64,000 nt of DNA from Rebecca billardiae RCC1528 (Eukaryota; Protista; Haptophyta): the NCBI GenBank assembly GCA_965240325.2, contig OZ251242.1, forward strand, positions 1,054,001 to 1,118,000, read 5' to 3'. Below the pieces are notes generated by a model, which saw only the letters and a list, made by a program, of their open reading frames with translations, made no database searches and was not told where the DNA came from. Numbering within the stretch: the first letter of the stretch is position 1; every line of letters begins with the position of its first letter. Shown one piece after another: positions 1 to 64,000 of this stretch. Both the position numbers and the translations under genes were made by a program.

Positions 1-232
1 GCGCGTACGCCACCGTCACGGCCGGTCGCCACGCCTCGCCGGCCGACGGCGGGAATCGGCCCTCCATCGTGGGAGTCCGGAGCTGGGCTGCGGGCTGCGG
101 CCTGCGTGGCCACCGGACATGCGTTTGCGGCCTTCGAGGTTGCGCACAGTCGCGCACTAGACAACCCCGTCCTGCCTTGGCTCGTGGCCCTCGCCGAACC
201 GCGCTCGTACGACGACGCAGACGCAGACCGTG

Positions 233-3200
233 ATGGACACGATCGAGGGCGCGTGGGTGAGCGAGCTTCACCGCACCGGCGGCCACTTCGAGTTCGAGAC
301 ACTGCCGCGCTGGGCCGTCATCTGCGGGCAGGCGGCGCGCGTTCGGTGCGTGCTCGGCGCGCCCGGCTTGCTGCACGAGGCGCTCGGTGGCGCGGGCGCG
401 GAGGCGGCCGCCCTCGGCCGCGCGGACGAAGCGCTGAAGGGGCTTCTCGACAGCGAGACGAGCTCCCGCACCAGCCCAATCGACTCGCGCTGGGCGCTCG
501 AGCTCGCGCGCAAGCTCGCGAGCGCCTGCCCGCCGTTTACGAGCGCGCGCATCGTCGCCGAGGCGGTGCGCGCGGGCGCGCGCGAGGCGGACGTGTACGA
601 AGGCGACTCTGCGACGGGGTCGACGAGTGTGGTCCTGCGCGACCGCGCGCACGTCGCGCACTCCTTCGAGGGCGAGCTCTTCGGCGCAGCGCAGCAGCTG
701 CACGGCATCACGTTCGTGGTCGACGCGACGCTGGGCTGCGCGGACGACGCTGCCGCGCTCGGCGGCGCCGTCGGCGGCGGCGGCGCGGAGGGCGCGAGCG
801 GCGGTGGCGGTGGCGGGTGCACGGGCGCGGCGGGCGCGCCGCACCCGCCCGCGGGCGCCCTCCCGCCCGTCGAGACGCTGCGCGCCGCGCTGCGCGAGGC
901 GGTTGGCGCGTACGACCGGCGCAACCTCGACGCCCACCCGGACTTCCGGACTCCGGCCCGGCCGCAGTCGACGTGCGAAGGGTTCGCGAGCGCGCTGCAC
1001 GCGCGGCTGCTCGCGCTGCTCGCGGACGGCCGGCTCGGGCCCGCGGCCGTGCCGTGGGTCTCGCTCCGCGTGCACGAGAGCGACGTGGCGAGTGTCGAGT
1101 ACACGCGCTACTCACATTACCCAGCTTACCCGGCTCAGCCGGCACCGAGCGCCGGCGCGGCCGAGGCCGATGGCGGCGCCGTGGCGGGTGGTGCGGCGGC
1201 GCGCGGCGCGCCGTTCGAGGCGTGGGGCGTGTGCGTGCGCGGCCGCGCGATGGTCGCGCGCTCGATCCCTCACGCCGAAGCGGCGCGCGCCCCCGCGGCG
1301 GGCGGCGGCGGCGGCGCGGCCGCGGCCGACGGTCCGCACCGAGCCGCCGCCGGAGCCTCACCGGACTCGCCGGACATCTTCGGGCACACGCTGCTGGTGG
1401 ACGTGACGGTGAGCGGGCGCGCGCTCAAGCCGACGTTCGGCTTCCTCATTGACATCTGCGCGCTCGAGGCCCTGGTCTCCTCCACGCTAGAGCGAGAGTA
1501 CCACAATCGGGACGTGAACGCTCTGCCTCAGTTTGTGTGCGCCGAGGCGGCGGCGGTGGCGGCGGCGGCGGCGCAGCCGGGGTCGGGGGCGGCGGGGTCG
1601 CCCCCGCGTGCGCACGCCGAGGCGGCGGCGCAGCCCGGGTCGGCGAGCGCCGCGCGCGCGACGGCCGTCACCAGCTCGCAGCTTGCCGCCGACATCTGGG
1701 CCCGGCTGCTGACAGCCATGCCGGACGGGGAGCGCGGGCAGGTGCTGCACATGCGCGTGCGCGTGTGCGACTCGGAGCTGGCGGACGCGGGCGCGGTGGA
1801 GTTCAGCGCGGCCGTGTGCCCCGAGCCGGCCGAGTGCGCGCTCGGCGCGCATGCCGGCGCCGGCGCGGCCGCGCACGCGCCGAGCGCGGCGGCGCGCCTC
1901 GACGAGCGGTGCGCACACCCCCACGGCGCCGGCGCCGCGCTCTCGCGCGGCCACCCTGCGGTCCTGATCGATGCTCGGCTGCTCCTGCCGCCGCCCGGTG
2001 TGCGCCCGCCGGGCGGCGGCGGCGGCGGCGGCGGCGCGGGCGCGGACGAGGTGAGCTCAACCGGCATGCACCATCGGGTCGGCCTCGCGCGGCTGCTGCG
2101 CGCTCTGCCGGTCGCGCGCGCCGTCGTGCACGTGCCCGCGCCGCTGCCGCCGCCGTCGGCCGGCGGCGGCGGGCAGGCTGGTGCCGCCGCCGGCGCGGCG
2201 TCGCAGCCGGCACCGCCGCCGCCGCCCGCGGAGACCGCCGCCATCCGCGCCGAGCACGCGCTCGCGCTGGAGCGCGCGGGCGTCGGCGACGCCGACATCG
2301 GCGGCTGGTCAGCATCTGTTGATGCGCTGCAGCCGAGCGCGGAGGAGTGGGCGGCGGCGGCAGCGGGTGGCGCCGGGGCGGCCGCGCCGGCGCCCTCGGC
2401 GCACGCGGCCGCGCTGCAGGTGCTCCGCGCGCGCGTGGCGGCGGCGTTCCCCGCCGCCGCGCACGCCGCCGCGCAGCGCCCGGCGCACAGCGTGACGGCG
2501 CCGGCCGCGCCCGGCGATGGCGGTTGGCGCTTCTCGCGATTGCTGCTCGTCACCGAGGACGCGGCCCTCGCGCGCGCGCTCGACGGCGTGGCGGAGTGGC
2601 TGGATCCGTCGGCGAGCGCGCTCGGCGGCGGCGCCGGCGCCGACGGCGAGGAGGAGGGCGGCACGCGCGACGCGCTCGCGCCCGCGCAGCGCGTGTGCAT
2701 CGCCCTGTTGCGTGCACTCTGCTGCGAGCCGGCGCCGGCGCGGCGCGACGCGGCCGCGCCCTCCGCCGCCGCCGCGTACCTCCTAGCGAAGGCGGACGTC
2801 GACCGGCGCGCTCGGCACAGCGGCGTGGAGCTGAGCCTGGCACACGCGCTGGCGGGCGCGAAGGCGGCGCCGCCGCCGCCGCCGTCAGCGACGCCGCCGC
2901 CGCCGCCGACTGCCGGCAGCGCGGCCGTGACAGTTCTCGATCTGGGGGCCGGGGCGCTCTCCATGGCCCTGCCTCTGGCACACGTGGTCATCCAGGCGCG
3001 CGCGCTCGCGCCAGACGGCGGCGTGGGCGCGACCCTCCTCTACCTCGCCGTCGAGGCGCTGGACGAGCTGGCGACGGCGGGCGCGCGCGCGCTCGAGGCG
3101 AGCGTCGCGCGCGCGGCCGGCGCGGCCGGCGCGGCGGGCGCGGCCGGTGCGGCTGCTGGGCGCAAGGCGGAGGCAGCGCGGCTGCTGAGCGGCGGTGGGA

Positions 3201-5365
3201 TGGACGCGGCGCGTGAGCAGCTCGCGCGGGTGGCGGCGGCGCTCACGCACGGCGCGGCCGCGCCCGCCGCGCGCGCCGCGCTCGACGCCTCGGCGGTGTG
3301 CCCGGTGCGGATGTCGGGCTGGGTGCCTGCGAGTGCGGCGGCAAGCATGGCCGCCGCCGGCGCGGCGCTGGGTGTCACGGCGGCTGGCGCGGGCGCGCGC
3401 GCGGATGCCGCCGAGTCGGGTGTCTGGGTTGAGCTGGCGGTGCTGCGAGCGGACGCGATGAGCGCGCACTGCACGGCCGAGGCGCTCGAGCCAGTCTGGC
3501 GCGAGCTCGCGCGCGCGGCGGCCGCCGCCACCGCGCCGCCGCCGGCCGCCGCCGCCGCCGCCCCGAGCCCGGCGCGTGCAGACGTCGTCGTCGGCTGCGG
3601 CTTCGCCGATCTTTTCGAGCCTTGCGCACTCGCCTCGCAGCTGCACGCGCTCGCGCCCGGCGCGCTGTGCTACCTGCCCATCACCTTCGACGGGCGCACG
3701 TGGCTCGAGCCCGGTGTCGAGCCGGCTTCGCGCCCGGCCGCCGCACCCGCACCCGGCGGCGGCGCGGGCGCGCCGGCCGACGGCGGCGCGGGCGCGCCGG
3801 CCGACGGCGGCGCGGGCGCGCCGGCCGGCGGCGGCGCGGGCGCGCCGGGCGGCGGCGCGCGTGTCCCATCGGACGCGCGGCTGTTTGAGTGCTACCACGC
3901 GCACCTGGTGGAGGCGGAGGGGCAGTTCATCCGGAGCGGCGCGGTGTGCCGCGCGCTGCGCGAGCTGGGAGCGCGCGAGCTCGCGCGCGGGCCGTCGGAC
4001 TGGGCGATCGCGCCGCCGCGCTCGCTCGAGGGCGCGCACGCGCCGATGTGGCGCGCGATGCTTCGCTTCTTGGCGCGCGGCGCGGCGGCTCGGCTCTGGC
4101 CGCTGTGGTCGTTCGGCGCGTGGCGCGCGCGCGTCGAGGCCGCGCAGCCCACGATCTGCGCGGCGAACGAGGACCTACTGCTGATGCTTGGCGATGCGAC
4201 CGGCTCGGGCGCGGAGCGAGGGACCGCCGCCGCCGCGCCCGCCGGCGTGGCTGCCTCGCGCGCCCCGCACGCGACGCCCTCCGCCCTGTTCCGAGCCCTT
4301 GTCTTCGAGGCGCCGCGCACGCTGCGGACCGAGTGGCGCGCGGCGCCGCACCGAGCGTGCATCCCGCCCGGCCAGCTGTGCGTGCGCGCCGAGGCGTCGC
4401 TCATATCCTCCGGCACCGAGCTCAAGTTCTTCCGAGGCGACTTCCTCCGTGACGAGACCGACGAAACCGACGGAGCCGGCGGAGACGGCGGCGCGCCGCT
4501 CGACTCGACGATCGCCGGCATGGGCGGCGCGCCCGCGTACCCGCTTGAGTACGGGTACTCGCTCGTTGGGACGGTGGTGGCGGTGGGGCCGGGCGTGCCC
4601 GCCACGCGCATCGGCGAGCGCGTCTTCGCCTTCCACGCGCACTCGAGCTGCGCATGCGTCGGAGCGGACGCGGCGCTGCGCGTGCCGCGCGGCCTCGCGC
4701 CGTCTGACGCTGTCTACTTGCCCGCCGCCGAAACCGCGCTCAGCATCGCGCACGACGCGCACGCGCGCGCCGGCGAGCGCGTGCTCGTGCTCGGGCTCGG
4801 GCTGATCGGGCTGATGGTGAGCGCGACGCTCGCGCGCACGGCGGGCGCGCTCGGCGTCGTGCATGCCGTGGACCCGCTGCCGCGCCGCCGCGCGCTCGCG
4901 CGCTCTCTCGGCGCGCACGAGGCGATGCCGCCAGGCGAGGCGCGCGCCGCCGACTACGACGTCACCATCGAAGTCTCCGGGAGCGCGCGCGCGCTGCAGG
5001 CGGCGGTCGACTGCGCGCGCGACGGCGGCCGCGTCGTCGTCGCGTCGTGGTACTCGGGCGCCGCGCCGCTGCACCTCGGCACGCGCTACCACCGCTCGCA
5101 TCTCACCATCGTCGCGTCTCAAGTGTCTGAGCTGCCGGCCGCCGTGCGCGGCACCTGGGACAAGGGCCGGCGCTTCGAGGCGGCGTGGCGGCTGCTCGCG
5201 GACCTCGGGCCCTCGTCGCAGCTCACCACCCTGCGCGTGCCGCTGCCGCGCGCGCACGAGGCGTTCGGCGCGCTCGACGCCGGGCGAGAGGTCGTGGCCG
5301 AGATTGCGTACGGCCACGACGACTGGCGCGACGCTGCTGATGACGAGCGCCAGCAGCCCGAATGA
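233..5365 (+). CDS. Multidomain fusion: two tandem 6-pyruvoyl-tetrahydropterin synthase/QueD-like T-fold domains + class I SAM methyltransferase + MDR (zinc-binding dehydrogenase family) domain; 5' end possibly incomplete
   Basis: One uninterrupted ORF of ~1710 aa. QueD-like 1 (~626-1110): VVLRDRAHVAHSFEGELFGAAQQLHGITFVVD..YDRRNLD..TCE..VHESDVASVEY. Degenerate QueD-like 2 (~1223-1810): GHTLLVDVTVSG..FGFLIDI..YHNRDVN. MTase (~2777-4190): YLLAKADVDRRA, VLDLGAG, YLPITFDG, GPSDW. Dehydrogenase (~4286-5312): ISSGTE, YGYSLVG, GLGLIG, SWYSG..LG..YHRS..SQVS. An in-frame TAG at 158-160 and CAG acceptors at ~220/226 leave upstream exons possible. Confidence 0.85.
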   Translation: MDTIEGAWVSELHRTGGHFEFETLPRWAVICGQAARVRCVLGAPGLLHEALGGAGAEAAALGRADEALKGLLDSETSSRTSPIDSRWALELARKLASACPPFTSARIVAEAVRAGAREADVYEGDSATGSTSVVLRDRAHVAHSFEGELFGAAQQLHGITFVVDATLGCADDAAALGGAVGGGGAEGASGGGGGGCTGAAGAPHPPAGALPPVETLRAALREAVGAYDRRNLDAHPDFRTPARPQSTCEGFASALHARLLALLADGRLGPAAVPWVSLRVHESDVASVEYTRYSHYPAYPAQPAPSAGAAEADGGAVAGGAAARGAPFEAWGVCVRGRAMVARSIPHAEAARAPAAGGGGGAAAADGPHRAAAGASPDSPDIFGHTLLVDVTVSGRALKPTFGFLIDICALEALVSSTLEREYHNRDVNALPQFVCAEAAAVAAAAAQPGSGAAGSPPRAHAEAAAQPGSASAARATAVTSSQLAADIWARLLTAMPDGERGQVLHMRVRVCDSELADAGAVEFSAAVCPEPAECALGAHAGAGAAAHAPSAAARLDERCAHPHGAGAALSRGHPAVLIDARLLLPPPGVRPPGGGGGGGGAGADEVSSTGMHHRVGLARLLRALPVARAVVHVPAPLPPPSAGGGGQAGAAAGAASQPAPPPPPAETAAIRAEHALALERAGVGDADIGGWSASVDALQPSAEEWAAAAAGGAGAAAPAPSAHAAALQVLRARVAAAFPAAAHAAAQRPAHSVTAPAAPGDGGWRFSRLLLVTEDAALARALDGVAEWLDPSASALGGGAGADGEEEGGTRDALAPAQRVCIALLRALCCEPAPARRDAAAPSAAAAYLLAKADVDRRARHSGVELSLAHALAGAKAAPPPPPSATPPPPPTAGSAAVTVLDLGAGALSMALPLAHVVIQARALAPDGGVGATLLYLAVEALDELATAGARALEASVARAAGAAGAAGAAGAAAGRKAEAARLLSGGGMDAAREQLARVAAALTHGAAAPAARAALDASAVCPVRMSGWVPASAAASMAAAGAALGVTAAGAGARADAAESGVWVELAVLRADAMSAHCTAEALEPVWRELARAAAAATAPPPAAAAAAPSPARADVVVGCGFADLFEPCALASQLHALAPGALCYLPITFDGRTWLEPGVEPASRPAAAPAPGGGAGAPADGGAGAPADGGAGAPAGGGAGAPGGGARVPSDARLFECYHAHLVEAEGQFIRSGAVCRALRELGARELARGPSDWAIAPPRSLEGAHAPMWRAMLRFLARGAAARLWPLWSFGAWRARVEAAQPTICAANEDLLLMLGDATGSGAERGTAAAAPAGVAASRAPHATPSALFRALVFEAPRTLRTEWRAAPHRACIPPGQLCVRAEASLISSGTELKFFRGDFLRDETDETDGAGGDGGAPLDSTIAGMGGAPAYPLEYGYSLVGTVVAVGPGVPATRIGERVFAFHAHSSCACVGADAALRVPRGLAPSDAVYLPAAETALSIAHDAHARAGERVLVLGLGLIGLMVSATLARTAGALGVVHAVDPLPRRRALARSLGAHEAMPPGEARAADYDVTIEVSGSARALQAAVDCARDGGRVVVASWYSGAAPLHLGTRYHRSHLTIVASQVSELPAAVRGTWDKGRRFEAAWRLLADLGPSSQLTTLRVPLPRAHEAFGALDAGREVVAEIAYGHDDWRDAADDERQQPE

Positions 5366-6235
5366 TCGTCTGGACACTCTGACAGTGCGGGCGTGTGACC
5401 TAGCTGCTGATCATGACTATGCTACTGTGAGGAGGTCGTCATCATATCAACATCAATCCGAGCGCATTGTCAATATATATAAGTTATTATATATTTGAAG
5501 TTAAATGATGATGGCATATATCGTCACTCCATACGTCAAAATTCAAATAATCCGTCCGGCCAGTGGCCAGAGCAGTCAGTGAGAGCTCCGCCCTGCCATC
5601 AACGATGAATAGGCGATCACTGTCGTCCACTGTGTGGACTAGATTATGCTGATGATATATTGTTTCCAACAAACCACTCTGGACCCCTGTCTTTCTGGGT
5701 ACGAGTGCTCATTGGGATATAACAGAGATGCGGGGCTTCGGGCGGCACCAAGTCCAAGCCGCTAGCTGCCCGATCCACCGCCGCGTATCGGCGTGGCAGC
5801 AGCGACTGCCCGCGACTGGGTCTCAGGTCTGGAGCCGCCCGTCGATCGGCACAGGCGAAGATGCGGTGTCCGCGCGCCTGGGCCTGGCCTTGGATCCTGG
5901 CTTCCTGTGGCCAGCGATCCGGCTGGTGCGAAGCTGATAGAGGACGTCGTCTGCGGCCTCTGGCACTCCGGCTGCGGATTAGACATTAGTTATTTAGTCA
6001 GCTGCCGCGAGCCTGCGGTCGTTATCGCATCGTCAGCATATGATGGCACCATAATATGGCCGCGACGCCTCATGCCTCACCACGCCGGCCGCCGGGTAGC
6101 GGGCGCTGCTGCATTACTAGTAATGGCATTAGGCTAACTAACTAGTAACTACTGCGTCTCTTATTCTTGGTAGTAGTAAACTGTACTGATGATGACTGGG
6201 ATGCCCCGCCGCCGGGCGACAAGCTGCGCCGCACG

Positions 6236-6964
6236 ATGGCGCCCTCCGCTCATCATCTTCTGAGCCCGCTGGCCATTGTGGTCTCGCTATGCTCGTCGCC
6301 GGATCGGAATCCCGCCGCGACCGCGTTCGATCTACGCCTTGCGATGCACCTGGGCGAGTCGCTCGATCGGCTCGTCGGCTCCCGTGCGGAGAAGGTGCTG
6401 CTTGTCTCCGGAGTGGACGTGTCCTCGCCTGCGCTCGCGCGCAGCCTCTCTCACTTTGACCGCGTCGTGAGTGTGGAGAGGTCCACGCTGGCGCTGGGTG
6501 TGCGGACGAAGCGCGATAGACGGCGGTTCTGGCCGCTGAACAACGCCACCTTCTTGCGCCCGGACGGCGTCTGCTCGACGCTCAAACTGCATGCGTGGAA
6601 TCTGACGCAGTATGCGGCGGTGCTGGTGCAGGGCACCGACCTCTGCCTGCTCGAGGACCCGCTGCCGTGGATGCGCACGATGCTGGCGAAAGACGGGTAT
6701 TTCTACGCGCCGCTTGAGACCCGCCGGTCTGTACCGGCGAGGGCGCACGACGGCCTCTCCGACCGGCTCATCTTCACGCGGCCGGATGCGCTGGTCTTCC
6801 AAGTGCTCAAGGACAACGCAAAGACGGGCGACAACATGCCGTTTGCCAACAGCGTGGCGGATGTGCTCGAGACGGCGCTGCCTGTACATCTGCCGCACGA
6901 GGAGATGCCGCGCCACCTACACACGGACAAGCTGCGCGATTTGCTAGGTGGCTACTGCCCGTAG
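6236..6964 (+). CDS. Glycosyltransferase family 8 (glycogenin-like) protein with degenerate DxD motif
   Basis: TLKLHAWNLTQYAAVLVQGTDLCLLEDP matches the GT8 KL..W.LT.Y..V.xLDxD signature. Hydrophobic N-terminus. ATG at 6236. Confidence 0.6.
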   Translation: MAPSAHHLLSPLAIVVSLCSSPDRNPAATAFDLRLAMHLGESLDRLVGSRAEKVLLVSGVDVSSPALARSLSHFDRVVSVERSTLALGVRTKRDRRRFWPLNNATFLRPDGVCSTLKLHAWNLTQYAAVLVQGTDLCLLEDPLPWMRTMLAKDGYFYAPLETRRSVPARAHDGLSDRLIFTRPDALVFQVLKDNAKTGDNMPFANSVADVLETALPVHLPHEEMPRHLHTDKLRDLLGGYCP

Positions 6965-7285
6965 GTCCGTGCCGTAGGCGTAGGAAGCCGAACGTCGTCA
7001 GATAAACAACGACACAGACACAGTCTAAACACTGAGTGTGTCACACTCAGTCGACAGGCTCGCTCAGTGCGGCTCACCCGTCACCGGGAAACTTATTGTC
7101 GACCTCCGTCACCTTCACCTTGCCGTATCATACATAGGCTGTCCGACTCTACACTGCTGTAGCCAGCGCAGGGGGCCCGGACAGGCTACCGTCCTTGCAG
7201 GCTTGCACCCTCGCTCGTCACTCCTCGCCGGACTGAGCACGCACGGCTGGCACGGCGTCCTCCGTCCGGTCCAGCTTTTGCGTCC

Positions 7286-8314
7286 ATGGCTTCCGGTGCC
7301 GAGGAAGCGCGTGCGGGCGCGAACGGCATCCGCGTGCCGCTCGTCGACGCCGCAGCTGACGAGGTGCAGCGGCGGCCGTATGACAAGGAGGCGGCGATGC
7401 TCTTCAACAACATGCGGCTCCCCGCCGCCATCATCGCGGGCTCCATCCTACCGCTTGGCTTCGGATTTCCCCTGCCCATGCAGGGCGTGTCTTCTGGTGT
7501 GCAACAGGCGTGCGCGCGCGCACACATGCTGCTCGCGGTGATATCGCTCGGCGCAGAGCTCGTGGCCATCGTTTATGCGACCGTAGCGGTCAATAAGCTC
7601 ACCGAGACCACGGCAGTCCCGGCGACCTCGGTCATGATGCTGCTCGCGAGTGAGGTGCGCCGCGCATGCTGTGCACGCGCAACGAGCGGCAAGTCATTGC
7701 CAGCACGGACCTGGCTGACTCGCGGGCCCGCCCGGCTGCGTCTCCGCGCCAATGTCGATCGCAGTACGAGGCGTGGTGGCTTGGCTGCAACGTCATGTTT
7801 CTCATAGGTGCGTGCCGTGCAACCTGCTGCGTCAGAGCAACGCGCGTGCAGAGCGCTGATGCTGTTGACACTTCCTCTGCGCTCACCGCCTCACGCCTCG
7901 CGTGCTGCCCATCGCGCACCTTCGTCCACCGCGGCTCTGGCTGGCGCACGGGGTGGCCGATCAGGGCTCTACGGCGCGGCCGCCATGATTGCGCTGCGCG
8001 CTGCACTCGCGTTCGGCGTCAGCTTTGGCTTGGTGCCTGTGCTCGTGATGTCCTCGTGCGCGCTGCTCATGACTGCCATCGTGAACGAAGGGATCGCAAA
8101 GGGCGACGGCCGCCTGGGTGACGAAGGCGCGGGGAGTGGTACCTTTCGCTTTGGGAAGCACTTTGGTGGCATATTCCTGCGCTACGTGCGGCTGCTGATC
8201 GCGCGCGTCGCGCAACGCAGCGCTGTGTGCCTTGGCGCAGCGCTCACGTGCGCGCTCGCGGCGCTCATCTTAGGTATCTTCCGCGTCGGCCGGGATGATC
8301 TGCAATGGTGGTGA
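7286..8314 (+). CDS. Uncharacterised multi-pass membrane protein (3 exons: 7286-7654, 7765-7807, 7965-8314)
   Basis: GT-AG introns 7655-7764 and 7808-7964 join three ORF segments in frame (..LLASE|YEAWWLGCNVMFLIG|LYGAAAMIALRA..). About 5-6 hydrophobic helices. Confidence 0.65.
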
Positions 8315-8782
8315 CGAAGAGGTGGCCCTGACTTGGCGCGGGCTTTGAGAACACAGAAGGCGGCTCCATGAGGGCGTTTCCGTGCTGCTACTGCTGCATG
8401 TACCGATATGTGCAGCTGCCCGAGATGACGTTGGCACCGTAATTACCGCGACGAGCTTAAACAGTGCCCTGCTGGGGCCGGGCAATCAGATAAGATTGGC
8501 AATCAACTGCCCGGCGGGGAGTCCCTGACCCCGTAGGCCGTAGGCGGAGCCAGATCGTCGCGTACACTACGCTTACTTCGATCAGGATGGCCTGCGGCCG
8601 TCAGTGCTGCCGTGGACCGTGTGGGCCGGCATCCGACGCGGACGATGTCGATGGCCGACGATGACCTGGCTTCAGTCGTCCGGCCTTTGACAGTAATACT
8701 GCTATCAGTTCGGACCCGTGATGACTGATGGCGGCTCGGCCCGGCATTGCCATTAGTGCCCGGCGCATCGACCGGGTCCGCG

Positions 8783-9664
8783 TCACTCGGAGCGGCCATC
8801 AGCCTTGCTGGCATCTTCGTGGACTCTCGGCCGCTTGCGCGACTTGGCGCTGCCCGGCCGGAAGTACCGGTGTGTCTCAACATCGACGCCAGGCGCGTCG
8901 CGGAAAGTCACATTCAGCCGCGATGCGCCGAGCGTTGGCAGCAGATGTGCGGGACAAGTCCCTGCGTACACACGCTGCACAGTGTGATGCATGTAGCGCG
9001 CGGGGCCGCCGAAGAGCACAGCATCGCCCGACTCCAGACGTAGAGTGTGCATCTTTCCTGACGCCTCCAGCGCGCGGTGGCGTCTCAGGCTCCAGCCCTG
9101 GCAGAGTCGGAAGTCGCATGCCTCGCCGAGGGAGATCGATACGACCGGACGATCATTTCGCCCGTCGTTGGGCGCGTCGTCCTTGTGCCAGAAGATCTTG
9201 GGCTGTACGCGCTTCCCGTGGGAATAGTGGACGAGCAGTGCGTGGCTCGGCTCCATGCTGGGTACCGTCGACGACGCTCGTTGCGCCGTGCGCACAAGCG
9301 CGCTGCAGATGGCTGCCATCGGATCGGGGAAGGCGCCGATCGTGTCAAAGACGCGGCCGCGACCGGCGCCGGGCTTCGAGTTGGGAAGGCGCCGCACGGC
9401 GGTGTTGGCTTCACGATGCTCGTCGTAGAAGCCGAGGGGCGGTGTCGCGTGCCCGCGCCGCATGCCGACGGCAGCGAGCCATTGCTGCGCCGCCTCGTGC
9501 AGCGCACGGCGCACGACAACAAGGCCGTCCTCCAAGACCTCGACACGGTGTGCATCGCTCAGGCAGAGGACGCCAGTGGGATCAACGAGGGGAGGTGGAG
9601 GCAACAGTGGTGGTGTACTGCCTGCGGAGAACACGGGGTGCTCGAATGAGTGCTCGCCGCGCAT
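8783..9664 (-). CDS. AlkB-family 2OG-Fe(II) dioxygenase
   Basis: LLVHY..IFWHKDD (HxD), PVVSISLG, LESGDAVLFGG.ARYMHHTV (distal His), RLNVTFR (RxxxxxR). ATG 9664 chosen because the upstream ATG would overlap the divergent gene. Confidence 0.85.
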   Translation of the reverse strand: MRGEHSFEHPVFSAGSTPPLLPPPPLVDPTGVLCLSDAHRVEVLEDGLVVVRRALHEAAQQWLAAVGMRRGHATPPLGFYDEHREANTAVRRLPNSKPGAGRGRVFDTIGAFPDPMAAICSALVRTAQRASSTVPSMEPSHALLVHYSHGKRVQPKIFWHKDDAPNDGRNDRPVVSISLGEACDFRLCQGWSLRRHRALEASGKMHTLRLESGDAVLFGGPARYMHHTVQRVYAGTCPAHLLPTLGASRLNVTFRDAPGVDVETHRYFRPGSAKSRKRPRVHEDASKADGRSE

Positions 9665-9896
9665 GACGAAGAGCGTTGTGGAAGCTTGTGGCCGGGGCGC
9701 TCGCGCCTGCGAACAGCCGTGTTGGCCTGTTGCGTGATGGACTGACGGCCCCCCCCCGCCGTTCCGCCTCCTCAGTCCGGAGCGAAGTCCAAGTCCGGCT
9801 GCAGGGCTCGCGCTGTCGCGCCTGGTCGTTGGAGAGCTTGGGAGCAGGTCGCGGCGTTCAACTCGAGCCTCGCCGCGGGTGGCCGGGCTGAGCTGC

Positions 9897-11940
9897 ATGC
9901 CGCGGCGCACGGGCGGCCGAGCACCGGTCGCCCGCGCGGTGGAGGACACGGAGCGCATGCTGCACGATCTCGAGGGGCAAAAGTCGCACTACGAGCAGCG
10001 CCTCAGCCGCCTCCGCGGGCAGAACCAGGAGATCATCTCCGAGACGGTTGCGCTGAAAGCCAAGTTCCGCAAGTCGCTCCAGCTGCTGCAGGTGTACCAG
10101 GAGCGGCTGGCGCAGGCGCACGAGCCGCCGCACGATGACGTGTCCGATGCCGCCCCCGCCTCGCCTCCCCGCCTCCCCCTCGCTCCCACACTGCGCGGGG
10201 AAGCGCTGCGCAAGTCCTCAGGCGCAGGCGCTGCGACGGCATCAGACAGTCACACGGTCGCCACGCAATCGGCCGCGACGGCGCTTGCGCCGACGCCGGC
10301 GGAAGCGCTTACGCGTGGCACGCTCCTCTCTCCGCCTGCCGACGCGCCCGCCGACCGCTGGGCGAGCTCCGAGACCCCTGCGCTCCGGAGCGCGCATGAG
10401 CGAGCTGCGGCGGCGCACGATGGGGAGAGGACCTCTGGGCGCGCTGTGAAGGATGCTGCGCCCGTGCTCGCGAGAGGCACGACTGGCGCGTCGGGCGGTC
10501 TTCCTGCTGACGCGGGCACCTCGCAGGCGCAGCAGCACGCGCCCGTCGGCGCCCCGCCGCCGGCACCGCCGCTCGCGAGCAAGGCGCGCGCGCACGCCGC
10601 GCACACCATGATCGAGGCGCACGCGCGCGGCCACGCGGCACTGCCATTTGCCGCCGCTGGCCTCAGCGTCACGCAGCCCGCTGCCGCGCACGCGGGCGTT
10701 GGCGCGGTGCCGTTCGCGACGCCACCGGTGTCCCCGCCTGCGCTAGGCGACTCGGCGCCGCTCAAGCCGGGGGCGAAGGACAGCGCATCGCCGCCCGGAG
10801 CGATGGCTGAGCCGCAGCGGGCGCCGCGCCTTGAGGTGCAGCGCGACGCCGCGCGCGCGTGGGCAGCGGCGCTGCCCCATCTGCCGCGCGCGCCTCCGCA
10901 CGTCGCGCCGCGCGCAGAGCCGACGCACGAGCCGGAGCCGCCACGGTCGCCGCGCCAGGACAGCGCTAGCTCGCCGGCGAGCCACACAGACGCGCTGCTG
11001 CGAATGGCGGCGGACGCCCGCGCCGAGCTCGAGCGACATCGCCATGCTCATGAGGAGTGGCACCGGACTCGCTCGATGCTGCAGGACCACCTGCGCGGGC
11101 GCGCGGGCGCGGCGGCGGAGGCTGGCGCGGCCGAGAGGCCGCGCCCGGCGCGTGCGAGCGCCGAGCGGCGCGCGGCCCCGCCCGCCGATCCCGAGCTGCC
11201 GCAAATGCCGCCGCAGTTTGTGCCGCGGACATGCACGCTCGCGCACACGCGGCGCGATGTCGTCGTCATTGAGCCCACCTCGTCGCCCCCGGCTGGTCGG
11301 GGCGAGGCCGCGCGCGAGACCGGCGGGCGCGAGCAGGGGGCGCTCTCTCCTCCGCAGCCTCGGCCCGCCTCGGAGCGCGCCGGCCCGGGCGCAACGACGG
11401 CGGCTTTCGGCTCTGCTGTGCGAGGCGGTGTCCGCATCGACACGTGCGCAGCGGCAGCAGCTTCGGCGCCAGCGCGCACGAGCGAGCCTGCACAGCACGA
11501 TGCGGAGCCGCGGCAGCCGGCGGGTGCCTGCCAGTCGCGTGTGCCGCACCGACCACTCGGACGCAGCGCAGCGCATGCAGGTGCGCGTTCTGAACGTGGC
11601 AGCGGTGGCAGCTTTGGCGCGCGCAGCCAAGGGGCACGTGCAGGTGAGCACGCGCACACTCGGTCGAGCGCGCGGCCGCGTCTCGCGAGCGCTGTCCGCG
11701 CGCAGCCGCGTCGCTCACCACATCCGCGGCGACCCACGTGCAATGCCGCGCGCAGGGCCGAGCGCAGACGAGCTTGACGAGCTCATCCACGTGCTCAACG
11801 ATGGCGGGGGCGCATCGGACGTTTGCGCGGCTGAGCAGCAGCCGGCGGATGCTGAGGTGGATGAGCTGCACAGCCTGGTGCGCCTGATACAGGAGCTTGA
11901 CTCTGGACTTGACTCCGGACAAACTAAGCTAGTAGACTAA
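9897..11940 (+). CDS. Hypothetical protein, N-terminal coiled coil + low-complexity region (intron from 11581 or 11644 to 11755)
   Basis: Heptad segment EDTERMLHDLEGQKSHYEQRLSRLRGQNQEIISETVALKAKFRKSLQLLQVYQERL. Either phase-1 donor joins acceptor CAG 11755 to the acidic last exon GPSADELDELIHVLND..TKLVD*. Confidence 0.55.
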
Positions 11941-13564
11941 GCTAGTAGCTATATATAGTATATCTGCTGTATTCTGTATGCGCGCGTCGTTATAGTAGTC
12001 GTATAGCAGTATCCGCGGTAGTCACTCACCGTAGTCAGTACGCGTAGTGTCATGCACGCGGCCCGGGGCCGGGATTCCTCGTGACCAGTTGGCGGAGTTG
12101 CTCACTTGCACGCGTGACAAGCGCCGAAAAAACGACACTTTGGCAGTGATAGTCACCGTCGCCGCCTCGGGCATGCCGCTGCCGCCGGCAGCAGCGGCAG
12201 CGGGAGCGTGGCAGCGGATCTACCACCTTCTGCGTTACACGCTGCGTCGTGCGCGCCAGGTGGCAGGTGTCCCCTGTCTGCCGCGCGGAAGGCAGCGGTC
12301 GGCGAGCGCAGAGGTGAGAAGGAAGGCGCGCACGCATCGTGAGAGCTTCAGCAGCTTGCCCACGCGCTTCACGTAGGCGGTGTTGTTGCGTGCGCACGCC
12401 TTCTGTACCCGTACACGCGATCGCAGCGTGAGCCACTCCAGCCTGCCTGCGCATCGCGGGCCGAGCCGCCGGCGCCTCGTCTCCTGAATCCTCGTTCACG
12501 AGGACAGTACGTGTATGTATCCGTGGCGCGCTCGCTGCCGATGGCGGCTCCCCGTGTCGAGGGCGTTTGGCTGGAGCCGCATCCAGGGCATATATCGTCA
12601 CGGTCCCACCCGATGCTGACGCTGAGGTGGCGCGCTTGCCGAAGGCAGCAGCATTGGCTGATGCCTTCTGCATTGGCCACCTCTGCGCGACCGCGCGTTC
12701 ACGCTGCCGGCGCGCGGGCGGCGTCGCTTGGTGGGCACCTGCCTTGGGTTTTGTCGTTCGTTCTCAGCGACGGTTGGGTCGATTGACATGCCGATTGGAT
12801 TGGGGCATTGCGAATCGGCTTCGCAATGCCCCATTCCGCTCGGATCGGCGCGGGCGTCAGCCATGCGGCAGCGCGAGTGACAAAACCGACATTTCATACG
12901 CATGTCGTTTTTTCATACGCTCACGGTTACTCCCCCGTGCAACGGGTCTCGTCCTTACGTCTTACGTCTTATACGACATCACGAGTCCTGACGTCCGTCA
13001 CGTCGTCGGATGCGGATGTCGGACACTACGTCCTGTCTCCTGAGGTCGGGTCCTGATCATTCACTGCTGATCTATTGTGCCATCATAGCGGCCACTAACA
13101 CTTGCGGCTTGAGTCCGCCCAGACCGGGCGGCAGGAATAATATATCGCGCCCGCATCGGACTACCGGGCCTCGGTCCGGGCCACGGCGGGCTCACGGCCA
13201 CGGGCCGCCACCGGGCCGCCCAGGCCCCGCGCCGTGCCACTGTCTGTGAGCGTGGCCTAACGCCGTGACTCGGCCGCTCCGATCCGGGACCGCGGACGCC
13301 GGACGTGAGTCGCGACTGATGATGCGTGACAGCCTCCCGTGAGACGGCGGCTTAGTCAAGTTCACTACTAGTGCTAAAAAGCTAACAGTACGGAATAAGA
13401 CCGGATGACGCGACGTACGGTTTTAAGACGTTAGCTACCGCCGGCGCCGGCTCGGCTATACTCGGATCTGCGCACTGCTGATGGCACCGCGCCGGTCATC
13501 AGCGGCAGACATCAGTAATCACAGCAGAAGCCGAGGTCTGTCTGACCGAGTGAAATGAGTCAGA

Positions 13565-13695
13565 GATATATTTTTTAAATAATAATATCTATATATATAT
13601 GTGTGTGTGTTATAATTTACTATATTATTAATTAAAATAATATATATATATAATTATAAATAATCTAAAGTGCGCGCTCTCTCTCTCTATATATC
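13565..13695. repeat. AT-rich microsatellite patch ((TA)n, (TG)n, (CT)n)
   Basis: Directly visible. Similar (TA)n at 22937-22961; G18 run at 27538-27555. Confidence 0.8.
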
Positions 13696-13853
13696 GTACG
13701 TAGTCAGCTGTTACTACCTGGCACTATGTTACAGCAGTAGCTATGACAGCAGTGCCAGTGGCACGGCATGTCGCCGACGCCTGTCGACCAGCAGCCGGCT
13801 TCGGGCTGTCGCCGAATCGAACTTCCGCGGGCGGAGCCTCAAAATCAGGAGGC

Positions 13854-14948
13854 TCAGTTCCACGGCATCGCCAGCGGCTCGAACATGCTGCGCGTGTAAG
13901 CGTCGGCTAACGGCAGCTGGGGAAAGAGTGGCCCTTCGCCGGCTGCCTGCGCGAGGTCGTTAACCGCGGTGCGCATGTCGCCGTGCACCTCCTCCTTAGA
14001 GGCGTCATCCGTCGACGCGGCGCCCTCGTCGCCCACCTCGGGCTCGGCTGGCGTGGTGTTTGTTCTCGAGAGCTCCGGCGTGTCGAAGCCCTCCAGCGAG
14101 ATCGGCGTGTGCGCGGTTAGCCTGCAGTGTCGCTTGAGTGTCGCCTTCGTGCGCAGTTTCCGCCCGCACGAGCACGGGAACACTCGCCCGCACGCCTTCA
14201 GGTGCGTCGTGAGGTCTTCCTTCATGGCGAACGACTTGGTGCCGCAGCGCTCGCACACGTGGCGCTTCTTGCCGCGGTAGTGCAGCCGCATGAAGTGCTT
14301 CTTCGCCTGGTACTTGTTCGGAAACATGCGCTTGCACCGTGTGCACGGCGTGGGCTCGTCCCAGCGTGTGCCCGTTTCGAGCTGCGCGCGCACCTCGGCG
14401 CTGATCTCCTCGTCGTCCTCGTCGTCGTCTCCTGCCACCTTCTCCTCCTCCACCGCCGCGGCGGCGGAGGGCGCTGGCGCGGGGAGCTGGAGCGACGGGA
14501 TGGCCAACGACGGAAGAGGCGCCCAGCTATGCGCATGCAGGAGCGACGCGTCGTGGGAGCCCTGCGCCGGCAGGTCGTAGATGCACGCCGCAGCGCTCGG
14601 GCTGGTCAGTGAAAGCAGCGATGCCAGCCAGCTGGGCGTCGTGTGCGGGTGGTTGTTCGAGGCGATCAGAGGGTGCAAGAGCGAGAGGTCTTGGGGCGCG
14701 TAGGCCTCGGAGTTGGCCGCCGGGCCCTGGCCGCCTCGCGGCTCCACGCGGAGTGGCGGCGCCAGCGAAGACGTCGACGTAGTGCCGCTGCGTGTATCTG
14801 CGACCGGCGGCGCGTACGCGCCCAGCTGCCGCTGCTGGATGGCGGTGAGGAGCGCTTCGGCGCGAGCGTCCAGCTCCATCATCTCCATGCGTGTTGTGCG
14901 GTAGTGCTCCTCGTCCTCGAGCAAGCGGAGCGCGAGCAAGGTGTCCAT
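13854..14948 (-). CDS. C2H2/C2HC triple zinc-finger transcription factor (ATMIN/WIP/STOP1-like), paralog 1
   Basis: TRWDEPTPCTRCKRMF..YQAKKHFMRLHYRGKKRHVCERCGTKSFAMKEDLTTHLKACGRVFPCSCG..TLKRHCRLTAH. Intronless; ATG 14948 (MDTLLAL) is the likely start. Confidence 0.88.
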   Translation of the reverse strand: MDTLLALRLLEDEEHYRTTRMEMMELDARAEALLTAIQQRQLGAYAPPVADTRSGTTSTSSLAPPLRVEPRGGQGPAANSEAYAPQDLSLLHPLIASNNHPHTTPSWLASLLSLTSPSAAACIYDLPAQGSHDASLLHAHSWAPLPSLAIPSLQLPAPAPSAAAAVEEEKVAGDDDEDDEEISAEVRAQLETGTRWDEPTPCTRCKRMFPNKYQAKKHFMRLHYRGKKRHVCERCGTKSFAMKEDLTTHLKACGRVFPCSCGRKLRTKATLKRHCRLTAHTPISLEGFDTPELSRTNTTPAEPEVGDEGAASTDDASKEEVHGDMRTAVNDLAQAAGEGPLFPQLPLADAYTRSMFEPLAMPWN

Positions 14949-17659
14949 GGAGCACCGACTTTGAACTTCAGCAGCAGGCGTGGCGCGGGGCGGAGGTGGA
15001 CCTTGAGCGGATGCCTCGATGTCTCGAGACGTCCGACTTAAGTCCGGGTTGTGGGCGTGAGATGCAGATCTGCGGTTTGTCCTGCTCGTGATAGATGGAG
15101 ATCTCCTCCACAAGCCTTCGTTTATCATAATGGATACATAGTGGCCAGTTTCATCACTTCCTATGAAAGCCGACTTAAGCCGAGGCGGCGGGATCCCCCC
15201 CTTAGCCAACTCAGATGCGCCCCTTTTACATGGGCGCCTACGGTCCAGTAAAAGCGAGCCCACCAGCTTGATTCGGATGGAATGACCCGCCGGACGGATC
15301 GATGACGACGTCCCGTGTGCTGGCACCGATGGGAGCAGGTGAGAGCTTCCCCTCCCGGGCGCCGCAATGACCACCGCGGCTACTCGGCTCGTGACTGGCG
15401 CTTTCCGGCAGGTCTATGCGCCCATGCCATCTGAGACACCGGCTCACGGCACCCAGTACCGTGGTAGGAGCGGTAGCGGCACACCGCGAACGTCACGTCA
15501 TCACCGCGGTGGTCTGGTGGCGGGTGGCGCCACGGCGCGCGTGGCAGTGGGACGTGCTAGAGTGCCCAGCTTCGAATCGTTCGCTACCCGCGGCCGCCCG
15601 ATGCCGCGCTCGCGCCGCTTTCCGCCGGAGCCCTGGAGCGTGCGGTTGCGTGGTTGGCAGGAGGAGCGAGCGAGTAGATTGAATGTGCTCGCACACGACG
15701 AGAGAGGCTTGCTGGCACCGGAGAAGAGCGCGGGCGCGTGCAAGCACTTCGACGCCTCCCGACCCAGATGCCAGACCCCCGGCGCGGATCCGCACCCGAC
15801 TTCATCGCAAGCACTTGCCCGGGTGAGAGCACCATACAGCAGGCTGCTATTGCCACGGACGCAGCCGCAAACGAACTTCTGGGCCGTGTCCGGCCCGCGG
15901 GCTGCCGCGCGCGCGATCGGCGCGGGGAGACATCACGGTCCACGACGACCGCAGAAGCGGCCGGCGCCCTGGGGACGGCACTACTCACTACTGAATCAAA
16001 GTCTCAGACGGTCGTTGGACATGCGCCTCACGCCGAGTACAGCTGGACGGAATCCGACGTCTTTTGCTCTAACATTTGGCCGCATCAAGCTGATCATCGC
16101 GCGCCCATGCTGCTGCATACGCCACAGCACTTGTGGGCTTGTGGCGGAACTGGCGGCAGCTCGTTCGGGTGGCCGGAAGGCGACGTGCGGCTGACGCATG
16201 GTCTGACGAGGGGCGGCGCGAACGATGCGCATCTCAAACTTGCATGCGACGGCACGAGGCGCGCGAAGCGCACGCCTGGTGGAGCGGCGCGTGGTACTTG
16301 GCTACGTGAGGCCTGAGCTCAGTACACAACAGCCGGGGTTGGGCCGGGCCGACTCCGGCGCGTCGCACGCGAAGCATGGCTGACTGTCAGCCAGCGGCCT
16401 TCAACCCACAACGCCTGGCAACGACTCGCCCTGCTCATCCAGATTGGAGCCGCGCGCGTGCGCGGCGCGGGGCATCGCGAGTCGCTCGGTCGTTCCGACG
16501 CGAATACAAAGCCGATGGACGCGCTCGCCAGCGACAACATCGCCGGCGAGTGCAGGATCGGACAGGCGGACTTTTGTAACGGCTAGAACTTTCGCGCGGG
16601 GCGCCTCCCTCGTGGCAGTGAGTAGTGGAAGTAACGTCGTGGTTCCCGGGCAGTCCGGTCCCGCCGCGCGCTTCGGAAAACGAGTGGGCGTAACTTTGCC
16701 GCTCGGACGGTCTCAGCAGATATGCGGGAGATGGTACGGTTGCGCGCTTGATCGCCAGGGGTGTGCGCCCCGATCACTGATCCAGTGATCCGCACTCGGT
16801 TACCCTTTCCCGGTATTTAGATCTGGGTGAGGGGGGGATCCACGTTCGTCATCTCCGGGGTGGGGAGAAAGCACATTACTAGGCGCCTAGATGCGGGCGC
16901 CGTTGCGCGCGACTCACCTCGGGGGGTAAAGCAGTAGTGCACGAGGTCGGCTTTACCTAGTAAGGAGCTCACAATTCAACCCGCACCAATCCAACTCTGA
17001 TCTCTGAGATCACCCCGATCACCCCGGACCCTCGTATTGATGACGTTCGCGGGTACCAGAATATGAATACAGCTATCGGGAGGGCGACCTTCTGCTGCCC
17101 CCCAAGCTTCTTCCGAGAGCATCAAGCTAACTGACGAACCGTTCATTTCGGCTCCAGGTAAGCCCAGGTAGGCGTCGAGGTGATGACGGACCAAAGGTTG
17201 GGCGAGTTTGATGAAGTATCCAGTACAATTCACCGCCGACCCAAGTAAGCGGTAATCAGGTACTTAGGACGAATGCGCGCGCGTTTGTTCCCACGCTCGG
17301 TCAGAAGGCCTTCTCAAACGGCTTGATTGACCGCGCAAAGCAATCGGGTTATTCGAGCTTCATCAAAGTTGCAGGCGTCGCACTGCGCCGTCGTGATGAT
17401 CATACCCCGAAGGGGCCTTCGGAGGTGCAAACTCTGGCGAGATCAATAATCATCTCAAATCTGCGGTACTCGACCGGTGTGCACCCCGAGCGCAGTAGCT
17501 ACCATCAGGCGCCTCCCCTCACTGTGATTCGCCCGTTAAGGGCTGAATCTTTCGGTGCGCACCTCGTGGGTGACCCAGCGGGTTACGCCGGTTGATCGTT
17601 CCCAGCGCTTCTCACCGCCCTACCCTACCCACGCTCACCTCTGCGCAAACCGAGTCCCC

Positions 17660-19153
17660 ATGGACTTCCCTGGCGTTCTCGCCTTCCACGACCACCGCTT
17701 CCAACAGCAGCCGCTCCAGCCGGCGGCGACGCCGAACGCGCCAGCAGGCATGCTCATCGTGCCGCCGACGCAGCCGAACCCCCCCGCCGCGGTCGCGCAC
17801 CTCCCGCCGCACATGATGCTGCCGCGGGAGCTGCCGAACGTGACCACGTCTGCGCCGCTCAGCGCTCCGCCGAACGGCCAGTTCCAACAACCAGCGCCGC
17901 CGGCAGAGCCCGCGCAGCCCGTCGTCGTTGGGCGCGCCGCGCTCTCGTCCGGCATGCTGCCCCAGCGCCAGCCGACGTCCTCCGAGACGCCCAACGGCAC
18001 TGACCTCTCGGACGGCTCGACCGTCGCCGCCGACGAGCAGGCAAACACGTCGGACGAGGAGCGCTACAACGAGCTCGAGGCATCGACGCGATGGGACGAG
18101 CCGACGCCGTGCACAGTGTGCCACCGCATGTTCGCGACCAAGTACCAGGCGAAGAAGCACTTCATGCGGCTGCACTACCGCGGCAAGAAGCGGTACGGGT
18201 GCACGCGCTGCGGCACCAAGTCGTTCGCCGTGAAGGAGGACCTCACCACGCACCTGAAGGCGTGCGGCCGCGTCTTCGTCTGCTCGTGCGGCATGCGGCT
18301 ACGCTCGCGCCCGACGCTCAAGCGGCACTGCAACCTCACCGGCCACACGGCCAAGTCGTGGGACGGCTTCGCGCTCGCGCGGCCGCTCGACGCGAGCGCC
18401 GCGCTCGGCATCCAGTCTGGCGCCGCCGTCGGAGCGGGCGGCGAGAGCACGGGCGCGCCGTCCAACGCCGGCTTCGAGGCGCAGTTCGGCGGCATGTGCT
18501 CGTCGATGCACCACGACCACTCGAACCCGGGCATGTCGTCCGTCAGCGCGCCGCCGCTGATGCCCAACGGCCACCACGCGCACTGCGCGCCCTCAGCCGC
18601 GCCGCCGCACCCCGGCGCCGCGCCGCACATGCTCCAATTGCCCGGGCCGCTCGGCGGCATCCCACGCTCGAACGTGGGCATGGAGTCGGAGCTGCCGCTC
18701 TATGCGCAGCTCCAGCCGCAGCTGCAGCAGCCGCAGCTGCAGCAGCCGCAGCTGCAGCAGCTCCCGCCGCACTTGCAGCCGCCGCCCCAGCTGCCGCCCC
18801 ACATGCAGGCGCCGCCCCACATGCAGCCGCAGCCGCCGCACCTGCTCTCGCACCTGCCGCATCCGCACCTGCCGCCGCAGCTCCCACCACAGTTCCCGCT
18901 GCCGCCGCAGCTGCCGCAATCGCAGCTCCCGCAGCAGCAGCAGCTCTCAGCGCCGCAGCTCCCGCCGCAGCTCCCGCCGCAGCTGCAGTCCGCCGGCATG
19001 TTCCAGCAGCAGCCCTACATGCCGCCGCAGCACAGCTTCCCGGGCGCGGGTCTGAACGGAGCGAACCACTCGAGCGACGTGCTCCGCGCCATCTGCGGGC
19101 TCCTCAAGTCGCACCAGGCGGCCAGCCTGCAGCAGCGGCAAGCGTTCGGCTGA
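17660..19153 (+). CDS. C2H2/C2HC triple zinc-finger transcription factor, paralog 2, with Q/P-rich C-terminus
   Basis: Same finger block at ~18086-18350 (C-x2-C-x12-H-x4-H; C-x2-C-x13-H-x3-C; C-x-C-x12-H-x5-H), followed by a PQLQQ/PQLPP repeat activation-type region. Confidence 0.9.
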   Translation: MDFPGVLAFHDHRFQQQPLQPAATPNAPAGMLIVPPTQPNPPAAVAHLPPHMMLPRELPNVTTSAPLSAPPNGQFQQPAPPAEPAQPVVVGRAALSSGMLPQRQPTSSETPNGTDLSDGSTVAADEQANTSDEERYNELEASTRWDEPTPCTVCHRMFATKYQAKKHFMRLHYRGKKRYGCTRCGTKSFAVKEDLTTHLKACGRVFVCSCGMRLRSRPTLKRHCNLTGHTAKSWDGFALARPLDASAALGIQSGAAVGAGGESTGAPSNAGFEAQFGGMCSSMHHDHSNPGMSSVSAPPLMPNGHHAHCAPSAAPPHPGAAPHMLQLPGPLGGIPRSNVGMESELPLYAQLQPQLQQPQLQQPQLQQLPPHLQPPPQLPPHMQAPPHMQPQPPHLLSHLPHPHLPPQLPPQFPLPPQLPQSQLPQQQQLSAPQLPPQLPPQLQSAGMFQQQPYMPPQHSFPGAGLNGANHSSDVLRAICGLLKSHQAASLQQRQAFG

Positions 19154-19774
19154 CGGCGTGACGGCGCGCCGCGTGCTTGGCGTCGCTCCGAATCGAGCCA
19201 CCGCGCCGCCGCAAGCTCTCTCGGCCGCGGCGTCCCGCCTGGACACTGCCGCGCTTTGTGACTCCTGTTTCTACGCGTCCACGTTGCATGCCATGTTCCT
19301 CACGATGGCTTTCGGTGCCGCGACCCCGTGCGCCTCTTTTGGGCTTTTTGTCCGTCCAAGAGCCATGCCGTCGTGTGCCGGCCATCTTTCCGATTTGACC
19401 AGCGCTCGCTCAACGAGCCTGCCATCGCGACCGTGTCCGCTGCCTGCAGCCGCGTCGCGTCCGAACCCACGGACCCGCGACCTGCCCGCGTGGTCACTTC
19501 GAACGGGCAACTCGACCTGTGCCCTCCCTCCTTCTTCAGTCAGTCGCTGCAGCCAACGACGGGACGGGACCGCACACTGATGCGTCGTAGTTGTGAATGA
19601 CTCGCGCCATCATGTTATTTATCATAATGATAATAAATTCGCGCGCCATAATCAATTATTATTCGTCGAGGATTTTATGCGAACGGTGACTTCGGTTGGA
19701 CACCCTCCCTCGCGGCGCGTCGTTTCACTCCTCGTCGGAAAGTCGTTACACTGATACACTCGGGTTTGCATGTG

Positions 19775-20539
19775 ATGGCCGCCCCTCTAATGCCGAGCCC
19801 GAAAGGCTTCGAGAGCGGCAGACTCGACGACCCGTCGAGCATGCTCACGTACCACGCGCGTCAGGGCCTAGGCCACGGATCCTCGCTCATTTCGGCGCTG
19901 TCGGAAGAGGACAAAGCGCAACTCGCGGAGGAGCTCACGATCAGCGGCTGGCGCAGCCACTCGCCGATGCTGCAGAGCGCGCTCGCGAAAGCGCTGGGCC
20001 ATCGGCAGTCCATGCTCTCCGCCAGCCAGATGACGACGGAGGACGTCGACGGCATGCTTGACAGTAACTCAGCGCTCCTCTGGAACTCCGTGGAGCACGA
20101 GCACGACGTGCACGCCGACAGCAGCGAGCTGTCCCAGCAGATTGGCACGCAGCAGCGAGGCGGTGACTGGTCGCTCACGCAGCAGGACATTGCTGTGATG
20201 GAGCAGAGCTGGCGCGAGCCACGAACCAGGCAGAGTGCAGGCGAGGCAGAGCGAGAAGAGGAGGCGGTGCGTTCGCTCGCGCGCGCGCACCCGCCCATGA
20301 CGGTACTCCTCCACCGTCCGAGCTGGCTGAACGCGCCACCCGCCTCCCGTGCGCGCGCCGCGTGCCGCTGACACCGCCGGCAGGTGAAGGCGCTTCCGTA
20401 CTTCGAGGAGGAGTGGGACATCCCCGAAAAGAACATCTGGGCAGGTGTGCAGAAGTTGCAGCGAGTGCAATCCACCGCCAGCGCGATCATACTCAACCCG
20501 TCCTCGCCAGCGCCACGGCGCAACAGGAAAGCTGAGTGA
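19775..20539 (+). CDS. Hypothetical protein (2 exons: 19775-20266, 20384-20539)
   Basis: GC3-biased ORF. Intron GTGCG..GCTGAC(branch)..CAG at 20267-20383 joins EEEA|VKALPYFEEEWDIPEKNIW..KAE*. No recognised domain. Confidence 0.5.
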
Positions 20540-20717
20540 CTCGCCAATCCGCATCATGAACGCAAACAAAGAGTAACGCGGTGCGGTCGGCAGACTCTCA
20601 CTCACGGCGCGGCGTCGGGCGTCGCCGGTTGCGCAGCTGCCGACATCATCGCTGTGATGAAGCGTGAGGCCGCGTTGTGACGCACGCATATCGCGAACTC
20701 CGCGTCCTCGCCACTTA

Positions 20718-22704
20718 TATGATTAAACTTTCTTCAGGAATGCGCACCAGAAAAAGCCTTAACAACCCGCGCGGCCCAAGATGGGGTCGGCGGCCACGAC
20801 GGCGGTTATGCGCCCTTGCGCGCCTTGGAGCGGCGCGTGCGCGCCAGGAAGTGGGCCAAACCATGCTCGCGACATGCTCGTTCGTCGACGCTGATTGTTG
20901 GCCGATTGCATGCCAGCCCACGCCGACGTCTGAGTGCGCCTCGCCGCGCACGGTACAGCTTGACGGTACACGGCACGATTCGGCCGCGAGCAGCCTCGTG
21001 CGCGCGACCGAGTCAGAGGTGGTCGTCGAGAGTAGCACGAGCGGCGGCGCACAAGCGGGCCTGGTCGTTGCCGAATATCTGACGCACCAATCGACCTCGC
21101 CCAGCGCCATCTGCTCGTTTGTGCACGTGTTGGAAAGGATGAGCAGCTGCGTGCAAGGCGCCAAGCGCGCAGATGAGGCGTGGGCGAGCGAAGGGGCGGC
21201 GAGGGCCGGCGCGTGCGCGCGCGTAAATTCGAGCCTCCCCATATGCATCGAAACACACCGCGCTCGCTCGTCGAGCTGCGCACGGGTATCGGTGCGCGCG
21301 CGCCAACGCGGCGCGCCGTGCTCGCGCCCGGCAGCTGCAAACCTGCTCGCGCGCGCACGCGTGCGTGATGGACCGAGGAGGTCGCGCGAGCATGCGCGAT
21401 GTGTCTGGATGGAGCGTGTAGGAGGTGTAGGCTGCGCTCCGCACGCGCTCCGCCACCGTGCACCGCGCTGCCCCCCGTCCACGCGATCGCCGCCGAGCCC
21501 AGATTCAAACGCGCGCGAGCGCTCGAGCGCACCTCCGAGCAGCAGACGCAGCTATCGTGACGAAGGCGTGGCGAGAGGCAGATGTGCATGGCAAGTATCG
21601 TCATGGTGGTGCCCATCACGCGCACACTCTCGCGCATGCTCGCTGCACCACCTCGTCGCGCCCACGTGCAGCGCGCGGGGCGCGCTTCGTGCCCGGAGCA
21701 GCTGCGGAGCGGCTGCCGCGCGCAGTGCGCGCGGCGAGTAGGGCTCAGCCAATGGTCCGAGGGCGAGCCGGCCGAGCGTCGTGCGTGACGCACACGGACC
21801 TGGTGCAACGCCGCGTACCACTCGCAGCCACCATCGCGCCCGTACCAGCGAGCTGTGGCCGCCGCCGACACCCCAAAGCAGCCCAGCCGTCAGCGCGCGA
21901 CAGCCGACGAGCGCGCGACGCGCGCGTGCACCACCGTGATGAGCACGGATGAGCGCGCGCGCCCGTGTCGTAGCTCAGGCGGGGTCCCCCGATCGCACGC
22001 ACCACCGCGCTGCCACGCCTTCGACCATCTTGTGTCACCACGCGGGCACACGCCGGGCAGGCGGCGGGGCAGCCCGCTCGGCAAACGGTCAGCGCGCAGC
22101 GAGGATGGAGTCCGGCGAGGGGCGACCGGAGTGTCCGGCGCGACGGAGGTGGTCCACGCCGTGGTCGCCGACGCGTTCCTCACCACCTCCGAGGCCGTGG
22201 TGGCCGCCCGGGAGAAGGAATGCTCCCAGTCGCACCCTTTGCAGTGCTCCTTTGCGCGTGCACGCAACGGCGAGGAGCGGAAGCGTTAGAGGGCACTTTT
22301 TGTGCAGTTCAGGCGTTCTTTCCCCAAAATGTAGAATGCGCGGAGAAGTGCCCTCTAACGATTTTTGTGTGCAGCCGTGCCGCGCGCGCGAGGAAGGCCA
22401 CATGCGGCTCCTTGCACATCTGCTGCAGATCGGCTCGTGCTCGGCGAGCGCGGCGAGGAGGAAGGTGCGCGCTCGCGAGCTGGCGCACCTGAGAGTGATA
22501 TCGGCATCCGATCAGGAAGAGCGGGTCGATCTGCCCGCAGCTCGTCGCACGATCGCGAGAGCGCACGTGCGGTCGACGAGGAAGAAGGCCCGCATCGTGG
22601 CGTTTCCGCCAGTGGCGGGCCGGCTCGAGATTTGACGGCGAAACTCCAGCGGGTTGTTAATAAGGCTTTTTCTGGTGCGCATTCCTGAAGAAAGTTTAAT
22701 CATA
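20718..22704. mobile_element. Non-autonomous terminal-inverted-repeat DNA transposon (~2 kb)
   Basis: TIR TATGATTAAACTTTCTTCAGGAATGCGCACCAGAAAAAGCCTTAACAACCCGC (20718-20770) and its reverse complement (22649-22704, one 3-nt indel). Flanked by TTA on both sides (20715-17, 22705-07); a TA TSD reading is also possible. No recognisable transposase. Confidence 0.8.
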
Positions 22705-22936
22705 TTAGCGCGAAATGGCTGCCGTGCGACTGCCGCGCGTGTCAGCCCAGTACGACTGGACTGGCCGATTTCGTCGATCGGCGAAGTATTAGCAGTACTA
22801 CATATATCTCACTCACTCAGTCCGGCCAGTGTCGCGTCGTCTACAGTTTACGCTAAGAATAAGAGCAGACGCACACTGAGGCTCAGGCAGGCGAGACGCG
22901 ATAATAATGCGCGTATGTAGCCTAATACCGGTAATA

Positions 22937-22967
<31 letters not shown>

Positions 22968-23403
22968 TCGTATTATTAGACGATGACTGCGGCATGTATT
23001 AATAAATAATATTATTATTATTGTCCGTGCGACTACGCGCGCCAGGACCCAGGTCCCGCTGAGACGCCTACAGCCCTAGTACTGCGCCGCGGCTACGGCA
23101 CAGCCTGTGGCCGTGACGCCAGGCTACACACTACACAGTACACACGACGACCGGCCGCGCGCCTCGGCGCCGCACTCCGATGCCTGATGATGTGATGGCG
23201 CACTGCGTCACGCGGACCGTAGTCCGTACGCGGCGCTGCCACGTGAATGACCAATCGCATCGTCGTCGCGCGCCGAGCGCAGCCGCAGGGCGGCAGGCCG
23301 CCGAGGCGCCCTTGGAACCGTCGATCCATCAGTGACCATGATCGACGCGCCGTGCCCGTCTGGCCGTCACCCGCGCGGGCAGCTCTGCTTAGCCCGTACT
23401 CTG

Positions 23404-24695
23404 CTATGGTGGTGCGCCCGGCTGAGGTCCACCGGCCGGCGGTGCGGGCGCACCGGGTGCCGGTGGCATCGCCGGTGCGGCCGGGGGCGGCGCTCCCGGT
23501 GCTACCGCGCCCCCGCCCGGCCCCAACGGCTGCCCCCCCTGCTGCTGCATGTATGCCTGGTACTGCGCATACCAGGCCGCGTACTTCCGCTCATACTCCG
23601 CTTTGGCGTCGGCGCTCGCCGGCGCGCCAGCCTCCGCCGCTGGCGCACCGGCAGCCTGGGCGGGCGCGCCCGCCTGCGGCGCTGCGTCCGCGGCTGCGCC
23701 GGGGGCGGCTGCCGCCGCCGCCGCCGCCGCCGCCGCTGCTGCCGCCTGCGCCACCGCCCGCTCCTCCGCCTGCGCTCGAGCCTCCGCCGCCGCCGCCGCG
23801 GCCGCCTCCGCCGCGGCACGCGCCGCCTCCTCCGCGGCCTTCTGCGCAGCCAGCTCCTCCTCCTCGGCCTTGGCACGCGCGACGCGCTCGGCCTCGCGCT
23901 TCTCGGCCCACGCCTTCACCTCCGCCGCCAGCTTGTCCTCGCTGATTTTCTGTGCTCGATCGCGCACGCAGCAGCCGTGCAGGCCGCCCAGCGCACGCGC
24001 GCGCGCGCGCGCCGGCGGAGACTCGGCGCGTGGTCGGCGGCGGCGGGCGATGGGCGCGCGCGCGCGTGCTGGCGCGGGGTCTGCTACCGCGCGGCGCGCC
24101 TCAGCCCGCACGCACCTGCGCAGCCGGCTCCAGCTTTGGGTGCCGCTTCGACTGCTCACTCACCCAGCCTGGGGGGATCTTCCTGCGGAGCTCCACCTTG
24201 GTTGCCGCGCCCTGCGGCTTGTTCTGGTCGACCTTGTTCGGGTCGTCCTTGGCGACGTGGCGGTACATGCAGGACTGCGCCGCGCACGCGCAGGCGGGGC
24301 GGAGGGCGCGCGCGGCAGCTCAGCGAGCCCGCCGGCGCCGATCGCCGCGGCGTGCGCGCTGTCGCCGCGCCATGCGCACGCACCTGGCCGTGCGGCCCGC
24401 GCCGTGTGCACTTGCCCGTGTTGAAGAACTCGATGCAGACAGGGCGGGTCTCCTCGGCCTTGATGATCGGGAGCGGCCCACTCCCCCAGCGCGTGCCGTA
24501 TACCGGCGTCCCGAACAGGCCAAAGCCAGTTGTCGGATCGTACATCGTGTCGTCGAGCCCTGGCGGCGGCGTGAATTTGGGGATGGAAGGGAGTGGCACC
24601 TGCTCGGGCATCGTGCCGTCGGGACGCGGCTGGTGGTGGTACCGGCAGTTTGCGCGGTGGCAGCGCCCGTTGAGGAAGTCTTGGCAGACCTGCAT
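23404..24695 (-). CDS. Tandem CCCH zinc-finger RNA-binding protein (3 exons: 24695-24384, 24274-24164, 23949-23404)
   Basis: MQVCQDFLNGRCHRANCRYHH and CIEFFNTGKCTRRGPHGQ|SCMYRH across a GT-AG intron. Second intron has a GTGAGT donor. Charged helix and YAAWYAQYQAY motif in the C-terminus. Confidence 0.8.
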
Positions 24696-24876
24696 GGCGC
24701 CCGCCGAGCCGCTCGACGTGGGACAGGCGAGCGCCCAACTCGCTCGACGATCGATCGAGCAGTCTTTAGGCCGGCCCGGGCGGCGAGAAGGGATGGCGGC
24801 GCGGCGACGTGCGCTTGTAACGCTCCCGCTGCTTGCGCGGACTGTTGGGCAGTGTAGGCGTGTTGGCGCCGAGCCA

Positions 24877-27096
24877 ATGGCGTCGCCGCCGTCCGCGTGC
24901 GTGCGCACGACATTGGTCCTCCTAGCCGCGCTCGGCGTTGCGGGCTCGGCGAGCGACCAGGGCGCGTCCAGGGCTCCATCGGGCGCAGATGGCGCGCAGC
25001 GCGTGCCCGCGCCCATCGCAGACCTGCGCGACACGCAGGAGACCTTCCTCGCGCCCGACGCGGTTGGCATGCCTGCGGCCGCGCCCGACGACGCAAAGGG
25101 CCACGTGTTCGTGCTGAACACGGACATCCGGCTGCTCGCGTGCGACATGTGGCTCCTTCCCGTATCCCGCTCGATGGCCGTCGACGGCGCGTGGAATCTG
25201 CCCGCGTGCGAGCGCCCGCCCCGACCGCACGGCTTTGGCAAGTCGGCGCGGATCGCGCCGTGCCGTCCGAAGAGCGACGAGGGCGTGCGCCGCCGCAGCG
25301 CCGAGCGGTACCGCACGTACGCGCACCCGCTGCCGGTGCTCGCGCACGTGCTCTCTGAGCGCGGCGCGCCCTTGCTCTCCGTCGCCGAGCTCATGAGCAC
25401 GCTGCGCGAGTTCCTCGCGCACGCGGCGAGCCACGCGCATGAGTCCAAGTTTGGGCGCGCGCTGCCGCTGATCGCGCTGCCCATCTTCGGCTCGGGGCTC
25501 GCGTCGGAGGACGAGGAGAAGGGCGACCCGCACACGGGCTCGCTGATCGCGCTGATGCTCGACGAGCTCTCCGACTTTGTACAGGCGCACCCCATCGACG
25601 TCGCGCTGTGCACGCTCGACAACGCGGCCTTTGGCGCGGCGCTCAACGCGCGGCGCAAGCGCTCGCAGTCGTTTGGCGCGCGCTGCCCGCCGGACGCGCT
25701 GCAGAGGGACGAGTACCGGCGCGAGGTGCTGCGCCTCGCGGAGCTCTTCCTCGCCGGGCGCGTCTCGCTCTTCCTCGGCGCGGGCGTGAGCATCAACGCC
25801 GGACTGCCCGGCTGGTCTCGTCTGCTCGAGCAGCTCGCCCTTGAGCTTGGGCTCGGCGACGGCGACGGCGCGCAGCTGCGCACGCTGCGCGGGCTTGACC
25901 CTCTCGAGGCCGCGTCGGTGCTCGCGTTCAGGGCGGGCGGCGGGATGGAGCTCAAGCGGCTGGTCGCGCGGATCATCGGCAGCGCGAAGCGGCACTCGCT
26001 GCAGCACGCGCTGCTCGCCGGGCTCCCCTTCAGGGGTTGCATCACCACTAACTACGACGAGCTGTTCGAGCGCGCCATCCGGTGCACCGGCGGCGACATT
26101 GCCGTGCTGCCGGTCGAGATGGGCGCAGTGCGTGGGGCGTGGTGCCTCAAGATGCACGGCTCGGTGAGCGAGCCGCAGTCGATCGTGCTCACGCGCGCGG
26201 ACTACTCGCAGTTCTCGCGCGAGCAGGCCGCTTGCGAGGGCGTGCTGCAGGGCCTGCTGCTCACGCAGCACGTCCTCTTTGTCGGCTTTGGCATGCGCGA
26301 CGAAAACTGGTGTCGGATCTCGTCCGCAGTCAAGGCCTCGTTCAGGCCGCTCGACGTGCTCGGCGCCGGCGCCGGTGGCGCTGGTGGCGGCGGAGGCGGA
26401 GGAGGCCCGCGTGGTGCGGCACCACCAACGTCGCCGCCGGCGTGGCTCCCGCGGCCGCGGCACGGCACTGAGCCCACGGCCGACCGCCGGCACCCGGCGT
26501 GGTCGCAGCGGCCGCTCGCGCGCGAGCTCGACGCGGCGCCCGCGGCCGGCGGCGTGCCGGCGGCGGAGGACGAGGAGGGCCACACCGCCGCGATGCTGGG
26601 CACGGTGCTCTCGCTGCTGCATGACGACGCGCTCGACACGCTGTACCAGGAGCACATGCACGTGACCGCACTCGACCTGCTCGCGCCGCCCGCGCCGGCC
26701 AAGCTGGCGGACGTCGACCCGTTCGCGTGGCACGCGAGATCGCTCGAGATCTTCCTCGATCACGTGGTGAGCGCGGTCGAGTCGCGCACGTGCCGCATCC
26801 TCCTCAACAACAAGTTCTCCGCGCTGCTCTCGCCGAACACGCGCGCGCTGCGCGCGTGCGTCGAGGCGTTCCTCGAGACGCTGCCCGACGACGCCAAGAA
26901 GAGCGGCGCGTTCCAGCCCATCCTCACCACGCTGCTGTGGATGGGCCTCCGGACGGAGGCGGCGCGCGCGCTGATCTCAGACGACTCGTTCGAGGGGCCC
27001 TACTACCGCCGGTTGAGCCGGCTGGCTGACTCGCTGCCGCGGCACGTGAGCGCGTATCGAGAGGCAATGCATCGGCACCACCACCATCGGCAGTGA
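24877..27096 (+). CDS. Signal peptide + Macro-like domain + SIR2_2 (bacterial-type sirtuin/NADase) protein
   Basis: Hydrophobic N-terminus TTLVLLAALGVAGSA. Macro-like GHVFVLNTDIRLLACDMWLLP..IALPIFGSG. SIR2_2 motifs LFLGAGVSINAGLPGW, ITTNYDELFE, LKMHGS, IVLTRADY, LFVGFGMRDENW. Intronless. Confidence 0.82.
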   Translation: MASPPSACVRTTLVLLAALGVAGSASDQGASRAPSGADGAQRVPAPIADLRDTQETFLAPDAVGMPAAAPDDAKGHVFVLNTDIRLLACDMWLLPVSRSMAVDGAWNLPACERPPRPHGFGKSARIAPCRPKSDEGVRRRSAERYRTYAHPLPVLAHVLSERGAPLLSVAELMSTLREFLAHAASHAHESKFGRALPLIALPIFGSGLASEDEEKGDPHTGSLIALMLDELSDFVQAHPIDVALCTLDNAAFGAALNARRKRSQSFGARCPPDALQRDEYRREVLRLAELFLAGRVSLFLGAGVSINAGLPGWSRLLEQLALELGLGDGDGAQLRTLRGLDPLEAASVLAFRAGGGMELKRLVARIIGSAKRHSLQHALLAGLPFRGCITTNYDELFERAIRCTGGDIAVLPVEMGAVRGAWCLKMHGSVSEPQSIVLTRADYSQFSREQAACEGVLQGLLLTQHVLFVGFGMRDENWCRISSAVKASFRPLDVLGAGAGGAGGGGGGGGPRGAAPPTSPPAWLPRPRHGTEPTADRRHPAWSQRPLARELDAAPAAGGVPAAEDEEGHTAAMLGTVLSLLHDDALDTLYQEHMHVTALDLLAPPAPAKLADVDPFAWHARSLEIFLDHVVSAVESRTCRILLNNKFSALLSPNTRALRACVEAFLETLPDDAKKSGAFQPILTTLLWMGLRTEAARALISDDSFEGPYYRRLSRLADSLPRHVSAYREAMHRHHHHRQ

Positions 27097-27609
27097 TCGG
27101 CACCATCATCAACACTGAGGGACTATGGAGTAAGGTCACTGACGCCGTGATGAGGACCGCGCGCGGCGCGGCGTCGCCTGGGAAACCCAACTGTAAAGGC
27201 AGACCGTCAGAAGTCAGTTCGCGCGTCAACCCGAGCTCAATGATGCTGACGATGATGCGCAATCGAAATCCCCGGAATCGGCGCCGAGGCCACTTATAGT
27301 CTTAGTCATGATGACGACGTCGTGCGTCGTCATCGTGCAAAATCGTACGACTACTAATATACAGGCGGCGAGTACTATGTATATATATAGCGAGGAGCGC
27401 TGATCCTGGTGTTTGTCTCTGCTGCTCGATCTGCTGCTACAGCTTGCTGACTCTGACGCCTGCCCGTTGGCATACCACGTCGTTAATATATCGGCAAATG
27501 CGGCGCGAAGTGCACCGCCGCCAATTCTTTTGTAACAGGGGGGGGGGGGGGGGGGTCCAGATGGTGGGCCCCACTTTCACTTTGTCCGTTTGGCGGTGGC
27601 TGGCCAGGT

Positions 27610-28230
27610 AGTGCGGCACGTCCGTGCCGGGCCGTCTGCCGACGGGCCGCATTGAGCCGCGGTGGCGCCAGGTCGCCAAATCACGTGGTCGTGGTCCCAG
27701 ACAAGGTTGTTACTGCTAGTCCTGATCAGCTCGCTGGCCATGTCGGTCGATGATCACCTCGCCGTTGACAGGCGCGCACTCGCTACACACGTTTCGCACG
27801 GCACTACAGTGTGGCGGGCGGTGTCGGTCAGCGGTCACGCCGCACTGTACCGCGCAGTGCCAACATTGATCGTCAGACGGCACGGTGTGTGGGGTCAGAC
27901 AGAACATTGACTGGCCTGCACCGTCGCAAGGCATACCGAAGAGGTCAGCATGGCCGTCAGAAGGGTGATCCCGGTCCCTACTTGCCCATTCTTCCCATGC
28001 GAGCCTTACGGCTTACGCGCGCGCCGTCCGCACGAGGACGCGGACGTGGACGTGAGAGTGGTCGAAAAGTCGGAAAGGAAGCTGTCAGCATGCACACATG
28101 CTCGTACGGCGACGCCGACCGGCGTGTGGCATGCCCCCCGGTCCCGGACGTGCCACACGCGCCTTGGATGGTGGTGGGAGGGCATTCACGCCCGCCATGG
28201 CTTCCTTTCGAAGTGGGAAACTTCATCTTG
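27610..28230 (-). ncRNA. Candidate structured ncRNA, copy A (left arm of diverged inverted duplication)
   Basis: Homologous in reverse orientation to 28541-29145. Stems 28122-28131/28151-28160 and 27930-27939/27945-27955; the second gives G-U pairs on the minus strand. Indels break any shared reading frame. Family not recognised; ends approximate. Confidence 0.45.
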
Positions 28231-28540
28231 GACCCATAGTGCGAGTAGCCGCATAGTGCGGGGTGGGTTGTCACAGGTGTACAGGGTTAATACCGCTTGG
28301 ACGAATTTTACCTCGGATTCCTCGTAGGTGAACCCAATTACCTCCACCCTGCCTTCCCGCGCTTGGATTCATGTATTGACCTACTGGCACAGTTAAAAAC
28401 GTTTTTCGATTCCATCAAGTGTTCATCAATGACCGAGATGTGAACCTTCATCGAATAGCCCACAGTCCGGTGCAAATGGAAAGTTACCCCGAAGGCACGG
28501 AGTGTGAATAATAATCGAATCGCGGGGGGGGTTCCCACAG

Positions 28541-29145
28541 AAAGATGAAGTTTGAAGTTGGGCGGGATGATGCCTCGGGGGAAGCCGGAATGGCCGTCCC
28601 ACCGCGATCCAAGGCGTGAGTGCAACGTCCGGGATAGCGGTGGGGGCGGAGGGAGAGAGGGTGCACTCGCCGCGGTCGGCGTCGCCGTACGAGCGCGTGA
28701 GCGTGAGTGCCAGCTTCCTTGCGACTTCTCGACCACTCTCACGTCCAGGGTTAGGGAGGTTGCGCACGCGGGAAGGATGGGCAAGCCTGCCAAGTACTGA
28801 AGTAGCGGGCAGGCTCACCCTTCTGATGGCAGTGCTGACCTCTGGGGCATGCCAGGCGAGGGTGCAGACCTATCAAATGTTCTGTCTGACCCCGCAAGTC
28901 GTGAGTCTGACGATCAATGCTATTGGCTAGCTGCGCGGTAGTCGTGCGAGCGCCGTCCGACACCGGGCTGCCGCATGCGATTACGCGTGGAGTGTGCGCG
29001 CCTGTCAACGGCGGGGTGATCAACGACCGGCATGGCTAGCAAGCTGGCCAGGAATAGTAGCAGCCTTCTCTGGGACAGCGCCACGCGATTTGGCGACCTC
29101 GCCACGGCTTAATGCCCGTCCAGAGGCACGGACGTGCAGCACCGC
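28541..29145 (+). ncRNA. Candidate structured ncRNA, copy B (right arm of diverged inverted duplication)
   Basis: Stems 28616-28624/28662-28670, 28827-28836/28846-28854 and 28816-28821/28859-28864, the first two with U-G pairs on the plus strand. They are equivalent to the copy A stems despite sequence change. Confidence 0.45.
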
Positions 29146-32029
29146 CACTCTGCCACCACCGAAGTACCCGCCACCCGATCTGGCCGTACCGTACGGGTGG
29201 GTGGCGCGAAACAAGATCCCTGGCGAGCGCCACTGGGGACGCACGGCTTGGCGGCGCGTGGGTGCTCACTTCTCCGCCTCGGCTGGCAACACATACCAGT
29301 GTGGCTTCAGATGAAGTGTGGACCCGACTCGCGGGGGTCGTGCACGCGCGCTGCGGCTGGCCGGGCTCGAGCTGACTGCATCGAGGAGACGACGGAGGAG
29401 TGCCGAGACTGAGTGCGAAACTGCGAAAGGCACGAACCGACGAAGGGAGTACTGTAGCGTCACGCGCAAGCCCCAGTAGTTCTCCGCGTCGCTACCGCCC
29501 CGCTTGGCCCCATCGGAAGCATGCGTGCAGTGAGGGAGGCGACGGCAGCGTCAGTGATTGCCGCCTACAGGCTCCACCGCTCCGGCTCGCCAGCCGCTGG
29601 ATCCAGTGTCCGTGCGCGACGCTGCCATCCCTTAACGGACCGATCGACCACTCCACCTGGCAGCCTGGGCGGCTGGGGCGCAGGGCGCTGGGCCAGCCCT
29701 GCGCCGGCCTATAGGGCAGTTTACCTGACATGTCAGCCCTCTGCTGAGAATCAGCCGACACTGGTCAGCTGGTTGACAGATTGAGTCGGCTGACAGGCTG
29801 ATCACACTGTCAGCTGGCCGGCTGACACGTGTCAGACGAGCAGCCTGACACGGTGTCAGTGTGATCAGCCAGTCTGCTGAGTGCTGACCGCTACAGTACG
29901 CCTGTACGGTCGTTGGTCACTGACTCACTCACTGTCAGCAGGCCCATCTTGCGGATCATCTAGTGCCACACTGCTGAACTGCTGACACGTTAAGTGACGT
30001 GTCCGATCAGCCGGCTGTAAGCCGTCTGCTTCGGAAACGGAGCTGACAGTCACTCAGACAGCTGACAGGCAGCTGACAGACTCAGCCAGTCACTCGCGGC
30101 TGCGCGACTCGCGCCGCCATGGCCAAGCGACATAGGTCGGAGGCAGGCCCACTGCGAGGCTACTTGAGCCACTACTCAGACTAAGATGCGGCCGCCAGCC
30201 GCGGCCAGCGCCGCGATTCACCACTCACTACAGTATCAGTGCGCAGCTGAGCACCCTTCCTCCTCTGTGACGACAACTCACAACAGTGAACCAGCCGGCG
30301 CCCAACGGCCACTGCCACAGCCCACGGCGGCCCAAACAGGCCGACTGCGGCCGACGGTCGACGGAGGCGCCAGACTCACTTCATCTTCGTGTCAAACACG
30401 AACTCGTCAAGGCCTATTATTCGAGCTTTGTGCGGAGGGGCTTCGTGTCTTCTGCACGCCGCACCTGCCGCGAGTGACTACTGGCGAGTGTCAAAGTGCC
30501 ACCAAGCCACCAAGCGGTCCAAGCCTCTGAAGTGCTTTGCGTGAGCACCGACCAAGTTCCAGTCTTCCCGAGTCGCCGAGCCCCGGGCCCGGGCCTGCGC
30601 CTGCGGCCAGTGGAGACCCACGCTGCCGGGCCCAGGCGAGCGCCGAGCGGGCGCGAGCCTCGGTAGATCGGAGTTCCTGGGGGCCTGCCGGGCGCCGCCG
30701 GAAGGCGGGAAGGATCGAGAGCGGCTGACATCGCCAGTCGACCGGCCGGCCAGTCATCTGGTCGCTGGCAGTCAAGCCCACCACTCGGCTGACTGTGAGA
30801 CTGTAAGCCGAGCCGCCGACCACAGCTTGTCAGCTGGCTGACAGGCTGACACTGCTAGCTTGACGTTTGGCAACGGCGCGCGAGGCGCACGCGAGGCTCA
30901 TCCGAACGACTTCGTGGCTCGGCTTCGCGACGAGTTCGGACGGGGCACAGGCACCAGGGAGATCCATGTTATCAGCCGCGGCGAGGCTCGTCCGCGGGAG
31001 AACGTTGTCCTCGCGAGAACGATCCCGACAGCGGGAGCACATCGAGCGTTGGCCTGGCATCGGGGTTGCACATCAGTCCTGGTGCGACACTGCCTCTCGC
31101 CGCACCAGTGGGTCCTGCTCAGCTGCATTAGGGTCACTCACGCAGAACACGACGCGGCGGCAGGCCCAAGCGCGGAAAGGCTGACTTGATAGATCAATGA
31201 TACTGTCGAGGCCGCTCATGACCTATGCGTGTCTGCTCCGCTCAGCCGACCCGCAGTGGTGCCCGGGGCCGGCTGCGCGGCCAGCTGCTGGCGGCCCGTC
31301 CGGCCGCACAACCAGCCCTTCGTATGGAACGTACGCGTACGCGCCGTACCGAGCCCTGCAGGACCGTACGCGCACCCGTATGCGCAGGCCCACTCTGGCT
31401 GCCGGCCTTTGTGACTCAGTCCTGCCCCGCGCCCTGCGTGACTGCGTCCACCCAGCGATCACCAGGCCGTGCAGCTCTCAAGCGGCAGGGCGTCGTCCCG
31501 AGGGTTTACGGGTCCGGACGGACCGGACCGTGCCCGGTTTGGTCGTTTGGAGCACGGAGCACCGGCTGCACCACTACTTTCCGGGTCCGGAAACCTCGAG
31601 CTCGCCGCCGGACTGACTGAAGGTTACCTACCGTACGTCTGCACGGTCCAAGTGCGCACGTTATGAGCCTCGGACCGTCCCGGACTGAGCAGCTTCAAGA
31701 TCCGCGGATCACACCGTACTCTAGATACTACCAGCTAGATACTGCGCCCGGCTGGCGACTGGCGGCACGGGCGGGCTTTTAGAAAACTGTGTCAGATCTG
31801 AATTGCCGCATTCGGATGCTCGGCGGCCTCGGACCGACGGACCGTGCACCGTCGCCGTCGGAGGCCGCCGCCCGACGGTGGCCCGCGCGTCCGATGCCCG
31901 CGGCCGCCCGTCATGTATTACTCTCACCGACTCGGACCGCGAGACCGCGCGCTGGCCGTCAGGCCGCGCCATGCCCAAGCGGCACTCGGGAGCTCGATCG
32001 AAAGGCGCGAGGTGTATCGCCGGAAGTCG

Positions 32030-33688
32030 TCACGCATAGTTGTCGGCGAGAAGGTCCCACACCGCGCTCATCATCTCGTCCGTGATGAGCGCCGCATCGC
32101 CCGGCGCGGCGGCAATGTTTGGCAGCTGCCGGAAGAGCGCCTGCTGCGCCTGCTGAACTTTGAGCTGCGCGCTCGCCGAGCGCGCGCACTGGTGCGCCGC
32201 GGCGGCCGACACGGCGCCCGGTATTGCGGCTGCGAGCTGCGAGCTGTACGCGCCTGCAGGCTGTGGCTGCATCAGCTGCATCAGCTGCGACAGCTGGTGC
32301 GTGGTCGGCCGCGGCGGTGGCGCCGGCATCGGCGGCGGCTGCATGAGGTGCAGCGGCGGGTGCAGTGGTGGCGGCTCCAGCTGCTGCGGCTGCGACCGTC
32401 CGTGGCGCTGAAGCCGAAGCGCAAAGTCGGCGGCCGGCTGCGCATGCGCGAGCGCTGCCAGGCCCTGCGGCGCGACGTGTGCGTGGAGCCCCGTGCTGGG
32501 CGGCGACACCCCGCCAAAGCGCGCCGCGACGCCGGGTGCATCGTCGCTGTCGGTCGACATGCCGCTGTCGAGCGGCACGCCCATCGCGAACGTCGGCGAC
32601 GGCTTGGGCGCGTGGCCCATCAGGTTGCAGTGCCGCTTCAGCGTCGGGCCGGAGGAGAGGCGCATGCCGCACGTGCACTCGAACACGCGGCCGCACGCCT
32701 TCTGGTGCGTCGTGAGGTCCTCCTTGATGGCATACGACTTGGTGCCGCAGCGCGTGCACGTGTACCGCTTCTTGCCGCGGTAGTGCAGCCGCATGAAGTG
32801 CTTCTTCGCCTGGTACGACGTGGCGAAGACGCGATGGCACACGGCGCACGGCGTCGGCTCATCCCAACGCGTGCCAGCCGCGAGCTGCGCGTTGCCGTCG
32901 TCCGAGTCATCGTCGGCCGGCTCGGAACCGACCGAGCCAAACGTGCCGCCGCCGCCGCCGCCGCGGCTGCCGCCGCCGCTGCCACTGCCGCCGCCGCTGT
33001 CGCTGCCGCCTCCGGAGTCGGTGGTCGGCTGCTCGGAGGGCACCGAAGATGGCGCCGAGTCCGTCACGCACGTCGGCGCGCTCGCCAGTTTCAGCCGCTT
33101 CTGCCCCGCGTCGGTCGCGTCTGCGCTGTCGAGCTGAGGGCGCGAGTGCATCGTCGCGAGCGGCGGCTGTGCTGACGGGGCCACTCCGCCGCGCAGAAGG
33201 GAGCCGTCGGCGCCGACTCCCAACGGTGGCCATGGCGGCAAGTATGCGGGCGTCGGCATGGACGCTCCGCCCGCGCCACGGTTGTGCGCGCCGCTGCCGG
33301 CGGGCGCGGACGTGTGTTGCGTGGGCGTGGCACCGGCCGCAGCCTGCGTGCCCATCATGGACGTGCTCGGCGTCAGGCCCACGTATGGCAAGGCGAAGAG
33401 GCCGGACAAGAGCGCGTTGTTCGCGCTGCCGCCATACGCGGCACGGTCCATGTGCGACGGGCCCGTGGTGTCTGTCCGGAGCGCGCCGCCGCGCTCGCGC
33501 GCGTTGGGCTGCGCGCTCGGCCAGAGCGTCGAGGGCATCGTCATGGATGCCTGAGGCCGCTGCGCGTGCTGCGGCCACGCCGTGAGGTCGACACGCGGCG
33601 GCGCATTGGTTGCGGCCTCAGCGAGCGTGTCGTTGCGCATGCGCTCCTTCTGTGCGAGCAGGAGCGCCAAGGGGTCGGTGGGAAGCAT
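32030..33688 (-). CDS. C2H2/C2HC triple zinc-finger transcription factor, paralog 3
   Basis: TRWDEPTPCAVCHRVF..YQAKKHFMRLHYRGKKRYTCTRCGTKSYAIKEDLTTHQKACGRVFECTCG..TLKRHCNLMGH. Start uncertain (in-frame ATGs at 33688, 33766, 33889). Confidence 0.88.
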   Translation of the reverse strand: MLPTDPLALLLAQKERMRNDTLAEAATNAPPRVDLTAWPQHAQRPQASMTMPSTLWPSAQPNARERGGALRTDTTGPSHMDRAAYGGSANNALLSGLFALPYVGLTPSTSMMGTQAAAGATPTQHTSAPAGSGAHNRGAGGASMPTPAYLPPWPPLGVGADGSLLRGGVAPSAQPPLATMHSRPQLDSADATDAGQKRLKLASAPTCVTDSAPSSVPSEQPTTDSGGGSDSGGGSGSGGGSRGGGGGGTFGSVGSEPADDDSDDGNAQLAAGTRWDEPTPCAVCHRVFATSYQAKKHFMRLHYRGKKRYTCTRCGTKSYAIKEDLTTHQKACGRVFECTCGMRLSSGPTLKRHCNLMGHAPKPSPTFAMGVPLDSGMSTDSDDAPGVAARFGGVSPPSTGLHAHVAPQGLAALAHAQPAADFALRLQRHGRSQPQQLEPPPLHPPLHLMQPPPMPAPPPRPTTHQLSQLMQLMQPQPAGAYSSQLAAAIPGAVSAAAAHQCARSASAQLKVQQAQQALFRQLPNIAAAPGDAALITDEMMSAVWDLLADNYA

Positions 33689-33936
33689 TGGTGTCGTCGA
33701 TCTACGATTGGGATGGGTGTGCCAGCGTTGTGTTTTGAGGCAGAGGCTTCGCCGCGCGCTTCTCATCTTCAAGTTTCTCAGCCCGGGTGCGGTGTGCTTC
33801 TCCTCCTCGCTCAGTCTGACTGTGCAAAAGGTTCTCACACTTTCGCCACCGAACTGACCTTGAGTAGAAAAGTGGAACGTCGGAAACATCAGCGCTGCCT
33901 AATCGACTTCGTCGAGGTGCGTATCGATGATTGGAA

Positions 33937-34010
33937 TTGTAATCAATCCATCCTTTGGCTCACCCCAGATGGAAATCTGGGGTGAGGCAAGGATCTGGAT
34001 AATATTGCAA
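33937..34010 (+). other. Long hairpin/palindrome upstream of zinc-finger paralog 3
   Basis: Perfect 12-bp stem CTCACCCCAGAT-GGAA-ATCTGGGGTGAG (33959-33986), extended by TCCTT/AAGGA, ATCCA/TGGAT and TTGTAAT/ATTGCAA. Confidence 0.6.
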
Positions 34011-36844
34011 GTAAGAGGAACAATACGGCAAAATACAAGTTCATGTCAGAGGCCGGCGAAGTCGCCGCGACGCCGCGGCTTTGAAAGGTGAACGACCTAC
34101 GCCCAAATGTCCGAATAATCAGTGAGTGCTAATACACACGAACGATACGGGTCATCAGCCACTATTGAGATGCCATCATGCCCAGTTATGACTTGCACTT
34201 TTGGGGGGATTGCAAGTACGGTGTGCGCCCCGGGCAGTCCGGCTTTGAGAGAGGGCCCGTTTGGTGCTGGCCACCAGACTGATGATGATGAACACCGCCA
34301 TTACTCCGCTTTTGCAGTCGCCTGCTTACGCCTCTCCAGCGATTGCGACGATGTCCGCACACGAGCCGCCCAGTTGCCGCGCGATGGCCCGACGCGTGTG
34401 CTCTGGCACGAGCACGCTGCTCGGACCCCGCACGCATCAAGCCGCCGGGCAGTGGGGGATGTTACTGCCTGCCCGCAGCCCCCCGACTGCGGTCCGCGGA
34501 CGGCTGCAGCGACTGTTGGCTGATGTGGAGGGCAGATCAGCTGGTGTGTGAGGCGTGCCCACCGGCACGCCAGGCGCCGATACAGCCATGCCGCGGTACG
34601 GGTGCGATTGTTCTTCACGCCGGCCAGTGACCTTGAGCACAGATTGGGTCGACCGCGCGCGCGTGCAGTCCTAGTCGGGTGCAAGTTGCAGAGCCGCGGA
34701 CGCGGTCAACTTGCCGCAGGCGATGCCCCGCTGCGCTGCACGCAAGGATCGGCCCATCGGAAGGCAGTAGGCTGAGTCTGCGTGCCTGACTAGCGTCCAT
34801 TGCGATGCCGGAACGTTAGATGTCGACCGACCTCGGCTCATCGAACTAGGCCGTCGGGCCGTCGCGTCATCAACCTCCATGCTGCGCGAGAGGCTCGCTC
34901 GGCGGGTCAAAGTACGAGTACACTCGGCCACGTCCGGACCATATGGCGCCTGCATCACCGGACTAATTCCCTGAAAATTACCCCGCCTACATGTCATTGT
35001 AAGTAATTAATGAATGGTAGTATGGGGGTACGTAAAAGGTCGCTTCCCTACCCCCGATTCCTCGAAAGCAAACATTCCCGCGTTCGTTAATCCTTGAGAA
35101 GGTTACTCCAATGTTACTCTTATACGGGTTCGTCATCTCTCCTTTGAGAACTTTACTCCGCATCCCCACCTGGCTCCGGAGTCCGGACTTGTCCCCCGGG
35201 CGGGACGATGGCGGCCTACTCTTCAGGTATCGCGGCGGCTCAATCCGCACGCTCTCGCCCCGCCATCGCCGCGCTTGCCTCTTGCGCACTCCCATCCGCG
35301 CTCCCATCGTCCGGAGACGACGGGTCGATGCGGAGCACGATCTGATCGGGATGATCCGGGCCGAGAGCGGCCTGCGAGGGCTTGCTTGTTCGGCCCGTTT
35401 AGCCGGCCGCGTCGCGGTAGAGTTCAACCTCCCGGTGAACAGACCGAGCCCAGAGTACGGTCCAGGGGACTATGAGTGGTGCTCCGGTGCGGCTGCAAAC
35501 GAAGCGCAGGATGCTGCTTACACCGACGCGGCTTGCACTCGCGCTGAATTATCAGCGGCGCAGCCTGCTAGCCCCGGCCGACCTTATGTGACCGAGCGTC
35601 AGCATCGTCGTCAGTCATCAATCATCATACGTCGGTCCATCGTCGGATTCGTCGGCATATCACATCATCGTCCGCGCTGCGCCGGATACGCGGCTGAAAT
35701 GAGCCTTTAACAGGAGTACCGCGCGGAAGTACATGCGGCTGCACTAGTCGGATTTAATAATCGTCGATCATATATATAAATATATAGCCTCTACTCAGAG
35801 TCTAGTTTTAGATCGATCACTATTATATATAGGCCTGTTTCAATTCTGCGTGAGCCCGACGGCGACATCAGCCAAAACGCAGTAAAATGGCGGCTTCAGC
35901 CCACTTGTGCGGGTGCCGGCGGTGGTGCAGAGTAGTGGCGGCCCCGCGGCACGTCGTTGGCACATCCTCGTACTCAGACGCTGAGCTGTGGCGAAAGACG
36001 TTGCCAAGACATGCTGCTTCCACTTGCCGAGGTGCTTCGCCTTGACACAGGGGTAACTTGCGGCGCACGTGCGCGACGGCGAGCCGCGGCGTGAAGGCGG
36101 CAGCGGCGGGCCCGCTGCAAGCTGCAAGCACTTTGTGCTGGCTGCGTTTAGCCCGTGCCATGTGACGACCAAGACCGGTTGATAGAAAGCTAGTCTGCCA
36201 TCGAAACCAGCTCTACACGCTCCGCCGCCACTACCTTGTCGAGCTTGAGATGCTTCCGTTGCGTGTGCTCGCATGCAGCCTGCCGCCTGCATTTGAACGT
36301 GATCGCGGCAGGTCGGCTGGCCGGATTGTCACGCCTCCTCGGCGTAGACTACGACACGATGCGTGCCACACGCACCCATGACACGCCGAAAGGCGTATGC
36401 ACGCGTCTTCGCGCATCTGGCAGGCTGCAGTCTTGGCCAAATTGATGAGAACAAGCCTGCATCAAGCGCTCGCGGCGCAGGCGCGAGTCGCGGAGAGTTC
36501 TGGGATGACCCATGGTGCCTTGCTCGGGGACGCAACTCCTCCTCAACGGCTGCGAGCGGCGACACCGGAGCTAGATCGCTGCACTCAGCACTCCTCGCTG
36601 AGTGCAGCGTGACCCTCGGAGTCGTGCGTCTCGGCTTCCCGCCGGAGCCTTTGCGTCCCCGAGCGGGGCGTGACACCGATTCCCACTGGCGGGCACTGGT
36701 TTGTCGCCGTTGACATAGTAAATGGAATCATGCAGGTAGAATTAAATAAAACAGGCCTATATAACAAACTGTGCCCTGGCGGGCGGGGGGGTCGGCGGGC
36801 CGTGCCAGTGCTGTCGCAATGTATCCTCTGCGGGTTCGCGTCTT

Positions 36845-37500
36845 TCACTCTTTCCACATTCGCTTGTGGCCGTGGGTGACGGACAGTCTCAGAGTGCTGA
36901 AGGACCAGCGACGCGAGGCCGCCCACACCCACGAGGGAATGTGCAGCACGCGGGGCGGGACGGGTAGCCCGTTGCTCCGCGCGAGCGCGGGTACGCGCTG
37001 TATGTGCCGCATCTCGACCGCGATGGCGTAATCGAGCGCCTCGCCGCCGCCGAAGCCGCCAGAGTAGATCATGTGCATGTCCTCCTGCCGCCAGCCGAGA
37101 GCGGTCGTCGCGAGGATGCTTGCCGATGTCCGCTCCAGGCACGATGGGCTCGGCGCAGGTCGCGTTGACGTCGTACACGGCCGCCACGCTGAGCACGAGC
37201 GCGTTGACGTTCACGCGGTCGTCGTTCGCATCTTCGACAGGTCTGGCACCCGCGTGCTCGGCGGCACGAGGAGCTGTGGTTGTGCGCGCGCGCGCGCACA
37301 GCGACAGCGTGTGCCACTCGCGATCGAGAGTAGGCAAGCGCTGCTCACGCGGGCACACGAATCGCAGCGCATCAGTCACCAGCGTGACGACTTCCGCCTC
37401 GTCCCGCAGCGCCTGCGCCATGGACGAGGATGACGCGGCGATGTTGCATGCTCGACGATTCATCTCTCTGCGGATGGCATCACGGGCTTGTCTGTGTCGC
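36845..37500 (-). pseudogene. Possible frameshifted gene remnant of unknown family
   Basis: Protein-like, GC3-biased segments in two frames (..VNVNALVLSVAAVYDVNATCAEPIV.. then ..ILATTALGWRQEDMHMIYSGGFGGGEALDYAIAVEMRHIQ..), with no obvious intron at the switch. Confidence 0.25.
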
Positions 37501-38326
37501 GCTGCGGCGAGGGTCGCCAACTCGCGATGACGCGGTTGCTGCCACGGCGACAGACCCGGGAGATGCGTCCGCTGCGCGTCGTTTGCCGTTAGCGCTGCGC
37601 TTCCGTCGCATTGCTCACCGTCGACGCCATGCGCCATGCAGGCCGGACGTGGGCTTCGGCTGAGGGACCGGAGTCCGGACCGCGAGCGAGGACTGAGTCC
37701 GGTTCGCTCCGGCGATAGTTCACAAGGCCGCGCCAAAGCTTGCGTCGCGTGCGATGGCGCTTCCCGCCCGCGAGACGCCTCGTGATGAGGGCCGTTCCGC
37801 ACCGAGCCCGACGCGCGAGGTGAATCGAGCGAGGCGGCCATCGTGCGCAGCGCTTGATGCTATGGCCGGTGCGAGCTTTGGACGTGCACGTCCGGCGAGG
37901 ATCGCCCCAGGTCGCACGATCGTGTCGACGCGCCGAGCGTACCGCTCCAAACGCGTCGATTTAGCCCTCGTTCGACCTGCACGCGAGACGACGAGGGCAG
38001 CAATCGCGAATCGGGCGAAAACACCGTTCGGGAATCCCCGCGCGATGTCCGCGCCGGCGTTGGATTTGGCGCGCGCCGCCCACGCGCTCCGCGCCAGGCG
38101 CCAGATGGTTCATCGGCCGAGCGTCCCCAGTGGGAGAGCGCTGCGAGGGCGCCCGGTAGTGAGCGAAGCGATTTTCTTTTCTTGGCGAGGCGATTTTCTT
38201 TTTCCATTTCTTTTTCTTATCTTTTTCCCGGGCACTACAAGGGGCGGACCTACCGGTACGGCCCGCCATATTGCTGAGTGACTCACTCAGCTGAGTGACT
38301 CCGTCAGCCGCCTGCGCTACTAGGGC

Positions 38327-41111
38327 CTAGAGGTGCTTCGCGCTCAGGCCGCGCTTCTTATCCTTGATGAGCTGCGCGTACTTGGGCAGCAACGTCTCCT
38401 CCAAGTACTCGTCCAGCAGAAGAGCAAAGTCGGCGTCCGGCGGGCGCGCCGCGGCGGGCAGCTTCTCGTTGGCGATGCGCACGACCACGTCGCACCACTC
38501 CTCGTACACGAGCTCGTCCTCGTCGTCGTCGCCGCCCTCGGCCAGGGCCTGCGCGGGGACGCCCTCGGCGAGGAGCTCCTCGGTGGACTTGAGCGCGTTC
38601 TCCAGGTTGACCATTGTGAAGATGAGCGCGACCTTTTGGATGGTGAGGCTCTTGTCGAGAAGCCCGCCCTCGCGCACCTGGTGGCCGCGCGGTGTGCGGT
38701 GTGCGCGCGGGTGCGCGCGGGCGCGCACGCGAGCATCAGCTGGCTGGGCGGCGCGACACGTCGGCGCGCGGCTTGACGGCGGCGTGCAGCGGCGCTTGCG
38801 CGGGCGCACCATGAAGAGCAGCTCGTCCAGGTTCACCGAGTCCGCCGCCTGCCGCGCGTCCACCGACGAGATGTCCGCGGCCGCGTACGCCGCAAAGGCC
38901 GCCCGGAGTGCCTTCGCGTGCTTGTTCAGAATGGCGCGCACGCGGCGCGACTTGAGCTCGGCGACGAAGTCGTCGCTGGGCATCGCGGCGCGCGTGGTGG
39001 GCACGACGTGCTCCTCGAGCAGGTAGCGCACGCGCTCGCTCAGCGTCGCCATCGTGAACGTCGCCTCGGGCGAGGTGCCGAACTTCCAGTCCGCGATGCG
39101 CACGAGCGCGTTGATGAATTCCGCCTCGTCCATCAAGTCAGACGCGCCGTCGTCGTTGGCGCGCCGCACGCCCTCGCCGCTCTGCTTGGTGCGGAAGTCC
39201 ATGTTGGCGCGCTGGTAGATGAACTCGACCTGTGCGCGCGGCGGCGGCGGCGGTATCAGCGGCGGTACCGGCGGCGCGGCGGGCGCGCCCAGGCGCGCGG
39301 CGGTGGTGTGAGCCGACGCGCTCTCGCGCGCGGGCCGTGCGCGGCGCGCGAGGCTGGCCGCAGCGGCGGCGCGCGGACGCGCTGCGCACCTGCTGCATGG
39401 TGAGGCTCTTGTCCTCGACCAGCCCGGCGTCCCGCACGAACTTCTTGAAGTCGACGCGCGGCATCTCCTTCACGTTCATCCCGTCCTTCGAGCCGAGCAC
39501 GCAGCACAGCTTGAAGCACACGTGCAGCTCGCGCGCGTGGTCTTGCAGAACATTCTCGAGATCGGCGAGGACGCGCTCCTCAGGCGAGCGCGCGCGCTGC
39601 TCGACGGTGGCCTGGTTGACGGCCTGCTCGAGCTCCTCCATCCGGATCTGCTCCATCGTGCGCATCCGGCCCACCACGCGCGACGCGTGCGCCTGCACCA
39701 CGTCCGAGAGGTCCGTGTTGATCCACGCGCGCGGCACGGTCTCGTCCTCGCGCCTCACCGGCTCGGGCGTGCGCGTGTGCACGGCGACTGCGTCCGAGTA
39801 CTCCGACTCGCCGATCGAGTTGGCGCACTTGATGCGGAAGGAGAACCAGTTGTCCGCGGCGAGCCCCTCAAACCGCCGCTCCGTCACCCTCGCCGCGTCC
39901 TCGTGCCACGGCGTGAACTCGCGCACGCCGTCGAAGATGGTCCCGAGCTTCTGGTCCCAGCTGACGTCGTACCACGAACACTCGATCAGGAACTTGAAGA
40001 CCTCGTCGCCGCCGTCGTCCTCGGGCTCGCGCCAGCGCAGCGTGATCGCGTCGACGCCGGTGTGGATCACCTCGGGCGGCGGCGGCGCCGCTGGCGGCGA
40101 GAGCTGCCGGTGCGCCACCATGTCCAGCGCCGGGTTCGAGATCTCGACCGACGTATCGAAGAGGCGCGGCGGGCGGCGGTGCAGCTGCGTCTGAAAGAAC
40201 GGCCGGCGGTGCCCAATCCCTCGCAGCACCTGCGCGTAGGCGGCCTCGCCGCGCTGGCCGGAGGCGTCGATCTGCATCGCGCGTGCGTACGCGCGCCCCG
40301 CCTCCACCAGCTGCCCCTCGTGCACGCACGCCACGCCGAGCAGCAGCTGGTTGTCGGCGGAGGAGGGCGAGAGGCGCGTTGCCGCCTTGCAGTCGCTCAC
40401 CGCGTGCTGCGGCGAGCCGAGCCGGAGGTGCGCGCGCGCGCGGAAGCGGTGGAGCACGTCGGAGGAGGGCGTGGCCTGCAGCGTCTGGTTCAGCTCCTCC
40501 ACTGCGCGCGCGTAGTCGCGCCTGCCGTACGCCATCCGCGCGCGCGCCTTCGCGTCGCGGCTGCGCCGCCACTCCTCGGACGATTGGAGGTGGCGCGTGC
40601 GCATCTCGCGCTGCTCGCGGACGAGCTCGCGCCAGTGGTCCTCGGCACGCTCGAGCTCCTCGGCACTGAGTACCGTGGAGAGCTGTGGTGCCGTCGCGAT
40701 CATCCGAGCCATGTTGGGCTTGTCGCTCAGCGCGATGCCGCGTCCGGCGGGGCGGCGATTGCCGCCCGGCGCGGTCGCCGGCGGCAGGCGGCGGCGCAGG
40801 TATGCGGAGGTGGACGGGCGCAGCTCCTCCTGGGCGCCGCGGCTTCCAAAGGCGCCGACACCAGGGGCCGGGGATGCGGGGACGAACGGGCTCCGCGGCC
40901 CGCGCGATGAGCCGCCCGAGTCCACGCTGGGTGAGGCCAACCCACTCGCGCCGCCGCCGCCCATCGAGCGCGCCGACGAGCGCGGCTGCAGCAGGGACGG
41001 GCTCTTGGCCGCGCTCTGCGGCGGCGTGGACACGGCCTCCACGGCCATGTCGCCGCCTTCCTCCCTCCAGCTCGCCTCGCCCACGCTCAGGCTGGGCAGT
41101 GTCGTCACCAT
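38327..41111 (-). CDS. TPR + fibronectin type III + EF-hand-like protein (3 exons: 41111-39390, 39229-38810, 38677-38327)
   Basis: Three TPRs (AYGRRDYARAVEEL..RARAHLRLG..LLLGVACVHEG). FN3 (PPAAPPPP..ITLRWREPEDDGG..GLAADNWFSFRIKCANSIGESEYS). EF-hand-like helical tail (MDEAEFINALVRIA, LVYEEWCDVVVRIA). Two phase-0 GT-AG introns. Confidence 0.8.
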
Positions 41112-41668
41112 CCTGGCGGGCAGGTAGGTCTAGGTGGTCTAGTTGGCGCGCGCCACCATCGCGGGCGCTCAGCAAAGTTTCGCAGGACCGTCGACGTCTA
41201 GACTTTGGCCTTGGCGGAACTGCAGACCTGCCGGGCGGGTAAAAACAGACACCTAGATAACAGATGGAATCGCGCCCGAATAGGATGACCGGTAGGTAGT
41301 AGCACGTGAAACGTCGAGATCGGCGATTTTGAGATTCGCGTTCGTGTACCGTGCCCGTGCGATGTGGCACCGCCGGGCCAACCCGGCAGAATCCGAAGTA
41401 TATTGCCGTAGCTTGCACACGGCGGTGAACACCCGGTGACATCCTCACCGGTACTCAACGCGCGCGGATCCGGTCGCCGCCGAGCTCACCTGACACCTGG
41501 TGCTGCCACAGGCTGGGCACCACCGCGTATCGCGGTCGATCTGACGCTGCGCCGCGGCCTGCGGGCTGGCCGCGTCACAGTAGTAGTTGTCGCCGCTCTG
41601 ACGCACGACTGGGCATCGGTCGGACGTGCGAGGAGCCCGCCGACGCCGACAAATCCGATCTGGCAGCA

Positions 41669-42139
41669 TCACAAACCTGATGCACAGTCCACTGTCGAAG
41701 GGCGCACCCGGTGCTTGAGCGCTGCTCGGTCGTGTGCGCGCGCCGGCTGAGCTGCCGACCATCGCAGCACGCCACCGTCCGGCGTGTGCAACATGATATT
41801 GACCTTGCGCTTGGCCGCGAGCGAGCGTTCACGCTGATAGGCGGGTGGTAGAGGAAGCGGCCACGCGTTAATGTCACGGCCAAAGAGATGCAGCTGCGCG
41901 AATCCAACACTTGAGCCGACCGATGCACGGGCTGATCGCCGCACTGCCGTGCACGGGGACGGAGACTTTCTCTTGCTCGACACGCGACGCTTCGGACGCG
42001 AGACTGCGCTTGCGAAGGAACGGAGGCCAAGCTGCGCGAGAACGCGTTCATTTTCAGCAATCTGCAGCAGTCGTGCGCGCTCGTACTCGGACGAGTCGAG
42101 CTCATCTCGGGCGCAGTCGGCCGGGGTGTCGTCGCCCAT
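41669..42139 (-). CDS. Short or truncated protein with 'SEYE..R...I.EN...L..LGL' helix
   Basis: SEYERARLLQIAENERVLAQLGL followed by basic KRRVSSKRK..VRRSAR, as in the N-termini of CDCA7/WDR76-type nuclear proteins. No downstream domain; may be a remnant. Confidence 0.4.
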   Translation of the reverse strand: MGDDTPADCARDELDSSEYERARLLQIAENERVLAQLGLRSFASAVSRPKRRVSSKRKSPSPCTAVRRSARASVGSSVGFAQLHLFGRDINAWPLPLPPAYQRERSLAAKRKVNIMLHTPDGGVLRWSAAQPARAHDRAALKHRVRPSTVDCASGL

Positions 42140-42778
42140 CCTGGCGTAAAATCGTCCGGTCGTCCAGTGCTTCCCCGGTCCGGACTCCGACGAACGAAAG
42201 TTGCGCAGCACCGGACGCGCACGACGTTGGGTGTCTTAGTCAGTTTACAGTTAGTGCAGTGTTGGATGGCGTCGATCACGCGCCTTAACCAAGTGCGCAC
42301 GTTAAATCTGCTGAGTAAACTGTACCATAGCTAGCCATAGGCGGATTTAGGATTAGTCAGCCTTATGAGTTATGTGAGTATGAGACATTACAGTATGAGT
42401 AACGCTGTAACGCTCACGCTGCAGAGTCGCTGACTGAGTCACCGCGCCTGCTTATGAATCACACACGCGGACGGTTTAGGCACACGACTCTATTCCGGGG
42501 CAGTCTCCCGGGGCTGCACTAAGACTTCTCGTCTGATACTAGTGAACTCAGTCGCCGACTGGCGACCGGTCGACTTCCGAGTGGCGAGTTCCGTAGTTTA
42601 CTGACGCACGGCTGATTTACAGCGGACTCCTAATGACGCACCGGACTCACCGCGCTCTAATCGTCAGCCCACTCGCCGGCCGCCCGCGACCGCGCCGCCC
42701 TGCGACGGCTCAGGCTGAGGCTGCGCCCGCATCCGGTGTCAGCAGCACCGACGGGAGCGAGCTCGATCGGTGTGACCC

Positions 42779-44368
42779 TTAAACCTCGTCCTTCATATCC
42801 CCCTCGTCGAGCTCCTCCTCCTCGACGTCCTCGTCGTCCTCGTCGCCCTCCGCCGCCTCCGCCGCCGCCTCGTCCGCCTTGCGCTTCTCCTCGTCCCGCT
42901 TCTCCTTCATCTCCTTCTCCGCGTCCTTGTTCTTCTCCCAGGTCGCCTTGCGCACCGCCTCCGCCTCCGCAGGGTCGTCCGTGAGCAGCAGGTTGTCGAA
43001 GATCGTGCCCGCCTTCACCTGCCAGATCTCAAAGCCAGCCACGCCGAAGCTCGGGTACTTCCCGATCGACTCGTCGTCCGAGAACTCCGGGTTGTCAATC
43101 AGCGGGTGCTCCCACGGGCCCTGCGCACCGGGGGGCGGTGGCGCGCGAGCGGGGTGCGCGCGGGCAGAGCCGTGGCGCTCAGTCGCGGGGGCGCGCAGCC
43201 GCCCTTCGGGCCGCGCGGCAGCTGGCGAGCGGGTGCGACTCCGGAGCCACGCCGGAGCCCGGGCGGAAGGCGCGCGCGCGCACCTTGTACTCGGGGTTGT
43301 CGATCCGCTTCGGCTTCCACGGCCCCTTGTACTCGGGGTTGGGCACCATCGGCGGCTCCCACTCGCCGTCGTCCTCGTCGTCCCAGTCCTCGGGCTTCTT
43401 CGCCTCCGGGTCCGCCAGCTCCTTCGGGATGTCGTCGTACCCCTCCGGCTTGGCGTCCTCGGGGTCGTCGATCATCTTCTCGTCGACCCAGTCCTCGGGC
43501 TTGGACAGGCTCGGGTCCTTGATCTTCTTCGGCGGCAGGATGTCGAACTCGTCCACGATGGAGCCCTTGCGCTCGCTCTCGCCGTCGACGAGGACCTCAA
43601 AGGTGCGGTCGGGCTGCACGATCAGCGTGTACACGTGTGTGAGCTCGTCGCTCTTGCACGGCACCTCCTTGGTGATCAGGTGGTTCGTGTCCTTGTGGTT
43701 GAAGATCACGTGCGTCCGCTTCGTGTACCCGCAGATGTCCGGGCCGAACATGATGTTGTACTTGTCCTCGCCCTCGCCGCCGTGCAGCTTCTTCTGGTCG
43801 ACACCCTTCGGGAACAGCTTGACGTACCCGCCGCCGCAGTCGATGTTCTGCTCGTGCTTCACGGAGAACTGGACGACGAGGGGCGACTTCTCGTTACTGA
43901 ACTCGTCGAACGACGTCGAGATGGCGTAGAACCGCGCGTCATCCATCGTCTTGAGGCCTGCACGCGCGCGCGCGCACAGTGCATGGTTGGCCGCCGCGCG
44001 CGCGCGCGCACACATGCTGCGTCAGCGCGCCCAACCGAGCTCGGCGACGACGCCGCAGCCGTGCGCGCCAATGCGAGGTGCGCGCGTGTGCGTTCGAAGC
44101 GGTGCGCGCGCGCGACCGCTCGCGCCACCCCCGCGTGCGTCGGCGACGCAGCGCGCGCGCGGGCGCGCGCACCCTTGTCCGCCTCCGCGTCGCCGTAGAA
44201 CTCGCCCGCAGTTACGCTCCAGGTGCCTGCTTGGCCCTCGTCCTTCTTCCAGTCGCTCACAACCCACCGCTTCTCCCAATCGCCCGAGAAGTCCTCCTTG
44301 AGGTACACCTTTCCCCGCACGCATGCTGCGCCGAGCAGCGCGAGCGAGTACACCGCGGCGCGCGGCAT
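42779..44368 (-). CDS. CALR: Calreticulin (3 exons: 44368-44173, 43957-43284, 43120-42779)
   Basis: Signal peptide; VKHEQNIDCGGGYVK, IMFGPDICG, P-domain KPEDWD and GEWEPPMVPNPEYKG repeats, EIWQVKAGTIFDN; acidic tail ending KDEV*. Confidence 0.97.
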
Positions 44369-44678
44369 CGTTGACGGTCCGATACAGCGCGGCGTTGCCA
44401 GCTCAGCACGCTGTGGCTTCCAGACGCTGCTGCGGACGTCAACACGCGCGCGCGCTTCCGGTCAGACTTCAGACTACCGGTGCGCACTTTATTATTCGTA
44501 GTTACCCGCAGTTAGGCCTTCAGACTGCCGCTAGTGCTGCGGTTCCCCGACCGTTCGCAAAGGCCGGCGGGGCGGGTGCGCCGAAGCGCGTGCCACCGCC
44601 CAACGACCGCTCGCCAAGGACCCACACGCGAGCACGTGGCCTGTCCGCCTGTGTCGCGCCTGTGCATCCGTCCAGACA

Positions 44679-45698
44679 ATGGCGGCCGTCGTCTCGGGCG
44701 TGGGGAGGGGAGAAGAGGCGATGCTGGCGGGAGGGTCAGTGGAGGGCGTGCGAGCCCCGGGGATCAACAACATTGTCGCCAAGCGCGCGTACCACCGACG
44801 CCTGATCCCGCCCCTCGCCGAGCCGTCGACCCTGCCGCCATGCCGCGCGCCGCTCGAGCTGCCTGACGACGCGTTCGTCGTGGAGAACCTGCTCGCCCCC
44901 GCGGAGTGCGAGGCCCTGCTCGCCGCGGCGGAGGCGGTGCCGCCCGACGACGGTGGCTTCAGCTTCTGGGGCGCCGACTGCGCGGACGCCGACCGCGCCC
45001 GCCGCTTTCGCTCCGCCGACACGCTCGAGGCCTTCCAGCCGGAGCTGTGCGAGCAGCTGTGGGCGCGGCTCGCGCCGTTCGTGCCGGCAGAGCTGCGCAT
45101 CGAGCCGGCGTCGGAGCGGTTCGAGCGCGATCTGGAGGGCACGTGGACCCCGTACGGCCTCAACCCGCACCTCCTCTTCGCGCGCTACGCCGAGGGCGGC
45201 CACTTCGCGCCGCACGTCGACGGGCAGACCGAGCTCGACTTCAACACGCGCACCCTCTTCTCGGTGATCATCTACCTGGGCAGCACGGCGGAGGGCGGCG
45301 CGACGCGGCTGCTGCGGGGCGAGCAGGCCGATGCGACCGAGCGCGACGGCGCCGAGCGGGCCGACGGCGCCGGCGGCGGTGGCGGGCGGCTGGTCGCGCG
45401 CGCCGATGCCGTGCGCACAGCGGTCCGGCCGGTGGCTGGGCGCGCGCTCGGCTTCTATCACCAGCAGCTGCACGACGGGGAGCCGGTGGGCGGGGGCTGC
45501 CGCAAGGATATCGTGCGCACGGACGTGCTGTACCGCCGGCGCGAGCCGCTGTGCACGTCGGAGAAGGACGTGCGCGCGTACGAGCTGTACCGCCGCGCGA
45601 GAGACGCCGAGGCGGCGGGCGCGCACACCGAGGCCGCCGCGCTCTTCCGCGCGAGCTTCAAGGCGAGCGAGACCATAGCGCGCATGTACGGCGGCTGA
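44679..45698 (+). CDS. Prolyl-4-hydroxylase-like 2OG-Fe(II) oxygenase
   Basis: AFVVENLLAPAEC, GLNP.L.F.RY..GGHFAPHVDG, SVIIYL..GGAT, LHDGEPV, KDIVRTDVLY. Confidence 0.85.
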   Translation: MAAVVSGVGRGEEAMLAGGSVEGVRAPGINNIVAKRAYHRRLIPPLAEPSTLPPCRAPLELPDDAFVVENLLAPAECEALLAAAEAVPPDDGGFSFWGADCADADRARRFRSADTLEAFQPELCEQLWARLAPFVPAELRIEPASERFERDLEGTWTPYGLNPHLLFARYAEGGHFAPHVDGQTELDFNTRTLFSVIIYLGSTAEGGATRLLRGEQADATERDGAERADGAGGGGGRLVARADAVRTAVRPVAGRALGFYHQQLHDGEPVGGGCRKDIVRTDVLYRRREPLCTSEKDVRAYELYRRARDAEAAGAHTEAAALFRASFKASETIARMYGG

Positions 45699-48600
45699 AT
45701 CGTGTCTTACACGGTCTTCTGGTTCAACGGCGCCGGCGCGAGTCGCGGCAAGCCTGTGCGTGCGTCGGTCAGGCCGCTCATCAGGCCGTGGCCGAAAGAG
45801 TACTCGTCAGAATTCGCCATCAATTGGATGAATCGATGAGTACTGTACCCAAACAGAACCCCCCACCATAGGCCATAGATGCAGCGCGTCATCAATGAGC
45901 TCATTACGAGACGAACCTGTAGTCGCCCTTTTCGTCATTATCTGATTCATCTCAGCTTTTGCAGGCATGTAGTCGAGTTGTGTGGCCATCACACCGGCTT
46001 TGGCGGCGTGCTAAATATGTGCGATGAGGATGCGGTAAGCAAGCACACGACAGCGGTAAAAACCAAAAAGTCACCTGAAAACATCGGATGATGTGATGGA
46101 CTGCGAGATTGGTGAAAGCCTCCCGAAGGGAATTGATTCGCCCGCGCGGCCACTGGAAGCCACGACGACGACGGCTGCTGCCTGCTGATTGGCTCGCAAA
46201 CAAAATGAATGGGACTCGAAGCCGGCGATGCTTCGACCCCGTTACCTTAATGAAGCCATTGTCATCAATCCTTTTGACGCGTGCAGGACCCAATGAGCGA
46301 GGTTCCCTGAAGTTCTGTCGTCAGATCCCCTTCGCGACGCTGCGTGTCGTACCGCGCCTACCGAAGGCCGCGTTGCCCTTTGTGACCAACTGCCTGCTGG
46401 CGACGCACCAGTGGCGCACATCGGGGCGTTTGCGCGCGTGCACGCATGGGGACCGATGAGGAGACGACGCTGACACGCGCGCTCTCGTGGTCGGGCGGAG
46501 ATGGCGTGGACGTCACCGGCATGCTTGAGGACCTGAAGCTGAGCTCAGGCCCTTCGATGATCTCAACTTGTTCTCGTGGCAGCAGCGGCGGCCGCGGCGG
46601 CAGGGGTTCGGCGAAAGGGCATGCGATGCAGTCTCCTACGCGGGCTCGTTTAGTGCACGCACGAGCACGCTACAGCGACCCGTGCGCTCGCGAGCAGCCT
46701 GTGCTCAACTACGGCTCGCTCCCAATGCGCGCGATGCACCTCAGCGCACTCAACCTCCCGACCTCGCAGCGCGGCGACGCGGCCGCGAGCTAGGCGAGAC
46801 GGCGAGCCCGCGGCTTCGCGCGCCGGGATAAGACGAGGGACGCTTTGTTCAGGCTTGCCCCTGGCACGCCATCGTCACCCCCCTGCCCTTCTACCGCCGA
46901 GCAGCTGCCACTTCACAAGGGGCGTTCGCCTCTCGGTTTGGGCACTTACTTGCCCTGCCCTCGGACCGTGTGTTGTGTGTTGTCCACGCAGCACGCTTCA
47001 CCGCCCTTCGTGACGAGTACCCTCACGTCGGCGCTTGGCCTGTTTGCCACAGGCTGACCCGCCTCAAGCCTGTGCGGCCCACGATCACAGGCCACGACGA
47101 CACGTCGACAGCCTCACACGTTCTCCACGCTGCACGCAGCTCGCAGCAAGTTCGGCAGCGGTTCGGCAGCAGGCCAGCAGGTTCAAAGCTAGGCCAGGCT
47201 TAGCTAGTAGGTCGCATTAGGAACGGGGGGCTAGTATCACTATACTGATGATATATGTAGAGAGTTCATACGGTCCGCCAGCACTGGCGGTCAGTACCGG
47301 CCCGCCGGACCGGCGCCGCGGGGCGCGCCGCACGGCCGGCTGCGGTGCAGATCCGCCGTGTGCTGATCCGCCGCGGGGCCGTGGGACGGCCCCGCGGCGG
47401 GCGGCGGCGGCCCGCCGCGGACGCCGGCCAGGCGGCCAGGCCGCGCGGCCGCGCGGGCCCCGGGGACCGCCGCCTGCCGCCTGAGACTGAGGCGCGCGCC
47501 TGCGGAGGCAGAGTTTCCGCGCCTGGCCCTGGCCCTGTCCGCCAGTCCGGGACGCCCTGCCACTGGGCTGAAGCCTCCCCCTGGCCCCCGAGCCGCTGCG
47601 TGGCTGGCAGCGGCGCCGGCAGCCGCCGGGCGTCAGCCGCGGCCGGCGGCCGGCCGCGCGCGGCCCGGCCGGCGCCCGGCCCCGGCGCGGGCGGCGGGCC
47701 CGCGGTGGCCCGCGAACGACCGGGCACGGCCACGAGCCACAACCCATCGAGGCCTGCCGCCAGCTGGCTGCCGTGCGGCCGCGGGTCTGCGGGAGCCGCG
47801 CCGCCGCGGCGGCCGCGACCCGGGTCTCGCCGCGTGCCGGCGTGCCAGCGCGCACCGGGTCCGGGAATCGGGTGGCAGGTACCGCGGACTTCCTGGTAGC
47901 TCAGCTAGCTCAGTCGGCTCCCGCGCCCCGCGGCCTGCCGCGTGGACCCGTCGGGACCGAGTGCCGCGGCGGATGTAGATGATCGATTGAGCTAGCTAGC
48001 TACTCTAGTCAATGAGTGAGAGTGTGACTCATGACTGCCCGGCCCGAGCGGCCGCCGCGGGTGCGGGCCTGTGCCCGGCGAGTCTGTCAGACTCCGGCCG
48101 GCGCCAGGCGGTGGCCCGGTCCGCCGCGGTCCGCGCCCGCGGGCGCGGGTCCCGCTGGGTCCGCCCGGCGGTCCGCGTGGCGCGTCACTTACACTATACC
48201 GAGTACCGGTCGCCGCGCGCGTGCATGCCACCGGATTGACCGCGCGTCTGTCTGCTTCGGAAACAGCAGAGCTTAGCTACGCCTAGCTACTGTCTGTGAG
48301 TACTGATATGCTATACTACTGATATAGCGATTATATATATATATTATCATTGATGACGCCTGACGACGATGCCAGTAACCCCGCGCCACCGCCGGCCCAC
48401 CGCGGCCACAAATCGATAGCGTGACTAACTAACTAGACGAGTAGACGGCGGTCTAATCAGACTGTCTCTGTCTAAAAATAAATCATTAGACATCAGCTAG
48501 TAACTATCGTAGTCTGATATATCAGATAGTATCAGAAGAATTATACTACTACTTATTACAATTCATCAATGCAGAGTCGGAGCTTCAAGCCTGCAAGCTT

Positions 48601-48881
48601 AGCATCAGATGATCCGCGCGCGCTCAGCGCTGCTCACTCCATGATTTTATTTTAAAAGTTCTGTGCCCTTGTGGCCTGCGGTTGCCCGCACGGGGTGCCA
48701 GCGTGGTTGATGCCGATTTATTTGATGCGGCGTGCAGTGAACGACCGTTTGCCGCCGCAGAGGCCGGCACGGCCGTCGCGCACAATCCGCGCGCACGGCG
48801 ACCCAGCATGAGGCGCAGCGATGGCGCACCGAGTCACACGAGGGCCGGGCGCGCCTTCGCCACGACTCTCTAAAAAATCGC

Positions 48882-49821
48882 TCATCTGGCGGCGCCAGCC
48901 CGCGGTCCGACATTAGCGCGCTCCGAGTGCTCGCGTATCCGCTCGAGAACGTGCTGGTTGCGCAGCCCGAAAAAGTAGAGGTACACCAGCGTCACGGCGG
49001 CCATGACGACGAGGAGGCGCAGCACGCGGCCAAGGGAGAGCTTGGCATCTTCCCGACGCTTCGTGTACTTGTCCTGCAGAGCGGGCGCACGCGCGCGCGC
49101 GCCGTGCGGCCAGGCCGGGCCAACGCTCACTCAGCTCGGTGGGGTCGTCGCGCGGGGCGCACGGGGCGGTAGCGCACGCTCAATCCGGGCGATGCGCGCG
49201 CACCTCCTCCGGGTCGTGCACGCGGCGTCCCCGCGAGGTCGCCGTCTTGCGCGCGACCGAGTGCTGCGTGGAGACGCTCCAGCCGTGCGGCTTTGCTGTG
49301 CCGGACCTGCGCTCGCCCTTCGAGTGCAGCTGCGGCTCCGGCGGAGGTGGCGCCGAGCGGCTGTCAACTTGCCGTGAGGCGAGCTGGTCTGCCGACTCCG
49401 CGCCCAAGCGCGCGGGCACGATGGCCGTCGCGGGGGTCGGGCCCGAGCCTGCCGCCGCGCCCGAGGTCGTCGAGCTGGCCGGCGTGCAGGGGGCGGCGCT
49501 CGAGCGGCGCGCGGCGTCGCTGAGGGAGCCGCGTGGCGAGTGCGCAGCGGGCTCGTCCGCCTCGATGACGACGAGTGTGCGCCCCTCGTCGATCTCGAGG
49601 AGCCCCTCGATCGACGTGATGTGTGGCCCGCCGTCCCACGCGTAGATGCCCCCGACGCCGCGCAGGTTGAGGCGCTTTGCGACCCGCGCGACGAATGACT
49701 CCCAGTCGCTGTGCTCGACGAGCGGCACCATGCCTCGTCTTGGGCGCGAGCCCGTGCGCGCGTCGCCCGGCACGCACAGGAAGACGAGCTTCTGCACCTC
49801 CTCGCCCTCGTACCGCACCAT
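48882..49821 (-). CDS. Hypothetical protein: N-terminal PB1/ubiquitin-like-sized domain and C-terminal TM anchor (2 exons: 49821-49204, 49073-48882)
   Basis: DWESFVARVAKRLNLRGVGGIY..ITSIEGL..TLVV pattern. Phase-0 intron joins DPEE|DKYTKRRED. TM segment VLRLLVVMAAVTLVYLYFFGL. Confidence 0.55.
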
Positions 49822-50128
49822 CGCACCCGCGCGGCGGAGAGGAACAAGCGCGCCAAGCCGCCACACCGCTGCCGCCGCCGCTTGCGTGCGCAACAGGACG
49901 CTGCCCAGGCCGGCCGCCACTTGTGTTCACCCGGACGCGCTGGTCAGCAGCATTCTCACGCTCTGCGCAAGGGCCCTTGCTCTGCGACTCTCGTGGATGC
50001 GCCCGGACCCGATCTCGGGCGCTGAGATGCTGCGGTGACGAGACGGGCCCCGCTGCGGCGGCACATCAATCTAGAGCCTTCCACGCCTGCCGACGTCGTG
50101 TTGCGAGAGAGCGCGACAGGCGCGGCTA

Positions 50129-50968
50129 ATGATGTCGATGTTGCGCGCAGTTGTGCTGCTCGCGGGCGCGACGGCGGTGGCGCATGGCTTCTCGCAGCCG
50201 CGCGCGGCGGGGCCCGCTCGCCCATCCATCCGGCAAAGCGCGTTGTCGCCCGCCGCGCCCGCGGCGACGATGCGCGCAGACGGTGCGCCGCTCAGCCGCC
50301 GCGGCGCATTTGGCGCCGTGCTCGGCGCCGTGGCGGCGGGCGCGCTCGTGCCGGCGCGCGCGGCGCGCGCGGCGGACCCGCGTGGCGTGTGGTCGTACAG
50401 TGACTTCCTCGAGGCCGTGGACAACAACAAGGTCGACGTCGTCACCTTCTCCGACGACGGCAAGCGGCTGGCCGCAACCGACGCGGACGGCGTCGTCCGC
50501 GCTGTGAACATCCTCGGCGACAAGAACCTGGTGCCGCTGCTCGAGAAGCACAACGTGCGGTTCAACGTGCTGCCCAAGCCGCAGCCCAACGTCGCCTTCG
50601 ACATCATCTCGTCCCTCGCCTTCCCCGCGCTGCTCCTCGGCGGCCTCTTCCTGCTCTCGCGCGGGCAGCAGGGGCCGATGGGTCCGGGCAACCCGATGCA
50701 GATGGGCCAGTCCAAGTCCAAGGTGCAGCTCGAGCCCGAGACGGGCGTGACCTTCGACGACGTGGCGGGGTGCGACCAGTCGAAGCAGGAGCTCTTCGAG
50801 GTCGTCGAGTTCCTCAAGAACCCCGCCAAGTTCGCCAAGGTCGGCGCGAAGATCCCGCGCGGCGTGATCATGGAGGGACCCCCCGGCACGGGCAAGACGC
50901 TGCTCGCGCGCGCGGTGGCGGGCGAGGCGGGCACGCCGTTCATCTCGGCGTCGGGCTCGGAGTTCGTG

Positions 50969-51000
<32 letters not shown>

Positions 51001-51034
51001 CCGCGACCTCTTCTCGCAGGCGAAGAAGAACGCG

Positions 51035-51066
<32 letters not shown>

Positions 51067-52525
51067 GATCGGCCGGCAGCGCGCCGGCTCGGGCCAGGGC
51101 ATGGGCGGCAACGACGAGCGCGAGCAGACGCTCAACCAGATCCTGACCGAGATGGACGGCTTCGAGGGGAACCTCGGCGTGATCGTGGTGGCCGCGACGA
51201 ACCGCGCCGACGTGCTCGACGCCGCGCTCACCCGCCCCGGCCGCTTCGACCGCCGCGTGCCCGTCGACCTGCCGGACGCCGCCGGGCGCGTCGAGATTCT
51301 CAAGGTACACGCCAAGGGCAAGCCGCTCGCCGCCGACGTCGAGTTCCCGCAGATCGCGAAGCGGACGATCGGCTTCTCGGGCGCGGGGCTGGCGAACCTG
51401 ATGAACGAGGCGGCGATCTACGCGGCGCGCCGCGACAAGAAGGAGATCTCGTACGAGGAGATCGACGCCGCGCTTGACCGGCTCACCGTCGGCCTCGCCA
51501 AGTCGACCGCGCTCATGTCGCCCGAGCGGCAGAAGCTGGTCGCCTACCACGAGGCGGGGCACGCGATCATGGGCGCGCTCACGCCGGGGCACGACCTCGT
51601 GGGCAAGGTGACGATCGTGCCGCGCTCGAACGGCGCCGGCGGCTTCACCCTCTTCCTCCCCTCCGAGGACCGCATGGAGTCCGGCCTCTACTCACGCAAG
51701 TACCTCGAGGGCCAGCTCTCGGTCGCGCTCGGCGGCCGCGTCGCGGAGGAGCTCGTGTATGGAGAGAGTGAGGTGACGACGGGCGCGTCCAACGACCTGC
51801 AGCAGGTGCGCAATATCGCGCGGCGCATGGTGGCGCAGTGGGGCTACGCGAAGGAGAACCTCGCGCCCATCGCGTGGGAGATGCCCGAGCCCGGAGGCCT
51901 CGGCGCGCCGTCGACTGCCTCGGAGGTGCGCGCCGCGGCTGCGCGCCGCGCCGCGCCGCGCCGCGCCGCGCCTCCCTCTGCCGCGCTGGCCGCGCCTCTG
52001 CGCCGCCCATCATCGCCACGACGCGCGGCGACGAGCGCGCGCGCCGGGCGGACGCACATGCGCTGACGCCCGCGCACCCGCGCACGCCCTGCGCCTCGGT
52101 CGGCTCGCCCCGCAGGAGACGGAGGAGCGCATCGACGAGCAGGTCAAAATCATTGTGGACAAAGCCTACAAGAAGTGCTACGACACGCTCGCTGAGCACC
52201 GGTGCGCGCGCGCGCGCGCTCAGACCGGCGCGGCTTGCCGGCTGCCGGCCTGCGGGAAGTGCGCGCGCGCGACACGTGAGCTGAGCCCGCTCGCGCGCCC
52301 CGCCCCGCCACCCTCGCGCGCCGCAGCGGCCTCCTCGACGCGCTCACCGACAAGCTCATCGAGACGGAGACGGTGGACGGCCCTGAGCTCTACGAGCTGT
52401 TCGCGGCCGACCCCAAGGTGCAGTCGTCGCCGGAGCTCGCCGCGCGCCGGCAGGAGATCGAGGAGGCGGTCAACAAGATGAAGGAGATGGGCGCGCCGTC
52501 GCAGATGAAGGAGATGGGCGCCTAG
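50129..52525 (+). CDS. ftsH: Plastid thylakoid ATP-dependent zinc metalloprotease FtsH (3 exons: 50129-51925, 52116-52201, 52327-52525)
   Basis: Walker A GPPGTGKT, Walker [45 protein letters not shown]. Signal peptide ending AHG-F plus a twin-arginine thylakoid signal. Confidence 0.96.
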
Positions 52526-53153
52526 ACGTGCCGCACGCTGCACCGCCGCCTGTCGGCTGCCAAGCCCAACGTGACCGGCACATTGAGCACGCACACCAGC
52601 TGTTTGTCAATGAGCAGTCAGGTCATCGTCTCGTCGACCGTGTCCGTTGTCGTTGACCGTTCGTTTGCGGCCCGCGCCGGCGAGTTCTCAGAATCTGTGC
52701 TCGTGACGGCGCCGACGGGGCCCCGGCCTGCCGGACCGCGCGGACGCCGCAACTGCCGCGATACTTGATGGCGTACGTCAGCACTGATGATGTGATGACA
52801 GCACTGGGCTCCGGCCGTCCGGTCCGCGCGCCGGGTCCACCCGGCTGACCCGGCACCCGCCCCCCAGCTCGTCCGTTACGTCGTCTTATTATTGGCCCCG
52901 AGCCGAAGTCAACCAGCAAGCTGACCATGCAGCAGAGTCCCTTCCGACCCCCGATCAACGATAGAATAAATGTAGCCACGACGCAGCCGCCACGCGCGGA
53001 ACTAGCTCAGTTATAGGGCCGTGCGCCCTCCTCAGAACTTCGTTCACCGTCACCGTGTCATCACGTCGTGTTGCCGGTCCGCCATCAGACGCGCAGACTG
53101 CGCTCTTCACTGCGCTCAGTAGCAGCACTCGTGACCGTCGTCCACCCGCAACG

Positions 53154-56100
53154 CTACGTCAGGCCTGCGCTGCTGCGGCGCTGCTCTCGTCGCCGCTCGC
53201 CCTCGTCGACCGCCTCGTCGCGGTCGGCGGCGCTGCAGCTGCGCCAGCTGCCGCCGCTGTTGCGGCCGGCGCTCTCGGCGCGCGAGCCGCGGTTGCGCAG
53301 CGGCGTGCCCGGCCGCCACGGCGCCGGCCTGGCCCGCGTGGGCGGGCGCGGCAGGGCGGAGGGCGGGCGCACGCCCTGCTTGTCCAGCGTGGCGCTCTTG
53401 CGCCCCTCGAGCACCGCCTTGAGCTCGGCCGCCACCCAGCGCTCCTTCTTGCGCTCGCACAGCACGTGCGCTGGCACGTCCGGAATGAGTCTCGAGATGG
53501 CGAAGATGAGCGCCCACGCGGAGACGACGACGGCGAAGACGCCGAGCACGGCGGTGCGCGTGTCGAGCGCGCGCAGCTCGCTCTCCACCAGCAGGAACAG
53601 CAGCACGTTCGTCACGACGCCCGTGAGCTGCAGGAAGCGGAAGATGGAGTCCCACGGCCGGATGCCGAGCGCGCCTTCGTATCGCACGCGCCGCGTCGAG
53701 CGGAGCACCTTGTGCGCGTCCGAGGCGAACTCGAAGATGTTGTTGCCCAGCGCGAGGAGCGCGGCCGGCGGGAAGGCGAGGGCAAACCTGGCGGCGCGCG
53801 GGGGGGCGCGCGGCCGAGCAGGGGTAGGCGGCGCACGCGCGCGTGCGCGTGTCAGAGCGCGTGCACGCGCCGCGCCGGTGGCTCCCCGACGGCCCTTCGC
53901 TCCGCTGCGCGCCGCGCGCACATGGTGATGAAGCCAAACTGCATGGCCATCTCGTTGTACTCGTAGAAGGTGGGCCCGAGGCCGTGCTGCTCCGAGAGCA
54001 GGGGCGGCAGGTCGTCCTGCGCGTCGACCGCCGCCATCAGCTCGCGGTGCGGCGCCCACTTGTTGGCGGGGTCGGTGCCGGGCGGCGCGGCGAGGATGGC
54101 AGCGCACGCGCGGCCGACCGCTGTCCCGACCCTACCGCCGCGCCGCGAGGGCTCGGGGCTCGCCGCCCACTCGGCGCCGGCGGCCTCCTCGTCGGCCGCG
54201 CCGGCGCGCGGCCGCGCGGGCGTGACGGCCGCCGAGCCGGGCGTCTGCGGCCGCCCCGACACCATCCGCCGCCAGAGCTTGCGGTTGGCCGCGCGCGCGC
54301 GGCCTCCCTTGAACGACTCGCCAGGCTCGCTCTCCCGCGCGCCGGCGTCCGCGTCCGCGGCCGCATGCAGATTCGCGACGGTCGGGTCGCGCGCGAGCAG
54401 CAGCCGCCACGCGGCGCGCGCCTCGATCGCGCACGCGTCGTCCCTGGGCAGGTGGTGCCGCGCCTCCGCCTCGATCTGCGCGTGCGGCGAGGGCGGGCGG
54501 CCGAAGGGCAGGCCAGGCTCGTCGGCGGCGGCGGTGGCCGTCGGCTTGTCGGCTGCGCCGCCCGCGCGCGGCACGCCGGCGGGCGAGCCGTGCCGGCCCG
54601 CGCTGCTCGCCGTGCTCGGCCGCGCGGCGCGGCCCACGGGCGAGCCCGCCGACGGGGAGCCCGTCGCCCTGCTCGCGCGCAGCCCGCCCGATTGCGAGCG
54701 CTGCCGGTCGCGCTTGGCCGCGCGGCGCGGCCGCTGTGCCACGTGCTGCTTCAGCGCGTGCTCCGTGTCCACGCCGTGCCGCCGCGCCGCGGCCATCTTG
54801 CGGCGGAACTTGAACTCCTCGAGCTGGTCGCCCAGCCACTCGTTCACCGCCTGGATCCGCGTCTGCATCCGCTCCTGCAGGTTGCCGATCACGAGGTTCG
54901 TCAGCAGGATCATCATCAGCTGCAGCTGCAGCTCGTCGTAGCAGCGCGCGGATGGCGAGTCGTCCGCGGACGCAAACAGAGACGCCGAGCATTCCTCGGG
55001 CTCGACAAAGAGGACCTTCACGCCGTACGGCTTGACAAAGCTGCGAGCGGCGCGGCGCGGGCGGCGCGGGCAGGCGGCGGCGGCGATGCGCGGCCGTGAG
55101 CAGGCGTGCACGCGCGCGCGCGCGCACGAACGCGCGCGTGCCCCCGACGTTCTGCCCGCCTGCCCGCGGCCGCGCCGACCCGCCGGTCGCCGGTCGCCGG
55201 TCGCTGTGCGCTGGTCGCCGGTCGCTGTGCGCGCCGCACCCGATGTAGAAGAGCGACGTGTACGAGTTGACGAACTGGAAGATGAAGATCTTGAGGACGA
55301 GCGCCTGCGTGAACGCCGAGTTGCGCCGATGGTTTTCCCACTCGTTAAGGTGCAGCGCGGTCGTGCGGAAGAGCGCGTTCAGCGTCGAGATCGCGACGGC
55401 GTTGAGCCCGCCCGTGAGGAAGGGGCCGACGGCGAGGCTGGCGACGAGCGCGCGCACGTAGAAGATGGAGAGCGTGGTGACGACGCAGCCGAACGCCATC
55501 ACCGTGAGTGTCAAGAGGGAGGTCGCCTCGCGCGCGCGCCGGCCGGGCGTGACCGACTTGAGCGAGCTCGGCGGCTCGAGCCTGAAGCCGAGGATGTGCA
55601 GGTCCTCCTCCTCGATCGGCACCCAGTGCCCTGCGGACGTGTGCACGCCCTGCTCAAACTTGCCGCGGAAGCCGAGCCGCTCCGCCTCCGTCTCCTCGTA
55701 GTCGTCCATGTCCCACGAGTGGCGCAGCGTCGCCTCGCGCCGCTTCCACATCTCAAGGAACGTCGCCGACCAGATGACGAGCACAACGCAGTAGAGCGGC
55801 GCCACCGAGAAGTAGAGCGGCAGCCTCGCCAGGTAGAGGCAGTAGACTCCCATCCCAAGGACAGCGGGCACCTGCGGCCCCGGACGTGCGCGGCGCGCGT
55901 GCCGGCCGGTGAGCGCGCTGGGCTGCGCTCCCGGGGGGCGGGCGTCGAGAGCGGGCAGCCGCGCTTCCCGACGCGGCACCGCCGCGCACCGCCGCGCACA
56001 CACCTGCAGCGCGCGCGTGTAGAAGCGCAGGAAGGCGAAGTAGAACGAGACCTGCTCGCCAAAGTACCGGCGCGGCGCCTCGAGCTGCTCCAGGTCGAGG

Positions 56101-57692
56101 TGGCGCAGGTCCTGCGGCCCGGGGAGTTCGATGCCTGCGCGCGCGCGCGGAGGGAGGCGCGGGTGGGCGCGCGCGACCCGCCGGCGGCGGGCGGCAGCGG
56201 CTCGTGCCGCGCCAACGCGCCAGGCCACGGCGCGCATCTGGCGCGTCGGGCGGCGCACCCGTCTTGTGAATGTGCAGCGCGCGCTCCACCGCGCGGCGCT
56301 CGCGCGGGTCGTGCAAGTAGAGGACGTCAGTGCACGCGTTGTGCAGGTTGCGCAGCTGCACGAGGTTGACGCCGCAGCCCTCGTTCAGCGCCGCCTGCAT
56401 CTTCGCCTCGATCAGCCGCTGCCGCTCCATCGACGCGAACGCGCACCCGTGGCGCACGCCCGAGAAGCGCTCGTAATAAATATCGCGCGATGCCTGGTAC
56501 GGGAAGAAGGAGGCGGGTGATGCCTCGACGGAGGAGCCCTGTTTGCGCAGCGTGCGCGAGAGACGGAGCTCCATCCCCTGCTCCTCCGCCGCGCGCTGCA
56601 GGCACGCCAGCGTCGCGCCCACCACCATGAAGAACTCCTCCTCATCCTTGGAGTGCAGCAGCCGCACCGTCAGGTCGGCGGCCAGCAGCGCGCTCCGAAC
56701 CTGCGCACACGCGCACACGCGCACACCGCACGCCGCGGAGCGGGGTCGGTCCGTCCAAGGGGCGTGCCGCAGGTGAGGCTCGGAGCGGCGTGCGCGGCGC
56801 CGCCGCGCGCCGCCGCGCCGCGCGCGAGGCACGCAGCCACGCACCTCCCGCCAGGTGGGCGAGCGCCTCATGTCGTGCGTGACTGTGTCTACAGACTCTG
56901 CGATGCGCTCAAGCTGTTCGCCCGCCCAGCCCGAGATGCCCCGCCCAGCGCCGTCGGAGCCGGCGCTCCCCGACGGCTCGAGCGCCGGCGGAGACTCTCC
57001 GCGCTCGGCGAGGCTCACGCTCCGCGCCGCCGCGCGGCCCGCGGCCGGCTGCTGCCCCTCTGGAGGCGGCGGCGGCTCGTCGGCTGCCGGGCTCGAGCCC
57101 TGGTGCGGGTGCCGCAGGGAGTCGATCACGCGCAGCTTCTGCCGCTTCTGCTTGGTCTCCTCCTTGATCTGCGGGCGCGCGCGCACGGGCGCGGGTGGGA
57201 GGGCAGCAAGGCACGTGACGCCCGGGCCCGGCGCTGGCCCTGCCGCACGCGTCGCATGCCCACGGCAGGGCCGGCACACGCGCGCGTGCGCCGCGCCGCG
57301 CCGCGGCACGGCGCGGAACGGGGTGCAGGTGCGACTTGCGGTGTGCAGCCCACGCGCCCGGGCCTGGCGCTGACCGGGCGGCACGCGCCGCATGGCCACG
57401 GCACGCGCGCGCAGTGCGCGCAGTGCGCGCACCTCTTTCTGAAGCTCGTTTTTGGAGAGCGACCAGACCATCACGACCTCCCAGAAGATCTCGCGCTGCC
57501 GGGCGTCCTCCTTCGCCGATGCTGCCGCCGCGGACGCGGTGCCCGCGCCGTGCTTCGGCGCGGCGGCCCCGGCCGCGGCCGCCGCGGCCGCGGCGCTAGC
57601 ACACGAGTGCGTGCTTGGTGCGTTCGCTGCACTTGGCGGCGCATCGAGCCGCGCGCCGTGAGCGCGCGCGCCGTCCTCCGCGAGTGCGGGCA

Positions 57693-57723
<31 letters not shown>

Positions 57724-58338
57724 GTACTGGTACGATGGGCTCGGCACCTGCACCGGCGGCGGCACGAGCGGCGGCGGCGGCGGCGGCGGCGGTTCGTGTG
57801 GCGGCGGCGGCGGCTGCGAGAACTGCCGGTACGGCCTGGCGTGCCCGGGCATGCCGGCGCTGCCCTCGCGGCTGGGTGCGTGCAGCGGCGGTAGCTGCTC
57901 CGCGCGGTGACTCAGTGGCGGCGTGCTCCGACCCCACAGCGCCTCTCCGCCCATGGTGGCGGCTGTGGCTGATGCGCCCGCGCGCGCCGTCACTGGTGTG
58001 GGCCCGGCAGCCGTCGGCGCAGGTGTCCAGCCCGCACCGCCGGCTGGGCACGCGTGCGGCATGGCCATGTGCGGCGCGGCACGTGGCAGGGCCACGTGGT
58101 CGCTCGGCCCGTGCAAGGCCGTGCGACCCTCCGCTGCCGGCAGCGGCGACACGGGCCCGCCATGCAAGCCGGGAGCATGGCCGCCTGCCAACGGCGCCGC
58201 GTGACTCGCGTAGCGTGCGGCCGCGCCGTGGCGCGACGGCACGCGGCCTGTATACAGTCCGCGCGGCTGCTCCTCACGCGGGCGACCGTCGCGGCCGTAC
58301 GCGACCATCATCGGCTGCGCGGCCGACGGGCGTGGCAT
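53154..58338 (-). CDS. Anoctamin/TMEM16 family protein (7 exons: 58338-57433, 57168-56845, 56700-56259, 56134-56004, 55871-55240, 55040-53922, 53787-53154)
   Basis: RRYFGEQVSFYFAFLRFYT, FLEMWKRRE, LNEWENHR, KIFIFQFVNSYTSLFYI, EYNEMAMQFGFITMFALAFP, NNIFE..DAHK, GIRPW. Six GT-AG introns restore the frame. Confidence 0.9.
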
Positions 58339-58695
58339 GGCGCCCGCGTCACCTGCTCGCCGGGCTCTTTGAGCTTGAGAGCTCGCCGTAGTGTGCGGCT
58401 CGGCTCTTTGTTGGCCAACTTTTAACCGTCCGGGTTTCCATCCCCTCCTTCACTGCCAAGGCTGATCAACGCACAACGGCTGGGCCGGACCAGTCCGCCG
58501 AATCTCACGGCCGCCTGCGGGCCGGGCGATGGCGGACGCCACGCCCGTCGAGGGCTCATCGCTGCTCGACCCGCGCGCGGACTCTGTGTTCAGCGTGATT
58601 CTCGAGCTTGTGGACGAGCGCTCCCCCATCGCGCTCGCGTGCCGCAGACTGCGGCCGAGGCTGCAGCATACACTGTGACTGCCGGCGCGCGCGGC

Positions 58696-60435
58696 TCACG
58701 CCGCGGCCACTAGCGCTGGGCGCGCGCCTGGCCCCTGCGACGCGTCGGCCCTGGCGGCCTCGTCGAGGCACTGCTGCGCGAACGGCCGCCAGAGCACCGC
58801 CGTGCGCGCAGGCGCGCCCACCGCCATCCCGAGCCCGCGCAGCAGCAGCGACACGCGCGCTGCCATCACGTACTCGAGCGGGAAGGACTTGATCTCGTCC
58901 TGCTGCGAAATCTCGCGGAGGAGATCGCTCGGCCTGCGCCCCGACGCGTCGTCGCGGTCGTACATCAGGCGCGCGAGCCTGAGCGCCGCTTCGCGCGACA
59001 TGCGCGCCGAGCGGAACCCAATCTCGCCGAACGCGCGCACGATGCCGTCCTCGTCGTCGTCCGCGAGCGCGATCACCAGCGTGGCGAGCTTGACGCGCTG
59101 CTCGCTCGTGAGGCGCTTGACTTGGCCGAAGTCGATGAGCCCGAGCTTGCGCCCGCACACGAGCACGTTGCCCCCGTGCGGGTCGCCGTTGAAGCAGCCG
59201 CAGCACAGGATCTGGTGGCCGTGTGCGCGGAGCAGCAGCTGAAGCTGCCGCGCGGCGCGGCGGCGGATGAGCCGCGCGCGCGGCGCGCCGACGACGAGCC
59301 GCGCGCGCTGGCGCAGCGCGAGCGGCGTGTCGGGCTCGCGGCCGAAGAGGCGCTTGGCGCGCAGCCGCGCGACGTTCTCCACGCCCAGCGCCCGCGTCAG
59401 CCTGCCCTGCAGGTCCTCCGTGAGCTTCACGCCCGGCAGCCACTCCATGACCAACACCTCAGTCGTGCAGAGCGACAGCTCTGGCAGAGGCACGCGCACG
59501 CGCCGCGGGAAGCGTGCGCGCATGGCCTCGCCGATCTCGGCCATGTCGCGCGCCTCGCGCGCGAAGTCGAACTCGGTGCGGAAGCGCCGGCGGATCTCGC
59601 CCACCACCGGCGCCATCGGCGGCAGCGCGATCCGGATCACCTGCTGGATATTCCACAGGTCCTGCATGAACAACACCTTGGCGCGCGGCCGCTGCACCTT
59701 GAGCACGACGGTCTGGCCGGTGGCGCGGAGCACGCCGCGGTGGACCTGCGCGATCGACGCGCTGCCGATCGGCTCGGCCTCCACCTCCGAGAAGTGCTCG
59801 GCCAGCGGCGCGCCGAGCGAGCGCTCCACGTCGCGCCGCACGGCCGGCCACGGCCTCGGCTCGACCTGGTCCTGCAGAGTTGAGAACGCCTCGACGTACG
59901 CGTACGGGAGCAAGTCGTGGCGGTTGGAGCAGACCTGGCCCACCTTGACGTACCCGCCCTGCAGCCGGTTGATGATCGCGAGCACGCGCGGCGCCATCGC
60001 CGCGTGCAGCTCCCGCCGTCGCTGCGTGCGCTCGTCCTCGCTCGCGTGGCCGAGCGCGGCCCACGCAAAGTGGTGCGCATACTGAGCAAAGATGGGCGCG
60101 GCCAAGGCCCACAGCTGCACGAGGCGGTAGACGGGCTGCACGCCGACTGTGCCGATGGCCCCAGCCGCCGGCACGAGCGCAGCCGCGACCAGCCAGCGCG
60201 CGCGTGGCGCCGGGAGATTGGCGCGCCCGCCCTCGGCATCATCATCGCCACCGCCATCGCCATCGCCGTCATCCTCGGCGACGAGCGCCAGGCGCGAGCG
60301 CGGCGGCACGCGCGGCGGCGGTGGCGTGGCTGACGCACGCACCCCGTGGGAACCGGCCCAGGTGCGGGGCTGCATGGCGTGCGCGCTCGCCATCGCGAGC
60401 CAAACCCATGACACCGGCCAGCGTGCCGCCGCCAT
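58696..60435 (-). CDS. ABC1/UbiB (ADCK) atypical kinase, probably plastid-targeted
   Basis: GGYVKVGQ, LQDQV, PIGSASIAQVH, VVLKVQRP, EFDFAREA, VLVMEW, NGDPHGGN, LIDFG. N-terminal signal peptide. Confidence 0.92.
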   Translation of the reverse strand: MAAARWPVSWVWLAMASAHAMQPRTWAGSHGVRASATPPPPRVPPRSRLALVAEDDGDGDGGGDDDAEGGRANLPAPRARWLVAAALVPAAGAIGTVGVQPVYRLVQLWALAAPIFAQYAHHFAWAALGHASEDERTQRRRELHAAMAPRVLAIINRLQGGYVKVGQVCSNRHDLLPYAYVEAFSTLQDQVEPRPWPAVRRDVERSLGAPLAEHFSEVEAEPIGSASIAQVHRGVLRATGQTVVLKVQRPRAKVLFMQDLWNIQQVIRIALPPMAPVVGEIRRRFRTEFDFAREARDMAEIGEAMRARFPRRVRVPLPELSLCTTEVLVMEWLPGVKLTEDLQGRLTRALGVENVARLRAKRLFGREPDTPLALRQRARLVVGAPRARLIRRRAARQLQLLLRAHGHQILCCGCFNGDPHGGNVLVCGRKLGLIDFGQVKRLTSEQRVKLATLVIALADDDEDGIVRAFGEIGFRSARMSREAALRLARLMYDRDDASGRRPSDLLREISQQDEIKSFPLEYVMAARVSLLLRGLGMAVGAPARTAVLWRPFAQQCLDEAARADASQGPGARPALVAAA

Positions 60436-60500
60436 CGTAATGTACTGTGCATTCGCCTGAACGTCCGAACGTGTGCCACATCCGACATCGACGCCGTGAG

Positions 60501-61656
60501 AAGCTGGCCGGCATGGTCGATGTGAAGCGCCCCACGTGTGATCACACGGGCTGCACCGCGCGGCCTTCGTTCGGCATGCCAGGCGACGCGCGCGCCAGCC
60601 GGTGCGCCGAGCACAAGCTGGCCGGCATGGCCAACGTGAGGAGCCCCAGCTGTGATCACACCGGCTGCACCACGCGGCCTTTGTTCGGCATGCCGGGCGA
60701 CGCGCGCGCCAGCCGGTGCGCCGAGCACAAGCTGGCCGGCATGGTCAACGTGAGGAGCCCCAAGTGTGATCATGCCGGCTGCACCAAGGGCCCTTCGTTC
60801 AGCATGCCGGGCGACGCGCGCGCCAGCCGGTGCGCCGAGCACAAGCTGGCCGGCATGGTCAACGTGAAGAACCATAAGTGTGATCATGCCGGCTGCACCA
60901 AGCAGCCTTCGTTCAGCATGCCGGGCGACGCGCGCGCCAGCCGGTGCGCAGAGCACAAGCTGGCCGGCATGGTCAACGTGAAGAGCCCCAAGTGTGATCA
61001 TGCCGGCTGCACCAAGCAGCCTTCGTTCAGCATGCCGGGCGACGCGCGCGCCAGCCGGTGCGCCGAGCACAAGCTGGCCGGCATGGTCGACGTGAGGAGC
61101 CCTAAGTGTGATCACGCCGGCTGCACCAAGGGCCCTTCGTTCGGCATGCCGGGCGACGCGCGCGGCAGCCGGTGCGCCGAGCACAAGCTGGCCGGCATGG
61201 TCAACGTGAAGAACCGTAAGTGTGATCATGCCGGCTGCACCACGCGGCCTTTGTTCGGCATGCCGGGCGACGCGCGCGCCAGCCGGTGTGCCGAGCACAA
61301 GCTGGCCGGCATGGTCGACGTGAAGAGCCCCAAGTGTGATCACGCCGGCTGCACCAAGGGGCCTTCGTTCGGCATGCCGGGCGACGCGCGCGGCAGCCGG
61401 TGCGCCGAGCACAAGCTGGCCGGCATGGTCGACGTGAAGAGCCCCAAGTGTGATCACGCCGGCTGCACCAAGGGGCCTTCGTTCGGCATGCCGGGCGACA
61501 CGCGCGGCAGCCGGTGTGCCGAGCACAAGCTGGCTGGCATGGTCGGCGTGAGGAGCCTCAAGTGTGATCACGCCGGCTGCACCAAGGGGCCTTGCTTCGG
61601 CATGCCGGGCAACGCGCGCGCCAGCCGGTGCGCCGAGCACAAGCTGGCTGGCATGG
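60501..61656 (+). repeat. Coding tandem repeat, 114-bp unit x10 plus a partial unit
   Basis: AAGCTGGC(C/T)GGCATGG recurs every 114 bp from 60501 to 61641. Confidence 0.97.
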
Positions 61657-61979
61657 CGTGCGTTCGGCTCCCCGTCTCCAAGCGCAGGCAGGAGCATGGC
61701 ACCGGTGACCAGCGCACGAGCGCCACAAAGCGACGGCACAAGGACAACAACCGTACTGCCTCTGTTTTTGACATCGCGCCGCCGCTGACGCCAGCACCGC
61801 CGCTGGTCGCAGTCAGCATCGTCCGCTGGCGCTCGCCAGATGGCACGATCCATTCGGTTGACGACGGGGTGGTCACTGATGGTGTCTGGGCCCGCCTCCA
61901 GGACGCTACTCCCGCACAATGTCCAGCACATCGTCAGCAGCAGGTCATACCTGTGGTGATGGCCAGGAGGGTGGTCTGA
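60513..61979 (+). CDS. EsV-1-7 cysteine-rich repeat protein (10 x 38-aa repeats)
   Basis: Each unit is C-x4-C-x16-C-x2-H-x12 (CDHAGCTKGPSFGMPGDARASRCAEHKLAGMVDVKSPK), the EsV-1-7 signature. First ATG at 60513. Confidence 0.85.
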   Translation: MVDVKRPTCDHTGCTARPSFGMPGDARASRCAEHKLAGMANVRSPSCDHTGCTTRPLFGMPGDARASRCAEHKLAGMVNVRSPKCDHAGCTKGPSFSMPGDARASRCAEHKLAGMVNVKNHKCDHAGCTKQPSFSMPGDARASRCAEHKLAGMVNVKSPKCDHAGCTKQPSFSMPGDARASRCAEHKLAGMVDVRSPKCDHAGCTKGPSFGMPGDARGSRCAEHKLAGMVNVKNRKCDHAGCTTRPLFGMPGDARASRCAEHKLAGMVDVKSPKCDHAGCTKGPSFGMPGDARGSRCAEHKLAGMVDVKSPKCDHAGCTKGPSFGMPGDTRGSRCAEHKLAGMVGVRSLKCDHAGCTKGPCFGMPGNARASRCAEHKLAGMACVRLPVSKRRQEHGTGDQRTSATKRRHKDNNRTASVFDIAPPLTPAPPLVAVSIVRWRSPDGTIHSVDDGVVTDGVWARLQDATPAQCPAHRQQQVIPVVMARRVV

Positions 61980-62935
61980 CGACGATATTAGTCCACCCGT
62001 CCCAGAAAGCCTCTGACGGATCGGGCACTGCCGCCGACGAATCAGGAGACCCGCGTCGTCCTACCTGTGTCGTTAAATCATAGAATGAGTCACTGAGCCC
62101 GTCTTCGGCTCAGCGGGCTCAAAACTGACTTCGGAGCGACGCGAAGCTTCAGGTTTTGAGCTCAGTGACTATGAAATGGGCTGGCTACGAATAGCTGCGG
62201 GTATTTTTCAATACCAGGGGCCTTGCCGGACTCAGTATCTTCCCGGCCGGCGCGACGGCCGGCGGCCACCGATCGGCGCATGCGACCTGCGCGCCGCCGC
62301 GTGCGCGCCCGCCGCGCTGAGGCGAGCGGCGTACGACGCGAACTCGCCAAGCGGGCTGCCGAACATGATGCGCTCGGCGCTTGCATGCCTCCGCAGTGGC
62401 GGCAGCAGCCAGTCGTCCAGCGCGGAGAGGGCGCGTCCTCGCTCGGCGCCGCTCGGCGTTGAACGGCGGCTGCGAGCAGCTCGGCCTTGCACGCGTCGGT
62501 GACGCTCAGGGTAACGTAGCGCATGCCCACTACGCGTGCGCCGCCGTGCACTCTGACGAGGCCTCAGGCGAGCGGCGAGACGACTTCTGGCGCGGGCGTT
62601 GCGTGCACACTCCCGGCGTGCCGAGCAGCGTCAGAATAGCTGCGCGCCGGCATTGGTGGTGGGGTCGGCGAGGCTGGTGTTCGCCGGGGGGCGCGGCAGA
62701 CTCGAGCACATTGCTTCATGGCACGCATGCAGTGAGACACGCCGCAAAATTAGCGAAGACTGAGGAGCTGGCGGCTGAGGTCCGTCGGTCAGCCCGAGTC
62801 ACGCCTCACAGTCCACACGGCGGTGCGTCGCGCCGGCAACGGTCTGACCCAAGCCGCACGCGTCCCAGAGCTAGTAGGCTGCACAGAGGCGCCACAGCTT
62901 GGGCATGGTCCCTGGTATACGGGCTGTGCCACACG

Positions 62936-64000
62936 TCATACTGACACTCGTCCGCTGATGTCGCACTCAGCCTCGTCGTAGTCGTTGTCGAGCTCCACGC
63001 GCCCGCGCATAGCCTGCGCCATCGTCGCCAGATGAAGCATCAGCAGCGCTGTGCCAGCCAGGGCAGCAGACGCAGCGCCCAGCCAGGCCACGCGGTCGCT
63101 GCTCCACGCACGAAGCTCCGCGACATTCGCATCGCCGGAGTCCACCAATGACCTCCCTGCGAGGACGGGCTCTCCCCGTGACACCGACGGACGAAGGGGG
63201 ACTCCACCTTGCGTGCTGCTCAGCCCGCGCCTGCCATTATTCGCTGCGCATGCAAACGGCGTGTGCGCCAGCTGCCACAGCGTGTTGAGCTCAGAGTTGC
63301 CCGAGCCGTCCGGCGCCGCGCGGAAGACGAGGGCGTAGTGCTCGTAGGTCGTGCCGTCCGCTGCCGCTGCGTACGGCACGCGGTACGCGCCGTCTTGCAC
63401 CGCCGTCGCCTCGCCAATCATCGGCCAGCCCGCGCTGGTCGTTGCGCGCGCGTAGAACCACACGCGCACGACGCCGCCCACGTCGAGCCCGACGGAGCCG
63501 AGCAGCTCCGCCGGCAGCGTGAGCTCGGCCGCGCACGCGCCCACGCGCTCGAGGCGCGTGTGCAGCCGAGAGGCGTCCTCGACGCTGGTCACAAGTGGCA
63601 TGGCGTTCGGCGGTGGCGCCGGCGATGGCGACGTGGGTGGTGCGGGTGAAGGCGGTGAGGGAGAAGGCAACGGTGAAGGAGGTGGCGGCGATGGGGACGG
63701 TGGTGGAGGAGGCGGGGAGGGCGACGGCGGCGGCGGCGACAGCGAGGTGGACGGATCGTCGCAGTTGGCGAGGCAGAGGTAGTACCAGTTGCCGTTCGAT
63801 TTCCAGTCCTTGAGGCACTCGGTCAGGCCGGCGCAGCAGTCGACGTGCGCGCCGCCGGCCCACGGGTCGACGCCGTCGGCCGTGCACGGCGCCGGCGGTG
63901 GCGGACTCGGGGTTGGCGGCGGCGGCGGCGGGGACGGCGAGGGTGGCGGCGGGGACAGCGAGGTGGACGGGTCGTCGCAGTTGGCGAGGCAGAGGTAGTA
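62936..64000 (-). CDS. Partial (5' end outside window) membrane-anchored surface protein with repeated 6-Cys module and Ser-Pro linkers
   Basis: The frame is open from the window edge: ..YYLCLANCDDPSTSL-SPPPP..CTADGVDPWAGGAHVDCCAGLTECLKDWKSNGNWYYLCLANCDDP-SPPPP.., then a globular region and C-terminal TM VAWLGAASAALAGTALLMLHL. Confidence 0.75.
   Translation of the reverse strand, partial: YYLCLANCDDPSTSLSPPPPSPSPPPPPPTPSPPPPAPCTADGVDPWAGGAHVDCCAGLTECLKDWKSNGNWYYLCLANCDDPSTSLSPPPPSPSPPPPPPSPSPPPPSPLPSPSPPSPAPPTSPSPAPPPNAMPLVTSVEDASRLHTRLERVGACAAELTLPAELLGSVGLDVGGVVRVWFYARATTSAGWPMIGEATAVQDGAYRVPYAAAADGTTYEHYALVFRAAPDGSGNSELNTLWQLAHTPFACAANNGRRGLSSTQGGVPLRPSVSRGEPVLAGRSLVDSGDANVAELRAWSSDRVAWLGAASAALAGTALLMLHLATMAQAMRGRVELDNDYDEAECDISGRVSV

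What the first reader, a model, noticed from the sequence alone, without database searches (positions are those of the whole stretch)
27610..29145. Pair of diverged, head-to-head, apparently structured ~600-nt non-coding RNAs sharing one central promoter-like spacer
Seen: two inverted homologous arms (~27610-28230 and ~28541-29145) with 18-21-nt identical blocks separated by substitutions and non-triplet indels, so they share no ORF. Each arm folds internally in the same places with different sequence. Stem A is GUGAGUGCA/UGCACUCGC (28616-24/28662-70) in the right arm and GCGUGUGGCA/UGCCACACGC (28160-51/28131-22) in the left, including an A-U to U-A compensatory swap. Stem B is UGGCA(G)UGCU/GGCAUGCCA in the right arm and GGC(C)AUGCUGA/UCGGUAUGCC in the left. 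The wobbles are G-U mainly when the right arm is read on + and the left on -, i.e. outward from the spacer. Copy-specific insertions are themselves hairpins (AGCCUGCC..GGCAGGCU in the right arm; CGUCCGC..GCGGACG in the left). CACUCUCACGUCC is conserved and appears loop-located. Both arms begin at AAGATGAAGTTT. I could not match RNase P/MRP, U3, SRP, snRNA or group I/II motifs. Inference: an undescribed large ncRNA family under structural selection, rather than a decaying foldback transposon.
Basis: partly seen in the sequence, partly recalled or inferred. Interest (0 to 1): 0.85.

Follow-up and report, generated by a model that had tools for sequence, protein, structure and literature searches.

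The report
Old inverted duplicate, RNA unproven
Two back-to-back, 84%-identical copies of a 620-base non-coding stretch are real in this haptophyte-type alga, but only one or two of their hairpins are better preserved than random decay would give, so a new large RNA family is possible but not shown.

Summary
The inverted pair is real: 27590-28229 (-) and 28542-29162 (+), 84% identical over 561 columns, 34 indels, non-coding, no Rfam match, no homologue in metagenome, viral, prokaryotic, phage or plasmid collections. What survives is local: stem A is kept through changes on both strands (p 0.005-0.035) and doubly changed helices are in excess on the outward strand (5 vs 1.6, p 0.01). No TSD or terminal repeat was found. 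New here: a telomeric 10-mer in the right arm only, which on the inward strand lies 5' of a possible pseudoknot, as a telomerase-RNA template would. Best reading: an old inverted duplicate, probably element-derived, with hairpins repaired by template switching (0.5); outward structured ncRNA pair 0.33; telomerase RNA plus pseudogene 0.1. The scan noted a 626-nt pseudoknotted element on another piece of this genome (s1-348492); kinship untested.

The parts
27590..28229 (-). Left arm (640 nt), non-coding, inverted paralogue of the right arm
28542..29162 (+). Right arm (621 nt)
28230..28541 (.). Spacer, 51% GC, no significant homology between its halves; each half folds slightly better read inward (z -1.5, -1.3 vs +0.6)
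28218..28229 (-). Inner 12-mer AAGATGAAGTTT, left copy: sharp inner boundary of homology
28542..28553 (+). Inner 12-mer, right copy
28616..28670 (+). Stem A, right arm (28616-24 with 28662-70, 9 bp, one U-G)
28122..28160 (-). Stem A, left arm (28160-51 with 28131-22, 10 bp Watson-Crick; one compensatory swap and one extra G-C pair relative to the right arm)
28597..28645 (+). Helix H1 of the right arm (28597-610 with 28632-45); crosses stem A, so an H-type pseudoknot can be drawn on either strand; a weaker version exists in the left arm
28544..28730 (+). Possible outward closing helix: 28544-52 with 28723-30 (left arm partner 28064-71), 8 bp with G-U pairs; AT-rich, chance not excluded
28734..28746 (+). 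Conserved 13-mer CACTCTCACGTCC (left copy 28048-28060, minus strand)
28747..28756 (+). Telomeric 10-mer AGGGTTAGGG, right arm only; template-like CCCUAACCCU on the minus strand; sole telomeric match of 9 nt or more in the window
28784..28815 (+). Right-arm-specific hairpin (8 bp)
28025..28046 (-). Left-arm-specific hairpin (7 bp), at the place where the right arm has the telomeric 10-mer
28827..28854 (+). Stem B, right arm (left copy 27930-27955, minus strand)
28884..28911 (+). Hairpin formed by two GTCTGAC copies, loop and bulge differ between arms, one A-U/G-U change (left copy 27872-27900)
28395..28406 (.). AAAAACGTTTTT palindrome in mid-spacer: a run of five T on both strands
27552..27572 (-). 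Small hairpin beyond the left arm, running into a G18 tract (27538-27555); possibly homologous to 29164-29189
29164..29189 (+). Small hairpin beyond the right arm; extension of homology past the arms is not statistically significant
29309..29317 (+). Third copy of AGATGAAGT
30378..30386 (-). Fourth copy of AGATGAAGT; with 29309 it forms a 10-bp inverted pair around 1.08 kb

Best explanation
An old local inverted duplicate of a 620-680-nt non-coding unit, most likely the end portion of a mobile or repeated element whose terminus is the AGATGAAGT motif, now 16% diverged. Shown: the duplication, its sharp inner and fuzzy outer ends, lack of coding signal, neutral-level conservation of the overall fold. 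Inferred: the copies arose by fold-back or template-switch duplication, or by two related element copies landing back to back; the few helices with matched changes (stem A) and the hairpin-shaped insertions come from short-range template switching during replication, which copies one arm of a palindrome onto the other at the DNA level; the telomeric 10-mer is a repair insert at a break in this inverted-repeat region. No dedicated RNA product is required; read-through transcription could at most give an imperfect 600-bp fold-back RNA.
For: Identity blocks at chance. Consensus energy, SCI and shared pairing probability equal neutral simulations. Number of shared helices not raised: 9 vs 8.7. No G-U strand bias. 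Folding z-scores weak and not outward. Transversions outnumber transitions 49:40, unlike stem-constrained RNA (own knowledge). Perfect hairpins as dense or denser in flanking intergenic DNA (3 vs 1.0, 5 vs 2.0, 20 vs 3.9 expected; arms 3 vs 1.5). Left stem A is fully Watson-Crick, as template switching would leave it; the mechanism is described in 10.1101/2021.04.15.439925. The end motif recurs twice more within 2.2 kb and nowhere else in the window. No Rfam match, no homologue elsewhere.
Against: No TSD and no conserved outer terminal repeat, so no element class is proven. No CpG transition excess (16/74 vs 14/73). Doubly changed helices are in excess on the outward strand only (5 vs 1.6, p 0.01; inward 3 vs 1.9; alifold 9 vs 4.3, p 0.02), which a strand-blind DNA process does not predict. 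The arms stayed collinear with no indel above 20 nt, while a second haplotype shows 8 indels (one of 94 nt) in 400 nt of flank and one SNP in 186 nt of arm (not significant, p 0.18-0.30).
Confidence: 0.5

Rival explanations
1. Two paralogous genes for a structured non-coding RNA of about 620-680 nt, read outward from the spacer. A 5' domain (about 190 nt) is closed by a helix with the 5' end and holds a pseudoknot or two-state switch (H1 versus stem A); an unpaired conserved 13-mer follows and could act as a guide or pair with the 3' GGACGUG; a second domain of short hairpins would be a protein scaffold. All steps inferred.
For: Stem A kept through a compensatory swap, a wobble and a matched 1-nt indel (p 0.005-0.035). 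Outward-only excess of doubly changed helices and of shared local pairs at variable columns (p 0.025). Several helices show A-U/G-U or G-C/G-U changes outward. The one haplotype SNP in the arm (27615) falls at a site that also differs between arms. An unchecked scan note describes a 626-nt two-domain pseudoknotted element elsewhere in the genome.
Against: Global fold conservation is at neutral level; many statistics were tried, and the significant ones rest on the same two or three helices. No G-U bias in the explicit test. No shared promoter motif, no T-run terminator at the outward ends. In the left arm the outward pseudoknot is sterically impossible as drawn (1-nt loop). Pseudoknot potential only in the top 3-8% of decoy windows, on both strands.
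Confidence: 0.33
2. The right arm, read inward (minus strand), is part of the telomerase RNA gene: template CCCUAACCCU, pseudoknot 75 nt downstream, core closed by an 8-bp helix (28774-67 with 28539-32), a folded 130-nt 3' domain in the spacer and a five-T terminator at 28399-95. The left arm is a truncated inverted duplicate that lost the template.
For: 10-mer expected by chance 0.001-0.003 times in the arms; predicted mostly unpaired. Closing helix is stronger on the minus strand (-11.6 vs -8.0 kcal/mol). Spacer half folds better on minus (z -1.25 vs +0.55) with a long G-U-containing hairpin. Order template, pseudoknot, closing helix, 3' stem matches PMC8287931; local TR duplications are known (PMC12133305).
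Against: No template-boundary hairpin directly 5' of the template, no TATA or identifiable USE upstream, stems and loop larger than described for related lineages; features were picked after the fact; pseudoknot score not exceptional; stem A is better in the template-less arm; the scan reports telomere-repeat inserts in this genome and another TR-like candidate (unchecked).
Confidence: 0.1
3. A hairpin-RNA locus: one transcript crosses both arms and the spacer, folds back into an imperfect 600-bp duplex and is diced into small RNAs.
For: The inverted geometry allows it; the upstream SIR2-domain gene points into the left arm.
Against: No target or third copy found; T-runs in the spacer; continuous duplex stretches are at most 22 bp; no RNA data.
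Confidence: 0.07

Closest known systems
Foldback / long-TIR non-autonomous DNA transposons (Mutator-like, FB)
   Same: Two long inverted arms around a short unrelated spacer, non-coding.
   Different: Homology is sharpest at the inner ends and fades outward; no terminal identity, no TSD; arms only 84% identical with 34 indels.
Telomerase RNA of Diaphoretickes (PMC8287931)
   Same: On the minus strand of the right arm: a 10-nt TTAGGG template, a downstream pseudoknot, a closing helix, a 3' stem and a T-run.
   Different: Template missing from the left arm; no boundary hairpin, no recognisable type 3 promoter; 400 nt of equally conserved sequence upstream; larger stems and loops.
RNase MRP / RNase P RNA
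   Same: A GGCUYAAU motif near the outward 3' end resembles CR-V followed by a possible closing strand (seen by eye; consensus from memory).
   Different: No GAAAGUC-type CR-I, no P4 pairing, no Rfam hit at E up to 10.
Template-switch-derived hairpins (10.1101/2021.04.15.439925)
   Same: Multi-base matched changes in a single stem and hairpin-shaped insertions.
   Different: That work deals with functional RNA genes; the mechanism alone does not explain an outward-strand excess.

Membership tests
Any Rfam 15 family | Covariance-model match at or near gathering score | tested here: not met
   only miRNA-hairpin matches at E above 1
TIR / foldback DNA transposon | Terminal inverted repeats with highest identity at the outer ends | tested here: not met
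TIR / foldback DNA transposon | Target-site duplication | tested here: not met
   only 2-bp chance repeats
TIR / foldback DNA transposon | Multiple dispersed copies in the genome | not testable with these tools
   no third copy in the window; genome cannot be searched; findings search by sequence blank and uninformative
Conserved structured ncRNA | Consensus fold conserved beyond neutral divergence | tested here: not met
Conserved structured ncRNA | Excess of compensatory changes | tested here: inconclusive
   p 0.005-0.08 outward, two sequences only, many statistics tried
Conserved structured ncRNA | Strand-specific G-U pattern | tested here: not met
   variable G-U 8 vs A-C 7; all G-U 26 vs 17 expected, p 0.07
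Conserved structured ncRNA | Discrete transcript | not testable with these tools
Telomerase RNA | Template of at least one repeat plus one base | tested here: met
   right arm minus strand only; telomere motif TTAGGG taken from own knowledge of haptophytes and an unchecked scan note
Telomerase RNA | Pseudoknot 3' of the template, core closed by a helix | tested here: inconclusive
   can be drawn, top 3-5% of decoys
Telomerase RNA | Template boundary hairpin directly 5' of the template | tested here: not met
   fold and inspection
Telomerase RNA | Type 3 promoter (USE, TATA) shared with the genome's snRNA genes | not testable with these tools
   no snRNA gene in the window; plant-type USE matches are common here (24 in 64 kb)
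RNase MRP / P RNA | CR-I and CR-V pairing into P4 | tested here: not met
   inspection alignment
Hammerhead-bearing elements (retrozymes, Penelope-like) | CUGANGA followed by stem II and GAAA | tested here: not met
   CUGACGA present in both arms, no GAAA after the next stem (alignment)
Duplicated protein-coding gene or relic | Shared reading frame | tested here: not met

The most novel reading that the evidence does not exclude
A new family of 620-680-nt, two-domain, pseudoknotted non-coding RNAs of haptophytes, present as an outward-facing paralogue pair here and perhaps as further dispersed copies; a narrower alternative is the first haptophyte telomerase RNA with an adjacent template-less duplicate.
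Probability: 0.33. Interest if true: 0.75.

Novelty: new member of a known kind. Interest (0 to 1): 0.38.

Why it matters
If it is only an old inverted duplicate it matters little, beyond showing that hairpin-rich intergenic DNA in this alga can mimic RNA covariation. If the arms are expressed RNAs, they would be a rare new large structured RNA in a eukaryotic lineage whose non-coding RNAs are barely catalogued. If the minus strand of the right arm is telomerase RNA, it would fill a gap: the two telomerase-RNA papers read here name no haptophyte TR.

Tried and rejected
Rfam at gathering and E up to 10: nothing. tRNA scan: nothing. Coding relic: rejected. Homologue hunts: metagenome patterns gave 0 and 13 hits, the 13 being chance matches without flanking similarity; viral 1 chance hit; prokaryotic genomes 9 chance hits; phages and plasmids none. 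Synteny through the SIR2-domain neighbour: relatives only 44-64% identical, not syntenic, no arm homologue. Extension of homology into the flanks: p 0.2-0.3. A third tandem copy at 29495-29745: top 2-5% of decoys by local alignment, absent from HMM and CM searches, stem A not kept; left open. SRP helix 8, U3/C-D boxes, hammerhead, HDV and MRP motifs considered by eye and rejected. Contigs over the right arm could not be fetched.

Full report
1. Observation. The two arms are real. Blastn aligns 27611-28187 to 28588-29142 in inverted orientation at E 4e-71, and a pairwise alignment extends this to 27590-28229 (-) versus 28542-29162 (+): 561 gap-free columns, 84% identical, 89 substitutions (40 transitions, 49 transversions) and 34 indels of 1-20 nt. 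Both arms start with the same 12-mer at the spacer side. There is no shared frame, none of the ORFs tested over the arms is in a 15-billion protein set, and Rfam gives nothing.

2. Setting. The window is 69% GC and gene-dense. The upstream SIR2-domain protein has its best named eukaryotic relative in Prymnesium parvum, in line with scan notes calling the host a haptophyte. Relatives are distant and not syntenic, and their loci hold no arm homologue. Pattern scans of metagenomes, viral contigs and prokaryotic genomes gave only chance matches; phage and plasmid collections gave none. So only two sequences are available, which caps what covariation can show.

3. Is the structure more than chance? 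I built a null by taking one arm and placing the observed substitutions and indels at random, then realigning. Against it, consensus energy and SCI (0.49-0.53) are ordinary on both strands, as is shared pairing probability and the count of shared helices (9 vs 8.7). The identical blocks are as long as 84% identity predicts. A strand-neutral tally finds 8 variable G-U against 7 variable A-C positions in shared helices. Single-arm folding is weak and, if anything, better inward. Perfect hairpins are enriched throughout the intergenic DNA of this window, in the flanks as much as in the arms, so hairpin-shaped insertions are not diagnostic.

4. What does survive. Stem A is kept in both arms through a U-A/A-U swap, a C-G/U-G change and a G-C pair gained on both strands; such a helix arose in 0.5-3.5% of simulations, depending on thresholds. 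Helices of 6 bp or more with changes on both strands number 5 outward against 1.6 expected (p 0.01), but 3 against 1.9 inward; alifold compensations are 9 vs 4.3 outward at span 200 (p 0.02) and 7 vs 4.1 at span 80 (p 0.08), against 5 vs 4.5 inward at span 80; the inward run at span 200 did not finish. These tests overlap, rest on two or three helices and were chosen among many, so I treat them as suggestive. Stem A crosses a second helix (H1), so an H-type pseudoknot can be drawn, on either strand, scoring in the top 3-8% of decoy windows. A second haplotype shows ten differences in 400 nt of flank and one in 186 nt of arm, a trend towards constraint that is not significant.

5. Element features. 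No TSD and no conserved outer terminus; no CpG decay. The inner boundary is sharp, and its core AGATGAAGT recurs at 29309 (+) and 30378 (-) and nowhere else in the window (5 matches at two mismatches against 0.47 expected). This clustering fits an element terminus or a repeated cis-motif better than a start site private to two RNAs. The spacer halves share no significant motif, so a common promoter is not shown.

6. The right arm holds AGGGTTAGGG at 28747-28756, the only telomeric match of 9 nt or more in the window, expected 0.001-0.003 times in the arms. Read on the minus strand it is a plausible template, 5' of the pseudoknot, inside a closing helix that is stronger on that strand, followed by a folded 130-nt domain and five T. 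That order is the one described for telomerase RNAs of related lineages (PMC8287931). Against it: no boundary hairpin, no promoter, oversize parts, no template in the left arm, and an unchecked scan note that telomere repeats are pasted into break sites in this genome. I give it 0.1.

7. Mechanism. Most likely (0.5): an old inverted duplicate, probably of an element end, in which short-range template switching, a DNA process able to create and repair stems with multi-base changes (10.1101/2021.04.15.439925), produced the matched changes and hairpin insertions, and a repair event added the telomeric 10-mer. The duplication and the neutral-level global fold are shown; the element origin, the template switching and the repair insert are inferred. 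Main rival (0.33): an outward-read structured RNA pair with selection confined to a few helices. Minor rivals: telomerase RNA plus pseudogene (0.1), hairpin-RNA locus (0.07).

8. Comparison and verdict. It fails the tested membership features of foldback transposons, RNase MRP/P, hammerhead elements and every Rfam family, and meets only the template criterion of telomerase RNA. On present evidence it is a new instance of a known kind of thing, a diverged inverted duplication, with an unresolved chance of being a new RNA. Interest 0.38: cheap, decisive tests exist (genome BLAST, stranded RNA-seq), and two of the open readings would be of real interest.

Noticed in passing
window 28220-30386: AGATGAAGT occurs four times here and nowhere else in the window; the copies at 29309 (+) and 30378 (-) form a 10-bp inverted pair around 1.08 kb with no clear TSD.
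   Followed up: partly
window 28747-28756: Only telomeric match of 9 nt or more in 64 kb, inside a copy-specific segment of the right arm.
   Followed up: yes
window 29495-29745: Weak collinear similarity to 28594-28830 including TCGACCACTC; borderline, possibly a much older tandem copy.
   Followed up: partly
window 29730-30100: Block rich in CTGACAG/CTGTCAG palindromes, ten perfect hairpins against 1.2 expected; looks like a subterminal-repeat element or satellite.
   Followed up: no
window 20714-20766 and 22656-22708: AT-rich 53-bp inverted repeat pair (94%) around 1.9 kb: probable TIR transposon.
   Followed up: no
window 27120-27495 vs L002: A second haplotype differs by 8 indels (one of 94 nt) and 2 SNPs in 400 nt of intergenic DNA while the SIR2-domain gene is identical; its contig ends inside the left arm at 27775.
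   Followed up: partly
window 24877-27096: SIR2_2-domain gene; best relatives are other haptophyte-like sequences (Prymnesium parvum 47%), then bacteria at 30-41%.
   Followed up: partly
window 12000-13800: Intergenic stretch with 20 perfect hairpins against 3.9 expected.
   Followed up: no
window 27538-27555: G18 tract preceded by TGTAACA at the outer end of the left arm.
   Followed up: no
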